Shown here in pieces: positions 1 through 64,000 of a stretch of 64,000 nucleotides of DNA. The stretch is taken from NCBI GenBank assembly GCA_042408215.1, contig JAYFMW010000006.1, positions 960,001-1,024,000 on the forward strand, read 5' to 3'. How positions within the stretch are numbered: position 1 is the stretch's first letter; every line of letters starts with the position of its first letter. The notes beneath the pieces are model-generated. The model had not been told where the DNA came from, searched no databases, and saw only the letters and a program-made list of their open reading frames with translations. A program made the translations under genes and the position numbers. The DNA is from Microcoleus sp. (GTDB lineage: Bacteria; Cyanobacteriota; Cyanobacteriia; Cyanobacteriales; Microcoleaceae).

Positions 1-1129
1 CCGGTTCAATACCCAAGTGATTGATATCCCGTCCGCTAGGAGTAAAATATTTAGCGATCGTCACAGCTAAACCGGCACCGTTACCAACACCGCGTACCGA
101 CTGTACTAAACCTTTCCCAAAGGTCTTTGTTCCCACCAAAACCGCACGCTTGTTGTCTTGTAAAGCACCGGAAAGAATCTCGCTAGCACTTGCAGAACCG
201 CCGTCTACCAGTATCACTAACGGTTTGTCAGTGAGCGCTTTTTGATTGGCTGTTTGTCGATCGGTCTCACCAGCTCGATCGACCGTGGAGACGATCGTAC
301 CTTGTTTGAGCCACATCCGAGCAATTTCAATACTCCCGTACAGCAAGCCGCCCGGATTGGAACGCAGGTCTAAAATATAACCTGTCACCTTTTTCTTTTC
401 CAAATCCTGCACAGACGATCGCATTTCCGATGCAGCATTTGCACTAAACTGATTCAGGCGAATATAGCCGATTTCCCCGATCGGACTTTTCTGCACCGAA
501 TGTCGCACGGGATGAATTTCAATCTTAGCCCGCTTCAGCTTAAATTCTAATTCCTTATTGTTGCGGACAATAGTCAGCGTCACCCCAGTATTAACCGGGC
601 CGCGAATCAAATTTACAGCTTGATTCGTATCCATCCCCTCGGTACTCTTGCCGTCTATTTTAGTAATAATATCTTTTGATTGAATGCCAGCCTTAAAAGC
701 AGGAGTATCTTCGATCGGCGAAATCACCACCAACTTCTTAGTTTTCTCATCTTGAGTCAACTGAAGCCCCACTCCTGTCAATTCCCCAGAAGTGTCAACC
801 TGCATATTTTTGAACTCTTCCGGGTTCATAAACCGCGTATAAGGATCATCCAGCTTCTTCAGCATTTCCCGAACAGCCTTATAAGCTTGCTCATCGCTAG
901 TATAAGTCCGGTTCAAATAATCATTCCGCACCGCTTTCCAGTCAACCTGGTTAAAAGTGCCATCTACATAACTTTTGTCAATAATCTGCCAAACTTCATC
1001 AACCAACTCTTTAGGACTTCCCCTAAAAGAAGCCAGAGATTTAGAACTGCATCCAGTGTTAGCAAGAGTTACAGCAGTAAGTACCACCGCTGCTGTACTT
1101 AAAAGGAGCCCTCGTTTTGTTATAACCAT
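1..1129 (-). CDS. ctpC: Carboxyl-terminal processing protease (S41 family, CtpC-like); 3' end runs off the window
   Basis: Absent from the ORF track because it has no stop in the window. Manual translation from ATG 1129 gives MVITKRGLLLSTAAVVLT...SPKELVDEVWQIIDKSYVDGTFNQVDWKAVR, a PDZ region, DLRSNPGG, ASASEI and GTKTFGKG motifs. The paralog assignment (C vs A/B) is less certain than the family. Confidence 0.85.
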   Translation of the reverse strand, partial: MVITKRGLLLSTAAVVLTAVTLANTGCSSKSLASFRGSPKELVDEVWQIIDKSYVDGTFNQVDWKAVRNDYLNRTYTSDEQAYKAVREMLKKLDDPYTRFMNPEEFKNMQVDTSGELTGVGLQLTQDEKTKKLVVISPIEDTPAFKAGIQSKDIITKIDGKSTEGMDTNQAVNLIRGPVNTGVTLTIVRNNKELEFKLKRAKIEIHPVRHSVQKSPIGEIGYIRLNQFSANAASEMRSSVQDLEKKKVTGYILDLRSNPGGLLYGSIEIARMWLKQGTIVSTVDRAGETDRQTANQKALTDKPLVILVDGGSASASEILSGALQDNKRAVLVGTKTFGKGLVQSVRGVGNGAGLAVTIAKYFTPSGRDINHLGIEP

Positions 1130-1238
1130 TTGTCTGACGCGCCGGAGCAAAGAGTTGAAAATAATTACGCCCAATCTAACACAAGCAAGGCCCGGTCGCA
1201 GTTGGCGTAGATATATTATTTAACTTTGTTGGGTTCTG

Positions 1239-1438
1239 CGGTATCAACTTAAGAGTGAAACCCTCTGTCTTTCTCGTTTGTATCGAAGCCTAGATCCCCC
1301 TAAATCCCCCTTAAGAAGGGGGACTTTAACCCCACCTGTCCCCCCTTAACAAAGACTTAGATCGCTCTTGTCCCACCCCCTACTCCCCGAACTCGCGGGG
1401 GGTTAGGGGGGATCTCCGGGTTTAAAAACACGCATTAG
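1239..1438. repeat. Degenerate MITE/hairpin repeat (GATCCCCCTAAATCCCCCTTAAG...GGGGGATC family)
   Basis: Starts with a decayed GGTATCAACTTAAG end and carries the same core hairpin seen at 27.4, 30.3, 38.3, 40.2, 49.9 and 50.8 kb. Confidence 0.7.
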
Positions 1439-1454
1439 GGGCGATCGAGAGCAA

Positions 1455-2675
1455 TTAAGGCTCAACCCAGCGATCGTCAGATTTAATCAAATCAATCAAT
1501 GCTGCCACCCCTTGGTCTTCCGGCACCTTCTTAATTTCATCCCGGCCCCGGTACAGCGAGATATAACCCGGTTGCTTCCCGACGTAACCGTAATCAGCAT
1601 CAGCCATTTCTCCCGGCCCATTGACAATACAGCCCATTACTGCTATGTCCAAACCCGTGAGATGCTTCGTCGCCTCTCTCACTTTGTGTAACACTTCCTC
1701 TAAATTAAACAAAGTGCGACCGCAGGAAGGACAAGCGACATACTCAACCATCGTTTTCCGCAGTCCCAAGGCTTGCAGAATGCTGTAGCAGACAGGAATC
1801 TCCTTTTCTGGGGCCTCTGTCAGTGAGACGCGGATGGTGTCGCCGATGCCCTCAACTAACAAAGGTGCAAGGCCAGCGGTGGATTTGATGCGGCCGTATT
1901 CGCCGTCTCCTGCTTCCGTCACACCCAAATGCAGCGGGTAATCCATGCCCAAATCATCCATCCGCTTGACCATCAAGCGGTAGGCGGCAACCATCACCGG
2001 GGCGCGGGAGGCTTTCAGGGAAAGTACGATATTGCGGAAGTCGAGGGATTCGCAAATTTTGATGAATTCCAAGGCCGACTCTACCATGCCTTGCGGGGTG
2101 TCACCGTAGGTAAACAGCATCCGTTCGGCGAGGGAACCGTGATTAACCCCGATTCGCAAAGCTTTACCTTGGTCGCGCAGGGAAATCACCAGAGGTTCTA
2201 GGGTTTCGCGGATTTTGTCGCCAATTTCCCCGAATTCGGCTGGTGTGTATTCGGTTCTGTCAGTTGTGGGTTTCTCGAACACGTACAAACCCGGATTGAT
2301 TCTCACTTTGTCTACGTGTTTTGCCACTTCGAGGGCAATTTTCATGCCGTTGTGGTGGACATCGGCCACGAGGGGCACTGGTTGGTAGGTGGCGTGCAGT
2401 TTTTGCTTGATTTCGGCTAATGCTTTGGCGTGGGCCATGCTGGGCACGGTGACGCGGACGATTTCGCAGCCAATTTCGTGTAAGCGCCGAATTCCGGCGA
2501 CTGAACCGTCGATGTCGAGGGTGTCTTCGTTGATCATCGACTGAACTACGACGGGGTAGCCACCGCCGATGGTAACACTCCCGACTTTGACGGGCCGGGT
2601 TTTACGGCGTTTGATGCTGGTGTCGAATGCGGGTTCGGCGGAGGGGGTTTTAGTGGGATTGGGCAGAGTTTGCAT
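1455..2675 (-). CDS. ispG: (E)-4-hydroxy-3-methylbut-2-enyl-diphosphate synthase
   Basis: [46 protein letters not shown] and [10 protein letters not shown] motifs; start trimmed to MQTLP. Confidence 0.97.
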
Positions 2676-2908
2676 AACTGGTTGGTAGATTTCTGTTACG
2701 AAAAGTTTATAAAATTGTGTCGCCTGTGTTTTAGGTTTGCACAAAAAGGGTCATCCAATTTTAGATTTTAGATTTTCGATTTTAGATTGAGCCCACGGAT
2801 TCGTCCGGGGGCTTGTTTAACAGTCGATCAATTTTAGGTACAATTTAAGATTCTTGTGGGCGATCGCATCTAGCAAAATTGTCTAGATGGTTTGGAGTCT
2901 TAAGCATT

Positions 2909-3017
2909 TACAGCGGAAACCGCTGTTATGAGGTACACCCACTTATCGTTCAATCCTCCTAGGGACACTCCAAGAGCCGTGTCCCTACCGTGTTTCATAA
3001 CAGCGGGAACTGCTGTA
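2909..3017. mobile_element. Short TA-flanked MITE enclosing a REP-like hairpin (also duplicated at 9922-10030)
   Basis: Imperfect TIRs TACAGCGGAAACCGCTGTTATGA / TCATAACAGCGGGAACTGCTGTA; internal TAGGGACAC...GTGTCCCTAC hairpin; relatives at 38209-38546, 50705-51055 and ~54641-54752. Confidence 0.65.
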
Positions 3018-3069
3018 TGCCTGGTCGTCGGATATTCTGAAGCGCGATCGCACTTTTTAACTCATCAAT

Positions 3070-4056
3070 TCATGCAAGTGCAGACTCCAACCAAGCTATT
3101 ACATCCTCTTGAGTCGTAAAATCTAACAAAGCTGCTCCTAAATCATCTAACTCTTCACCAGATAACTGCTGGATATTAGCTTCAATTTCCGGTGCAACCT
3201 CGCCCACACGTCGCACAATCTGACGCAGAATTAATGCTATTTGTCCTGCAAGTTTCCCCCTTTCTATCCCCTGTTCAATGCCTTGTTCAATGCCTTGTTC
3301 AATGCCTTGTTGTATCCCCTGTTCGATTCCCTGTTGCAGTCCGATTTCTATCCCTTTCATCACCGAGCCGAGCTGATCTTGGATAAACATTTCTCGCTTG
3401 TCCAAATCTTCCGCTTCTTTGAGTGTTAAATTTTCTCGATCGGCAATTATCAGCGCGCTATTAATCTCTGGTACTGAGCTCAGTGTAGCTGGTACTGCAT
3501 CCAAAATAGGACTGTTTTTCATGAAGTAAATCCACTTTTCGGCTAGAGTTTCGAGTTCGTTCAATTCTTTTTTGAACTTCGGCAACTCAACAAACACTAA
3601 CTTTAACTCACAATTTGGATAGGCGAATTTTTCTTCTGTTTCTGTGAAAACAAAGTTAGAAATAAGTTTTTCTGTATTTTCAAATAAGATAAAATCGGTG
3701 ATGGTTAAAGCAATCACTGGATTTAATTTTAAGTAGCCTTCTCCAGCTTTTAGTTGAGTTGAATAGGTTTTAGCTGCATTGTAAACTACTCTTTTTTCAA
3801 AAGTGGCTACATTGAGTACCTGCATTTCTACAATCACTGTTTTGTTGCCGGTGATTTGAGCTTTCACATCCAGGTAAGTGTCTTTCAATCCTGTAACGCT
3901 GGCTGCTGAATAAGGGTCAATGATTTCTAGGTCTTGAATTGTGGGTTCTCCGTCATAGAGCATTGCATTCAGGAAGCTAATCAAAATTTCGGGATGTTCG
4001 GAAGATCCGAATATCCTTTGGAAGGCAAAATCTGTTTTGGGACTGATAAAACGCAT
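3070..4056 (-). CDS. Rpn family recombination-promoting nuclease/putative transposase (PD-(D/E)XK) with GIEQ repeats and DUF4351-like C-terminus
   Basis: MRFISPKTDFAF.RIFG, YLDVKA, VEMQV, FVELPKF and KWIYF motifs; 12-nt tandem repeats near the C-terminus. Confidence 0.9.
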   Translation of the reverse strand: MRFISPKTDFAFQRIFGSSEHPEILISFLNAMLYDGEPTIQDLEIIDPYSAASVTGLKDTYLDVKAQITGNKTVIVEMQVLNVATFEKRVVYNAAKTYSTQLKAGEGYLKLNPVIALTITDFILFENTEKLISNFVFTETEEKFAYPNCELKLVFVELPKFKKELNELETLAEKWIYFMKNSPILDAVPATLSSVPEINSALIIADRENLTLKEAEDLDKREMFIQDQLGSVMKGIEIGLQQGIEQGIQQGIEQGIEQGIEQGIERGKLAGQIALILRQIVRRVGEVAPEIEANIQQLSGEELDDLGAALLDFTTQEDVIAWLESALA

Positions 4057-4081
4057 ATATAGAAGGAAGAAGGAAGTTCGG

Positions 4082-4140
4082 CAACGGATTCTATAACGGA
4101 TGTAACGGATGTAACGGATGTAACGGATGTAATGGATGTC
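4082..4140. repeat. Nonamer tandem repeat (TAACGGATG)n; related copies at 12727-12785 and 25293-25381
   Basis: Visible tandem units, preceded by AAGTTCGGCAACGGATTCT in all copies. Confidence 0.85.
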
Positions 4141-4283
4141 AGTCAGAAAGAAGAAGTCGATGTGAAAATGCCATACTTGAGCGATTTTTAGGTTTGTAGT
4201 TGCGCTGAGCGCGAGTCAACGCGCAACTACAAAGCTTTTTTCAATGTGACACTTGGCCTTACTCCTGTATGTAAATGGAGCTA

Positions 4284-4479
4284 TCAGCCTGTAGCTCGAT
4301 CGGCATTTGCAGCAGACATCACTAGCTTTCCAGCTATGTCCATCGTCGCCAGCTTCAGCACTTCATTAAAAGCTAAACCCCGAATTTTTAGCTCCCATCG
4401 AATGCCTTTTGCTTTCATCCGCTTGGCTTTCCGCATATCGACATCAGCAGCTTTTTGATTCAAGAGCAAATATTTCATT
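4284..4479 (-). pseudogene. 5'-truncated copy of the hypothetical gene at 12929-13294
   Basis: Matches the last 64 codons of that ORF; truncated at the repeat/cargo junction. Confidence 0.85.
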
Positions 4480-6097
4480 TAGACAAATACGACTGACGCA
4501 AATGCCAGACTATCTCACGCCGCATTTCGCTGAGAATCCGCTGTCCCCGTTCACAATGTTCCAACTTGATGTCATCGACATAGAACCGCACCAGCGTGTC
4601 TCGCGTGTAATCTCCATTCAGGTCATTGATCCAGATTTTGGGATCTTGCCATTCATTGCGTGAACTCTTGAAGTTTTCTCGCAACCATTCGCGAAAGCTT
4701 TCTACCAGAGCGTCTAATCGCGTTTCTAACCCTTTGGGATTACTGATTGCCCAAAACAGCTTGTTGACTTTTATCTTCAACAAATCAATCTTCTGTTCCC
4801 ACTCTTGCTTCAACGCTTGCTGGTCTTCTTGAAATAGGTCAGGGTCTTTCAACCAGTACTGATACCAACGGCGCATCAGCCCAATCAAACTACTCTCGGA
4901 TACTGTTCCGGTAGCTTCAATAAGCCAGCGTCTGCGACGGTCATGTCGATCGGACTTTTTTGATTCCAGTCCAATCTTTTGACAAAGTTCCAGATAGTGT
5001 GCTTGCACTGTTCGCCGCTCCTCTATATCTAATCCGCCCCTTTCTAATTGGGAGATGATATCGGCTAGGTGCGCCAAACCCATTTCAATCTCAGCTAGTA
5101 CAGTATTCACCTTAGACTCAGCTAACAAGCGTTGCCGTCCCGCCTCTCGCTTCTGTTGCGATTTTACCCCAGGTAAAGAGTAGCCATAAAACTGGTCAAC
5201 TAATTCTAACTTCTTGTTAATTTCGCCCATAGTATCGGGGTGCGCCAGCACGACTTTTTCCATCATGGAGACGGCTAGAGCCGGGGCAACATCTGCTTTG
5301 ATGGGGATGGAGATCGTGTAGTAGTAATGATTGGTCGGACGGCTGAGGTTAATAATGTCCTGCCCTTCAAACGCGGCATTGGGGATGTAAATTTGTGAGT
5401 GCGTGTCAATGAGATACAGTTCGGTTAATCGCAGCCCAATGTGTTTGATCACACCTCTTTTACCGTTGGCTAGCTCAATCACATCCCCAAAGCGAAACGG
5501 TGTATCGATGAGCAAAACTAACCCACTGAAGAAGTTTGCCAGAATATCTTTTAGCGCAAACCCTAAGATAAAACTCAATCCTCCGATGGCAACTAACACA
5601 CCTTGGATGTCAACACCGAATGCCTGGAGAAACAGCAGTCCACCCATTAAGTAAACAATTAAAGGGAGAACATTTTGTAGGATGGGAGTCAGAACATCAT
5701 CCCACATTGCCTCGGAGCGTGCGGCATACTGCCTAAAAGCATAGCTCACAACCTCAGTAAGCAATTGAACCACCCAAAAGGTGGCGACAATGACAAGAAA
5801 AGCGGTCAAGCCTCGGTGGAACCAAGTAATGTAACTTGTAGGAGTGACAGATAGCTTCAGTAATGCCAGCTTCAAACCGCTCGCGAACACAATGAGTGTC
5901 AGCGGCGTTTCTGAGACGTTGAGTGCAACTAAGGCAAGGTCGGAGGTAAATACACGGAACACCCTCCGCAAAATACCAAACAGTAGGTAGAGAGCAATAA
6001 CGACAACACCAATAATGCCGAAGTTAAGCAAAAATGCACCCCATCCTGGAGCAGAAAAAATGGCTAACAGAAACGTAGAACTGCTGATCGTCGTCAT
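4475..6097 (-). CDS. Mechanosensitive ion channel (MscS family) with long C-terminal domain
   Basis: Multiple TM helices, then GFALKDILANFFSGL, PFRFGDVI, IGLRLT and IPN motifs. Confidence 0.92.
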   Translation of the reverse strand: MTTISSSTFLLAIFSAPGWGAFLLNFGIIGVVVIALYLLFGILRRVFRVFTSDLALVALNVSETPLTLIVFASGLKLALLKLSVTPTSYITWFHRGLTAFLVIVATFWVVQLLTEVVSYAFRQYAARSEAMWDDVLTPILQNVLPLIVYLMGGLLFLQAFGVDIQGVLVAIGGLSFILGFALKDILANFFSGLVLLIDTPFRFGDVIELANGKRGVIKHIGLRLTELYLIDTHSQIYIPNAAFEGQDIINLSRPTNHYYYTISIPIKADVAPALAVSMMEKVVLAHPDTMGEINKKLELVDQFYGYSLPGVKSQQKREAGRQRLLAESKVNTVLAEIEMGLAHLADIISQLERGGLDIEERRTVQAHYLELCQKIGLESKKSDRHDRRRRWLIEATGTVSESSLIGLMRRWYQYWLKDPDLFQEDQQALKQEWEQKIDLLKIKVNKLFWAISNPKGLETRLDALVESFREWLRENFKSSRNEWQDPKIWINDLNGDYTRDTLVRFYVDDIKLEHCERGQRILSEMRREIVWHLRQSYLSK

Positions 6098-6353
6098 TTG
6101 GTAACCGACTCCATAGATCCGTAAAGTATGTAAAAATGGTGCTTGACATAGTTTTAGATAAGTGTTAATTAATGAAAGGGATGCTCTTTCAAAAATAGAA
6201 ATATAAAAAAACTAAAACAAGCATTTAGCTGCTGGATTTGCTAGAGAAAACTTCTAGATCGCCACGAAGCACAGTTGCTTCACAGCCACCACGAAGCAGA
6301 GTTGCTTCACAGCCTATCATAAATTTTTCTGTTTTATATTTGTTTCACCCCTG

Positions 6354-7298
6354 ATGAATGAATCCAATAAAACGACGATGGCGATCGCCTCATTATTTGT
6401 CGGTGTAGTCGCCATATCTTTTGGCTCTATCTTTATTAGATGGAGTGAAGCTGAACTCAGCCCCAATGCTACAATATTTAATCGCTTTTGGCTAGGTAGT
6501 GTCGTCTTCGCGCTGTGGCAAGGATACAAGGCGATACGTCAGAGACTTTCTGGTGACAAACCCGTTCAACAGCACTCATACACCAGTCAGGAGCTTTTGC
6601 TATTGCTGGGTGCTGGGACTTTTTTTGCTGCCACCTTATCCTTTGTAGCTTGGTCGCTGACTCAAACCAGCATCGCTATCTCGACAATCCTACATAATCT
6701 AGCCCCGATATTTACCAGCTTAGGAGCGTGGTTGTTATTCGGTCAAGGCTTTAACCGCCAATTTCTGATTGGGATGGTCGTCGCCATTGGGGGAGCGATC
6801 GCCATTGAAATCCAGCAGATCCAAATCGCCACTGGTGAAGTCACAGGAGGCATAGCAGCCATCCTCTCTGCGGTTTTCTTGGGTGCATACCTGCTGGTGA
6901 TAGAACAACTGAGAACCAAATTTGACCCCATCACAATTCAGTTGTGGGTTTGTGCGATCGCTACTTTATCCATCTTGCCCATACTTGTGTTCACTGGCGA
7001 TCGGCTTTTTCCTTCTTCAGTCAATGGGTGGCTGTTCGTCATTTTTCTCGCCCTCGTCTGCCAAGTTTTAGGTCAGGGACTTTTAACATATAGCGTTGCT
7101 CGGTTGTCCTCAGTGGTTGTCTCCTTAGTACATTTGTTAGAGCCAGTATTTAGCAGCATTTTGGCTTGGGCCCTATTTTGGGAAAAGTTAAGTTTCTCGA
7201 ATTGGGTAGGTTTTGCCCTAGTTCTCATCGGTCTATACCTAGCTGTATCTAGCCAAGCGGCTGTCGATATCCGGCAAAATCAGCTAGAGAGCGGGTAG
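6354..7298 (+). CDS. DMT/EamA family transporter
   Basis: About 10 TM helices in two EamA repeats; SLTQTS, APIF and GQGLL..LLEPV motifs. Confidence 0.92.
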   Translation: MNESNKTTMAIASLFVGVVAISFGSIFIRWSEAELSPNATIFNRFWLGSVVFALWQGYKAIRQRLSGDKPVQQHSYTSQELLLLLGAGTFFAATLSFVAWSLTQTSIAISTILHNLAPIFTSLGAWLLFGQGFNRQFLIGMVVAIGGAIAIEIQQIQIATGEVTGGIAAILSAVFLGAYLLVIEQLRTKFDPITIQLWVCAIATLSILPILVFTGDRLFPSSVNGWLFVIFLALVCQVLGQGLLTYSVARLSSVVVSLVHLLEPVFSSILAWALFWEKLSFSNWVGFALVLIGLYLAVSSQAAVDIRQNQLESG

Positions 7299-7439
7299 TC
7301 ACCATTAGACATCTCCCATAATTATTGTGGAACAGGCAGGATGCCTGTTCTTGACAAGCTTTTTGGGAGATGTCTATTACTATTTGTTTCAACGGCAAGC
7401 AACGGAACAAGACTTGGCTCAAAAAATCAGCACAACTAG

Positions 7440-8429
7440 ATGTCAACACATTTGTTAAAAAGTATGACAGCCAAACTGGAATTAGCACAGCAACCGTTGC
7501 CCAGAACACCAACTTGGATCGCAACTGCTTCATTATTTGCCAGCCTAATCCCCCTATCTTTAGCACCAATCCTGGTCAAATTGTGCGAACGAGAAATAGG
7601 TTCAAATGCCGTAGCATTCCATCGTGGCTGGATCGCTACCATCATCTTTGGGTTGTTGAGCGGACTTGAGGCTTTGGAGCGCCAAAAATCTGATAACCAA
7701 CCCGTAGAACAGAAGCCTTTTACGAGACGAGAATTCGGGCTATTGGTAGCATTGGGAACTTTCGGAGCGACCTACTTTCTCCTATGGTCTTTGTCGCTGA
7801 CTCAAACCAACGTTGCCAACGTTACGTTATTTTGTGGTTTGAACCCACTGTTTGTCGGCTTGGGGGGGTGGTTGTTATTAGGTCGGCACTATAATAGCAG
7901 ATTCATTATTGGCATGATCGTGGCACTGGGGGGAGCGATCGCTATGGGATTGGATGACGTGCAGTTCGCCACTAACCAAGTACAAGGTAATGCCCTCGCC
8001 TTGCTATCGGGGATTTGTTTTGCTGCGTATCTGATACTGCTAGAACTGCTACGAGAACGATTTACCACGGCAACCTTATTGCTGTGGCGCTGCGCCTTCA
8101 CGACTATGTTTGCGTTTCCCGTCCTCGCACTCGCCGAAGAAACATTGTTTCCCCATTCCTGGATGGGGTGGTTTTTCGTAATTTTGCAAGCCATCTTGTG
8201 CCAAGTGTTGGGTCAAGGACTTTTGGCTTACAGCCTCAGCCAACTGTCGTCAGGGTTCGTCGCCGTCACGCTGCTTTTCGAGCCAGTCCTTGCCTCAATC
8301 TTCGCTTGGGTAATTTTCTCTGAACGCTTGGGTTTCCTTGACTTGGTGGCGTTTGTCGTGATTTTATGCGGTATCTATGTAGCTCAATCGAGTCAATCTG
8401 CCGTTAAAGAAACCAGCGAGGTAGCGTAA
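7440..8429 (+). CDS. DMT/EamA family transporter (paralog of the preceding gene)
   Basis: Same architecture: SLTQTNVA, CQVLGQGLLAYS, FEPV. Confidence 0.92.
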   Translation: MSTHLLKSMTAKLELAQQPLPRTPTWIATASLFASLIPLSLAPILVKLCEREIGSNAVAFHRGWIATIIFGLLSGLEALERQKSDNQPVEQKPFTRREFGLLVALGTFGATYFLLWSLSLTQTNVANVTLFCGLNPLFVGLGGWLLLGRHYNSRFIIGMIVALGGAIAMGLDDVQFATNQVQGNALALLSGICFAAYLILLELLRERFTTATLLLWRCAFTTMFAFPVLALAEETLFPHSWMGWFFVILQAILCQVLGQGLLAYSLSQLSSGFVAVTLLFEPVLASIFAWVIFSERLGFLDLVAFVVILCGIYVAQSSQSAVKETSEVA

Positions 8430-8657
8430 TTAATGCGCGATCGCTATGATTGTCACTTCGGGGACAGTATCAAACTAGGCAACAACTAAATCTGTAACTA
8501 ATCGAGGATCAAAAGGAGTACATTAATCATCGATCGAAGATGTCGCTCTACCAGTGTTCAACTGTTGCTGGCGATCGCACTTCCACCATACAAGTCCGGT
8601 GCTACCGGACTTGATATCTGTAGTTTACTACATAATTGAAGTGCGGAATGTGGGAAT

Positions 8658-9380
8658 TCAAATATTAGTAGAACAAGAACAGATAAAATCAGATATTTGG
8701 AAATTACCAAATCCACACAGGATACAAGGCTGCCACGCCAAAAATCGATCAAAGTTAAGCGTAGGAAAAATTAGTAATGCAGCTATAAACCACATAATGC
8801 AGCCAATAATAATGTCAAGAATTCGCCACGCAGATGGACGTTGGAAAAATGGCGTTAGCCAAACAGCGCCATATGCAAGTGCGAAAAACCAGATAAAGGA
8901 AGAAAGAATTGCGCCAAGTGCGAAAAAAATGCGTTGACTCACCTTGTATTGATCAGCCAAACCACCAACCAGTACCACAGTGTCGAGATAGACCTGTGGG
9001 TTTAGGAGGCTGAGTGCCAGCGTCGTCAGAACATTGCTCCAAAGACTTGTTGGTTGAATATCCAGTTTATCTATATCTATCGCTGCTGGTGCAAAAGCAG
9101 ATTTAAATGAATACAAGCCATAAAATAAAAGAAACACCACGCCAGCCCATAGAGCTATATTAGTTAGTTCTGGAATATTCGAGCTTAGTGTACCGAACCC
9201 TATAGTACCGATAATAATTAGAGTGGCGTCACATAGGAAGCAGATGCTTGCAGTTGCGAAAACATATTCGCGTTTGAGACCTTGACGCAAAACGTAGGCG
9301 TTTTGAGTACCAATGGCGACTATTAGTCCAGCAAACAAGGTAAACCCGTTAAGGAATACAATCGGTAAAAACTCAGGCAT
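8658..9380 (-). CDS. LysE/ArgO family amino-acid exporter
   Basis: LIVAIGTQNAYVLRQGL, SLLNPQVYLDTVVLVG and WRILD motifs. Start set at MPEFL; the longer ORF-track start lies inside the inserted element. Confidence 0.9.
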   Translation of the reverse strand: MPEFLPIVFLNGFTLFAGLIVAIGTQNAYVLRQGLKREYVFATASICFLCDATLIIIGTIGFGTLSSNIPELTNIALWAGVVFLLFYGLYSFKSAFAPAAIDIDKLDIQPTSLWSNVLTTLALSLLNPQVYLDTVVLVGGLADQYKVSQRIFFALGAILSSFIWFFALAYGAVWLTPFFQRPSAWRILDIIIGCIMWFIAALLIFPTLNFDRFLAWQPCILCGFGNFQISDFICSCSTNI

Positions 9381-9385
9381 TTTAC

Positions 9386-9766
9386 CGAAAAACGAACCAA
9401 AGCCCCTGGCTTTAGACATGGGGATGTAGGTGATTAGCCGCTTTAGCCGCCTTGAGTTTGATATAATCAAGAAGTGATTAAGAACAATTGTCTACGTGTT
9501 GAAGTATTCTAGTCTCGGTGAGATTCCGGCACAGTAAGTCACTACTGCCAATGGCAGCAAGCCTATACAACTGACAAGCAATATCAGAATACGGAGCGTA
9601 CCTATCTGGCTAAGTGATGAACTCTGAAAGCAAAAAACTCAAAAAGTAAGCCCAATTGCAGCACCGCCAAGTAGTTGTTTTGAGGGTCTAGAGGGATACT
9701 TGAATGTCCCACTGTCGCCTTTTGGTTGGCAGGAATCCCCTAGCTTCTAGCTATGGGGAGGTTCAA
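9386..9766 (+). mobile_element. Non-autonomous IS200/IS605-family element (no tnpA/tnpB)
   Basis: Follows TTAC; left hairpin AGCCCCTGGCTTTAGACATGGGGA; right end GAATCCCCTAGCTTCTAGCTATGGGGAGGTTCAA; no TSD; excision restores an SD-ATG arrangement. Confidence 0.8.
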
Positions 9767-10723
9767 ACAAACTCCTTTAGCATTTGGACTTTGGACAAAA
9801 AAGATGACGTTCGTCGCGTAAATTATGATTCTGTTGGCGAATTGCGATATACCTCTGGCGTCTGCTCTTCGGGCGATCGCATCTAGCAAAATTGTCTAGA
9901 TGGTTTGGAGTCTTAAGCATTTACAGCGGAAACCGCTGTTATGAGGTACACCCACTTATCGTTCAATCCTCCTAGGGACACTCCAAGAGCCGTGTCCCTA
10001 CCGTGTTTCATAACAGCGGGAACTGCTGTATGCCTGGTCAAAGGATATTCTGAAGCGCGATCGCACTTTTTAACTCATCAATTCATGCAAGTGCAGACTC
10101 CAACCAAGCTATTACATCCTCTTGAGTCGTAAAATCTAACAAAGCTGCTCCTAAATCATCTAACTCTTCACCAGATAACTGCTGGATATTAGCTTCAATT
10201 TCCGGTGCAACCTCGCCCACACGTCGCACAATCTGACGCAGAATTAATGCTATTTGTCCTGCAAGTTTCCCCCTTTCTATCCCCTGTTCAATGCCTTGTT
10301 CAATGCCTTGTTCAATGCCTTGTTGTATCCCCTGTTCGATTCCCTGTTGCAGTCCGATTTCTATCCCTTTCATCACCGAGCCGAGCTGATCTTGGATAAA
10401 CATTTCTCGCTTGTCCAAATCTTCCGCTTCTTTGAGTGTTAAATTTTCTCGATCGGCAATTATCAGCGCGCTATTAATCTCTGGTACTGAGCTCAGTGTA
10501 GCTGGTACTGCATCCAAAATAGGACTGTTTTTCATGAAGTAAATCCACTTTTCGGCTAGAGTTTCGAGTTCGTTCAATTCTTTTTTGAACTTCGGCAACT
10601 CAACAAACACTAACTTTAACTCACAATTTGGATAGGCGAATTTTTCTTCTGTTTCTGTGAAAACAAAGTTAGAAATAAGTTTTTCTGTATTTTCAAATAA
10701 GATAAAATCGGTGATGGTTAAAG

Positions 10724-12349
10724 TTGGAGTTTAGACTAAGCACAAATTGACTCAGCATGAGCTGAGTGGAAAGAATGGTTAATCAGCGAGAGGTTCTCAA
10801 GGTTAACTTACGAATTTTGTTGATTTTTGGAACCGACCTTTGGCCTTTTTTACCACAGGATAGCGACATCTTTGAGTACGAGGTTTTCCGGTTTGCCATC
10901 CGTCTGAATTTCCTCGCCGTTTGGGAGCAACAGCCGGAGTCCCAATCGTGATTAAAAGTGGAAGCATTGATTGTACAACCCTTCCAGGCGTCAACGAGGG
11001 CAGAGACTTTTGCCAGGGGAGACGAATTTCTCTGACTAGATCTTTAGCTAACCATAATTGCCAAGTTAGTAAAGGCATCAAATCGCTCCATCGTTCGCAC
11101 TGTTCTGGTGTGCTGAGCTTCGGCACAGTCCAATGTAAAGTTTGTTTAGCTAACCGATACCAATGTTCGATGGCAAAGCGACGTAGGTACAGTTGCCAAA
11201 TTTCAGCCAGAGATGGCATTTGGATACCAATCCAAACTAACCACAAAGGTTGACTATTTAATCGACCCGTTACAGTTTCCAAACGTTCGACTAAAATCAA
11301 GGTCATTGGATGTTTGGGACTGCCTCGAAAATGCAAGTCATCCCATTTTCTTAACCGAATTTTCCCGAATCTGGGTTCAACAGATTCCAGAGTTTGTTCT
11401 GGTGTCCACCAGCTTTGAGAGTCGTTGAGCTTAAACTGTTGACCGTGAATTTTGGGTCTGCCTTTACCACTATAGGCTGGGGGTGTTGACCACAAGCAAC
11501 GATTAGAACGGACACGCATCAATTTATCGGCGGCAATGGCTGCGGTGGCTTTGACCAAAGGGGCACACCCATACTCACTATCAAATAAAGCGATCGGTCT
11601 ATTCTGAAGATATTGACATACTTGTACCAATTGTTGAGCGCCAAAACCGATCGGGTTGTCCCAACTCGTAATACGTTCGTGTCTCAAGGGAAGCGCCCAA
11701 CTGCCACTACTTTCAGGTATCCAGGCAATCGTACTATATCCCTGACCAATGCCGACAGGTATGCCGTGAGGTAAGGCCGTGGGCTGGTGTTCATAGGTGC
11801 GTTCTTTGAGGGTACGTGCATGGGGTCTTAACCACGCTGTATGATCGATCGCTAATACTGGACGTTCTACTTGTGACATCTGTTGGATGTACAGTTGCAT
11901 CAATTTTTCTCGATCGGGTCTACAATCTTGTAGTGCTTCATAGGCGCTCGACCACTGACGCCGAAATAAGGGATTGAGAGCTAAATCTCCTAAACATGAG
12001 ACGTGGCGCGTCGTCATTACCGCGTCTGCTAGTTCAAAGGTGGCGTCTTTGGCATTGCCGAGACATTCATAAGCTAGTTGACGAAATTCCCGTAATTGTT
12101 CTAACTTCATGGCAGGTAGATTTGAGATTTTTAGCTGAATTCTCAATCTTCTACCCTTACGCTGTCTGTTGAAACTATCGCAGACAGTTTTTTTAGGTTG
12201 TTGCAAGTCTCCGAGAACGTCAACGGTCGCTGGCATTTATATTATGGTTGAGTCTGATAGCTTGTCGCCAGCGACCATTGCCGTTCTTGAGAACTGTGAG
12301 CTAGTCTCACAGCGATCGCACTTTTTGACCTGCTTAGTCTAAACTCCAG
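10724..12349 (-). mobile_element. Insertion sequence, 1626 bp, DDE transposase
   Basis: 18-bp perfect TIR TGGAGTTTAGACTAAGCA; TSD TTAAAG at 10718-10723 and 12350-12355 (one-base ambiguity); the empty site is visible in repeat copy 1. Confidence 0.95.
10803..12110 (-). CDS. Transposase (NF041680-like/IS701-related DDE superfamily)
   Basis: FRQ.AY..LG.AKDATFELADA, FRRQWSS.YEAL, AIDHT, FDSEYG and YLRRFAIEH motifs; intact ORF; start trimmed to MKLEQL. Confidence 0.9.
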   Translation of the reverse strand: MKLEQLREFRQLAYECLGNAKDATFELADAVMTTRHVSCLGDLALNPLFRRQWSSAYEALQDCRPDREKLMQLYIQQMSQVERPVLAIDHTAWLRPHARTLKERTYEHQPTALPHGIPVGIGQGYSTIAWIPESSGSWALPLRHERITSWDNPIGFGAQQLVQVCQYLQNRPIALFDSEYGCAPLVKATAAIAADKLMRVRSNRCLWSTPPAYSGKGRPKIHGQQFKLNDSQSWWTPEQTLESVEPRFGKIRLRKWDDLHFRGSPKHPMTLILVERLETVTGRLNSQPLWLVWIGIQMPSLAEIWQLYLRRFAIEHWYRLAKQTLHWTVPKLSTPEQCERWSDLMPLLTWQLWLAKDLVREIRLPWQKSLPSLTPGRVVQSMLPLLITIGTPAVAPKRRGNSDGWQTGKPRTQRCRYPVVKKAKGRFQKSTKFVS

Positions 12350-12928
12350 TTAAAGCAATCACTGGATTTAATTTTAAGTAGCCTTCTCCAGCTTTTAGTT
12401 GAGTTGAATAGGTTTTAGCTGCATTGTAAACTACTCTTTTTTCAAAAGTGGCTACATTGAGTACCTGCATTTCTACAATCACTGTTTTGTTGCCGGTGAT
12501 TTGAGCTTTCACATCCAGGTAAGTGTCTTTCAATCCTGTAACGCTGGCTGCTGAATAAGGGTCAATGATTTCTAGGTCTTGAATTGTGGGTTCTCCGTCA
12601 TAGAGCATTGCATTCAGGAAGCTAATCAAAATTTCGGGATGTTCGGAAGATCCGAATATCCTTTTGAATGCAAAATCTGTTTTGGGACTGATAAAACGGA
12701 TATATAGAAGGAAGAAGGAAGTTCGGCAACGGATTCTATAACGGATGTAACGGATGTAACGGATGTAACGGATGTAATGGATGTCAGTCAGAAAGAAGAA
12801 GTCGATGTGAAAATGCCATACTTGAGCGATTTTTAGGTTTGTAGTTGCGCTGAGCGCGAGTCAACGCGCAACTACAAAGCTTTTTTCAATGTGACACTTG
12901 GCCTTACTCCTGTATGTAAATGGAGCTA

Positions 12929-13294
12929 TCAGCCTGTAGCTCGATCGGCATTTGCAGCAGACATCACTAGCTTTCCAGCTATGTCCATCGTCGCCAGCTT
13001 CAGCACTTCATTAAAAGCTAAACCCCGAATTTTTAGCTCCCATCGAATGCCTTTTGCTTTCATCCGCTTGGCTTTCCGCATATCGACATCAGCAGCTTTT
13101 TGATGCAAGAGCAAATATTTCATTGCTGCTGTGGCTTCATCTTTTTTGGGATATCCAATATACGCAATAAATCCGCCGTTCCAGTGATTGGCGTTGCGGA
13201 TGCTGCTGATAGTAGCAACTCTCGGACTAAAGCGGTTCCAGTAAAAGTCGCTGTATCCGATCCACTGAGTTTTAACTTGGAGTTGGTTTGCCAT
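12929..13294 (-). CDS. Hypothetical basic protein (121 aa)
   Basis: Clean ORF with AGGAG upstream of the ATG; no family recognised. Confidence 0.65.
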
Positions 13295-13376
13295 TTGACT
13301 TAACTCCTATATTTTTTTGTGCGGGGTTAACAGTAGCGCTTTGGTGCTGCTATTTAAATTATAGCAAATTGTTCGA

Positions 13377-13560
13377 GAATTGGGAATGGGGAATGGGGAA
13401 TTGGGAATGGGGAATTGGGAATGGGGAATTGGGAATTGGGAATTGGTTATTGGGGAATTGGGAATTGGGAATTGGTTATTGGGAATTGGTTATTGGGAAT
13501 TGGTTATTGGGAATTCGTAATTCGTAATTGGGAATGGGGAATGGGGAATTGGGAATGGGA
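13377..13560. repeat. STRR heptamer array (GGGAATT/GGGAATG/TGGTTAT)
   Basis: Visible tandem heptamers. Confidence 0.95.
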
Positions 13561-13619
13561 GGTAGGGCCTCCGGGTATGTATTCCCAGGCTCTGACTGGG
13601 AACAAGGAATGACTAATGA

Positions 13620-16600
13620 CTAAAATCTCAATTCGTATTCGACTGTTCCGCGATTTTCTCCTTGGAAGTCGGTGGAACCACGCAACAAGATTTTGTCGCT
13701 CAAACGATACCTTACATTAAATTCAGTCGGCTGATTTGCTGACAAAATCCGAATTATTGATGCCGAAATATTGCGCGTAATGTCAACTCCAACTTCTAAA
13801 CCTAAACCGAGAGAACCCGCACCAGATGCAGAACCAGAACTAGCAGTTACCGCTTCGTTGCTTCTGATTCGAGTGGGAAATAGGCGAAATTTACTCAATC
13901 CTGTGGCATTAATAATCGCAGATTGAAGGTTGTTAAATAAACCGGCACCGGCTAAATTTGCGATCGCCAGCGTACTGTCTCCTTGTCCCAAAGTCTGCAC
14001 GAAACTGCCACCCAATAAAGCTACAATCTCTGTTTCCGATCGACTCGGAGAACTCCTCAACTCCAGACTCTGGGCTAACTGAGAAGCCTTTCCCCGAACC
14101 GAGGCTTGAATCCGTACACTCCGCACATTCCCAAAAGTTGTCGGTTCGTCTGCTATTTCGGATGCTACAGATGTTCCGGGTGTGCGAAACCGCGTTACTT
14201 CCTGTACCGAAGTTGCTAATCTCACATCCAGCGTCGGATCGAGTCTTTGTGCTGGTACAAAGGTAGCAGTTTGCGGGTACCCTCGATCGAGTCTAAACTG
14301 TGTCGTAAACAAATTCACCGAACCCGAAGTCAGGCGAATCGTACCAGCAGGGCGAATATCGTCTAGGGTGCCGTTTACTGTCAAACCCCCAGTCGCCTGA
14401 AAATCCAATATCGGTGCACTGGTGACTCGAATTCCTTTTCCCAAATTCAGCCGCAAATCATTCAAACCAATTTCAAACTGGGAAGGGATAGAAACAGGGG
14501 AAGAGGAAGGGGGAGGAGTGGAAGCAGAATCGGGAGAAGCAGGGGAAGAATCGGGAGAAGAAGCTAACTGCGTTGTTCCGCCGGCGCTGGGTAAAAATAC
14601 TTCGCCGTTATACAATTCAATATTGCCACCCAACTGCGGGCGCAAAGCTGTACCCGTTGCTTGCACGCTTCCGACTACGCCACCACGGTATAATCCTCTG
14701 AGATTGATGGCTAACTTGTCAAGATTTACGGCCAAGGGAGTAGCCGCATCGACATCGCCCTCAGCAAAAGGCACTGACAGCGGAATCACACCAGCGGCCA
14801 CAACTTGTCCTTCACTCAATTGTCCCTGAATTCCTTCTACCCGAATCCGATCGCCCTCAAAGCGCACCGCCCCAGTCAGCCCTGTCAGCGGTTCTGGGAA
14901 GGCCCTCGCCCGGACGGTTGCATTTTCAAAATTGGCAATTCCTTCAGCTAAAGGCCGTTCCAGTGTCCCTCCGACGCGAATTTGCACCTGTCCCTTGCCA
15001 CTAATCCAAGCAATTTGTGGAGTCAGCACATTAATAATTGCTAATCCTTCATTTTGCAAATTTGCCCTCAAATCAATTTGATTGTTGTCGGCTTTTACCG
15101 TGGCAAAAGGCAACTCAAAAGGCAAACTTCCGGTGACATCAATCGGTTCAGTTTGAGTTACCAAAGCGCTGCCGCCAAAATTCAGGCGGGCGTTGCTGTA
15201 ACTGAAACTGCCATCGGCTTTTTTAATCGGTTTTCTGTTTAGCGTACCGTCAAGCAAACTCAATTCCCCGGCTAGTTGCGGATTGGCTAAAGTGCCGGCC
15301 AAGTTCGCCCGCAAATTCAAATTGCCGGTGACATCCACCAAGGGCAATTCCACCAGTTTTGCTAACTCTTCGACAGGGACATTTTCTACTCGCAACTGAC
15401 CGGATTGAGCTTTTTGGTTGAGTTGTCCAGAAAAGCCGATCGCACTTTTTCCCGATCGAATTTCCAGAGGCAAAACAGTTAAAATCCCGTCCTGAAAACC
15501 GCCTTCAATGCTGAACTTTTCGGCGACATATTTGCCCCACTGCCAGTTATCGCCCTTAACGTTAAATTGAGCTTGCACTCCCGTTTGCAAAGAAGCAGCT
15601 ACGGCAATTTCCCCGCCAAAAGTGCCTTGCAATTGATTCAAGGGAGGCAAGGGTTCCGATTCTTTAATAGCCTGTTGTTGTTTTAAAATTTCTTCAATTT
15701 CTGCCAAGCGCTGCAACTGTTCGATTAACGGGGCTTCCGGCACGCCCACAGCCACTGTTTGCACGTCTGCCGCCGTACCATAAACGGGTGATTTTAAGCC
15801 TCTGGCCAAGTCGCCTAAATTGAAATATTGCAAGGCTGCTAAAACTTGTTGCAGATTTCCCTGCTGGATGTTAACTTTTCCTGCAAATTCTGGGTTAGCG
15901 CCTGCTTTAAGATTGCCAGAAATTAAGTATTGACCGATGCCTTGGCGGAATATGCCGTTGGTGAGAGTAGCGGCGCTGTTACCGTAGCTAAATTCGGCTT
16001 GGAAACTGTCACCTTTAATATAGCCGATCGCCGGTTGGGCGATCGCAATTTGTCCAGTTGCTTGCAAAGTTGCTGGATTCAAAGGCATTTTCCAACCGGG
16101 TACGTTAACTTGTCCCGAAACAGTACCAGTTATCTGCCCCAAACCGGCATCTTTACCCGGCGATAGATTCAAAGCAGCGAGGGGAAAATCGCTGACATTG
16201 ACTCGCAGAGTTTCCCCCTCAGTTTGGCCGCTAGCCACAGATTCCCCACGTTTGACTAAGAAAGATGTCGGGAGGAAAGATTGATTTAAAGCGATTTCGA
16301 TTTTGTCGCTGGCGCCGGCTAGACGCAAATCTACGCTTTTACCAGAACTTGCATTCACAGTACCCGCCAGTACGGGGTCAAAAGCTACCTGATTTACGGC
16401 TAAATCTTGCACTTCCACATCGCCAACTAAGTTAATAGTGGTCAGATTTCCCGTGAGGCGGCCGACAAAATCGACATTCCCGCGCAGGGGAAGATTATTC
16501 TCTGAAGACTTTTTGACACCAATTGGTGTCAAAAATCTGAGTTGTTCTGCCGGCAAGGCTTCCAGGTTAAAGTTGGAGAGTTTGACATTCAAATCTAGAT

Positions 16601-19600
16601 TAGAAATCGAAGGTAATCCTTTACCTGCGAGTTCGACATTTACAAAGCCATTTGCTGTCAAACCAGGAGTTGTAGCGTTCTCAACTTCCACCCGTTTGCC
16701 ATCCCAATTAAATATTGCCTCCAAAGGTTGTTTGAGAAATGGCAATTCCGAGATGCGAAAACTGCCACCGGCGCGAACATCCTGTAGGGGCGGTGCCCCC
16801 GTGCCCGCCCGTGCCCCCAGGCCCGCCCGTGCCCCCGTGCCCGCCCGTGCCCCCGTGCCCGCCCGTGCCCCCAGGCCCGCCCGTGCCCCCAGGCCCGCCC
16901 GTGCCCCCAGGCCCGCCCGTGCCCCCAGGCCCGCCCGTGCCCCCAGGCCCGTGGCGATCGGGCCAGACAAATTTAGATTACCGTTAAATAGTCCTCGGAG
17001 TAGGGGTAAATTTTGGGCCCCTGAGACTAAACCTTGGGCTTGCAAGCTTTGGCGTTGGGCTTCAAAGGCTTTCTGGAAGCGATTTATAGCAATTTGATCG
17101 CCGGCAATTGATGCCTGCCAATTCCCCGATTCGGCTTGGGCTTTGGCATTCACAGTACCTGCGCCGTTAGCAAGTCTAATTTGTCCTTCGCCGTTGGCGG
17201 TGATGCCGTTGGCGGTGAGATTTTCTACTGTTCCTAAAAGGCGGATTTTGCCGTCGAGATTGCCGTCAATTTCTGGTGGTAAATCTGCTGTCAGTAAACC
17301 GGTTTGTTTCAGGGTTTGTTCCAGATTCGCTAGGGGAATGCCGTTGGTTTCGAGGAATGTTTGCCAGTTGCCGTTTTCTAATTTGGCTGTAGTGTCGATC
17401 GCCCCAAGTCCATTGGCCAAAATCCGCCCTTCCCCACTAGCACTAATTCCCTGCGCTGTCAAGTTATCCAAACTGCCTGCCGCTTGGAATTGACCGTTAA
17501 TTCTGCCGTCAAATCCTTTCGGCAAAGTCGCGGTGATGGTAAACAGTTTGGTATCGCGAATAGTTTGTTCTAAGCGACTGAGAATAGGGCGATCGACATC
17601 AGCGAAAACTTGCCAACGTCCAGTTGCTAATTTTCCCTTAAAATCAACCGTACCGTCAGCAATATTTAATTTGCCACTGCTGTTAACGGCGATATCGGCG
17701 ATGGTTGATTTGTCAAGACTTCCCGCCGCTTGAATTTGATTGGATATTTGTCCGTCTAACGATTTGAGATTTGGGATTTTCGATTTGAGATTGTTGAGGT
17801 TGGCGACTGTTTGGGGGCTGTCAGCAGCCCAGGCCAAACCGACATCTAACAGCGGCAATCCTAAATCTACTAGACTACTGAGGTTAGTGCGATCGGTTTC
17901 GGCGATTCCTTGCCAATTTCCGGTGGCTAATTCTCCTTTAAAATTCACATTTCCTGCGCCCAGATTGAGTTGACCGCTGCCCGTCGCATTGATGCTGTTA
18001 GCGGTCAAATTGTCAAGAGTTCCCGCAGCTTTAAATTGACTTGATAGTTGTCCGTCAATGGATTTGAGATTTTGGATTTTGGATTTGAGATTGTTGAGGT
18101 TGGCAGTTGGCTGATTGTCAGTATTGAATGCTGAAGCAACATCTAACAGCGGCAATCCTAAATCTACTAGACTACTGAGGTTAGTGCGATCGGTTTCTAC
18201 GATTCCTTGCCAATTTCCGGCGGCCAATTCTCCTTTAAAATTGACCAGGCTGTCGGCAATATTGAGTTGACCATTGCCGCTAACATTGATGCCAGTCGCG
18301 GTCAAATTGTCAAGATTTCCCGCCGATTTAAATTGACTTGATAGTTGTCCGTCAATGGATTTGAGATTTTGGATTTTGGATTGGAGATTATCGAGATTAG
18401 CGACTGTTTGGGGGCTGTCAGTATTGAATGCTGAAGCAACATCTAAAAGCGGTATTCCTAAATCTACCAAGCGGCGGAGGTCAGTGCGATCGGTTTCGGC
18501 GATTCCTTGCCAATTTCCGGCGACCAATTCTCCTTTAACATTCACATTTCCTGCGCCCAGATTGAGTTGGCCGCTGCCGCTAACATTGATGCCAGTCGCG
18601 GTCAAATTGTCAAGAGTTCCAGCCGCTTTAAATTGACTTGATAGTTGTCCGTCAATGGATTTGAGATTTGGGATTTTCGCTTTGAGATTGTTGAGGTTGG
18701 CGGTTTGCTGATTGTCAGTATTGAATGCTGAAGCAACATCTAAAATCGGCAATCCCAAATCTACCAAGCGGCTGAGGTTAGTGCGATCGGTTTCTACGAT
18801 TCCTTGCCAATTTCCGGCGGCCAATTCTCCTTTAAAATTGACCAGGCTGTCGGCAATATTAAGTTGACCATTGCCGCTAACATTGATGCCACTCGCGGTC
18901 AAATTGTCAACATTTCCCGCCGCTTGAAATTGACCGGCTAGCTGTCCATCTAACGATTTGAGATTTTGGGTTTTGGATTTTAGATTGTTAAGATTGGCAG
19001 CAGTGGAATTGTGGGAATTACCAATTGCTAGAAAGGGCAATCCAAGATCGATTAAGCGATTCAGAGCAACTTTGTCAGTCTTGCCAAAAGCTTGCCAGCG
19101 TCCCGATTCTAGTTCGCCATTAACATTAACAATGCTGTCAGCAATATTCAACTTTCCTTGGCCACTAGCAGCGATCGCATTTAAACTCAAATCGTCCAGA
19201 GTTCCTGCCGCTTCGGCACTTCCGCTGAACAAACCTGCTAATTCAGGTGGTAAAGAAAGTCCTGGCACAACTTGCTGTAAACTATTGATAGCAATTCGAT
19301 CGCCCTTAATGAAAGCTTCCCACTGACGGTTATTTAACGCAGCATTCACATTCACAGAACCGTCGCCAACTTTCACAATCGTATTTGGCAAATCCGCTGA
19401 ATTGCGATCGGCACGAACTTCGCCACTAGCAGGAAAAGTCCCTTGTGGTGCTTGCCATTGAGCTCTAGCTTGAATGTTTTCTAAAGGGCCGAAAACTTGA
19501 GCCTTAGCTGAGACACTGCCAATTTTAACAGTAGCAGGAATTGGCAGAGCATAAACTTGGGCGATCGCATCTGCGGGCAAGTTTTCAGCTTGGAAGTCAA

Positions 19601-21026
19601 ACACCAAACCCGATCGCGAATTCTCACTTCCCAAAGCCAGATCAACTTGACCTTTGCCACTAATTTTACCACCGGCAGCCGGCACTACCACAATATCGCT
19701 TAAAGTCAAAGCTAAAGATGAAAATTGTGGCATCGAGGATGGAGAATTGGGAGTTGGCGATTGAGCCATTATCCTCCGTTCTAGTTTAAAGTTAGTGCTA
19801 ATATTATTTAATTGCAGGCGATCGACTATTGTCGGTTTTGTCGAGCCGATCGCACCTGCAAGTATCGGCTGTGCAACAGTCCCCGTCAGTTGTGCATCTA
19901 CCTTCACTTCCCCCGCCACAGGAATTGGCAATACCACTTTTTGACCTAATTCTTGTTCCACGGCACTGAGAACATTTGCCACAGCCACCGGTTGCACATT
20001 TGTGACCAGATTCAACCTAGCTTGCTCCAGATTAAAATTAGATCCAGTGGCAACTGTTCCTGCTATTAACAGGGGAATTTGACCATAATTGGCAGCGAGG
20101 CGATCGACAATTAAATTAGTTCCCTGAAATCGCAACTCACCGCTGCTATTTTGTACTAACTGTTTCAGCGGATTAATCCTTGCCTGCACTCCCTGAAAAC
20201 TAGCTGTTCCCGTAATTCCCGATATTTGATTGTCTCGCAATTGCACAGTCAAATTGCCATTTGCTAAACCACTTTGCCAAGCGATGCCGGGAACTTTCAA
20301 CAAGCGAGCGAGGTCGGACAAAGGCAGGTTTTGACCTTGCACAAGCAGGTTAGTTTGAGCCGTAGGCAGCAGAGAATCAGCCTTGACTGCAAAATTGTCA
20401 TTTTGAGTAAACTGACCGTTAAGCTCGTAAAGAACCCGCTGATTTTGCTCCAAAAATTTAGCGCTGCCATTTTTGATATTTACAGAAATCGGAGCCGAAG
20501 TTTTCTGTCCGACTGCTGGATTCGGAACCAAAACAGCGGCGACATTTTCAACTCGTATAGCATCGATTTCTGTTTTAAATAAACCCGGAGGTTTCGGTGG
20601 AGCTGTTTGAAGGTTAATCCAGCGGCCTTGAGTATCCTGTTCGATATAAGCGTTGGCTTTAACTAAAGTAATATCTAATTTGAGAGTGCGATTAAACAAT
20701 AGTTGCCAGACCGAAAACTGCACTTCCACAGCTTCTGTGGAAGCATAGTCGGGATCGATCGCAGTTGCAGGTAAGTTCGATCGGCCAAATCGCAAACTCG
20801 TGGGAGAAAACCTTTCCAAACGTCCGACTTGCACAGGCCGCTTCAACAACTGACTAACTTCAGTTTCCACCAAAGGAGCTAATTTTTCGCGCACCCACGC
20901 CTGAGCCGCCACAAGCCCCATGAAAGCCAAGATTCCCAAGCCCGTACCGCTAAGCAGCAGCAGACGCCACCAGCGACGTCCGGGAGAGGGTGTGGGTTGA
21001 TTTTTGCGATCGTCCGAGTTAGTCAT
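13620..21026 (-). CDS. tamB: Translocation/assembly module TamB-domain protein (2468 aa) with internal repeats
   Basis: N-terminal TM anchor, long beta-rich body, C-terminal DUF490-like region (GSVNLFTTQF, LDPTLDV, LELRSSP, RYRLSD..LLRGSTDF, EYELRF). Confidence 0.9.
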   Translation of the reverse strand: MTNSDDRKNQPTPSPGRRWWRLLLLSGTGLGILAFMGLVAAQAWVREKLAPLVETEVSQLLKRPVQVGRLERFSPTSLRFGRSNLPATAIDPDYASTEAVEVQFSVWQLLFNRTLKLDITLVKANAYIEQDTQGRWINLQTAPPKPPGLFKTEIDAIRVENVAAVLVPNPAVGQKTSAPISVNIKNGSAKFLEQNQRVLYELNGQFTQNDNFAVKADSLLPTAQTNLLVQGQNLPLSDLARLLKVPGIAWQSGLANGNLTVQLRDNQISGITGTASFQGVQARINPLKQLVQNSSGELRFQGTNLIVDRLAANYGQIPLLIAGTVATGSNFNLEQARLNLVTNVQPVAVANVLSAVEQELGQKVVLPIPVAGEVKVDAQLTGTVAQPILAGAIGSTKPTIVDRLQLNNISTNFKLERRIMAQSPTPNSPSSMPQFSSLALTLSDIVVVPAAGGKISGKGQVDLALGSENSRSGLVFDFQAENLPADAIAQVYALPIPATVKIGSVSAKAQVFGPLENIQARAQWQAPQGTFPASGEVRADRNSADLPNTIVKVGDGSVNVNAALNNRQWEAFIKGDRIAINSLQQVVPGLSLPPELAGLFSGSAEAAGTLDDLSLNAIAASGQGKLNIADSIVNVNGELESGRWQAFGKTDKVALNRLIDLGLPFLAIGNSHNSTAANLNNLKSKTQNLKSLDGQLAGQFQAAGNVDNLTASGINVSGNGQLNIADSLVNFKGELAAGNWQGIVETDRTNLSRLVDLGLPILDVASAFNTDNQQTANLNNLKAKIPNLKSIDGQLSSQFKAAGTLDNLTATGINVSGSGQLNLGAGNVNVKGELVAGNWQGIAETDRTDLRRLVDLGIPLLDVASAFNTDSPQTVANLDNLQSKIQNLKSIDGQLSSQFKSAGNLDNLTATGINVSGNGQLNIADSLVNFKGELAAGNWQGIVETDRTNLSSLVDLGLPLLDVASAFNTDNQPTANLNNLKSKIQNLKSIDGQLSSQFKAAGTLDNLTANSINATGSGQLNLGAGNVNFKGELATGNWQGIAETDRTNLSSLVDLGLPLLDVGLAWAADSPQTVANLNNLKSKIPNLKSLDGQISNQIQAAGSLDKSTIADIAVNSSGKLNIADGTVDFKGKLATGRWQVFADVDRPILSRLEQTIRDTKLFTITATLPKGFDGRINGQFQAAGSLDNLTAQGISASGEGRILANGLGAIDTTAKLENGNWQTFLETNGIPLANLEQTLKQTGLLTADLPPEIDGNLDGKIRLLGTVENLTANGITANGEGQIRLANGAGTVNAKAQAESGNWQASIAGDQIAINRFQKAFEAQRQSLQAQGLVSGAQNLPLLRGLFNGNLNLSGPIATGLGARAGLGARAGLGARAGLGARAGLGARAGTGARAGTGARAGLGARAGTGAPPLQDVRAGGSFRISELPFLKQPLEAIFNWDGKRVEVENATTPGLTANGFVNVELAGKGLPSISNLDLNVKLSNFNLEALPAEQLRFLTPIGVKKSSENNLPLRGNVDFVGRLTGNLTTINLVGDVEVQDLAVNQVAFDPVLAGTVNASSGKSVDLRLAGASDKIEIALNQSFLPTSFLVKRGESVASGQTEGETLRVNVSDFPLAALNLSPGKDAGLGQITGTVSGQVNVPGWKMPLNPATLQATGQIAIAQPAIGYIKGDSFQAEFSYGNSAATLTNGIFRQGIGQYLISGNLKAGANPEFAGKVNIQQGNLQQVLAALQYFNLGDLARGLKSPVYGTAADVQTVAVGVPEAPLIEQLQRLAEIEEILKQQQAIKESEPLPPLNQLQGTFGGEIAVAASLQTGVQAQFNVKGDNWQWGKYVAEKFSIEGGFQDGILTVLPLEIRSGKSAIGFSGQLNQKAQSGQLRVENVPVEELAKLVELPLVDVTGNLNLRANLAGTLANPQLAGELSLLDGTLNRKPIKKADGSFSYSNARLNFGGSALVTQTEPIDVTGSLPFELPFATVKADNNQIDLRANLQNEGLAIINVLTPQIAWISGKGQVQIRVGGTLERPLAEGIANFENATVRARAFPEPLTGLTGAVRFEGDRIRVEGIQGQLSEGQVVAAGVIPLSVPFAEGDVDAATPLAVNLDKLAINLRGLYRGGVVGSVQATGTALRPQLGGNIELYNGEVFLPSAGGTTQLASSPDSSPASPDSASTPPPSSSPVSIPSQFEIGLNDLRLNLGKGIRVTSAPILDFQATGGLTVNGTLDDIRPAGTIRLTSGSVNLFTTQFRLDRGYPQTATFVPAQRLDPTLDVRLATSVQEVTRFRTPGTSVASEIADEPTTFGNVRSVRIQASVRGKASQLAQSLELRSSPSRSETEIVALLGGSFVQTLGQGDSTLAIANLAGAGLFNNLQSAIINATGLSKFRLFPTRIRSNEAVTASSGSASGAGSLGLGLEVGVDITRNISASIIRILSANQPTEFNVRYRLSDKILLRGSTDFQGENRGTVEYELRF
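16783..16950. repeat. GTAG-type REP-like element expanded into an 18-bp in-frame VNTR in tamB
   Basis: TGTAGGGGCGGTGCCCCCGTGCCCGCCC followed by tandem GTGCCCCC(AG/GT)GCCCGCCC; encodes (G[LT]GARA)8. Confidence 0.9.
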
Positions 21027-21323
21027 GCTTGTCGCTTTCAGAGCTCAGAGAAGTTAGGGATTGAGGAAACCAGCTCATGTTAAATTCGCACCTCTTAAGG
21101 TAACATCCGCTTTGACTCTGCCGAATGCCTTCTACCTTCCTGTGACTGATGACTGAGTAGCCAAGTGCCTTGGCTTTGTATAATCTCAAGACTGACACCC
21201 CTCACAGTCAGGCAGAGTCCAGAAACGTTAAGCAAACTTAATCAAAACATACACCAACGCCTACAACCAATTAAACTAGAGGCGGAACTTAAACAGGACT
21301 TGTGTAGATCAACCCCCAAGCCC

Positions 21324-21696
21324 GTCAGGAACCCCGCTCTTAAGAGACGGGGCTTGCAAGAACCACACTTCGACACAACAACTGCGTTTACCCCATCGCT
21401 TGGCGGCGCACGCTCAGCTTGGCGGCGCACGCTCGCTTAGTCGAAGTGTCGAAGTGTCGAAGGGCGAGCGTGCGTCGCATTACCCCTCTCATGGAGGCTA
21501 CCTTGGTAGCAAACCACTATGGGTACAGGGTTGTAAAATTTGAGGCGGTAACTGTCCCGCTGAAAGTGCATTACAACACTTCGGCTACGCGACCGTGACC
21601 GACCGAATTAAGCAGCCCCAAGGCGGTAGTGAAACTGTAAAGCCGTCCTAAAAGTATGGGGTTTCAACCCTCCGCTACGCTCCGCCCATTTTTTTG
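21324..21696 (+). mobile_element. Degenerate non-autonomous IS200/IS605 element with omegaRNA-type 5' end
   Basis: Starts GTCAGGAACCCCGCTCTTAAGAGACGGGGCTTGCAAGA, like the element at 41502; its other end resembles the reverse complement of the tnpB element left end at 52531-52590. Confidence 0.7.
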
Positions 21697-21839
21697 TTCA
21701 AAAAGGGGACTCATGTAGATTAGGCCCCGCTCGATTTTTAATTTTTCGTGCCCTGGGTATCTCCCCCAAGTCTCCTGTGAATGATGGGTCGATCGATTCT
21801 AAGATAAAAAAACGGTCGTTAAAAAGGTCTTTAAAAGTT

Positions 21840-22208
21840 ATGCGAGTGTTCGTCTTACTCTTCAATGCCCGCACCGAGAATGAGGGAATTCATACCATTC
21901 AGCTCGGCGATCGCAACAAGGTTCTGATGTTTGAGTCAGAAGACGACGCCATCCGCTTTGGCTTGATGTTGGAAGCTCAGGATTTCCCCGAACCCACTGT
22001 CGAGGCGATCGACGATGAGGAAATTAAGGAGTTCTGCGATAGTGTCGATTATGATTGGGAACTGGTACCGGCGGGCGCGCTGGAGATTCCGCCAGAAAAG
22101 AATGTAACACAGAGAGAGTGGCAGCCGGAGGCGCAGGCAAAGCCGGATGCTGATGTCTCCCAAACCGAACTGGATTCTATTCGCCGTCGGCTCGAAGGAC
22201 TTTTGTAA
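21840..22208 (+). CDS. DUF3110 domain protein
   Basis: MRVFVLLFNARTENEGIHT, FESEDDA.RF..MLEAQDFP and IRRRLEGLL; sits upstream of murQ as in many cyanobacteria. Confidence 0.88.
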   Translation: MRVFVLLFNARTENEGIHTIQLGDRNKVLMFESEDDAIRFGLMLEAQDFPEPTVEAIDDEEIKEFCDSVDYDWELVPAGALEIPPEKNVTQREWQPEAQAKPDADVSQTELDSIRRRLEGLL

Positions 22209-22433
22209 GAGTCAGCAGTCATTAGTCAGCAGTCATTAGTCATTAGTTTGCAGTCAGGATTTTAGTGTTTGCAGTCAGGACGAAGAGTCCTTATTGACTA
22301 AAAGCCAAACAGAGAGGAATCTTCGTCCTCACTACAAACTAATGCCTTGATATAGAGGAATCTTCGTCCTCACTACAAACTAAGGACTGCTGACTAAGGA
22401 CTGCTGACTAATGACTACTGACTAATGACTAAT
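22209..22433. repeat. Inverted STRR arms (AGTCATT/AATGACT) enclosing REP-like units, including a 42-bp-period direct repeat
   Basis: AGAGGAATCTTCGTCCTCACTACAAACTAA occurs twice, inverted relative to TTTGCAGTCAGGACGAAGAGTCCT. Confidence 0.8.
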
Positions 22434-22441
22434 AAAAAAAC

Positions 22442-23356
22442 ATGAAGAATTTGGAAGAACGGGGGCATCTGCTGACAGAACAGGTAAATGCCAATAGCGA
22501 GAATTTAGACCAACTCAATTCACTGGAATTGGTGGATTTGTTCAATCGGGAAGACGCTCAAACATTAAGCGCGATCGCCCGTGCCCGCGAGCATTTAGCC
22601 CAAACTATTGACATCGCCTCTGAATCTCTGCGTCAAGGAGGCCGCCTGTTTTACGTCGGTGCGGGTACTTCCGGGCGTTTGGGGGTGCTCGATGCGGCCG
22701 AATGTCCGCCCACCTTCTGCACGCCGCCAGAGCTCGTACAGGGCATAATTGCTGGGGGTGCGGGGGCCTTGGTGCGGAGTTCGGAGGATTTGGAGGATCG
22801 GGCCGAGGACGGGGAAAGTGCGATCGCCCACCGTCATATTACCAATCTAGATGTAGTTATCGGCATTACTGCTGGGGGTACGACGCCGTTTGTGGCGGGT
22901 GCTTTACTCTCCGCGCGCCAGCGGGGGGCGAAGACTATTTTTATGGCTTGTGTACCTGTCGAACAAGTGAGTTGTGAGGCGGATGTTGACATTCGCTTGT
23001 TAGTTGGCCCGGAGGTAGTGGCGGGTTCGACGCGCTTAAAAGCGGGTACGGTGACAAAAATGGCTTTGAATATTATTTCGACTGGGGTGATGGTGAAGCT
23101 GGGGAAGGTTTACGGAAATCGCATGGTTGATGTGGCGGTGACAAATAAGAAATTGCGCGATCGAGCCGTGAGGATGCTGCAAGATTTGACTGATTTGAAC
23201 CGGGATGAGGCGGGTTTTTTGCTCGAAAAAAGTGGCAAGTCTGTGAAGTTGGCTTTGATGATGCACTGGACTGGTTTGGACAAGGAAGAGTGCGATCGAA
23301 TTTTGGGCAAATTTCAGGGGAATTTGCGATCGGCTGTAGCATCAATTGGTCATTAG
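22442..23356 (+). CDS. murQ: N-acetylmuramic acid 6-phosphate etherase
   Basis: GAGTSGRLGVLDAAECPPTF, GPEVVAGSTRLKAGT and GKVYGNRMVD motifs. Confidence 0.97.
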   Translation: MKNLEERGHLLTEQVNANSENLDQLNSLELVDLFNREDAQTLSAIARAREHLAQTIDIASESLRQGGRLFYVGAGTSGRLGVLDAAECPPTFCTPPELVQGIIAGGAGALVRSSEDLEDRAEDGESAIAHRHITNLDVVIGITAGGTTPFVAGALLSARQRGAKTIFMACVPVEQVSCEADVDIRLLVGPEVVAGSTRLKAGTVTKMALNIISTGVMVKLGKVYGNRMVDVAVTNKKLRDRAVRMLQDLTDLNRDEAGFLLEKSGKSVKLALMMHWTGLDKEECDRILGKFQGNLRSAVASIGH

Positions 23357-23583
23357 TCAGTTGATTGTTGTCAGTTGTTAGTTGTTAGTTGTTAGTTGTT
23401 AGTTGTTATATCGTTTACGGTTGCATCGGAATGATTTAACCACAGAGAACGCAGAGAACACAGAGGGAGAGCAGAGAGATGAATAATTCCGATGAAGAGA
23501 GGATTTGATATTAGTAGTCAACTATCAACTATCAACTATCAACTATCAACTATCAACTATCAACTGTCAACTATCAACTATCA
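23357..23583. repeat. Inverted STRR arms (GTTGTTA / AACTATC) around a dispersed repeat also found inverted at ~43405-43491
   Basis: Shared GGTTGCATCGGAATGATTTAACC.CAGAG core. Confidence 0.75.
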
Positions 23584-24900
23584 ACAAAAACAGAGGATGT
23601 AAGCTGACTTTGATTTACACCTTGGACAATTCCCAAATAATTGCCGCCCGATTTAATCGCGGTAGAAACAACGCTTGCAGTTCCATCCAATCCGAAACTC
23701 AGAGCTTCAAAAGTCAAATTAGCAAATCCGATGCCATCAGTCAAACCAATGCTATCCCCAGCCACGAAATCGGTAATCACGTCTGCATTTGTTAAAGTAG
23801 CTGAAGCAGACAAACCTCCTGCTAGAATAAACGTATCATTTCCACTACCGCCGGTCAGAATATCTTGACCGCGATCGCCCGCCAACAAATCGTCGCCGTT
23901 ACCGCCAATCAAGATATCATCTTCTTTGCCGCCACGGATAGTATCGTTACCGTCAGATCCAATCAGGCGATCGTTATCATTGTTGCCGCTGATAAAATCA
24001 TTACCAACACCGCCATCTATGGAATCGGATTCTTTACCGCCCGATAAACTGTCATTACCAGCAGCACCGTTAATTGTATCAGCACCTTGCATTCCATTAA
24101 TAATGTCAACACCATCTCCACCGGTGAGATTATCCTTGCCAGAAAGGGCAAAAATTGGCAATCCAGCAGCATTAATCGGTATCTGAGTATCCCCACTGTC
24201 AGATAGGAAATAATTGCCGCCGCTGCTTGTATTTTTAGGGGCTTGTGTTGGGCTGCCATCACCTGTAGCATTGGCGATCGGTGAAGTAATAGATGCAGAT
24301 ATGTTTGGAGTAGGTGTGGGTGTAGGAGTAGGTGTGGGTGTAGGAGTAGGCGTGGGTGTAGGAGTAGGAGTAGGTGCGGGATTGACACTACCGTCAAGAG
24401 AAGTAGCAAAAACTTGCGTCCAATAGTAATTCCAATTTACACTACCAGTATCATTGGCTAAGAAATAGTAACCAATCCCAATTTCTTTCAGATTAGGATT
24501 GAGGATATTAGCACGGTGGCCGGCACTGTTCATCCATGAGTTTACAACTGCTTCCGGTGTAGAAGAACCCGCAGCAATGTTTTCCGCCGCCGCCGAGAAT
24601 TGATAGCCAGTTGCAGTAATCCGAGTGCCGATAGAAGAACCATCTTTGCCGGTATGATCGAAGAAGTCTTGCAGTGCCATGTTTTGGCTGTGAGTTTCCG
24701 CCGCATTGGCCAACTGAGTATTTAAGGTTAATGGCTGACAAACCTAATTTGCTGCGTTCTAAATTCGTAAGTTCTAGAACTTTATCAACAAAAGCCGGAT
24801 TCGTTGCAGTTGCGGAAATTTGAGAGATAAAACGCTCTCCACTCTTCGATAACATACTGATATCGAAAGGTTGAGAATCGGAATTGATTTGTTCAAACAT
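23574..24900 (-). pseudogene. CAP/SCP domain + (PT)n linker + RTX Ca-binding repeat protein, +1 frameshift near 24735
   Basis: VLELTNLERSKLGLS joins PLTLNTQLANAAETHS if one base is removed; span 1327 = 3n+1; WMNSAGHRANIL and GGxGND motifs. Confidence 0.85.
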
Positions 24901-25381
24901 GGGAGTTATAAAATTTATGAAGATGTAGGTTTCATCGTAGAATGCCGATCGCCCTAAGCACCTGTCACCCTGATTGATAGCTGGGTATTATGTTTTTTGA
25001 TGTGGGCTGACTTAACATCTACCACTGCTGTACTTATTTTAATTATAGCTGACAGCCCAACTTGGATGTCAATGGATTTTAGATTTGAGATTGAAGCATC
25101 GCATTCCACATCTTCAATTCATCTAAGTCAATCTACGGACTAGACGTGTAAATCCGATAACGATCGTAGAATATTCAACATAAAAATTAATAAATTCGCT
25201 GATTCAATTCCGTAAATATACTTAAACAACCTAAAAATTTGTTGTGGAACAGGCTTTTCGGCCTGTTCTTAAAAATGGAATCAGGAAGTTCGGCAACGGA
25301 TTCTGTAACGGATTTAACGGATTTAACGGATGTAACGGATAGATGGAATCAGCAAGTTCGGCAACGGATTCTGTAACGGAT

Positions 25382-25570
25382 AGAAGGAAGAAGGAAGAAG
25401 GAAGAAGGAAGAAGGAAGAAGTTATTTGTTATTTGTTATTTGTTATTTGTTATTTGTTATTTGTGATGGGCTACCAATAACAAATGACCAGTTAGCAACC
25501 AGTTACCAATAATAAATAACCAATAACTAATAACCAATAACCCCATGCCCTATGCCCTATGCCCTATGCC
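25382..25570. repeat. Mixed STRR arrays (GAAGGAA, GTTATTT, CCAATAA, TATGCCC)
   Basis: Visible tandem heptamers. Confidence 0.9.
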
Positions 25571-26217
25571 CCTTTTGCTTCTAGAGCAACTTGCTCTACC
25601 TCGTCTTTGGCGAGAATTTCTAGAGTAGTCTCTGCTTCTGCACCGCCCAACCGTCTTAGAGCTTGGGCGACTCTGTAACGGATCTGCCAATCTGCGTTTC
25701 CGGCGTAGGGGATGAGCAGTGCGATCGCCCGTTTGTCTCCCAATTCCCCTAATGCACCAATGGCCATAGTTTGGATCAATTCGTTTTCAGAAGTCAGGGC
25801 ATTTTCCAAAATCGGAAATGCTTTCGGATCTCCCATTTCTCCTAAAGCTGCGACGATGCTGAGTTGAACCAGCCACTCAGATGTATTGCTGTAAACTTGT
25901 TGTAAATCTTCGAGAGCATCGGTTAATTTCAATGCGCCCAAAGCATCGGCTGCTGCTGCTTGCACGTCGGGTTCAGGGTCGTTTTTTAGGCTGTGGAGCA
26001 GTACCTCTAAAGCGTTCGATAGATTCTGTGTGCCGAGGGTTGACATTTGGCTGACTGCGGCATAACGCACGCGGACGTTTTTGTCGCCGATCGCACTTTG
26101 AATCAAATTATAGGCGATCGCCGGTTCTAGTTGGCGTAGTTGGTTGACAGCTCGCAGGCGATCGCCAAAATCCTCGGAATTCAGCAATTGTTCTACAGAT
26201 TCAGGGGTAATGCTCAT
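25564..26217 (-). CDS. nblB: HEAT-repeat phycobilisome degradation protein NblB-like
   Basis: MSITPESVEQLLNSEDFGDRLRAVNQLR, RVRYAAVSQ, DVQAAAADALGAL and EWLVQLSIVAALGE. Confidence 0.85.
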   Translation of the reverse strand: MSITPESVEQLLNSEDFGDRLRAVNQLRQLEPAIAYNLIQSAIGDKNVRVRYAAVSQMSTLGTQNLSNALEVLLHSLKNDPEPDVQAAAADALGALKLTDALEDLQQVYSNTSEWLVQLSIVAALGEMGDPKAFPILENALTSENELIQTMAIGALGELGDKRAIALLIPYAGNADWQIRYRVAQALRRLGGAEAETTLEILAKDEVEQVALEAKGA

Positions 26218-26399
26218 GGGATTTGATAATTGGTAATTGGTATAGCCGATGTTGAAGGAAGAAGGTCCTTCGACCCAACGACTGCGTTTATCCTGAGCGT
26301 AGCCGAAGGGTTCAGGGTATAAAGAAGGAACAAGGAAGAAGAAAAAGGAAGAATTGATCGGCTGACTTTCCGATTAATTTATGTTAATATAGCAGCCAA

Positions 26400-26861
26400 T
26401 TAAAACTCGGCTACCATTGCTCGGACAATATCTCCCCTAGTGAGGATACCAATTACTTTGCCAGTAGTATCAAGCACCGGCAATCGGTGGATATGGCGAT
26501 CGTGCAGAAGTTTTGCAGCTTCTTGGACTGATTTTTCTGGCGCGATGCTAACTGGATCTCGGCTCATGACTTCTCCTACTGTTTGTCCTAAAGCCTTGTG
26601 GAGTTCTTGCTCGTAACGAGATGGATTTTCCAAGTAAATCACGCTGTCGAGTACCATGATGTAAGCAGGGGGAGTCACGCCTGTTTCCCGCCACATCAAG
26701 TCGGTTTCGGAGATGATGCCGATCAACAAATCATGCTCATCTACAACGGGCAGACCGCTAATCCGCCGATCGGCTAAAATTTTAATCACTTCCTTCAGGG
26801 ACATTTCTGGTCGCGCCGTCAGGGGTTCGCGAGTCATTAAATCGGCTACTGTTTTCGGCAT
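26400..26861 (-). CDS. CBS domain protein
   Basis: Two CBS domains (ISGLPVVD, RLPVLD, GILTRGDIVRAM); start trimmed to MPKTV. Confidence 0.9.
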   Translation of the reverse strand: MPKTVADLMTREPLTARPEMSLKEVIKILADRRISGLPVVDEHDLLIGIISETDLMWRETGVTPPAYIMVLDSVIYLENPSRYEQELHKALGQTVGEVMSRDPVSIAPEKSVQEAAKLLHDRHIHRLPVLDTTGKVIGILTRGDIVRAMVAEF

Positions 26862-27001
26862 GATTGGCGTTTGATTCAATTGTCTGTCTCCATCGATCAT
26901 ATAGCCAATCTCCAATCTCCCATCTAAAATCTCAAATCTCAAATCGGTCGATCGCGCTCAAAATTGTTAAGATCTGTTAAAAACCGAACCAATCCCGATC
27001 G

Positions 27002-27328
27002 ATGCCAGAATCCGAAGCTAAAAAACAAGACTCCCAGCCAGAAGTGTGCTGTGTATTAGTTTGTCAACACCAATCTTGTCTGAAAAATGGTTCCGCAGCA
27101 GTGCTGGCTGCTTTTGAAGCCCAGCAAGTTTCAGGAGTTAATGTGGAGGGTAGCGGCTGTCAGGGACAGTGCAACATGGGGCCGACGGTGCGAGTGACGC
27201 CAGCAGAAATCTGGTATTGTCGAGTTAAACCGATCGATGTGTCTGCGATCGTGGAACAGCACCTCCAGGGGGGAAAGCCTGTAGAGGCGATGCTCAATCC
27301 CAGAATTCATATGCGTTTTTATGATTAG
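27002..27328 (+). CDS. Thioredoxin-like (2Fe-2S) ferredoxin
   Basis: VCQHQSC...GCQGQCNMGP.V..WY..V...D...IVEQHL.GG. Confidence 0.9.
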   Translation: MPESEAKKQDSQPEVCCVLVCQHQSCLKNGSAAVLAAFEAQQVSGVNVEGSGCQGQCNMGPTVRVTPAEIWYCRVKPIDVSAIVEQHLQGGKPVEAMLNPRIHMRFYD

Positions 27329-27400
27329 TCCCTGGCTGCGATCGACATTTTCTGGTAATGGGTAATGGGTAATTGGGCCTAGGGCATGGGGCCTAGGGCA

Positions 27401-27536
27401 TAGGGCGTGTTTTCAAACTTTGCACAAACCCGGAGATCCCCCTAAATCCCCCTTAAAAAGGGGGACTAAGAGGGGGTTGTTCCCCCCTTATTAAGGGGGG
27501 CTAGGGGGTATCTCCGGGGAGAGAAAACACGCCCTA
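27401..27536. mobile_element. MITE with TAGGGCGTGTTTTC / GAAAACACGCCCTA ends, inserted in a STRR array
   Basis: 14-bp perfect TIR; internal GATCCCCCTAAATCCCCC hairpin. Confidence 0.8.
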
Positions 27537-27579
27537 GGGCCTAGGGCATGATGTTTCTTTCTTCTTCCTTCTTCTATAT

Positions 27580-29064
27580 ATGTACAAGTTAAAAATCAAA
27601 GGAATTGCGGTTAGTTGGTTGGTGCTAATTCTGGGCCCGGTGCCACAGGTTGTCGCGCAAATGCCAGCGGTTTCAGGAGATATTTGTCCGGGGGAATTGG
27701 GGGCGAAGGTGGATGCGATCGCCAATCGTCCTGAATTTAGTCGATCGCGCTGGGGCATTTTGATTCAACCCCTATCTTCTACTACTACTCTCTACAGTCG
27801 TGATTCCCAAAAATACTTTATTCCGGCATCAAATGTCAAGCTGCTAACAACCGCCGCTGCTTTACAGAAACTCGGTGCTAATTTTCGGATTAGAACATCG
27901 GTTTACAGCGGTGAAAATGGTAATTTATACATTGCTGGCAGGGGCGATCCGAGTATTGCTGAGACTCAGTTAAAATCCTTGGCCTCGCAGTTGAAGCAGC
28001 GGGGAATTAATCGAGTTAACGATTTGATTGGCGATGACAGCTATTTTCAAGGCAATGCAGTTAATCCGAATTGGGAATGGGAAGATGCTCAAGCTGGCTA
28101 CGGCGCGCCCATCAATAGTTTAATTTTCAATCAAAATGCGATCGAACTAATCTTATCACCGCAGTCGATCGGGCAACCTCTCAAAGTTACTTTTGCCCAA
28201 CCAAAGCTTACAAATCAGTGGCAAATTCAGAATAATTCGGTGACAGTCGGACAAAATGAATCCGAGTTTGTGCAGGTTGGTAGGGACTTCGATCGACCCG
28301 CAATTCGAGTTAGCGGACAGTTGAAATCGGGTGCTGAGTCTGAATCAGCTTATGTAGCAGTTATCAATCCAGCTAATAATTTTTTGCAGCATTTTCAGCA
28401 AGCCCTGGCGGCGGAGGGAATTGCTGTTAAACAGGCTTTAGTTGCATCGAGTTCTCGCAATTTTACTCAGGAATTAGCAACTGTTGAATCGCCACCACTG
28501 GCGGAATTGGTGAAAGAAACTAATCGGGAAAGCAACAATGTTTATGCAGAGGTTTTATTAAGATTGTTGGGGAAAGTTACAGGCATCTTGCCTGTTTCAC
28601 AACTACAAACAGGCAAGATGCCTGTTCCACAAGAGGATACAATTGAAGTTGGTTTAAAGGAGTTAAAAACAGCTTTAACTCAATTAGGGGTAAATCCAAA
28701 TAGCTACATATTAGTTGATGGTTCTGGATTGTCTCGCCACAATTTAATTAGTCCAGAAGCCTTGGTGCAAACTTTGAGATTAATGGCGAATTCACCGACT
28801 GCATCTTTTTACCGCGCGTCTTTGGCTGTGGCTGGGGAGAGCGGTACTTTGAAAAATCGTTTTCTTACACCAAATCGAGTCATTTTGCAAGCAAAAACTG
28901 GAACTTTGAGCGGGGTTTCGGCGCTGTCGGGATATGTGGAAGTTCCGAATTATGAGCCGCTGGTGTTTAGCATTATTGTCAATCAATCGGATCTGTCTGC
29001 TCCAAAAGTGCGATCGGCGATCGACGAAATTGTGCTATTATTGAATCGGCTGCGCCGCTGTTGA
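27580..29064 (+). CDS. dacB: D-alanyl-D-alanine carboxypeptidase/endopeptidase (PBP4, S13)
   Basis: PASNVK (SxxK), SNN, DGSGLSR and KTGTL motifs. Confidence 0.95.
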   Translation: MYKLKIKGIAVSWLVLILGPVPQVVAQMPAVSGDICPGELGAKVDAIANRPEFSRSRWGILIQPLSSTTTLYSRDSQKYFIPASNVKLLTTAAALQKLGANFRIRTSVYSGENGNLYIAGRGDPSIAETQLKSLASQLKQRGINRVNDLIGDDSYFQGNAVNPNWEWEDAQAGYGAPINSLIFNQNAIELILSPQSIGQPLKVTFAQPKLTNQWQIQNNSVTVGQNESEFVQVGRDFDRPAIRVSGQLKSGAESESAYVAVINPANNFLQHFQQALAAEGIAVKQALVASSSRNFTQELATVESPPLAELVKETNRESNNVYAEVLLRLLGKVTGILPVSQLQTGKMPVPQEDTIEVGLKELKTALTQLGVNPNSYILVDGSGLSRHNLISPEALVQTLRLMANSPTASFYRASLAVAGESGTLKNRFLTPNRVILQAKTGTLSGVSALSGYVEVPNYEPLVFSIIVNQSDLSAPKVRSAIDEIVLLLNRLRRC

Positions 29065-29217
29065 AACAACTGATTTGAGCTGAGAGATTTTAGATATTAG
29101 CATCGTCGATCGGCTACAATAAAAGAAGAGAAGAGAAATTAAAACCATTGGGCAGCTTCAGTCTGCTGCCGATTTGTGGTTTCTGTATGACTAGAAGGTA
29201 AGTCTAACTTTCCAAAT

Positions 29218-30114
29218 ATGAAATTTTTAGATTCCGAACAGCAACATATCTTTGTCGAAACCAACAATATCCGCTTGCATTGCGTTGCTCAAGGCGAGGG
29301 CGAGCTCGTTTTGCTCCTGCACGGGTTTCCAGAGTTTTGGTACTCTTGGCGGCACCAAATTCCTGCCTTGGCGCGTCATTTTAAGGTTGTGGTGCCGGAT
29401 TTGCGGGGCTATAACGATTCGGATAAGCCGGAAAGTGGCTATGATTTAGATACGCTGAGTGCGGATATTCGCGGTTTGATCGATCGGCTCGGCTATACAA
29501 AAGCACACATAGTCGGCCATGATTGGGGAGGCGTTATCGCGTGGCATTTAGCTCAAAAATTCCCTGAAAAACTCAACAGCTTGGCAATTTTAAACGCTCC
29601 ACACCCGCAGCGATTTGTGCAGGAAATGGTGAGCAATTTAGATCAAATCCGCCGCAGTTGGTACGTTTTGGCTTTTCAGGTTCCCGGTATTCCCGAATGG
29701 TTGATTCAGCAAAACTTGAAAAATTTTGTGCACAATGTTTTCCAAGGACAAGCTATTCGCAAAGGAGCTTTTAGCGCTGAGGAAACTAAGATTTATCAGA
29801 CGGCTTTGGAAAAGCCGGGAGTATTGGCGGCGGCGGTGAATTATTACCGGCAGATGTTTCACCCGCAGAGGCTGTGGAATTTGGGGCAGAAATGGGAACC
29901 CGTGAAAGTACCTACTTTGGTGCTTTGGGGAGAAGAAGATGGGTTTTTGAGCCCCAAACTTGTAGAAGGTTTAGACCGGTTAATTACTGCTCCGTTTAAG
30001 TTAAAATTAGTCCCGAATTGCGGGCACTGGATTCAGCAAGAAGTGCCGCAAACGGTGAATCGAGAATTGCTGAGTTTTCTCAGAAGTTCTTCTGGTTCTT
30101 TGGTTTTGGGATAA
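29218..30114 (+). CDS. Alpha/beta hydrolase (epoxide hydrolase-like)
   Basis: HGFPE.WYSWR, DLRGYN, GHDWGG and GHW motifs. Confidence 0.92.
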   Translation: MKFLDSEQQHIFVETNNIRLHCVAQGEGELVLLLHGFPEFWYSWRHQIPALARHFKVVVPDLRGYNDSDKPESGYDLDTLSADIRGLIDRLGYTKAHIVGHDWGGVIAWHLAQKFPEKLNSLAILNAPHPQRFVQEMVSNLDQIRRSWYVLAFQVPGIPEWLIQQNLKNFVHNVFQGQAIRKGAFSAEETKIYQTALEKPGVLAAAVNYYRQMFHPQRLWNLGQKWEPVKVPTLVLWGEEDGFLSPKLVEGLDRLITAPFKLKLVPNCGHWIQQEVPQTVNRELLSFLRSSSGSLVLG

Positions 30115-30131
30115 ATATTACCCGAAATCAG

Positions 30132-30386
30132 GAGACGGCAGTGCCGTTTCCCTACAATATTATTTTGAGGTAGGGACACGGCAATGCCGTGTCCTCAGTA
30201 TCATCTCGATCGTGCAACCGGAATTGCTATAATACCAATTTTTTATGAGGCTGCATAGAATCTGATCCCCCCTAACCCCCCTTAATAAGGGGGGGACAAG
30301 AGGGTGGTCAAAGTCACCCCCTACTCCCCTTATTAAGGGGGATTTAGGGGGATCGAAATATATGCAACGACCTATTAAATTGGTAT
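30132..30386. repeat. REPIN-like inverted pair of GTAGGGA(A/C)ACGGCA.TGCCGT REPs followed by an ATACCAATTT/AAATTGGTAT MITE
   Basis: Two inverted REP hairpins at 30132-30196, same family as 40135-40411; MITE at ~30232-30386. Confidence 0.75.
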
Positions 30387-30472
30387 AACAGGTCATTTGT
30401 TATTAGTTGTTTGTTCTAATAACTAATAACCAATAACCCATGCCCCATGCCCAAGCCCCATTCCCAAAATCA

Positions 30473-30697
30473 TTAATCCCAGAGCAAATTTTCTTTAATC
30501 AACAGTGCAATCATCGCGGTTCTGGAACAAACACTGAGTTTGATAAAAATTCGGCGCACGTAAGTAGCAACCGTCCAGTGGCTGATATTTAAATGTTTGG
30601 CAATACATTTATTTGGCAGACCTTGGGCTACTAATTGGGCGATCGCTCTTTCCCGTGGACTTAGGCTAATTACCGGTTTGTAACTTGTGCTTTGCAT
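30473..30697 (-). CDS. Stand-alone LuxR-type HTH regulator
   Basis: LSPRERAIAQLVAQGLPNKCIAKHLNISHWTVATYVRRIFIKL. Confidence 0.85.
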   Translation of the reverse strand: MQSTSYKPVISLSPRERAIAQLVAQGLPNKCIAKHLNISHWTVATYVRRIFIKLSVCSRTAMIALLIKENLLWD

Positions 30698-31200
30698 AAT
30701 TTTGCTATCAGAAAATCAGTTAAAATCTCATCAATTAATGGCATAATTCCGAGTTTTTTTCGCACTTCAGATCGGGGAGTTTCCCCATCGGATTCAACGT
30801 CCAACTCAGTTAGGCGATCAACTATTTTTCCCTGTCTTAAACCTTTGATCGTCAGCCAGAACGTGCAATTGCCACTTAGCAGTCCAACTAACACTAAAAT
30901 CGCACAGTCAGGGCGAAATACTTGAGCACGAGTAAACGCTTGAAGTACGAATTCATCTTCGACTGAAGGTGAAAGACCAGTCAAAACCTGCCAAACCTCG
31001 TGGTTTCGCTGAATCCAGTCTCCCGATCCGATCGGCTCAAAGCCTTGCTCATCCAGAAATCGCGCCACTGAGCACCCTAATGTTCTTGCCGGCAGTTGGC
31101 GCAATTTTTCCAAGTCAATTTCTAATTTTAGACCGCTCTCAATTTGAGGATTAATTTTTTGAGCCATCTTTAATATAACTTCTAATTCAGAATCTGCCAT
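30670..31200 (-). CDS. Coq4-like protein with degenerate metal motif
   Basis: IDLEKLRQLP..TLG...ARFL; H(E)VW(Q)VLTG......E..LQAF in place of HDxxHVLTG. Confidence 0.65.
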   Translation of the reverse strand: MADSELEVILKMAQKINPQIESGLKLEIDLEKLRQLPARTLGCSVARFLDEQGFEPIGSGDWIQRNHEVWQVLTGLSPSVEDEFVLQAFTRAQVFRPDCAILVLVGLLSGNCTFWLTIKGLRQGKIVDRLTELDVESDGETPRSEVRKKLGIMPLIDEILTDFLIAKLCKAQVTNR

Positions 31201-31796
31201 GATTTATTCTCCCTGGAGCAAGGATTTAATTTGCCTCAGAATTTAATTGGCGTTTGTCAAGTTCATTTGTGTTGGAGAGCAACTTGATTTTTTGAGTGTG
31301 TTACCTCAGAAATACGAATTTCTGTTGAACCAATCCAGTTTCAGGAACCTTTGCATTTCTTTACAAACAGCCTGAGATGTGAAATCTGCCAACTGTAAAA
31401 ATCGTCCTAGTGTTGCTAAGACCAACTTCACCCGACGGGGACTACTCCGTAAAATCCACAGTATTGAGCGGTGATTACAACTCCTTACTTACGTAGATAA
31501 ATTTATTTTGATGCGAATTATTTGCACCTGCAATGAGTCAGAAGTGACAGCGTGTAGGCTCATTCCTAGGGGTGATTCCAAGTGAAGAGAGTTGAAGTAA
31601 GCCGAAGTAGGGTGAAGTTTTGCAGAATTGAGGCGGGCGGGCAGGATTCCCATCCCACAAAAGCTCAAATTAGTGACAATCTTTTGAGCGCTGGCTCCCG
31701 CCCTATCGCTCAAATGAGTGTCACTAGATCGAGCGACTGGCCAAGTAGTTTCACCAATAGCTATAAATAAAGTATAGATTCATCCAAAGTGTGGCC

Positions 31797-32516
31797 ATGA
31801 AAAAACATTATATCTGGTTATCCGCAGCAGTTTTGTCTTTATTTTGGTGCGGCGCTGCTAGCGCTACTACTTATATTAATGCCGACACTGGCAAAACTTC
31901 GTTCAACCTCTCCGAAAAAGGGAATAATCCCGGAGGTTTTTATTATACCAAAGTAGGCGATCGCGAATTTTTAGGCCATCTTAAAATTCGAGGTTCTGAA
32001 GGCGCGGCCGGCTCTTACTACTACAACGGAACTTTCCAAGATCGTGCGATCGGTCCCGGCAGAAAAATTGTTTGTTCTGGGGATATCAGCATTGTCAGGT
32101 ATCAAGTTGCCAGGAGCGAATGGGGAGCCGATGTTACTTGGAAGGTGAAGGGAGGAGAAAATTGTCCGGCTGTGGGGCAGACAATTAAAATGAATTTAAT
32201 CGAGCCTTTACCGCGTGCTAATGCTAGCCGCGACTACAATTCTAACAATGCTAATACTTGGCTGACCGAAACTGCTGGTTTAGCAACTTGGCCATTGTGG
32301 CGAATCACCTCGCGGGATGGAGAACTCAACTGTCGCCAGACGCCAAACGGAGCAATTAAACAAGTTTACCGCGCGAATCGAGATACAATTTCCGCTGAAC
32401 TCAGGGGAACAAATGCAATTAGAATTGACAAGGGTAAACCCTGGCTGCTGACAACAAAAGGCTGTTATGTGCGTGCTAATTATCAATACATTCAGCCAAT
32501 TTCTTTGCCGGAGTAA
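31797..32516 (+). CDS. Hypothetical secreted protein
   Basis: Signal peptide (..CGAASA); C-terminal LNCR.TP.G SH3b-like segment. Confidence 0.75.
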   Translation: MKKHYIWLSAAVLSLFWCGAASATTYINADTGKTSFNLSEKGNNPGGFYYTKVGDREFLGHLKIRGSEGAAGSYYYNGTFQDRAIGPGRKIVCSGDISIVRYQVARSEWGADVTWKVKGGENCPAVGQTIKMNLIEPLPRANASRDYNSNNANTWLTETAGLATWPLWRITSRDGELNCRQTPNGAIKQVYRANRDTISAELRGTNAIRIDKGKPWLLTTKGCYVRANYQYIQPISLPE

Positions 32517-32629
32517 GTGACCAATAAGCTGCTGCTTATCATACAGAAATAGTAGTAAGGTGCCCATTGCCCACCCTACAAATAGGGTTGATGCGTCAGT
32601 TTTGTTTTACTTAAAACCAGATTTGGTAT

Positions 32630-34114
32630 TTAGTGACCGATCAGCATAGCTTTTTCTGCGAAATCTTTGCTTTCAGCAGCCTTCGGTTCCTTCAGAATAA
32701 AGACACAAAGGAAGCAGACAACTATACCCGCAATTCCGAGTACCTCAAAAAAGCTGTGGTTGCCTGCAACTGTTTGGGGCAACAAGCTATAAAGGGTGGC
32801 GTAAAGTACAGAGCCGACACTGCCGTAAGCACCGATATTACCGGCAATTTGACCAGTGACTTCTCGTTTAATTAAGGAGGCGATGCCAAAAGTCGCACCT
32901 GCTGCGCCGAAGACGAAGAAGGCACATAACATAGTCATCACAATCACAACTGGCAAATACCAGTTGGCCGTAATTTGACTCATCATTAAATACCCCAATC
33001 CCACTCCGCCTGTCATGACTGTTAGTGTCCATTTGCGGCTACCGATTTTGTCAGAAATTAAGCCTCCGGCTGGACGACTGACCAAGTTCATGAGGGGATA
33101 GGTAGCAGCTAGGGGCCCGGCGATCGCATGATTTAAATTAAAGGTGTGTTCAAAAAATTCTGGTAGCATGGAAACCACAGCGAGCTCTGAACCAAAGCTG
33201 ACTGCATAAGCTAGTTCTAATACAAATACTTGACTGATTTGATAACGTTCATCAGGTTGGTAATGTTTTTGACCGGTGACAACTTCTCGGTTAACTTCCC
33301 AGGCTTTGTAAGCCTGAATAAAATAGAGTGCTGTCAAACTAGCCCAAATGCCGTACATCACATCTGTAGTCAGAAAATTTACTTTTTGCAAGCGCCACAC
33401 AATTAAAGCTAAGGCGCCAAATAGAGGAATATTGGTCATCGACAATGCCCAAAAGCTTTTAGCACTGGTGACTTCCATTGCACCGTTGCGGGCTGGGCGC
33501 TGATAGACTTGGCCGGGAGGAGTGTCTTGAACGTTGCAGTAAAAAATGACTCCGAAAACTGCTGTGACAATGCCGGTGAGGGCGATCGCCAGTCGCCAAT
33601 TTGTTGGCCCGACTGAGAGAAAAGCCGTTCCTGCGGCGATCGCGGGTAACGCTGCTTCTGCGGCAAAAGAGCCAAAGTTGCCCCAACCACCATAGATACC
33701 TTGAGCGAAGCCGATATCTTTTGGGGGAAACCATTCGGCAACTAAACGAATGCCAACCACGAATCCAGCGCCGACTATTCCCATCGCCAGACGGCTCAAA
33801 ACCAACTGATTGAAGTTTTGGGCAAAGGCGAAGGCCAGAGTGGGAAATGCTGCATACACCAGGAGTGAAGAGAAGGTGATGCGAGGCCCGAAGCGATCGA
33901 GCAACATCCCGATAATAATACGTGCCGGAATGGTGAGAGCTAGGTTGCACAGACTGATGATTCTGGCTTGGCTAACAGTCAATCCCAAATCGTGCTGCAC
34001 CGTGGTGCTGAAGGGTGCGTAGTTGAACCAGACTACGAAAGTTAAGAAAAAAGCAAACCAACTCAGGTTCAGAATCCGAAAAGGCCCTCTGAACGACAAA
34101 AGCCCTTGAAACAT
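32630..34114 (-). CDS. nrtP: NarK-family nitrate/nitrite MFS transporter
   Basis: LNLSWFAFFLTFVVWFN, GAGFVVGIRLVAEWF, GIYGGWGNFGS and FGSELAVVSMLP motifs. Confidence 0.92.
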   Translation of the reverse strand: MFQGLLSFRGPFRILNLSWFAFFLTFVVWFNYAPFSTTVQHDLGLTVSQARIISLCNLALTIPARIIIGMLLDRFGPRITFSSLLVYAAFPTLAFAFAQNFNQLVLSRLAMGIVGAGFVVGIRLVAEWFPPKDIGFAQGIYGGWGNFGSFAAEAALPAIAAGTAFLSVGPTNWRLAIALTGIVTAVFGVIFYCNVQDTPPGQVYQRPARNGAMEVTSAKSFWALSMTNIPLFGALALIVWRLQKVNFLTTDVMYGIWASLTALYFIQAYKAWEVNREVVTGQKHYQPDERYQISQVFVLELAYAVSFGSELAVVSMLPEFFEHTFNLNHAIAGPLAATYPLMNLVSRPAGGLISDKIGSRKWTLTVMTGGVGLGYLMMSQITANWYLPVVIVMTMLCAFFVFGAAGATFGIASLIKREVTGQIAGNIGAYGSVGSVLYATLYSLLPQTVAGNHSFFEVLGIAGIVVCFLCVFILKEPKAAESKDFAEKAMLIGH

Positions 34115-34287
34115 ACTAAGTTATCCTAAGAAATTATTCAGAATATAGTGCAAATAGGGTTTATTTACGATCGGTAACGTTTCCATGTCTGTAGTTAGAC
34201 TTAACCGGACTATCTCTGTACGGTTTGAACTGGTTGTCCAGTTTGATCCAGTATCTCGCTGATAGCGCCTCAACCTCTTGCGTCCCC

Positions 34288-34381
34288 ATTCAAGTCGATG
34301 TCTTCAGAGAACTTTGTATACTAGGTAACTTTTTCTTCCGATCGCACAAGCAAACGCATCAATTCGATGCAGATCTTGCAT
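34288..34381 (-). promoter_or_regulatory. Putative NtcA + NtcB-dependent promoter of nrtP
   Basis: GTT-N8-TAC at 34316-34329; a -10-like TTGAAT 22 nt downstream; ATGC-N7-GCAT at 34367-34381. Confidence 0.65.
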
Positions 34382-34540
34382 TTAGTCTTGATTTTAGTAA
34401 TATATACTTATTGCGTTCAAAGATAAAAAAAAGTATATTTGAATACAGAAATTAAATTAAATTTAAAGGCGGTAGGTAAAATGCTTGTACGCTTAACCAA
34501 AATAGAAACTCAGCAAGGCGATCGGAACTCCAGCAGTGCC

Positions 34541-34900
34541 ATGAACAACGGATTGAAGCTTAAATCAAGACTTTTTAGTTTTCTGACTGTATGTGTAGCG
34601 GTGGCTGGATGCTTGGGAACTGCTCCTGGGGCGATCGCCCAGGAAGCTGAACCGCAAGTAAAAGCACAAGCCGAACTCGTCAACAGCACGACAACTCAAC
34701 CTAATGCTGTGCCTCAATTCGATGCTGCTCAGCAGGAAGAAATTTCCCAGATGTTGTTGGGATTTATCTATTTTGTGTTGCCTGTGGGTGTGGCATTAAG
34801 TATCTTTCTGCACGACAAATATGCTCAGAAGCGTTCTACTACTCTCAACCAGCAGATAGAAGTTTTAGAGATTTCCTTCAACCACACTCCTCAACTTTAA
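34541..34900 (+). CDS. Hypothetical membrane-anchored protein
   Basis: Signal peptide (..AIAQE) plus one C-terminal TM helix. Confidence 0.65.
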   Translation: MNNGLKLKSRLFSFLTVCVAVAGCLGTAPGAIAQEAEPQVKAQAELVNSTTTQPNAVPQFDAAQQEEISQMLLGFIYFVLPVGVALSIFLHDKYAQKRSTTLNQQIEVLEISFNHTPQL

Positions 34901-34919
34901 ACGTGAAATACTTTTATTT

Positions 34920-35040
34920 TAAATCCCCGACTTCTTGAAGAAGCCGGGGATTTTGGTATTTTGTCAAATGCTTCACCCCTACATCTTAAAAAAACATAAT
35001 AAACAAATCCCCAACTTCTTTTTTAAGAAGTCAGGGATCT
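34920..35040. repeat. Palindromic repeats ATCCCCGACTTCTTGAAGAAG.CGGGGAT between convergent genes (possible terminator); further copy at 52323-52355
   Basis: Near-perfect palindromes. Confidence 0.7.
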
Positions 35041-35076
35041 AACAGCTATGGCATTTACTGACTAAAAGATTTAGAT

Positions 35077-36174
35077 TTATTCCAAATCTTCTACTTCTAC
35101 ATCTCCATCCTCATCCTCATCCTCAACAGGAGCGACAGAATTAGCAGAAACTACAGCTCCCGTATCAAGTTTTTCCCGCACTAACTTCTCGATCTCATTT
35201 TTAAATTCGGTCTTTTCCTCCATGTACCGAATCACGTTATCGCGTCCTTGAGCAATGTTGTCGCCGTTGTAGCTGTACCAAGAACCTTTTTTCGTAATTA
35301 CTCCCATTTCGTCGGCCAAGTCAGTCAGACAGCCTAAAGTAGAAATGCCTTTGCCAAATACAATGTCAAATTCGGCAATGCGGAAAGGCGGAGCAACTTT
35401 ATTTTTAGCAACTTTAACTTTCGTGCGGTTGCCGTATTCTTCTGTACCTTTTTTCAAGCTTTGAATGCGGCGAATGTCAAGCCGCACGCTGGCGTAGAAT
35501 TTGAGAGCGTTGCCGCCGGTTGTTGTTTCGGGGTTGCCGTAAGTTACGCCGATTTTCTGCCGCAATTGGTTGAGGAAAATGACGGTACAGCCGGATTTGC
35601 CGATGTTGCCGGTGATTTTCCGTAAAGCTTGGCTCATCAAGCGGGCTTGCAAACCCATGTGGGAGTCGCCCATGTCGCCTTCGATTTCGGCGCGGGGGAC
35701 GAGGGCGGCTACGGAGTCTATTACTACGATATCGACGGCGACGGAACGCACGAGTTGATCGACAATTTCCAGGGCCATTTCGCCGGTATCCGGCTGGGAA
35801 ACTAGGAGATTTTCAATATCGACGCCTAAAGCTGAGGCGTAGGTGGGATCGAGGGCGTGTTCGGCATCGACGAAGGCTGCGATACCGCCGGATTTTTGGA
35901 CTTCGGCGATCGCGTGGAGGGCTAAAGTTGTTTTACCGGAACTTTCTGGGCCGTAAATTTCAATGACTCGGCCTTTGGGTAAACCGCCACCTAAAGCGAT
36001 GTCGAGGGTGAGAGCTCCGCTGGGAATGGTTTCTACCCTCATGCGAGTGGCGTCTCCCAATCGGACGATCGACCCTTTGCCAAAGCTACGCTCAATTTGG
36101 GATAGTACCAGATTGAGGGCTTTTTGCTTTTCGGGGTTTTCAGTAATTTTTATAGAGGTTTCTTTTTTTGCCAT
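35077..36174 (-). CDS. recA: Recombinase A
   Basis: [17 protein letters not shown] and [17 protein letters not shown] motifs. Confidence 0.99.
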
Positions 36175-36637
36175 TTGGGGTACGCGGGTAGGGCCCTTGG
36201 GGAGCTTGTTGATTAACTGTACAACACGTATGTTAGCAGATACATTTAACCCGGTAAATCCAGGATTGCGCCTCGATCTACTGTGTACGGCATATCAGGC
36301 ATCGCTTTTAGCTTGACCGATAGGGAGGTATCTCTCAAAGCTTTCAACAAAATATTGAAAGCGCTATTCCAGAAGTTACGTTTTTGGGAGCTGAGCCGTT
36401 ACGCTTACTACGAAACTTTCTTTTGAGTCCGATGCTTCAGCGCGCTGGTTTTAAACGGTAGCCTATCTTATTATATACCACCAATCTCAGGAACATTGAG
36501 TTTTACTGGTTTCCAGGCAGAGTCTGGGAACCGATGTCCAGAGGGCCTCGAAAAGCTGACATGAAAATTGGAGGCAGAGCCAAAGCATCTGTGTTACCAG
36601 GCTCTTCCTGGTAACGAGTAATCGCCACGAGGCAAAC

Positions 36638-38186
36638 ATAGCATCTACAACACATCAAAACAAATCTGTCGTTAGCGCAGCCCTCGAAGAGGCTCGCAAA
36701 AACTCCCGGTGGCTGCTAGGCTGATTAGCGATCGCCATTGTACTAGGCATCGGATTTCGTGGCTTTGAGCTCGATCGCCAACTTTACGGGCATCAACGAA
36801 GCATACACCTCAATCCGGGCCGCTGGTTTCACCAGGCAAGAAATCGACGACGAACTATTCCAAAATCGGATTTTACCGCGCCGGAATTACCAAAATATCA
36901 GCGAATTAAACCAGGAAGTACAGCAGCAGACACAATCCATGCTTTAGCACTTGAAGACCCACAGCATCCGCCTTTATATTTTTTAATTGCTCGTTTTTGG
37001 ATGCAGAAATTTGGTATTTCTTTAACAGCATCCCGCAGTTTACCAGCACTATTAAGTTTGCTATCCCTGCCTTTAATGTACGCTCGATCTCAAGAACTAT
37101 AGCAGTTCTCAATCTTGGTGAGGTATGCCCTATGCCCTATGCCCTATGCCCTATGCCCTATGCCCTATGCCCTATGCCCTATGCCCTAGTTCCGAGAGCA
37201 CCGCACTGTTACTGAGAAAGGCTATATTTGCCTCGAATTTAACATCGTTATTAGCCACAGCACTGTTAGCTTTATCTCCCTTTGACATCTTATTTGCTCT
37301 GACAGCAAAGCCGTACAGTTTGCTGACAGTATCTTAGCAGTAACAGCAGCTTTAATCTTGTACATTCCTTGGCTCTCGTGCTAGCAACTAATCTTCAACG
37401 AGCCTCAGCTACTACAGATTGGACGCGAGGATATCCCGGATTGCTTGATCTGGTAAAATTGTGTTGAGTTTTACAGCGCTATTTTTTGACCTAAATTTAG
37501 GCTTTGATAGTGTCTGGAATTATCTGGGCAAATTGCCATTTTTACTCTTAATTATAGCAGCTATTTACAAAATTTGCAAACGGAAAACCAGTTCAACTTG
37601 GCTATTTGTTTTAAGAGCAATTTTTGTACCTTTTGTGATGCTGGCTTGGCCGGATCTAATCATCGGTGGCAAAGGTTACGCTGTCAGCCGCTATCTCATT
37701 TATTGCTTTCCGGGAGTGCAGCTAGCTGTTGCTTATTTGCTAGCAAATAGCGTAAAAAATCGGCAGCGGTTCTGGGAATTTACTTGAGCAGCGGTATTTA
37801 CAGCAAGTATAGTATCTTGTGTTGTTAGCGCTTTTTCGGATACTTGGTGGAGCAAAGACTTGAGCTATTTTAATGCTGAAGTCGCCCAAAAGATTAATCC
37901 AGAGGCGATCGCGAATAGGTCGATCAAAGATACAATTGTAATTAGCGATCGCGGTAAGGATTTTACTAACATGGGAGATTTACTTTCCCTGAGTTATTTG
38001 CTTGACAAAAATGTACGGCTGATGCTAATAAGCCAGTCACCCGACATCGAGATGTTGAACACATATTCGGCTCCGCTGGTGTTCCGCCCTTCGGAAAAAT
38101 TGCGATCGGCATTTAAGCGAAATCAACGTCGGTTAGAGCCTATATTGGAATACGCCAGACTTTTTCGAGGGCGGCGAGCTTCCTAG
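36638..38186 (+). pseudogene. Glycosyltransferase family 39 (PMT/ArnT-like) remnant with stops, frameshifts, deletion and a MITE
   Basis: Fragments IVLGIGFR..LDRQLY, EAYTSIRAAGFT, LALEDPQHPPLYFLIARFW, SRSLPAL, LLALSPF and RYLI..FPGVQLAVAYLL lie in shifting frames. Confidence 0.85.
37100..37224. mobile_element. TA-targeting MITE carrying a (TATGCCC)n array
   Basis: Ends TAGCAGTTCTCA / TGAGAAAGGCTA with a TA duplication; removal restores GAA CTA TTT GCC. Confidence 0.75.
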
Positions 38187-38208
38187 AATTTCGAGAGAGC
38201 AAGTAGAG

Positions 38209-38546
38209 ACAGCAGATTCCATGTTTATGAAGTACACCGTGCGATCGTTCGATCCCCCTAGGGACACTAAGCGCGTGCCCATTGGTGTCAACTTAAGCCT
38301 GAAACCCTTGGTATATCTCGCTTTTACCTAAGTCTAGAACCCCCTAAATCCCCCTTAAGAAGGGGGACGAAAGAAAAGACTCCTGTCCCACCCCCTACTC
38401 CCCTTCTTAAGGGGGAGTAGGGGGCAAGAATGCGGGGGGATCTAGATTTAATAGTCAAACAACAGTCTATGACTGGGTTTGACCTTAAGTTGACACCTAT
38501 GGGCATGGCCCTGTCCCTACACTCCATAAACCTGGAATATCCTGTA
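38209..38546. mobile_element. Nested MITEs: TA-type shell containing a CATTGGTGTCAACTTAAG-ended MITE (38280-38501)
   Basis: 18-bp TIRs on the inner element; the shell matches 2909-3017 and the inverted 50705-51055. Confidence 0.8.
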
Positions 38547-38580
38547 TCAATAATTATCTAAAATAGCGGGATAAAAGGAA

Positions 38581-40116
38581 ATGCAAGAGTTAAAAAATGC
38601 TGACTCAGAATACGGGCAGCAATTCCGCAATCTTCAGATAGAACTGCGCGAACGGTGGCATAAAGTAGAAGAATTCGACAGCGGAGATTGTGACATCATC
38701 ATCATTCCTTCTGTCAGCTTAGATCGGAAAGAAATGCAGAAAGTTGAGGGTGCTTACCACTACGAAGAGCGGCATTTATTTTCGTTGATTCGCCTGCGAA
38801 ATCCCCGCACGCGCCTGATTTATATTACTTCCCAGCCGCTGCATCCAATGATCGTTGATTATTACTTGCAATTGCTGCCCGGAATTCCTTTTTCACACGC
38901 GCGCGATCGGCTTTTTCTATTCTCCACTTACGATGCTTCTCCCAAATCTCTCACCCAGAAAATTTTAGAGCGGCCACGGTTGATGGAACGGATTCGTCAA
39001 GCAGTGCGGCCGACAAAATCTTATATGGTTTGTTACAACTCAACGCCCTTAGAGCGCGAGTTATCTGTGAAGTTGGGAATTCCTTTGTGGGCCAGCGATC
39101 CTGATTTGCTCTACTGGGGAACAAAAAGTGGCAGTAGGCAGATTTTTGAAGAATCTGGCGTGCCTTATCCTGACGGTTCCGAGTTAGTTTGGAATGGGGA
39201 AGATTTGGCAAAAGCAGCAGCCAAATTGTGGGAACGCCAGCCACATTTGCAGCGGATGGTAATTAAGCTAAATGAGGGCTTTTCCGGGGAGGGAAATGCG
39301 ATTTTGGAACTGAAGCAGATCGCCCATACAGCACCTTGGGAAAGAGTAAAAGCAATCAGGGATTGTTTTCCACATTTGCGCTTTCAAGCAACGGGGGAAA
39401 CTTGGGAAAATTTCAGCAGCAGAATCCCAGAATTAGGGGCAATTGCCGAAGCATTTATCGAAGGAGCAGAAAAGCGATCGCCAAGCGTTCAAGGGAGAAT
39501 TGTACCCAGTGGCGAAGTAGAAATTCTCTCAACCCATGACCAGATTTTAGGAGGCCCAGACGGTCAAATTTTCTTGGGCTGTCGATTTCCTGCGGACGAA
39601 TCCTATCGGCTGGAATTGCAAGAATTAGGCAGGAAAATCGGGTATAACTTGGCAGAAAAAGGTGCTTTAGAGCAATTTGGCATCGATTATGTGGCTGTGC
39701 GGCAAGAGGACGGCAAATGGGACATTCAAGCAATTGAAATTAACTTACGAAAAGGCGGCACAACTCATCCGTTTATGGCGCTGAAGCTGTTAACAAATGG
39801 TCGGTACGAACGTTCTACAGGTTCATTTTACAGTCAGCAGGGCCGTCCGAAATATTATGTGGCTTCTGATAATTTGAAAAAAGAGCGCTATCGGGGATTG
39901 TTGCCGAATGATTTGATGGATATTATTGCTGATAATCAACTGCACTTTGACAGCGGTACTGAGACTGGTACGGTGTTTCATTTAATGGGTTGTTTGTCGG
40001 AATTTGGGAAATTGGGATTGACAAGTATTGGCAATTCCCCGCAAGAGGCAGAGGAGATTTATAATAAAGTTGTGAAAGTTCTCGATCGAGAAACCTCTGT
40101 CGATTTTAGATTTTAG
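38581..40116 (+). CDS. Peptide ligase PGM1-related ATP-grasp protein
   Basis: HYEER.LFSLIRLRNP, KLNEGFSGEGNA, SPSVQGRI, STHDQILGG and IEINLRKGGTTHP motifs. Confidence 0.88.
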   Translation: MQELKNADSEYGQQFRNLQIELRERWHKVEEFDSGDCDIIIIPSVSLDRKEMQKVEGAYHYEERHLFSLIRLRNPRTRLIYITSQPLHPMIVDYYLQLLPGIPFSHARDRLFLFSTYDASPKSLTQKILERPRLMERIRQAVRPTKSYMVCYNSTPLERELSVKLGIPLWASDPDLLYWGTKSGSRQIFEESGVPYPDGSELVWNGEDLAKAAAKLWERQPHLQRMVIKLNEGFSGEGNAILELKQIAHTAPWERVKAIRDCFPHLRFQATGETWENFSSRIPELGAIAEAFIEGAEKRSPSVQGRIVPSGEVEILSTHDQILGGPDGQIFLGCRFPADESYRLELQELGRKIGYNLAEKGALEQFGIDYVAVRQEDGKWDIQAIEINLRKGGTTHPFMALKLLTNGRYERSTGSFYSQQGRPKYYVASDNLKKERYRGLLPNDLMDIIADNQLHFDSGTETGTVFHLMGCLSEFGKLGLTSIGNSPQEAEEIYNKVVKVLDRETSVDFRF

Positions 40117-40189
40117 ATTTTAGATAGAAACGGAGGACACGGCAGTGCCGTTTCCCTACCCCGATAAATTGTAGGGAAACGGCATTGCC

Positions 40190-40396
40190 CATAGGTGTCA
40201 ACTTAAGCCTGAAACCCTTGGTATCTCTCGCTTTTACCCAAGTCTAGATCCCCCTAAATCCCCCTTAAGAAGGGGAGTAGGGGGTGACTTTGATCGGACT
40301 CCTGTCCCCCCCTTCTTAAGGGGGGTTAGGGGGGATCTGGCCTTAATCGTCAAACAGTAGTCTGTGACAGGGTTTGGCCTTAAGTTGACACCAATG
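40190..40396. mobile_element. MITE with CAT(A/T)GGTGTCAACTTAAG TIRs and a 9-bp TSD, inserted in a REP hairpin
   Basis: TSD GGCATTGCC at 40181-40189 and 40397-40405. Confidence 0.9.
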
Positions 40397-40521
40397 GGCA
40401 TTGCCGTGTCCTGATTGTGGGTAATATTAATTCCCATGCGACCGGATTTGATATCACTACGATCAATAATTCATCCCTGTATCTGTGTCAAAATCCTTGT
40501 GGTGCTTTCCTTCTGCTATAA

Positions 40522-41130
40522 CTAATTTTTAGCGGGATAAAGGGGCGAAGGGTCGATGGAACCTGTGCGATTGAGAGGCCAAAAACGCACAATTGCCCTA
40601 CCGATAATATTTTGCTTGGGTACATAGCCCCAATAGTGACTATCGCAGCTTTGGTTACGGTTGTCGCCTAGCACCAAGTAAGAATTTGGAGATACCACTA
40701 CAGGCCCGTAGGGATACTGCGGAATTTCTTCAATATATTTTTCCTGTAGCGGTTGCTTGTTGATATAAACTTTTCCCTCTCTAACTTCCACGCTGTCCCC
40801 TGGAAGTCCGATTACTCGCTTGATGTAGGCATCTTTGATCGGCGGCGGCTGTCCCGTACACAAGCTGGCCGGGTCAGGAGGCATAAATACGATAATATCT
40901 CCTCGCTGAGGATCTTGGAATCGATAACTCACCTTATCAATAATTAAGCGATCGTTAATTTGTAGGGTTGGGAGCATTGAGCCTGTGGGAATGTAGCGAG
41001 CTTCAGCAACGAGAGTGCGAATGCCAAAGGCTAAGACTGCTGCTAAGCCGATCGTCTTAATTGCTTCTATCCAAGGGTTTTCGGTGTCTTGCGGGGGTTT
41101 TTGGTCCGCTGACTTGTCTAAACGAGTCAT
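40522..41130 (-). CDS. lepB: Signal peptidase I
   Basis: [22 protein letters not shown] and GDNRNQS.DSH.WG motifs; one of several cyanobacterial paralogs. Confidence 0.95.
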
Positions 41131-41502
41131 AAAACTATTCGGTAAGTGGGAAACTCAGAGTCTTTAGATCTGAGAGGGAAACTTCAAGGGGGTTGAAACC
41201 GCCTTGAATCCCCTTTCGGGGTTGGAGGGGTATGGTTGCCCCTCCTTTCGAGGTATGGTTGCCTCGGTCTCCCTTACGGGGTGATGTTAGCTTCGCCAAT
41301 GTTATCAGGGCTTGCGCCGGCTTGCAGCACTATCTCTGTTACCTTAAGACTGTTTAACCACAAGCGACAGAGCAGGGGACTAGCTTCGCATCCACAGGGT
41401 GTCGTGACCCAAATAACGTAGACCTCGAAGGTCTTAGGCTGGTCAGAATGGCTTACTTGATTTCTCTTGCAAGCCCAATCTCTTTAGAGTTGGGTTCCTG
41501 AC
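41131..41502 (-). ncRNA. Stand-alone omegaRNA (HEARO-type) mini-element with no IscB/IsrB ORF
   Basis: Minus strand reads GTCAGGAACCC..GGGCTTG..TGACCAGCCT..CTACGTT..GACACC..GGATGC.AAGCTAGTCC..CTCTGTC..GTTAAACAG..GTGC..AACATTGGCGAAGCTAACATCACC..GAAAGGAG, then a terminal hairpin and ATGA. Confidence 0.85.
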
Positions 41503-41718
41503 AGGGTATTGTAGTCACTAGGCTGAATACAAATTCTAGCAGAAGTCAGAAGTCAGAAGTCAGAAATTGATGTAAAAATGCAATAAAATTAATGGTTTCA
41601 GCAATTAAAAACCTTCTAATTGTTGAGAGGGAGTTTCAATTCCTCTTGTGTTGGCGGAACTGTTTAAGGATAAAATATTGCCATGCTTGCACGCACTTTA
41701 CTCAATTAATTATATCTT

Positions 41719-43041
41719 ATGGCTCCCACATCAAGTTTGTTAATCCGCCACGCTCGCATTCTTCTGCCCAATGGCGAGTTTTTGGTAGGGGATGTGCTAA
41801 TCTGCGATCGCAAAATTGTCAAGGTTGCTGCTGAAATTGTCGAATCGGGCGATCGCGAAATAGACGCGATCGGTTTAACTTTGTTACCGGGAGTAATTGA
41901 CCCCCAGGTGCACTTCCGCGAACCGGGGTTGGAACACAAGGAAGATTTGTTTACGGCTAGCTGTGCTTGCGCTAAAGGCGGCGTGACATCATTTTTGGAA
42001 ATGCCGAATACGCGACCTTTGACCACAACTCAAGCTGCTTTAGATGATAAACTGCGCCGCGCGGCCGAGAAGTGTTTGGTTAATTATGGCTTTTTTATTG
42101 GAGCTACGGCTGAGATTTTACCGGATTTATTGACCGCCAATCCGACATCGGGAATTAAGGTGTTCATGGGTTCGATGCACGGGCAGTTATTGATGGATGA
42201 TGAAGCAGTTTTAGAGGCGATTTTTGCTAAGGGCGATCGACTGATTGCGGTACACGCAGAAGACCAAGCTAGAATTAATCAGCGTCGTCAAGAATTTGCC
42301 GGGATTTCCGATGTTGCAGTTCACTCACAAATTCAAGACAATCAAGCTGCTTTGTTAGCTACTCAGTTAGCCTTAAAACTTTCTCAAAAATATCAGCGCC
42401 GACTGCATATTCTGCACCTATCTACAGGAGAAGAAGCGGAGTTATTGCGGCAAGAAAAACCGAGTTGGGTAACGGCGGAAGTGACACCACAGCATTTGTT
42501 ATTAAATACCAGTGCTTATGCAACTATTGGCAGTTTAGCTCAAATGAATCCACCTTTGCGATCGCCCCGCGATAACGAAATACTTTGGCAAGCTTTACTC
42601 GACGGCGTAATTGATTTTATCGCCACGGATCACGCGCCGCACACCTTAGCCGAAAAAGCTCAAGATTATCCAAATACACCGTCAGGAATGCCCGGTGTTG
42701 AAACTTCTTTGCCTTTGATGCTGACCCAAGCAGTCCAGGGAAGGTGTACAGTTGCTCAAGTTGCTAATTGGATGTCGGCGGCGGTTGCTAAGGCTTACAA
42801 GATTCCGAATAAGGGTAAAATTGCGCCCGGTTTTGATGCAGATTTGGTATTAGTAGATTTGGACAACTACCGCCCGGTGGTGCGATCGGAAATGGCGAGT
42901 AAGTGCGGCTGGAGCCCGTTTGAAGGTTGGAATTTGACTGGGTGGCCTGTGGTGACTGTTGTGGGAGGAAAAGTGGTTTTTGATCGTGGAAAATTGGATA
43001 CAAATGTGAGGGGAGAAGCCTTGACATTTGACGCTGAGTAA
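41719..43041 (+). CDS. pyrC: Dihydroorotase
   Basis: PGVIDPQVHFREPG, EMPNT, EVTPQHL, QMNPPLR and ATDHAPH motifs. Confidence 0.92.
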   Translation: MAPTSSLLIRHARILLPNGEFLVGDVLICDRKIVKVAAEIVESGDREIDAIGLTLLPGVIDPQVHFREPGLEHKEDLFTASCACAKGGVTSFLEMPNTRPLTTTQAALDDKLRRAAEKCLVNYGFFIGATAEILPDLLTANPTSGIKVFMGSMHGQLLMDDEAVLEAIFAKGDRLIAVHAEDQARINQRRQEFAGISDVAVHSQIQDNQAALLATQLALKLSQKYQRRLHILHLSTGEEAELLRQEKPSWVTAEVTPQHLLLNTSAYATIGSLAQMNPPLRSPRDNEILWQALLDGVIDFIATDHAPHTLAEKAQDYPNTPSGMPGVETSLPLMLTQAVQGRCTVAQVANWMSAAVAKAYKIPNKGKIAPGFDADLVLVDLDNYRPVVRSEMASKCGWSPFEGWNLTGWPVVTVVGGKVVFDRGKLDTNVRGEALTFDAE

Positions 43042-43101
43042 GCATGAATTAAGGTCAAGTGTTAGAATTGGGTATTCCCGATCGCAAAGGCGATATTACC
43101 C

Positions 43102-43401
43102 ATGCTTCTCCAAGAACTAGAAACACAACTCCAGGGCTTAACTCCGACTGAGAAAGCTGAAGCCATCCGGCTTTTAACCCAAAGTTAAAACAATAGCTGG
43201 CCAGGAATTACCAAAACTCCCGACTTGTCTCGCATCCCAGTTTGGCTGCTTGAAAGTTTTCGCCGTGAAGGTTCAAGCGATGCTGAAATTCTGCAATTTT
43301 ATCCTAATTTGAATGCTGAAAACTTAGTCAATGTCTGGACTTATGCTGATGCACATCTAGAGGAAATCGAACAAGCAATCTGCAACAATGAGGAAGACTG
43401 A
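43102..43401 (+). pseudogene. DUF433 (antitoxin-like) gene with premature TAA and internal deletion
   Basis: MLLQELETQL..EKAEAIRLLTQS*NNSWPGITKTP[gap]RIPVWLL...G.SDAEILQFYPNL...EIEQAI; the usual GVCGG.ACI segment is missing. Confidence 0.8.
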
Positions 43402-43554
43402 CTTCAGAATTATTCTCCTCTCTCTTCTCTAACTCTGTGTTCTCTGCGTACTCTGCGGTTAAATCATTCCGATGCAACCGGAATTGGTATAATAGACATC
43501 TCCATAACAGCAAGCTTTGAACAGGCCTGTTCCACTATTGGAGATGTCTAATAA

Positions 43555-43998
43555 TTAATCCCATAATTGGCAATCACCAATCAATTCAATTTGCCGCCCA
43601 TTATCGCAATAACTTAAACAAATTTGCAAATAATTATCTGGTTTGTAGGGCAATCTTTCCGCCCATTCGATCGCCACAATTCCCAAATCCATTTCTAATC
43701 CGTCCCAATAACTTTCCAAGTGCAAAGCCTCGGCTTCCTCTGGTTCTAACCGATATAAATCCAAATGATAAAGCGGAATTCGCCCGACTAAATACTCGTT
43801 AATCAGGGTAAAAGTAGGGCTATCAATAGAGTCTTGAATTCCCAAACCTTCAGCGATACCTTGAACTAGAGTAGTTTTGCCAGCACCTAAATCTCCTTGT
43901 AATAAGATTACACTGCCGGCGGGGAGCGATCGCCCTAATGCTACACCCAACTTGCGGGTAGCTTCAGCATCTGGAAGAGAAAGTATCATTTTAGTCAT
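43555..43998 (-). CDS. tsaE: tRNA threonylcarbamoyladenosine biosynthesis ATPase
   Basis: GDLGAGKTT, SPTFTL, HLDLYRL and IEW motifs. Confidence 0.96.
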   Translation of the reverse strand: MTKMILSLPDAEATRKLGVALGRSLPAGSVILLQGDLGAGKTTLVQGIAEGLGIQDSIDSPTFTLINEYLVGRIPLYHLDLYRLEPEEAEALHLESYWDGLEMDLGIVAIEWAERLPYKPDNYLQICLSYCDNGRQIELIGDCQLWD

Positions 43999-44211
43999 TA
44001 GTTATTAGTCATTAGTCATTAGTCATTAGTTATTAGTCATTAGTCATTAGTCATTAGTCATTCGTTATTTGTCCTATGTTATTTGTCCTATGTTATTTGT
44101 CCTATGTTATTTGTTACTCGCTTGGCTCTGCGAATAACCAATAGCCAATAACATGAGTCAACAGTCAACAGTCAACAGTCAACAGTCAACAGTCAACAGT
44201 CAACAGTCAAC
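43991..44211. repeat. STRR arrays (TTAGTCA, 14-mer GTTATTTGTCCTAT, CAACAGT)
   Basis: Visible tandem units. Confidence 0.92.
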
Positions 44212-44214
44212 AAA

Positions 44215-45615
44215 TTAAATGTTCTGGGCGCGACTGTACCACCGCAGCAACATCCCAGCTAGTCTCTGAGAATTGTGGCGAATTAAGCCTGTTGTTTTGT
44301 CCTCATCCATCACGTTTGCAATCACAATTCGCCTCCCCAATTCCGTTACGGCTGCTCGATCGAGCACCACAGGATAGGAATTCTCCTGAGAATAACGGAT
44401 CAAAGCTTTTGCAGAAGGGACTTTTCCTTGAACTACTACAGCATCAAATAGTGGCCGGCCGCAAGCACGGTCGATCGCCCGAATATGATCCGCTACCGTA
44501 TATCCATCAGTTTCCCCCGGCTGAGTCATAATATTGCAGACATAAATGCGCGGAACTTGACTATGGGCGATCGCATCGGCAATTTCCGGCACCAACAAAT
44601 TCGGAATTACACTCGTATACAGACTCCCCGGCCCAATAATCATAAAATCCGCTTCCCTCAGCGCTTCCACAACCCTCGGCAAAGCCGGAGGATTAGCAGG
44701 AGTACAGCCTATTTTGAGGATTTTCCCGTTAGCTTTCGTAATGCTGGACTCCCCCTCAATCCTCCGGCCGTCGGCCAGTTCTGCCCACAAAGAAACATCG
44801 CTCAGAGTAGCCGGCAGCACTTGCCCCCTCACGGCTAAAACCTTAGAACTAGCGGCGATCGCCTGTTCCAAATCTCCAGCAATATCGCTCATCGCCGTCA
44901 AAAACAAATTCCCAAAACTGTGACCAATCAAACCGTCACCGGCCCGAAAGCGATACTGAAATAACTCAGTCAATAACTTTTCCTCATCGGCCAAAGCAGC
45001 CAAACAATTGCGAATGTCACCCGGTGGTAACACCCCAATTTCCCGCCGCAGCCGCCCGGAAGACCCGCCGTCATCGGCCACCGTGACAATAGCAGTGATT
45101 TTGGCACTATAGTCCTTCAATCCCCTGAGCAAATTGGAAAGGCCCGTACCGCCCCCAATTGACACAATTTTCGGCCCACGGTGCAGGCGGCGGTGGTTGA
45201 GGAGTCGATCGACCAATTCCTCGTTTCCTTCGGGCATTAGCACTTGAGTAATGGAGTTCAAACTGCGGGTTTGTCCCCAGAGAATTAACAAAACACCGGT
45301 GGCGATGACTACGGGGCCCGATATGTAATTGGGAACAACTTCCGCAATCCACGTCAAAAAATTTCTCAACAATTGCAACAAAAAGAAAATGGGAGTCATC
45401 CCAGTCCAAATCGCTAAACCCAAACTAGCAAGTACCACTCCACTTGCACTGATCAGCAGCCACCGTTTCACCAACAGTCCGGGGGACAACCACTTGAACC
45501 ACTGGTGAACACGCCCGTTCCGCAAAGAGGGAGGGTAAGGATTTCTGGACTTGGCAACAACCTGTCTGGCTTTAGCCAAGATGCGGAGGGCTTTAGGAAA
45601 TAAACTAATTGACAT
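44215..45615 (-). CDS. yvcK: YvcK/CofD-related UDP-GlcNAc-binding gluconeogenesis factor
   Basis: [32 protein letters not shown] and GPGSLYTS motifs. Confidence 0.95.
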
Positions 45616-45786
45616 GATTAATTAGTCTTAAGGGTATCGGAACAGATCCAACTGACAAATTTAGAATACAAGAGAGTTTTGATTCTGACAGTCAATTTAA
45701 GTTATTAGTCATTAGTCATTAGTCAAGAGTCATTAGTCATTAGCTAGACTGATGACTGGGGACTGATAACATCTTAATCACATATT

Positions 45787-46569
45787 ATGGCTGAGCCGCT
45801 AATCGAACTCAAGGGCATAAGTAAGTCCTTTGGTCAGAGTCCGATCCTCGATCGAGTAGATTTGAGGATTGATCGGGGAGAGGCCTTGGCAATTATTGGC
45901 CCTTCCGGGACGGGGAAATCTACGATTTTGCGGATCATTGCGGGTTTGCTGGCCCCGGATGCCGGTGAGGTTTTTGTTCAGGGACAACGCAGGGTTGGAT
46001 GGGTGGACGACGTGGTAGATCCGATCGGGATTGGGATGGTGTTTCAGCAAGCGGCTTTGTTTGATTCGCTGACGGTGGAGGAGAATGTTGGTTTTTTACT
46101 GTACCAGCATTCTAAGCTGCCGCGCCGTCGGATTCGAGAATTGGTGGAGGAAAAGTTGGAGATGGTGGGTTTGCCGAAAATTGGCGATCGCTATCCCGCC
46201 CAGTTGTCTGGGGGAATGCGGAAGCGCGTCAGTTTTGCCCGGGCAATTATGGCGAATCCAGATCATGCTAGGGACAATCCAGAGGTTTTGCTGTACGACG
46301 AACCGACGGCTGGTTTAGATCCGATCGCCTCAACAGTAATTGAAGATTTAATTCGTGATTTGCAAGCCGCGAAAAGTGTTTGCAGCACTTATGCGATCGT
46401 CACTCACCAAGATAGCACCATCCGCCGCACAGCCGATCGCATCGTATTTCTCTATCAAGGAAAAGTGCAGTGGGAGGGAACTGTCAGCGATATTGCATCG
46501 ACAGATAATTTATTAATTCAACAATTTTTTAGCGGCAGCGTTAATGGGCCGATTCAAGTGATTGGATAG
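45787..46569 (+). CDS. mlaF: ABC transporter ATP-binding protein (MlaF/TGD3-like)
   Basis: GPSGTGKS, LSGGMRKRVSFARA and LYDEPTAGLDP motifs; upstream of mlaD. Confidence 0.88.
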   Translation: MAEPLIELKGISKSFGQSPILDRVDLRIDRGEALAIIGPSGTGKSTILRIIAGLLAPDAGEVFVQGQRRVGWVDDVVDPIGIGMVFQQAALFDSLTVEENVGFLLYQHSKLPRRRIRELVEEKLEMVGLPKIGDRYPAQLSGGMRKRVSFARAIMANPDHARDNPEVLLYDEPTAGLDPIASTVIEDLIRDLQAAKSVCSTYAIVTHQDSTIRRTADRIVFLYQGKVQWEGTVSDIASTDNLLIQQFFSGSVNGPIQVIG

Positions 46570-46945
46570 TTATTAGTCAGCAGTTATTAGTCAGCAGTCA
46601 TTAGTCATTAGTTATTAGTCAGCAGTCATTAGTCAGCAGTCATTAGTCATTAGTTATTAGTCAGCAGTCATTAGTCATTAGTCATTAGTCAGCAGTCATT
46701 AGTCAGCAGTCATTAGTCAGCAGTCATTAGTCAGCAGTCATTAGTCATTAGTTATTAGTTATTAGTCAGCAGTCATTAGTCAGCAGTCATTAGTCAGCAG
46801 TCATTAGTCATTAGTTATTAGTCATTAGTTATTAGTCAGCAGTCAGCAGTCATTAGTCATTAGTTATTAGTCATTAGTTATTAGTCAGCAGTCATTAGTC
46901 AGCAGTCATTAGTCATTAGTCAGCAGTCATTAGTCATTAGTCATT
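46568..46945 (+). repeat. 54-unit heptamer array (AGTCATT/AGTCAGC/AGTTATT)
   Basis: 378 bp in unbroken 7-nt register. Confidence 0.95.
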
Positions 46946-46960
46946 AAGCTTGAGGGTAAT

Positions 46961-47341
46961 ATGGCAACAAAAAGTTTTCAGGAATTGCGAGTTTATAAAT
47001 TATCAGAACGACTAGCTGATGAAATTTGGACAACTGTTAACACCTGGGAGCCGTTGGCCAAAAATACGATAGGCCAACAAATTGTTCGTTCAGCCGATAG
47101 CGTCGGTGCTAACATAGCAGAAGGAGTCGGACGAGGCAGCTATCAAGACAATAGACGTTTTGTCAAGATAGCTAGAGGTTCTTTATATGAAACTCAACAC
47201 TGGTTGAGACGAGCTTACACTCGAAACCTTTTAACTGTTCAACAAGTAAATACATTCACAGCAATCATTAATGACTTAGCCCCTCAATTAAACTCATACC
47301 TACAATCTATCGGGTCATCCCCTAAAAATTATGACCAATAA
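46961..47341 (+). CDS. Four helix bundle protein (23S rRNA IVS protein / Avd-like family)
   Basis: SFQELRVY, QIVRSADSVGANIAEG.GR and RFVKIARGSLYET..WL motifs. Confidence 0.95.
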   Translation: MATKSFQELRVYKLSERLADEIWTTVNTWEPLAKNTIGQQIVRSADSVGANIAEGVGRGSYQDNRRFVKIARGSLYETQHWLRRAYTRNLLTVQQVNTFTAIINDLAPQLNSYLQSIGSSPKNYDQ

Positions 47342-47434
47342 CTAAGAATTAATAACTCATGACTAATGACCAATAACTAATGACTAATGACCAATAACTA
47401 ATGACTAATGACTAATGACTAATGACTAATGACT
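47330..47434 (-). repeat. 15-unit heptamer array (AATGACT/AATAACT/AATGACC), inverted relative to 46568-46945
   Basis: Mostly reverse complements of the upstream units. Confidence 0.92.
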
Positions 47435-47445
47435 AAGGAGGCAAT

Positions 47446-48936
47446 ATGCGATCGCGAACTGTAAGAGAAGGTTCTGTCGGTTTTTTAATTTTAGTAGGAA
47501 TCGGCTTATTTGGAGGCTTAGTCCTCTGGCTGAATGGCGTGCAGCTAGGCAACCGCAACTACAAATTTGCCGTAGAATTTGCCAGCGCCCAAGGGATGCA
47601 AATCGGCACAACCGTCAGGTATCGCGGGGTTGCAGTCGGTAAAATTACTGCCATCAAACCGGGCTCCAACGGGGTAGACGTGACCCTGGAAATTTCCCCT
47701 GGTAGCTTAGTAATTCCCCGCGATGTGGCGATCGAAGCGAATAAATCCGGTTTAATTGGAGAAGCATCGATCGACATTACGCCCAATTCAATTCTACCAG
47801 AATCTTTACTTACCGCCAATCCTTTTAGTGCCGACTGTCCCCCTGAGATTATCTGCAAAAATTCCCGATTGAAAGGCCAAGCTGGAGTAAGTCTCGACGA
47901 ACTAATTCGCTCCACAGTCCGCCTAGCTAACTTGTACACAGACCCCGCCCTATTCAACAATATTAAATCGCTTTCTGCCAACACAGCAAATACGGCTAAA
48001 TCGGCGGCTAAACTCACTCAAGAATTATCTATTTTAACCAAAACTACGACAGGAGAAATCACCAGTTTGAGTCAATCAGTAAAAGGAGAATTTAGCAGCT
48101 TAAATCAATCTGTAAAAGGCGAGTTAGGAAGTTTAAATCAATCCTTAAAAGGAGAAGCCGGTATTTTAACTCAATCCCTGAGAGGGGAAATAGTCAGTTT
48201 AAATAAATCAGCTAAAGGAGAATTGTCAGCAGTTTCAACCGATATTAGAAAAGTTACAGCAACGGCCGACAATTCCACAAAAGAAGTAACTGCCGCTGCG
48301 ATCGCTTCCGCCAACTCAGTAACTCAAGCAGCCAATCAAATTACTTTAACAGCCAACCAACTCAATTCCTTAGTAGCAACCAACAGATCCAGTTTAGTCT
48401 CAACTCTGAATAATATCAATCAAGCCAGTCAAGAACTGCGTGTAACTGTCAGCAGTTTAAGTCCGACAATTAATCGAATTAACCAAGGACAAATACTGAA
48501 TAATTTAGAAGTTTTATCAGCCAATGCGGCCGAAGCTTCTGCTAATTTGCGAGATTTATCCACCAAGGTCAACCATCCCGCCAACTTGCTATTATTGCAG
48601 CAAACTTTAGATGCCGCACGGGCTACATTGCAGAACGTGCAGAAAATCACTTCCGACGTAGATGATTTGACAGGAGATCCGGCTTTCCGCAACAACATTC
48701 GCAGGTTATTCAACGGATTAGGAGGCTTGTTGGGTTCCACCGAACAATTGCGACAACAAGTTGCAGTATCTCAAACATTAGCTCCCCTTTCAGAGCAAGT
48801 AAATATCAACACAAATGGGGTAAATCAATCAATCGAGCCGGGATTTCCCAACTTGCACAAAAAACAAAAATTGCCAATTTTTCCCTCTCAAACCGCCACC
48901 AACGCAGAGCCTGTAGGCAGTGAAAATAATCCCTAA
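47446..48936 (+). CDS. mlaD: MlaD/MCE family protein
   Basis: REGSVG, GMQIGTTVRYRGVAVG and SGLIGE motifs; long coiled coil; DLTGDP.FR.N. Confidence 0.92.
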   Translation: MRSRTVREGSVGFLILVGIGLFGGLVLWLNGVQLGNRNYKFAVEFASAQGMQIGTTVRYRGVAVGKITAIKPGSNGVDVTLEISPGSLVIPRDVAIEANKSGLIGEASIDITPNSILPESLLTANPFSADCPPEIICKNSRLKGQAGVSLDELIRSTVRLANLYTDPALFNNIKSLSANTANTAKSAAKLTQELSILTKTTTGEITSLSQSVKGEFSSLNQSVKGELGSLNQSLKGEAGILTQSLRGEIVSLNKSAKGELSAVSTDIRKVTATADNSTKEVTAAAIASANSVTQAANQITLTANQLNSLVATNRSSLVSTLNNINQASQELRVTVSSLSPTINRINQGQILNNLEVLSANAAEASANLRDLSTKVNHPANLLLLQQTLDAARATLQNVQKITSDVDDLTGDPAFRNNIRRLFNGLGGLLGSTEQLRQQVAVSQTLAPLSEQVNINTNGVNQSIEPGFPNLHKKQKLPIFPSQTATNAEPVGSENNP

Positions 48937-49051
48937 AATATGGGATAATTGAAAATAGCAATACTTGCAAAATTTTCTGTTGCCTAACTCGGCGCGATCG
49001 GCAGAAAGGTGAATTAAATAAACAGCCTTTTAACTAAAAAAAACCAAACCT

Positions 49052-49843
49052 ATGACGCAAACATTATCAAAGCAGATCGAAATCAAAACCCAATATACTG
49101 TAACTTGGGAAAAGTTACCAGATGACTTTAAATTACCGGACGATCCCGTGGAAAACATCGACCAACCACTTTTAGCCGCAGCCCTGCGAGAAGCATTGGA
49201 TCTCGCAGGATTTATCTTAGCAGAAATGCTGATAGCTTCTAACTTTGGACTCTGTGCTAAAGTCAATGAAAAAACAGTAGTAAAAGCACCAGATTGGGTA
49301 TACGTTCCCTCAGTATTTCCCGCAGCAGCAGGAGAAATCCGCCGCAGTTATACTCCCAATGCGGAGGGGGAAGTTCCCGCAGTAGTGATGGAATTTTTAT
49401 CAGACGATCGTGAGGCTGAATATTCGATAAAACCGACATATCCTTATGGGAAGTGGTGGTTTTATGAGCGGATTTTGCAAGTTCCGGTTTATGCAATCTT
49501 TGAACCAAAATCGGGAAGATTGGAAGTATACAAACTGATTTCTGGAAAATACGAGCTGCAAGCAGCGGATGGTGGCCGTTATTCGCTTGAATCAATGGGT
49601 TTATTTTTGGGGGTTTGGGAAGGCGAAAAATCCCAGAGAAGGGGTTATTGGCTACGCTGGTGGGATGAGAATGGCAATTTGTTGCTGTGGGGTGCGGAAC
49701 GGGTGGAACAGGAACGTTTGCGAGCCGAACAGGAATGTTTGCGGGCGGAAGAGGAACGTTTGCGGGCGGAAGAGGAACGTTTGCGGGGCGATCGACTTGC
49801 AGCATACTTGAGAAGTCAGGGTATCAATCCCGATGGAATTTGA
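49052..49843 (+). CDS. Uma2 family endonuclease (DUF820) with C-terminal 21-nt repeats
   Basis: KAPDW.YVP, VMEFLS, YERILQVPVY.IF and (AEEERLR)n. Confidence 0.9.
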   Translation: MTQTLSKQIEIKTQYTVTWEKLPDDFKLPDDPVENIDQPLLAAALREALDLAGFILAEMLIASNFGLCAKVNEKTVVKAPDWVYVPSVFPAAAGEIRRSYTPNAEGEVPAVVMEFLSDDREAEYSIKPTYPYGKWWFYERILQVPVYAIFEPKSGRLEVYKLISGKYELQAADGGRYSLESMGLFLGVWEGEKSQRRGYWLRWWDENGNLLLWGAERVEQERLRAEQECLRAEEERLRAEEERLRGDRLAAYLRSQGINPDGI

Positions 49844-50098
49844 GGGTGTCGGGTATTGGTGACAACTTAAGACTGAAAGCCTTGAGAAATCTCGTTTTTA
49901 GCTGAGTCTAGATCCCCCTAAATCCCCCTTAAGAAGGGGGACTTTGAGCGTTTCCGGTTCCCCCCATCAATGCCTAAGACCAATAATCTCATAAACCCGC
50001 CCCCGCGCAACGATAAATCGATCGAACAAAAGTTAATAAAATTGAGAAAGCAGTTGCGCTGTCAAAAGATTAAACTAAAAGATTGATCGGGAGAAAAC

Positions 50099-50681
50099 AT
50101 GACACAAACAGTAGTCAAAAAGTCAATTACTGATAGTTTCCTGACTCTGAAAGGAGTGAGTTGGTCGCAATTTGAATCACTCGAAGCCGCTTTTGAGTCT
50201 GTCGGCGGTATCAAATTCGCTTACTTAGATGGGATTTTAGAAATTATGACAGTTCAGCCCCGAACATGAAGAGACAAAGGGTACTATCAGGGCTTTATTA
50301 GAAGCATACCTGAGAGAGAAGAGCATCCGATTTTATGTTAAGGGCGGGCCGACTTTTGGGAGTAAAGAATTAAGGGCAAGAAAAGAGTCTGATGAGTCGT
50401 ATAATTTGCAGACTAAAAAGGCAATTCCCGATTTGGCGATCGCAGTTATATTCACCAGCGGCGGCATTGATAAACTGCAACTATACAAGCGGTTGGGTAT
50501 ACCAGAAGTTTGGTTTTGGGAAGATGGAGTGCTGAGTATTTATTACTTGAGGGAGGATTACGAAAAAGTCGATCGCAGCGAGTTGTTGCCGGAGTTAGAC
50601 ATTGCTTTGTTAGTGAGATATGTAACTTACTTTGACCAATATGATGCTGTCACTGAATTCATCAAAGCCTTGCGGGAATAG
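50099..50681 (+). pseudogene. Uma2 family endonuclease, +1 frameshift near 50255
   Basis: MTQT..VSWSQF..YLDGILEIMTV / SPEHEE..PDLAIAVIFTSGGIDKL..Y..LGIPEVWFW; span 583 = 3n+1. Confidence 0.85.
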
Positions 50682-50704
50682 TTCAAGTAACCTAAAATTA
50701 AATA

Positions 50705-51055
50705 TACAGCGTATTCCAGGTTTATGAAGTGTAGGTGACCAGGCATTCCATTGGTGTCAACTTAAGCCTGAAAGCCTTGAGAAATCTCGTTTTTAGCTGA
50801 GTCTAGATCCCCCTAAATCCCCCTTAAGAAGGGGGACTTAAAGAGGCTTCCTGTCCCACACCCCCTACTCCCCTACTCCCCTTCTTAAGGGGAGTAGGGG
50901 TTGAGTAGGGGGCAAGAATGCGGGGGGATCTAGGCTTAATGGTCAAACAGCAGTCTCTGACTGGGTTTAACGTTAAGTTGACACCAATGGGCTCCTGGAG
51001 TGTCCCTAGGGGGATCGATCGCGCGGTATACTTCGTCAACCTGGAATCTGCTGTA
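50705..51055. mobile_element. Nested MITEs (inner CATTGGTGTCAACTTAA element at 50749-50989; partial relative at ~49854-49965)
   Basis: Same TIRs and shell as 38209-38546. Confidence 0.8.
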
Positions 51056-51078
51056 ACTAGAATAAAGGAGCGATCGAC

Positions 51079-51705
51079 ATGATTCAAGCCTTAACAAAAT
51101 TAGTAACATTTGACGAATTCATTGCGTGGTATCCTGAAAATTCAGAACACCACTACGAATTGCACAATGGAGTAATTGTTGAAAGGCCCAAAGGAACTGG
51201 CAAACATTCAGATTTAGGAGGTTTTTTGGTTGGTAAATTTCATTTTGAGATTCGACGACTGCACTTACCTTGGTCGGTTCCCAGAGAATACGTCCTTAAA
51301 CCCGATCGCGACGAATCAGGATATGAGCCAGATGTTATCGTTCTCGATCGACAGCAAGTGATAAATGAACCGCGTTGGGCAGCAGAATCGATGATCGCAA
51401 TGGGTTCGTCGGTGCGTTTAGCAGTAGAAGTAGTCAGCACTAACTGGCAGACTGACTATCTTACCAAACTGCGAGATTATGAAGAAATGGGCATTCTTGA
51501 ATACTGGATTGTCGATTATTTGGGATTGGGTGGAAGACGCTACATCGGTAATCCCAAACAACCTACGCTTTCGGTGTATCAATTAGTTGACGGGGAGTAC
51601 GATTTGAGTCAGTTCCGGGGAGACGATCGAATTGAATCGGCTGCTTTTCCAGAGTTAAATTTGACTGCTAAACAGGTGTTTGACGCAGGAATTGTGAATG
51701 AATAA
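51079..51705 (+). CDS. Uma2 family endonuclease
   Basis: YELHNG, YEPDVIV, VEVVSTNW and YEEMGILEYWIVD motifs. Confidence 0.9.
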   Translation: MIQALTKLVTFDEFIAWYPENSEHHYELHNGVIVERPKGTGKHSDLGGFLVGKFHFEIRRLHLPWSVPREYVLKPDRDESGYEPDVIVLDRQQVINEPRWAAESMIAMGSSVRLAVEVVSTNWQTDYLTKLRDYEEMGILEYWIVDYLGLGGRRYIGNPKQPTLSVYQLVDGEYDLSQFRGDDRIESAAFPELNLTAKQVFDAGIVNE

Positions 51706-51719
51706 GGAGTGAATTCGCC

Positions 51720-52304
51720 AGGAATACAATATTAGACAAAAAATTAGATCTGCCATTGCTATTTCCAGGATTTACCTGGGAACAATTCAAGACTTTATAA
51801 CCGATGCTGGATATTCCATGTGTTCGATTGTCGTTTTTAGATGAGGTGTTCGAGATTCAAAGAATGCCTGGAAGAAAACACGAAATAGTTAAGGCGCGAA
51901 TTGGTGGTTTGCTGGAAGTCTATTTGCTGAAAGCAGATATAGATTACACTCCAACAGGTTCGATGACATTAGAAAGCGAAGAATGTTTAGTCAGACGGGA
52001 AGCAGATAAATCTTACGAATTGGGTGCTGATAGAAAACGTCCACATTTAGCGATCGAAGTTGTCGTCTGTAGTGGCGGTATTGATAAACTGGAGGCCTAC
52101 AAACGCCTCAAAATCCGTGAAGTTTGGTTTTGGGAAAAAAGCCAATTGTCTCTGTACGCTCTCAGAGAGGAAGGATACGAACAAATTGGCAGTTCCGAAT
52201 TGCTACCAGAACTCGATATTGCTTTGTTTGTTAGGTGCATGAGTATCGCCAATCATGTTGAGGCTATCAAAGAATTTAACAGTGCGTGCGATCGGGCTTT
52301 GTAG
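51720..52304 (+). pseudogene. Uma2 family endonuclease with probable ATG>AGG start loss and in-frame TAA at 51798
   Basis: In-frame upstream TWEQFKTL*PMLD; EADKSY, LAIEVV..SGGIDKL.AY. Confidence 0.8.
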
Positions 52305-52530
52305 TCAAATATGGATAATACGATATCCCCGACTTCTTGAAGAAGTCGGGGATATAACAGGGGTGCATTTTACGTTGACAGGATTTGCACTCCGACTCCT
52401 CGAAACCGGGTTTTTTACCGAATCTGTGGCTGCAACCCGTCTTTTGGTAAAAAACCCGGTTTATGAACCCTTATGCGTAAGTCCTAGTTTAATTAAATTA
52501 ACCTACTTAGTTGCAGCAAAAAAGGTTTAT

Positions 52531-53891
52531 CAGGAAATTGGGCGGAGCGTAGCGGAGGGCTAAAACCCCGTCCTTTTAGGACGGCTTTAATTGTAAACCT
52601 TTGTTACAATTAAAGCCCATCTTGTGCTGAAAGATATAGTATAAGGCAGGAGGTAAGGCGATGCTAGTTTTTGAGTTCAAAGCTTACGGAAAATCCAGTC
52701 AGATTGCAGCAGTAAATGAAGCGATTCGTACAGCACAATTTGTCCGCAATAGCTGTTTGCGCTATTGGATGGACAACAAAAAAATAGATAAGTACGATTT
52801 AAACAAATATTGTGCTGTATTGGCTCATAACTTCCCGTTTGCCGACGAACTTAACTCTCAAGCTAGACAAGCTAGCGCCGAACGAGCCTGGTCTGCTATC
52901 TCCCGATTTTACGAGAACTGCAAAAAGTCAATTCCAGGTAAAAAAGGATATCCACAATTTCAGAAAGACTGTCGCTCAGTTGAGTATAAATCAACTGGTT
53001 GGAAACTTGCGGATGACAGAAAAACCATAAAGTTTACCGACAAAAAAGGAATTGGCAAACTCAAGTTGAAAGGCACACGCGACTTGCACTTTTACCAAAT
53101 TAGCCAAATAAAACGGGTAAGATTGGTAAAGCGTGCAGACGGCGTGTACGTTCAATTCTGTGTCGATGTCGATCGAAAGGAAAACACGGAGCCTTCTGGA
53201 AATACCATCGGATTAGACGTAGGATTGAAAGAATATTACACCGATTCTAACGGAGTGATGGTTGAAAATCCGAGATTCCTCCGAATAGGTGAAAAACTTC
53301 TTAAGCGTTCATCACGTCGTGTATCTAGGAAAGTAAAACCTTCAAAAAATAGAGGCAAAGCTAGACAGATTTTAGGTAAGCGCCATCTCAAAATAAGTAG
53401 GCAACGCAAAGACCACGCTGTGAAATTAGCGCGGTGCGTAGTTCAGTCTAACGACTTGATAGCTTAGGTCGATTTGAGAATTAAAAATATGGTGAAAAAT
53501 CATTGTTTAGCTAAGTCAATTAACGATGCTTCTTGGTATCAGTTCCGTGTCTGGATTGAATACTTCGCTAAAGTATTTGAAAGAGTTACGGTTGCGGTAA
53601 ATCCGCAATACACTAGCCAAGAATGCTCTAGCTGCGGTGCAATTGTCAAGAAAACGCTATCCACGAGGACGCACGTTTGCAAGTGTGGATGCACTCTTGA
53701 TAGGGATGAAAACGCAGCTAGAAATATCCTGAGTCGAGGATTGGGTACGGTAGGGCATACCGGAACCCTTGCGCTTAACGCAAGCAACGCTTTGGGAGAA
53801 TTGACCTCTACTCTGGCTGGAGAAATCCTGTCCGCAGCACGTTAGCTCTATGAACAAAGAATCCCCACGCCTTTAGGCTGGGGAGTGTCAA
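52531..53891 (+). mobile_element. IS200/IS605 (IS1341-type, tnpB only) element
   Basis: Follows TTTAT; left hairpin AAACCCCGTCCTTTTAGGACGGCTTT; right end GAATCCCCACGCCTTTAGGCTGGGGAGTGTCAA; no TSD. Confidence 0.9.
52661..53845 (+). pseudogene. tnpB: RNA-guided endonuclease TnpB with in-frame TAG at 53465-53467
   Basis: IGLDVGL (RuvC I), DLIA*VDL (RuvC II damaged), TSQECSSCG..C.CG..DRDENAA; both ORF pieces are in the same frame. Confidence 0.92.
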
Positions 53892-53922
53892 AATATATCT
53901 ACAACTAATAGGAAGCGCGACC

Positions 53923-54642
53923 ATGACAGCAGTCGTTCCCACCCTCAAAAAATCTGAAATCGTATACCCTAGCGCTGATGGAGAACCAGTGGCAGAAACT
54001 TACGACCATCTTTACGCAATTGTAACTACTTTAGAAGTCTTAAAACAATACCTCGCAGACCGTCGAGCTACTGTTTTAGCAAATCAATTTTTATACTACG
54101 CTCAAGGTTTCCCAAAAGTCCGCGTAGCACCTGATGTGATGGTAATTTTTGATGTAGAACCGGGTGGCAGAGATAATTACAAAATCTGGGAAGAAGGCCA
54201 AGTGCCGAAAGTGATTTTTGAAATGACATCACTAAGCACGCAGTCGGAAGATAAACTCATTAAAAAAGACTTGTACGAAAGGTTAGAAGTTCAGGAATAC
54301 TGGTTATTTGACCCGAAAGGTGAATGGATTTCTGAAAAATTGCGCGGGTATCGACTGGGGGTAGAGGGGTATCAAGTAATTACAGATAATCGCAGCGAAG
54401 TATTGCAACTACGTTTAGAAATAGAAGGAAAACTGATTGGGTTTTATCGGGAGGATAAGGTCGAGAAATTATTGATTCCTGATGAATTGGCTTCAGCTTT
54501 AAAGGCGGAACGGCAACGTGCAGAAGCGGAAAGTCAGCGTGCAGAATCGGAAAGTCAACGTGCAGAAGTGGAAAGTCAGCGTGCTGCTGAACTCGAATCT
54601 TTGCTAGCGCGTTATCGAGAGCAGTTTGGAAAATTGCCATAG
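53923..54642 (+). CDS. Uma2 family endonuclease
   Basis: YPSADGEPVAE, VAPDVMV, IFEMTS and EYWLFDP motifs; C-terminal 21-nt repeats. Confidence 0.92.
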   Translation: MTAVVPTLKKSEIVYPSADGEPVAETYDHLYAIVTTLEVLKQYLADRRATVLANQFLYYAQGFPKVRVAPDVMVIFDVEPGGRDNYKIWEEGQVPKVIFEMTSLSTQSEDKLIKKDLYERLEVQEYWLFDPKGEWISEKLRGYRLGVEGYQVITDNRSEVLQLRLEIEGKLIGFYREDKVEKLLIPDELASALKAERQRAEAESQRAESESQRAEVESQRAAELESLLARYREQFGKLP

Positions 54643-54818
54643 GAGAAGTCCATAGATTGCAGGTTTATGGGGTACATTCAATATCCCCGTAGGGACACGG
54701 CTTTACCGTGTCTCTACAGAAGCTGGTACCTACATACCTGAAAAGTGCTGTATTAACCTACTGGGTTGCAGCAAAAAAGTTTATAATACATTATCGATAA
54801 CTAATAGGAAGCGCGACC

Positions 54819-55487
54819 ATGACAACAGTCGTTCCCACCCTCAAAACTTCTGAACTCGTATACCCTAGCGCTGATGGAGAACCAGTGGCAGAAACTTACG
54901 ACCATCTTTACGCAATTTTAACCACTTTAGAAGTCTTAAAACAATACCTAGCTGACCGTCGAGCTACTGTTTTAGCAAACCAATTTTTGTACTACGCTCA
55001 AGGCTTCCCAAAATTGCGCGTAGCACCTGATGTGATGGTAATTTTTGATGTAGAACCAGGTGGCAGAGATAATTATAAAATCTGGGAAGAAGGTCAAGTG
55101 CCGAAAGTAATTTTTGAAATCACATCACCAGCTACAAAGTCGGAAGATATCATCAATAAAAAAGAATTGTATGAGGGGATAGAAGTTCAAGAATATTGGT
55201 TATTTGACCCTAGAGGTGAATGGATTCCTGAACAATTGCGCGGGTATCGATTGGGGGAAGATGGGTATGAATTAATTGGAGATAGTCGCAGCGAGGTATT
55301 GCAACTGCGGTTGGAAATAGAAGGAAAATTGATTGGGTTTTATCGGGAAGATAAGGTCGAGAAATTATTGATTCCCGATGAATTGGCTTCAGCTTTGCAA
55401 GCAGAACGGCAGCGGGCTGCTGAACTCGAATCTTTGCTAGCGCGTTATCGAGAGCAGTTTGGAGAATTGCCGCAGGATAACGGCTAA
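54819..55487 (+). CDS. Uma2 family endonuclease (tandem paralog of the preceding gene)
   Basis: Highly similar protein and 5' leader. Confidence 0.92.
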   Translation: MTTVVPTLKTSELVYPSADGEPVAETYDHLYAILTTLEVLKQYLADRRATVLANQFLYYAQGFPKLRVAPDVMVIFDVEPGGRDNYKIWEEGQVPKVIFEITSPATKSEDIINKKELYEGIEVQEYWLFDPRGEWIPEQLRGYRLGEDGYELIGDSRSEVLQLRLEIEGKLIGFYREDKVEKLLIPDELASALQAERQRAAELESLLARYREQFGELPQDNG

Positions 55488-55706
55488 AGATGCAGGGGTG
55501 CGATCGCACTTCAAGCCCGTCGATCGCACTTCTAATTCTCCGGTAAATTGTTAGTTGAAGTCCTTGACAAATGTCAAGTTTTGTGTTATGGGGTCGCATC
55601 TCAAATTTTAAATCGGTGAGGGGCGATCGTTTTGCGATCGAACTTGGGCATTCTAGATATAGGTACTGTGTAAGTGCCTGGAAACCTTCTAGGCAAAGGA
55701 TTGACG

Positions 55707-56102
55707 ATGGAAAGTACGCAGAAAAAATCTGGTGATGGTCTGGTTAATAAGCGCGATCGAATTAAGCAGATTTTTGCGTTAGTGTCAATGGTTTCGTTTG
55801 GTGGTTCGGCAATTTTTGGTATTGTCAGTCTGTTCAGCAGCGGTTTGAGCAGTCAGCACCAGCAAAAGCAGGCTGCGGTGGCTGTGTCTCAGGAGTCTTT
55901 GCTGGCGGCGCAGGAACGGGGATATTTAACTGTTTTGCAGCGGGAACCGCAGAATCAGACGGCTCTGGAGGGGTTGGCAAATGTGCGGTTGCAGATGAAT
56001 AATCAGGTGGGGGCGATCGCTCCTTTGGAGAAGTTGGTTAAGCTGCATGGCGATCGGGCTGATTATAAGGTATTGTTGGGGCAGGTGAAGGGGAAGAAGT
56101 AG
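55707..56102 (+). CDS. Small membrane-anchored TPR protein
   Basis: TM helix, then GY..VLQREPQNQTALEGL...AIAPLEKLVKL. Confidence 0.82.
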   Translation: MESTQKKSGDGLVNKRDRIKQIFALVSMVSFGGSAIFGIVSLFSSGLSSQHQQKQAAVAVSQESLLAAQERGYLTVLQREPQNQTALEGLANVRLQMNNQVGAIAPLEKLVKLHGDRADYKVLLGQVKGKK

Positions 56103-56163
56103 CGGAAAGGGCGATTCCCACAAAAAGTTAACACTTAGAAAATTCTGAGTAAAATAGAAATAA

Positions 56164-59100
56164 ATGGTTATAAGTCAACATATACTTTTGTATTCAGATG
56201 ATCCAGGAATAGGGGGAAGTGCACGATACGATCACTCAATTCTATGTGGTTTAGCAACGTCAGGATACCAAGTCTCTTATGTAAACTCCGAGACATCCAG
56301 CCCAATGATAACTTGCCAAAAAAAGCTGGGGATTCAACATTGGTGGCTGGATTTCAATACAGTTAATGAGTTTGGACGTACCTTGACCAATCCATCCGAT
56401 GCTCAAAGAATTTTATCTAGTGCTAAACCAGATCTAATTGTCTTTAGTGATGCCTGTCCCCTATCTAATTTTGCAGCTAAGCAGGTAGCCATTCAACTTA
56501 GAATTTCCTACATTACTGTTGTAGGTTTTGCAGCTCCCTATCTAGCCGAGCGATTTACTGACTACTTAGAAGAAGTGGCACATCATTATGAGGAAGCTAA
56601 ATTTGTTTTGGCAATCGCCAGCGAAACTTTGAATTTACTGCATGAACTATTTAGGCTTCCTAAAGATAAGGGAGAAGTTATTTACTGGGGACGACCTAGT
56701 GAGTATTTTGAAACTCCCAAGGCAGCAACTCGACAACGCCTACGCCAAGAATTTGATATTCCTTTAAATGCTGTGGTTTGTTTTACGGCTGCTCGCTTAG
56801 ATCCGAGGAAAGGATTTGAATATCAGATAGAAGCCATTAAACAGCTTCATCAAAGCTCAGTATGGTCTAAACTTTACTTTGTTTGGGCTGGTTTTGGAGC
56901 TTTAGAAACTCAGCTCAGGGAGACAGTAAAGCAACTAGGAGTAGACACGCAAGTTAAAATATTAGGACAGCGATGGGATATTTCAGACTGGATGGATGCT
57001 GCTGATATTTTTATTTTGCCTTCCGTATTAGAATCATTAGGGCTAGCTATTATAGAGGCGATGGCAAAAGGACTCCCAGTAATAGCTTCAGCAGTTGGTG
57101 GAATTCCCGAAGTTTTGGGCGATACTGGCAAACTACTTCCCGATCCAAAAATAGATTCGCAGGGCACAGTTAGAGATTTAGTTAAAACAGTTAGTGCTTG
57201 GTGCGCGAATTCAAAATTACGTCTGTCAATAGGTCAGTCTTGCAAAAAGCGAGCCGAAAATATGTTTAGGGAAGAACAAATGGTCACAAATACTATTGAA
57301 GTCATTGAACGTGCTTTATTACCAATCAGAGATTATGTTTCACCAGGTCTATCAATAATTCTGCCTGATAAATGCTTTCCAAACATGATCGTAGCAGACC
57401 CAAAAACTTGTCCTTGGCCATACCAGCGTCAGGGTATTCCTCACAACTGGTATGTGGACAGGCGCTTTCCAGATGTAGGATTTCAGAATAGAGATGAAGC
57501 CCATATTCTTTACAATACAGCTTTGAAATTTCAGGGAAAAAGAGCTCTAGAAATAGGGTGCTTTATGGGTTGGTCAACTTGTCATTTAGCACTGGGAGGA
57601 GTTGAGCTAGACGTTATCGATCCTTTGTTGGGAAGAGCAGATTTTTATGAAAGTGTAAGCAATTCGCTTCAATGCGCTGGCGTGCTGAACTCAGTTAATC
57701 TAATAGCTGGCTTTAGTCCACAGAAAGTAGAAGAATTAACAACTCAATTACAACGTCGTTGGTCATTAATTTTTATTGATGGAGAACACGCTGCTCCCGG
57801 TCCCCTCCAAGATGCTATTGTTGCTAATAAAGTTGCCGAAGCAGACGCTATAGTTTTATTTCACGATTTACCATCTCCTGATGTCGCCCAAGGCTTAGAT
57901 TACCTAAGACAAAATGGATGGAATACAATGGTTTATCAAACAATGCAAATCATGGGTGTGGCTTGGCGAGGGAATGTAGAGCCTGTTAAACATTTGCCAG
58001 ACCCCAAAGTTAAATGGCACTTGCCAGAGCACATAAAACATTATTCTGTCAGCGGTATATCACCTCAGTTTCTTACTGGACTCTCTAGCTATGTTGAGCA
58101 ATACCAGAAAGATTCCTCAGAACAATCTGTATTAGCTGATCTGCGTCAAACCAGAAAAAATATCGCTGAACTGTGGCTTAATACAGCAGATGTTCTGCTT
58201 GAAAGTGTCTACTTGAGCGACATCGGTAAAGGTCATCAACTAATACTAGGTAGTGGAATTTGCAATCAACCTCTAACCACAAGTGAACAGACTTTTGTGG
58301 GCGAGCTAGTAACCATAATTTCTTCTAAAGGATTTGACAATCCAAAAGCTATCCAGTGTGTACTAGCTGGAATGCTCTATGTCAATGCTTATCATTTATC
58401 CCTTCCACAGGATCTCCCTCGCATTCCTCATTGGCTCCTCAACGACTATCTGAAATTTATACTTAACTGTCGCCCATATTTTCAAGAAATTGGCGAGGCA
58501 GATAGTTACTGCAAATATATGCAGGAAATAGTAAATTACTTACACCGATCTATTTTTACGAATCCAAATTCTGATTTTTGGCATAATGTAGCTAGTCAAT
58601 TTTTACAAATCACATCCTTCATACCTCTTTATTTTAATGAAGTTAATCTTAAAGACCTTTATATTAAACGTTCGGAAATTACAGCATTTGCTCTCAAAGA
58701 AGAAGGACAGGAAGTTGACTGGGAATTTGCTGAGCGCTCTTTAACCAGAAAAAAAATTCGGCTGGGTATCCTGGCTTCACATTTCACGCCAGCAGCGGAA
58801 ACCTTTGCCTCACTGCCTGTGTATGAGTATATCAGTCGAGATTTTGAAGTTATTTTGTATTCCTTAATTAGCAATGGGCATCCCCTAGAGGAATATTGTC
58901 AAAGCTGCGCTAATTCGTTTAAGCTGCTGCCTAAAAATTTAAATGAACAGGTCAAATTAATTCGGGAAGACGACCTAGACATATTGTTTATTGCCACAAA
59001 TGTGACAGCAGTCACTAACCAAATATATCTACTAGCACTGCACCGAATGGCAAGAATTCAAGTAACCAGTGTTGCCTCAGTAGTAACCACAGGAATACGG

Positions 59101-60285
59101 AATATAGATTATTATATTTCTGGTAAATTGACCGAATCGTTTGAAAATGCAGAACAGCACTACCAGGAGGAATTATTAAAACTTGATGGTTCTGCACATT
59201 GCTTTAGTTATGGAAACGATCAAAATCTAGCTAGTACAAAAGTAAATCGGGAAAGCATCGGTATAGCAGAAGACGCAGTAGTTTTTATCTCAGGAGCTAA
59301 CCTGTTTAAAATTATTCCAGAGTTGCGTAATACTTGGGCCAAAATAGTAGCTGCTGTCCCGAACTCAGTGTTAGTTCTTTATCCGTTTGGGCCAAACTGG
59401 TCCAATTCTTATCCCAAGCAAGTCTTTATAGAGAGTCTAAATGCAGCCTTTTTACAGCACGGTGCAGATCCAGATAGTTTGCTGATATTAGACCCTACAC
59501 CTGTACCAAACCGATATGATATCAAAGAATACCTGAAGCTGGCAGATATATATCTTGATTCCCATCCCTTTTCAGGAACAACATCTGTGATTGACCCCTT
59601 GGAAGTTGGTCTACCTATAGTAGCAAGACAAGGAGCTTGCTTCCGCTCTGCAATGGGTGCAGCACTTCTACAACAACTAGGCATACCAGATTTAGTTGCC
59701 GAAAGTGAAGAGTCTTACATCGAATTAGCGATCGCCCTCGGAACTCACCCTGAATTTAGCCACCAAAAGAGTGCTCAGATTAAGCAAAAAATGCAGGGAA
59801 ATCCGGGATTTCTAGACAGCCGCTCTTACTCCGCTGAAATCGGCAGGCTGTTCCAAGAAATTTTCAGAAAATACCAGTCAAATGCTCTGACTACAAGACT
59901 AAATTTGAGAGATATAAATCTGATTATTTTTCCAGACTGGAGTCAGCCAGAAGAATTACTGTTACCAGGTTTAGCCAGTGCGATCGCAGCGGTCGCAGTT
60001 CATCCAGATAAGAGCCAGATAACTCTACTTGTAGACAACAGCAATATTTCTGATGAAGATGCTAATCTAGCTTTATCTAGTGTTGCCATGAATCTTCTTA
60101 TGGAAGAAGATTTAGACGTTTCTGGTGGTCCTGAAATTGCACTCATCGGAGAGTTTAGCAAAATCCAGTGGGAAGCTCTAATGCCTCGCCTTCACGCTAG
60201 AATCGTCTTGGAAAATGAGAACAGAGAGGCGATCGCTCAAGCTAAGGCAGAAAATCTTGCCCTATGGCAAATAGACAGTTTGTAG
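56164..60285 (+). CDS. Multidomain GT4 glycosyltransferase - class I SAM methyltransferase - SPINDLY/GT41-like O-GlcNAc transferase fusion
   Basis: ARLDPRKG and ESLGLAIIEAMAKGLPVIASAVGGIPE; LEIGCFMGWS and IFIDGEH; KIRLGILAS and DIYLDSHPFSGTTS..DPL. Confidence 0.88.
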   Translation: MVISQHILLYSDDPGIGGSARYDHSILCGLATSGYQVSYVNSETSSPMITCQKKLGIQHWWLDFNTVNEFGRTLTNPSDAQRILSSAKPDLIVFSDACPLSNFAAKQVAIQLRISYITVVGFAAPYLAERFTDYLEEVAHHYEEAKFVLAIASETLNLLHELFRLPKDKGEVIYWGRPSEYFETPKAATRQRLRQEFDIPLNAVVCFTAARLDPRKGFEYQIEAIKQLHQSSVWSKLYFVWAGFGALETQLRETVKQLGVDTQVKILGQRWDISDWMDAADIFILPSVLESLGLAIIEAMAKGLPVIASAVGGIPEVLGDTGKLLPDPKIDSQGTVRDLVKTVSAWCANSKLRLSIGQSCKKRAENMFREEQMVTNTIEVIERALLPIRDYVSPGLSIILPDKCFPNMIVADPKTCPWPYQRQGIPHNWYVDRRFPDVGFQNRDEAHILYNTALKFQGKRALEIGCFMGWSTCHLALGGVELDVIDPLLGRADFYESVSNSLQCAGVLNSVNLIAGFSPQKVEELTTQLQRRWSLIFIDGEHAAPGPLQDAIVANKVAEADAIVLFHDLPSPDVAQGLDYLRQNGWNTMVYQTMQIMGVAWRGNVEPVKHLPDPKVKWHLPEHIKHYSVSGISPQFLTGLSSYVEQYQKDSSEQSVLADLRQTRKNIAELWLNTADVLLESVYLSDIGKGHQLILGSGICNQPLTTSEQTFVGELVTIISSKGFDNPKAIQCVLAGMLYVNAYHLSLPQDLPRIPHWLLNDYLKFILNCRPYFQEIGEADSYCKYMQEIVNYLHRSIFTNPNSDFWHNVASQFLQITSFIPLYFNEVNLKDLYIKRSEITAFALKEEGQEVDWEFAERSLTRKKIRLGILASHFTPAAETFASLPVYEYISRDFEVILYSLISNGHPLEEYCQSCANSFKLLPKNLNEQVKLIREDDLDILFIATNVTAVTNQIYLLALHRMARIQVTSVASVVTTGIRNIDYYISGKLTESFENAEQHYQEELLKLDGSAHCFSYGNDQNLASTKVNRESIGIAEDAVVFISGANLFKIIPELRNTWAKIVAAVPNSVLVLYPFGPNWSNSYPKQVFIESLNAAFLQHGADPDSLLILDPTPVPNRYDIKEYLKLADIYLDSHPFSGTTSVIDPLEVGLPIVARQGACFRSAMGAALLQQLGIPDLVAESEESYIELAIALGTHPEFSHQKSAQIKQKMQGNPGFLDSRSYSAEIGRLFQEIFRKYQSNALTTRLNLRDINLIIFPDWSQPEELLLPGLASAIAAVAVHPDKSQITLLVDNSNISDEDANLALSSVAMNLLMEEDLDVSGGPEIALIGEFSKIQWEALMPRLHARIVLENENREAIAQAKAENLALWQIDSL

Positions 60286-60342
60286 GCAATGAAGAGCTGA
60301 GAAACTTAGAGAACGAACTCAATACCTACGTTTTTGAAAAAT

Positions 60343-63300
60343 ATGGATGATCAAAGATTTTTCGAGCAACTCCCTAGCTTGTATGAAAACTGGGAACAAG
60401 GTTTAGCCTTTCCCAAGTCGGATCGGTTTCAGAAAATCCTGAATCAAGTGACAGGTATGACAACAGCAAATGTTATGCAGTTGCTCAATTTTGCGGTGGA
60501 ATGCCTGGAACCTAATGAGGTTTACTGTGAAGTGGGATGCTTCCAAGGTGCAAGTTTAATTGCAGCCCTTCTGGATCATCCAGAGCGCATGGCTTATGCA
60601 GTGGATAACTTTTCGGAATTTGATACTTTTGGGGATAGTTTTGAAAAATTGACGGAAAATTTATCAAGTTTCAATTTGTCAGATCAAGTCTTTTTTTGTA
60701 ATCAAGAGTTTGAAGAGTTTTTCTCTGATCTGGGTGGACTTGAGACAGAAGATAAAATTGGTTTTTATTTTTATGATGGCTCCCACGACTACCGATCGCA
60801 TTTAATGGGATTACTTTTGGTAAGACCTTTCCTGGCTGAGCGAGCGATTATTCTTGTCAGCAATAGCAATTGGTCAGCCCCGCAACAAGCTAACTACGAT
60901 TTCCTCGCTGCTCATCCTCAATGCCAGTTACTTTTAGATAAGGCGGACGGCGATGATGATAATTATAAAATTTGGAACGGCGTGCAACTTTTTGTTTGGG
61001 ATGGGACTAGAAAGCATCGAGAAGATGGGGAAACTTTCGGAGCAAGACGAAATAAAGAAGTCATTGCATCCTTAAATAAGCTGCAAGAAGCAGAGCGCAA
61101 AAAACAGATAGATACTCTCCATAACGAAGCCGTAGAATTGCATTGTTCTGGTGCAATAACACCGATAAATAAGGGTAAGCTTGTCAATACAGAGAATGAA
61201 GAATCATTTTTATCATTGTCAAACGAAAATCTGAAAAAAGCAGAGAAAAAATACCAAGAAGTTTTGCGACTGGAACCAGGAAATGCAGATGCTTGGCTCC
61301 ATTTGGGTACGCTTTATTACATGAAAGAGCAATATCAAGATGCACTATTGTTACTGATCAAGTCTATAGAGATTGACCCGTTAAAAACTATCAGGCATTA
61401 CAATTTGGGTGTGGTGCTAGAAGCTGTTGGCGATCGCTCGCAAGCTATTCGAGCTTATCAAGAGGCGATTAAACTCGATCCTCAGAATATCCAAGCTTAT
61501 AACAATTTAGGTAATATCCTTGCACAAGCGGGTGAAATCGAGCAAGCTGAATCAGTTTATCGTCAGGCGATCGCAGCTAATCCAGAACACTTTGGTGGCT
61601 ATCTGAATTTGGGCAACATTCTGATGTTGCGGCAGCAAATTGATCGGGCGATCGCAGCCTATGAAACAGCCCTTAGACTCCAGCCACGCTATCCTGACAT
61701 TCTCAATAATCTAGGGCTAGCATTTGAAGCTAAAAATGATAAAGCCCAAGCTTCTTCCTACTTAGGATATGCTTTTTATCGACAGAATAAACATGAAATA
61801 GCGATTAATTACTTTCAAAAGTTTCTCGAAATTCAAACTGGAGATAGAGATTTTTATATAGCCTTGGCTGACTGCTATCAATTAACGAATCAATATGATG
61901 AAGCTTTGAAAGTGTATGAAGATAGCATCAGTTTATACCCGCAGGACGAGAACCTTTACTTTTCATGGATATTAACCTTGCAAAAGGCTGGGCGAACCCA
62001 GGAAGCGATCGCAGTGGCTAGCAAGGCCTCACAACTGCTCCCAAATGCTTTACAACTGAAGCGAGAAGCAGAACTCCTACTGCCTGTAATTTATGAATAC
62101 CCAGAAGAAATTAAGTTTTATAGGCAACGATTTACTCAGGGATTGCAGAATTTTAGTCAGGAAATCTCCTTAGACACTGCTGACATGAAAAAGAATTCTT
62201 TCAGGGGAATCAGTTGCTATCAAAACTTTCTACTTCAATACCAAGGTAGTAACGACTTAGAGTTACAAAAACAGTACGGAGAGTTAGTTCATAGAATCAT
62301 GGCTGCTAACTATCCCCACTGGGTATTGCCCCGCCCAATGCCTACCCTCAACCCAACAGAGAAAATTCGGATTGGTTATGTTTCTCATGGTATGCGCGGA
62401 AATGGGGTAGGCAAACTTTTGCTTGGCTGGCTTCGCAACTGCGATCGCCAGCAATTTGATGTGTATTGCTATCACATTAATCCCGAACAGGACGCCCTAA
62501 CTGAAAAATTTCGAGTTTATAGCGACGTTTTTCATCAGATTGGAAACGATCTAGAAGGCGTTTGTCAACAAATTGTCTCAGACAAATTGCACCTCCTGGT
62601 TTTTGTAGAAATTGGGATGCACCCGCAGATGATACAAATGGCAGCATTGCGACTTGCACCCATCCAATGTGCGAGCTGGTTACATCCAGTTACGTCGGGT
62701 CTGCCAACGATAGATTACTTCCTATCTAGTGAGGCAATGGAACCAGAGAATGCTGCGGAACATTACTCTGAACAACTAATCCGCTTGCCTAAGTTAGGAA
62801 TGTCTTGTACTAAACCAATCATTCCTACACAGACAAAAAAAAGAGCGGATTTTCAACTGCGCGATGACGCGGTAGTGTATCTATCCTGTCAAACTCTGTC
62901 TAAGTATCTCCCGCAGTATGATTATATCTACCCAGAAATTGCTCAAAAAGTACCTCAATCTCAGTTTGTCTTCGTAGCTCACCAAAGCCCCCTGATTACT
63001 GAGAAATTACAGCAACGTCTTAAACAAGCTTTTGCTAAGTATGGCTTGAAAAATGAAGACTACTGCATCATTTTACCCAGGCAAACTGTCATTAGTTACT
63101 GGCAACTTAATCTACTTGCAGATATTTTCCTAGACACCTTTAGTTGGTCGGGAGGCATTACTACCCTCGAAGCGATCGCTTGTAATTTGCCCATCGTCAC
63201 CTGTCCTGGGGAATTGATGCGCGGTCGTCAATCCTGTGGGATGCTAAACATACTAGGTCTAACAGATACGATTGCCCAAGATGAGGCAGAGTATATTGAC

Positions 63301-64000
63301 ATCGCTGTAAAATTGGGATTAGATGCGGAATGGCGACGGACTCTCTCGCAGCAAATGAGCGATCGCCATGCTAATCTCTACGAAGACGTAACCTGTGTCA
63401 AAGCGCTTGAGCAGTTCTACCGACAGGTTGTGGAAGACAAGCTAATAACTGATGCCAAAACACCGCCGCTATTGTCAACAGCTAAGAAAAAAGTTCTCCA
63501 TGTTGGCTGCGGGCCTTATTCCAGATCGGGCTTGCATGAGACTTTCAAAACTGATGAATGGCAGGAAGTGCGGCTTGATATTGACCCAAATGTAAAGCCA
63601 GATATTATAAGCTCTATTACAGATATGAGTCCTGTGCCCAGCCAGTCGGTTGATGCAATCTGGTCATCCCATAATATTGAGCATATCTATCCACACGAAG
63701 TGCCGATCGCCTTAGCTGAATTTTACCGCGTACTGAAGCCTGGTGGATTTGTTTTAATCACCTTGCCAGATATCCAGAAAGTAGCAGAGTATGTAGCTCA
63801 AGGGAACTTAGAGGAGCCTATCTACCTTTCTCCTGCTGGCCCAATTGCTGCAATTGATATTCTCTATGGTTTGGGTACAGATCTCGCCAAAGGTAAATAC
63901 TACATGGCACATCGCACAGGTTTCACCCAGGAAAGCCTCGCTCAGAAAATGCAGCAAGTTGGTTTCCATCCCGTTGAAGTCCGCAGTGAAAACCTCAATC
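60343..64000 (+). CDS. Methyltransferase - TPR - O-GlcNAc transferase (GT41-like) - methyltransferase fusion; runs off the window
   Basis: Absent from the ORF track (no stop). Frame from ATG 60343: YCEVGCFQGASL, FYDGSHDY, TPR repeats (AYNNLGN), KIRIGYVS, HPVTSGLPTIDYF, DTFSWSGG.TTLEA, VLHVGCG, SSHNIEH, RVLKPGG. Confidence 0.88.
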   Translation, partial: MDDQRFFEQLPSLYENWEQGLAFPKSDRFQKILNQVTGMTTANVMQLLNFAVECLEPNEVYCEVGCFQGASLIAALLDHPERMAYAVDNFSEFDTFGDSFEKLTENLSSFNLSDQVFFCNQEFEEFFSDLGGLETEDKIGFYFYDGSHDYRSHLMGLLLVRPFLAERAIILVSNSNWSAPQQANYDFLAAHPQCQLLLDKADGDDDNYKIWNGVQLFVWDGTRKHREDGETFGARRNKEVIASLNKLQEAERKKQIDTLHNEAVELHCSGAITPINKGKLVNTENEESFLSLSNENLKKAEKKYQEVLRLEPGNADAWLHLGTLYYMKEQYQDALLLLIKSIEIDPLKTIRHYNLGVVLEAVGDRSQAIRAYQEAIKLDPQNIQAYNNLGNILAQAGEIEQAESVYRQAIAANPEHFGGYLNLGNILMLRQQIDRAIAAYETALRLQPRYPDILNNLGLAFEAKNDKAQASSYLGYAFYRQNKHEIAINYFQKFLEIQTGDRDFYIALADCYQLTNQYDEALKVYEDSISLYPQDENLYFSWILTLQKAGRTQEAIAVASKASQLLPNALQLKREAELLLPVIYEYPEEIKFYRQRFTQGLQNFSQEISLDTADMKKNSFRGISCYQNFLLQYQGSNDLELQKQYGELVHRIMAANYPHWVLPRPMPTLNPTEKIRIGYVSHGMRGNGVGKLLLGWLRNCDRQQFDVYCYHINPEQDALTEKFRVYSDVFHQIGNDLEGVCQQIVSDKLHLLVFVEIGMHPQMIQMAALRLAPIQCASWLHPVTSGLPTIDYFLSSEAMEPENAAEHYSEQLIRLPKLGMSCTKPIIPTQTKKRADFQLRDDAVVYLSCQTLSKYLPQYDYIYPEIAQKVPQSQFVFVAHQSPLITEKLQQRLKQAFAKYGLKNEDYCIILPRQTVISYWQLNLLADIFLDTFSWSGGITTLEAIACNLPIVTCPGELMRGRQSCGMLNILGLTDTIAQDEAEYIDIAVKLGLDAEWRRTLSQQMSDRHANLYEDVTCVKALEQFYRQVVEDKLITDAKTPPLLSTAKKKVLHVGCGPYSRSGLHETFKTDEWQEVRLDIDPNVKPDIISSITDMSPVPSQSVDAIWSSHNIEHIYPHEVPIALAEFYRVLKPGGFVLITLPDIQKVAEYVAQGNLEEPIYLSPAGPIAAIDILYGLGTDLAKGKYYMAHRTGFTQESLAQKMQQVGFHPVEVRSENLN

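Follow-up and report, generated by a model that had tools for sequence, protein, structure and literature searches.

A small cassette, in which a four-helix-bundle gene is enclosed between a heptamer arm and an inverted heptamer arm, occupies positions 46568–47434 of a 64,000-nucleotide stretch of Microcoleus sp. DNA (the whole of this stretch is called the window below). It is located between two protein genes, an mlaF-like and an mlaD-like one, and not within a 23S or 16S rRNA gene. Comparison with relatives revealed a patchily filled junction, near-identical genes at unrelated junctions and the replacement of one cassette type by another. In our opinion, the chances are about even that the cassette spreads as a selfish mobile element at such junctions, using its pairing arms, an Avd-like protein and a host enzyme.

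Anatomy of the cassette and its protein

The initial annotation described 54 upstream and 15 downstream in-register inverted heptamers, flush with the mlaF stop codon and the mlaD Shine-Dalgarno (SD) sequence, and this description proved to be exact (Table 1). The upstream array is composed of AGTCATT (27 units), AGTCAGC (17) and AGTTATT (10), and the downstream one of AATGACT (6), AATAACT (4), AATGACC (2) and three other units, 10 of the 15 matching an upstream unit exactly when reverse-complemented. The mlaF stop codon TAG (46567–46569) shares bases with the first unit of the 5' arm, the TAA of the cassette gene (47339–47341) lies inside the second array, and AAGGAGG (47435–47441) continues the heptamer register, with the mlaD ATG at 47446. 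Among relatives, the 5' arm varies in length from 46 to 378 nt.

Table 1. Features of the mlaF–mlaD junction with the inserted cassette (window positions)
Feature	Positions	Strand
Host gene, ABC ATPase (mlaF-like)	45787..46569	+
5' arm, 54 in-register heptamers AGTCATT/AGTCAGC/AGTTATT, G/T-rich polarity	46568..46945	+
Leader with SD-like GAGGG of the cassette gene	46946..46960	+
Four-helix-bundle gene, 126 aa, TIGR02436 / PF05635, cassette type A	46961..47341	+
3' arm, 15 heptamers AATGACT/AATAACT/AATGACC, reverse complement of the 5' arm	47330..47434	+
mlaD Shine-Dalgarno AAGGAGG, host sequence, retained in the empty allele	47435..47441	+
Host gene, MlaD/MCE-domain protein	47446..48936	+

The names mlaF and mlaD rest on context, because the cut-offs of the curated models were not reached: the upstream ABC ATPase scores 156 bits on the MlaF model NF008809 (cut-off 441), and the downstream gene matches Pfam MlaD and stays below the cut-off of TIGR04430. 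The cassette consists of a single ORF, and profile searches gave no match to any transposase family in it. A scan of the cassette region for promoters and terminators gave no excess over shuffled sequences, and an Rfam search of 45000–49500 gave no match. A run of small genes, which we take to code for Uma2-family proteins, follows mlaD at 49052–52304 of the window. Two places in the window, 3257–4139 and 10270–12784, about 7–8.6 kb apart, share 12/24-bp and 9-bp tandem repeats, which suggests a duplicated segment or element. At 17710–19000, a 297-bp unit with TTTTGGA-type heptamers inside is repeated 4.3 times with 84% identity.

The product of the ORF at 46961–47341 scores 94.3 bits against TIGR02436 (cut-off 24) and 97.1 bits against PF05635 (cut-off 33.8). 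Its AlphaFold (AF2) model, obtained with a 41-row alignment, comprises four long helices (pLDDT 92) and resembles the solved structures of Xcc0516 (2GSC; TM 0.86, rmsd 1.1) and BT_0352 (2RLD). Structural relatedness to Avd of diversity-generating retroelements (DGRs), asserted in the initial annotation, is borne out by this predicted fold, with a TM of 0.72 for 4DWL (0.72–0.76 over the Avd structures 4DWL and 8UB7) at a sequence identity of 12–16%. Both solved family members, 2GSC and 2RLD, contain five chains per entry, and by analogy with them the cassette protein is predicted to be a homopentamer.

As judged from dN/dS, the cassette protein is under purifying selection: the value is 0.20 for the cassette gene (16 type-A alleles), compared with 0.12 for mlaD and 0.08 for mlaF. 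Broken copies of the gene nonetheless occur (L005, L012, L022 and L132). The closest named homologues of the protein belong to Microcoleus and Tychonema. Homologues from Planctomycetota, Acidobacteriota and Verrucomicrobiota are 58–67% identical to the type A protein and are as close to it as the nearest paralogue of the same genome (59% identity) or closer.

Heptamer arms and their pairing

Tandem arrays of period 7 number 1540 in the genome, and those of other periods 8–250. As many as 1385 of the heptamer arrays are intergenic, and only four have a family gene. Being tandem 7-mers, mainly intergenic and abundant in a filamentous cyanobacterium, they correspond to the repeats known as STRR. 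Because of this abundance the neighbourhood of arrays proves little by itself, and it is polarity that decides. Arrays directly after stop codons are predominantly G/T-rich (417:71), those directly before start codons C/A-rich (231:41), and close inverted pairs are G-first in a ratio of 58:4 (17.6:18.5 in permutations). The cassette follows this rule for the host genes and reverses it for its own gene, which therefore sits inside the hairpin loop. Cages of cassette polarity surround only 10 of 5458 crude ORFs, three of which are family genes; the fourth family gene starts with GTG and is hence outside the crude ORF set. A Uma2-like gene (C20:376929–377708) is among the few non-family ORFs caged in this manner.

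All four family genes of the genome are caged by inverted arms, each by a different heptamer. The idea that genes of this family are accompanied by inverted arrays, put forward in the initial annotation, was confirmed by their enrichment: an inverted score of at least 2.5 was found at 80 of 95 non-duplicate loci of genus and order relatives (34 for direct arms), which represent most full-length family matches among the relatives, fragments left out, and at 58 of 63 loci (9 direct) of other hosts, including Planctomycetota, Acidobacteriota and Verrucomicrobiota. The same inverted-arm test is passed by eight of 260 small ORFs taken at random, four of them in cassette polarity. Five further genomes gave 20 inverted and 4 direct cases among 30 loci, 5 of which repeat earlier ones. 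7-mer arms are missing from some family members, L055, L071 and L110 among them. The combination of a host stop codon at the 5' arm and a host start codon at the 3' arm was found in the sense orientation in 33 of 65 site clusters, whose delimitation is approximate, and in the antisense orientation in four.

The architecture has several variants. In L037 (G000:C30:90671-91490), a four-helix-bundle gene lies antisense between dnaX-like and holA-like genes and is flanked by one complete heptamer hairpin on each side; L050 and L052 are likewise of this double-hairpin type. At several loci of the Acidobacteriota/Planctomycetota group (L179, L185, L190, L191 and L184), the 3' arm is inside the end of the cassette gene, and at several loci from these phyla the stop codon of the cassette gene overlaps or abuts the next host start codon. 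A design parallel to the four-helix-bundle gene with 7-mers is provided by a GxxExxY gene (TIGR04256; L227, G000:C7:183417-183764, minus strand) located between inverted arms of 9-base repeats, of the GCGCAGAGG type upstream and its complement downstream. The second GxxExxY copy, L228, has a 9-mer pair downstream only.

The distribution of motifs bears on the explanation that the protein is a host regulator, namely a repeat-binding factor that acts on the heptamer hairpins of the genome, influencing RNA stability or translational coupling, and whose own cage serves for autoregulation. Such a role would agree with the dN/dS of 0.20, with the fact that 867 of the 1540 arrays are at most one mismatch from an arm motif of the resident cassettes (mean 125 and maximum 651 for random sets of motifs), and with the T-T-n-G-T motif core retained across phyla in the clade of the query. 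Outside this clade, however, motif and protein went together in only 6 of 13 cases, and the patchy, often broken copies (1–10 per genome) and the turnover of sites suit a selfish element better, so that we regard a host regulator as improbable. The cross-phylum motif distance drops from 3.7 at 20–29% protein identity to 2.6 at 60–69% in a sample dominated by the clade of the query. The assumption that the protein reads the heptamer was not upheld, as co-inheritance explains this trend equally well.

Three genomes without a family match have 0, 25 and 93 arrays per Mb and three genomes with a match 67, 114 and 236 (120–140 kb sampled per genome); a relation between array density and the presence of the family is suggestive only. 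Gene-less inverted heptamer pairs are located in the window at 22210–22433, 23349–23585, 25382–25571, 43991–44212 and 45700–45770. Two of them are nested pairs of different motifs, and the loops contain other small elements and no gene remnants. The initial annotation considered such pairs to be possible empty derivatives of the cassette. This is favoured by their polarity and motif families, which are the same as those of the cassette arms, and by the occupation of the mlaF–mlaD junction by gene-less pairs in seven relatives; the loops themselves give it no support, since tblastn and blastn searches of this genome with the four resident genes revealed no gene remnants in gene-less loops and recovered only the four family loci (remaining matches, E > 0.02).

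In the predicted RNA fold the arms pair with each other (z −9.4 vs 20 shuffles), and the resulting terminal stem encloses an ORF, as in the intervening sequences (IVSs) of rRNA. A stem of up to ~100 bp had been proposed; pairing of the arms holds, but the duplex is interrupted, and its helices run unbroken for at most 38 bp if G-U pairs are counted and 26 bp with Watson-Crick pairs alone. Helices of at least 20 bp were predicted at 95 of 170 loci. The arm duplex has no sense-strand advantage (79 vs 89 loci; 44 vs 35 sites, p 0.37), and selection on the stem at the RNA level was rejected in view of the symmetric stability of the sense and antisense duplexes.

The RNA data are assembled contigs (24 listed runs), which cannot show RNA ends. 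Type-A sequence with the 5' arm attached was found in RNA libraries X1 and X10, in contigs that are not proof of transcription. In library X2, one contig, with only 30 letters on the left side, spans an empty junction and is near the query haplotype, which it matches at 3 of 4 and at 15 of 17 of the listed sites where L002 differs. Its junction has four A's and is identical to the DNA allele of G005, and no piece of type A or B was present in X2. Splicing was rejected as the origin of this contig, since four A's are unobtainable by cutting type A, and the contig was read as a genomic empty allele.

These data concern the explanation of the cassette as an intervening sequence of mRNA, according to which the purpose of the arms is to be cut by RNase III, releasing the gene RNA and splitting or tuning the mlaF–mlaD message. 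RNase III cleavage is also compatible with a selfish element and becomes the purpose only in the former case. The 38-bp helix, the helices of at least 20 bp at other loci and five RNase III domain genes over the cut-off in the genome are consistent with such a role, and so is the 23S IVS of Coxiella burnetii, for which PMC4990558 describes a gene of the same protein family, tandem heptamers in the 5' region and RNase III cutting of a 28-bp stem. At the same time, the duplex has no sense-strand advantage, one of the four copies in the genome is antisense to the host operon, the gene contig continues into the 5' arm in two RNA libraries (contigs only), and there is no obvious need to cut mlaD from mlaF, as empty and gene-less alleles exist. 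We consider it quite unlikely that cutting is what the arms are for.

Alleles at the junction and probable movement of the cassettes

Among 24 loci of the genus at the mlaF–mlaD junction, 14 carry the gene (10 of type A and 4 of type B), seven have gene-less pairs and one is empty; the other two are a type A split over two contigs and an assembly gap. These filled, gene-less and empty alleles indicate the unit-like mobile behaviour that was suspected from the window. Type A arms consist of AGTCATT, type B arms of AGTTGGC opposite GCCAACT; both arms change together between the cassettes, and the type B gene is 66–72% identical to type A. In 79 genus genomes, 28 A-like genes, 17 B-like genes and one broken B were found, and all 14 additional B loci adjoin mlaD. 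The sister of the B gene on the tree is a Hormoscilla gene at a different site (96/85), and A and B as one clade were not rejected (p 0.066). Six genomes of other families have no gene at the mlaF–mlaD junction.

The empty allele, with a gap of 11 nt, is carried by the closest relative of the query genome and is rare (one of the 79 genus genomes by pattern search). The cassette stands in place of two A's of this allele, with no exact target duplication in this one filled/empty pair. The empty allele may be a deletion instead of a pre-insertion site.

Secondary insertions at the junction were noted in L012, L022, L116, L120 and L010. Palindromic REP-like elements interrupt two type-B genes, a small element is present in one 5' arm, an IS-like end lies ahead of another, and a TTTTAGA inverted pair is nested in a gene-less allele. 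In L026, from another family, the same junction has an independent gene-less inverted heptamer pair of the TTAAAAA type.

The tree of the flanks was based on 600 + 450 nt directly beside the junction in 45 distinct alleles, four duplicates and one allele without a located mlaF being left out. A and B are interleaved on it: type A requires 15 changes, compared with a mean of 15.0 after shuffling, and type B requires 11, compared with 13.9; a tree that unites the B alleles in one clade was rejected (p 2.7e-5). Gene-less alleles are likewise scattered over the tree, so exchange needs no gene in cis. Sister hosts may have different cassettes (L023/L116, gene dS 1.6 and mlaD dS 0.11), and distant hosts the same one (L016/L023, 0.17 and 0.67, respectively). 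In each of 13 windows of the flanks, even in the 21 nt closest to the junction, Fst by cassette type is about zero. In 42 allele pairs, the far flanks are 12.5% apart, the cassette genes 3.5% and the last 30 nt of mlaF 12.7%, and in 117 pairs of A and B carriers these last 30 nt are also 12.7% apart, although allele-pair statistics are not independent. The mean divergence of the gene is lower than that of the flanks (8.4 vs 10.4% for A; 4.2 vs 7.6% for B), which could partly result from a slower rate. As far as sequence comparison can resolve, it is shown by these alleles that cassette A was replaced by B without detectable transfer of the flanks.

General recombination in the genus is a real rival to cassette replacement. 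Mutual rejection was found for the trees of mlaF and mlaD (p 0.001 and 9e-5), though their rejection of the cassette gene's tree is stronger, and the retention index is 0.39–0.75 for flank SNP windows and 0.40 for cassette type. Tree incongruence alone was dropped as a proof of homing, since the mlaF and mlaD trees also disagree. A recombination hot spot with short co-conversion tracts, hinted at by a left–right flank correlation of about zero within 90 nt of the junction, was also rejected, the window profile near the junction (0.25–0.47) overlapping that elsewhere (0.38–0.86).

Movement to other junctions is indicated as well. The genus has 64 full-length family genes at 20 junctions, each patchily filled (12, 9, 7, 6, 4, 4, 4, 3, 2, 2 and 2 genes, plus nine singles). 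Genes with 90–93% DNA identity, the same heptamer and a similar leader occur at unrelated junctions; two near-identical ones are at unrelated junctions within one genome (G014), each beginning at a host stop codon. There are 1–10 family copies per genome, and none were found in 5 of 41 genomes.

Alternatively, the gene could be a passive passenger, captured long ago by hairpins that grow at junctions by slippage and inter-arm conversion, its alleles being shuffled by homologous recombination and the donor flanks eroded later. The presence of the gene in only four cases beside 1385 intergenic arrays, the 93 arrays per Mb in a genome without a family match, general recombination in the region together with the gene flow between Microcoleus lineages published in PMC10923798, and a B allele (L012) that resembles another B over ~100 nt of mlaF are all in line with this scheme. 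It leaves unexplained, however, why one family is caged in several phyla and other small genes are not, why near-identical genes are found at unrelated junctions, and why flank divergence is undiminished next to recently shared genes, and a passive passenger seems to us unlikely.

Profile searches found no mobility enzyme in or near the cassette: recombinase, nuclease and reverse transcriptase (RT) are all absent. None of the four family copies in the genome has an RT beside it; the nearest one is 8 kb from the C30 copy and has no TR/VR-like pair around it. Judging by their N-termini, the four RT matches of the genome are presumably group II intron RTs. A link with DGRs was rejected, as the cassette has neither an RT nor a TR/VR pair as its neighbour.

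Known systems and significance

In its layout the cassette resembles an ORF-bearing IVS; by defining features it is not an rRNA IVS, DGR or IS. In REPIN/RAYT and MITE/IS systems, an autonomous gene between inverted repeats is accompanied by many gene-less inverted pairs, and homing elements convert one site between alleles. Unlike all of these, the cassette has no transposase or endonuclease fold, its arms are tandem and of variable length, and no target duplication was seen. ORF-bearing 23S rRNA IVSs (Coxiella burnetii, Leptospira; S23p; PMC4990558) similarly have the family gene looped by terminal inverted sequences and are suspected of mobility without an established mechanism. Unlike them, the cassette sits between protein-coding genes, flush with the stop codon and the SD, has arms made of long heptamer arrays of many motifs, occupies many sites per genus, and has an ORF under purifying selection.

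STRR of filamentous cyanobacteria, Xanthomonas GGGAATC pairs (PMC4692102) and TAACTGA repeats (PMC4679880) are intergenic heptamer arrays like the cassette arms, often forming inverted pairs and ending just before start codons; the cassette arrays differ in being arms of a gene cassette with a strict polarity rule. Term searches of the accessible text of PMC4692102 and PMC4679880 gave no link between heptamer repeats and the four-helix-bundle family. Avd of DGRs (PDB 4DWL, 8UB7; PMC6182149, PMC10053308) has the same four-helix-bundle fold, and unlike it the cassette has no adjacent RT or TR/VR pair and shares only 12–16% identity. No published description of a gene-plus-inverted-heptamer unit outside rRNA was found in a literature search that covered few subscription journals.

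If the cassette is a selfish mobile element, the following scheme may be proposed. Relatives keep, lose or swap the whole unit at the mlaF–mlaD junction. The arms would pair, looping the cassette gene out, and this pairing would bring the mlaF stop codon beside the mlaD SD, which could make the insertion cheap for the operon. The predicted Avd-like pentamer may bind the arms as RNA or single-stranded DNA and, once bound, would recruit a host enzyme for copying. Avd itself forms a pentamer, binds to a region of non-coding RNA and is needed for its RT to be active (PMC6182149), and by analogy its RNA binding and RT activation may serve as a model for the cassette protein. The ~1400 gene-less intergenic arrays of the same polarity would then be non-autonomous products or targets of the process. 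A broader proposal, possible though decidedly tentative, is a new class of minimal mobile elements, consisting of an Avd-like pentamer and two arms with no catalytic gene, which would home into stop-to-start junctions and rRNA loops, swap cassettes without flanks and seed STRR hairpins, DGR Avd and rRNA IVSs being its offshoots.

What is new at the mlaF–mlaD junction is population-level evidence that the cassette alone is replaced and that it moves to new junctions. Three old puzzles are linked by it: the function of a very large protein family, the source of ORF-bearing rRNA IVSs and of their mobility, and the heptamer repeats that abound in cyanobacteria and other bacteria. The question can be tested at this junction, since close relatives provide four natural alleles (A, B, gene-less and empty) in nearly the same flanks. 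Movement without a transposase or long homology, if true, would mean that genes enter operon junctions by a hitherto unrecognised route.
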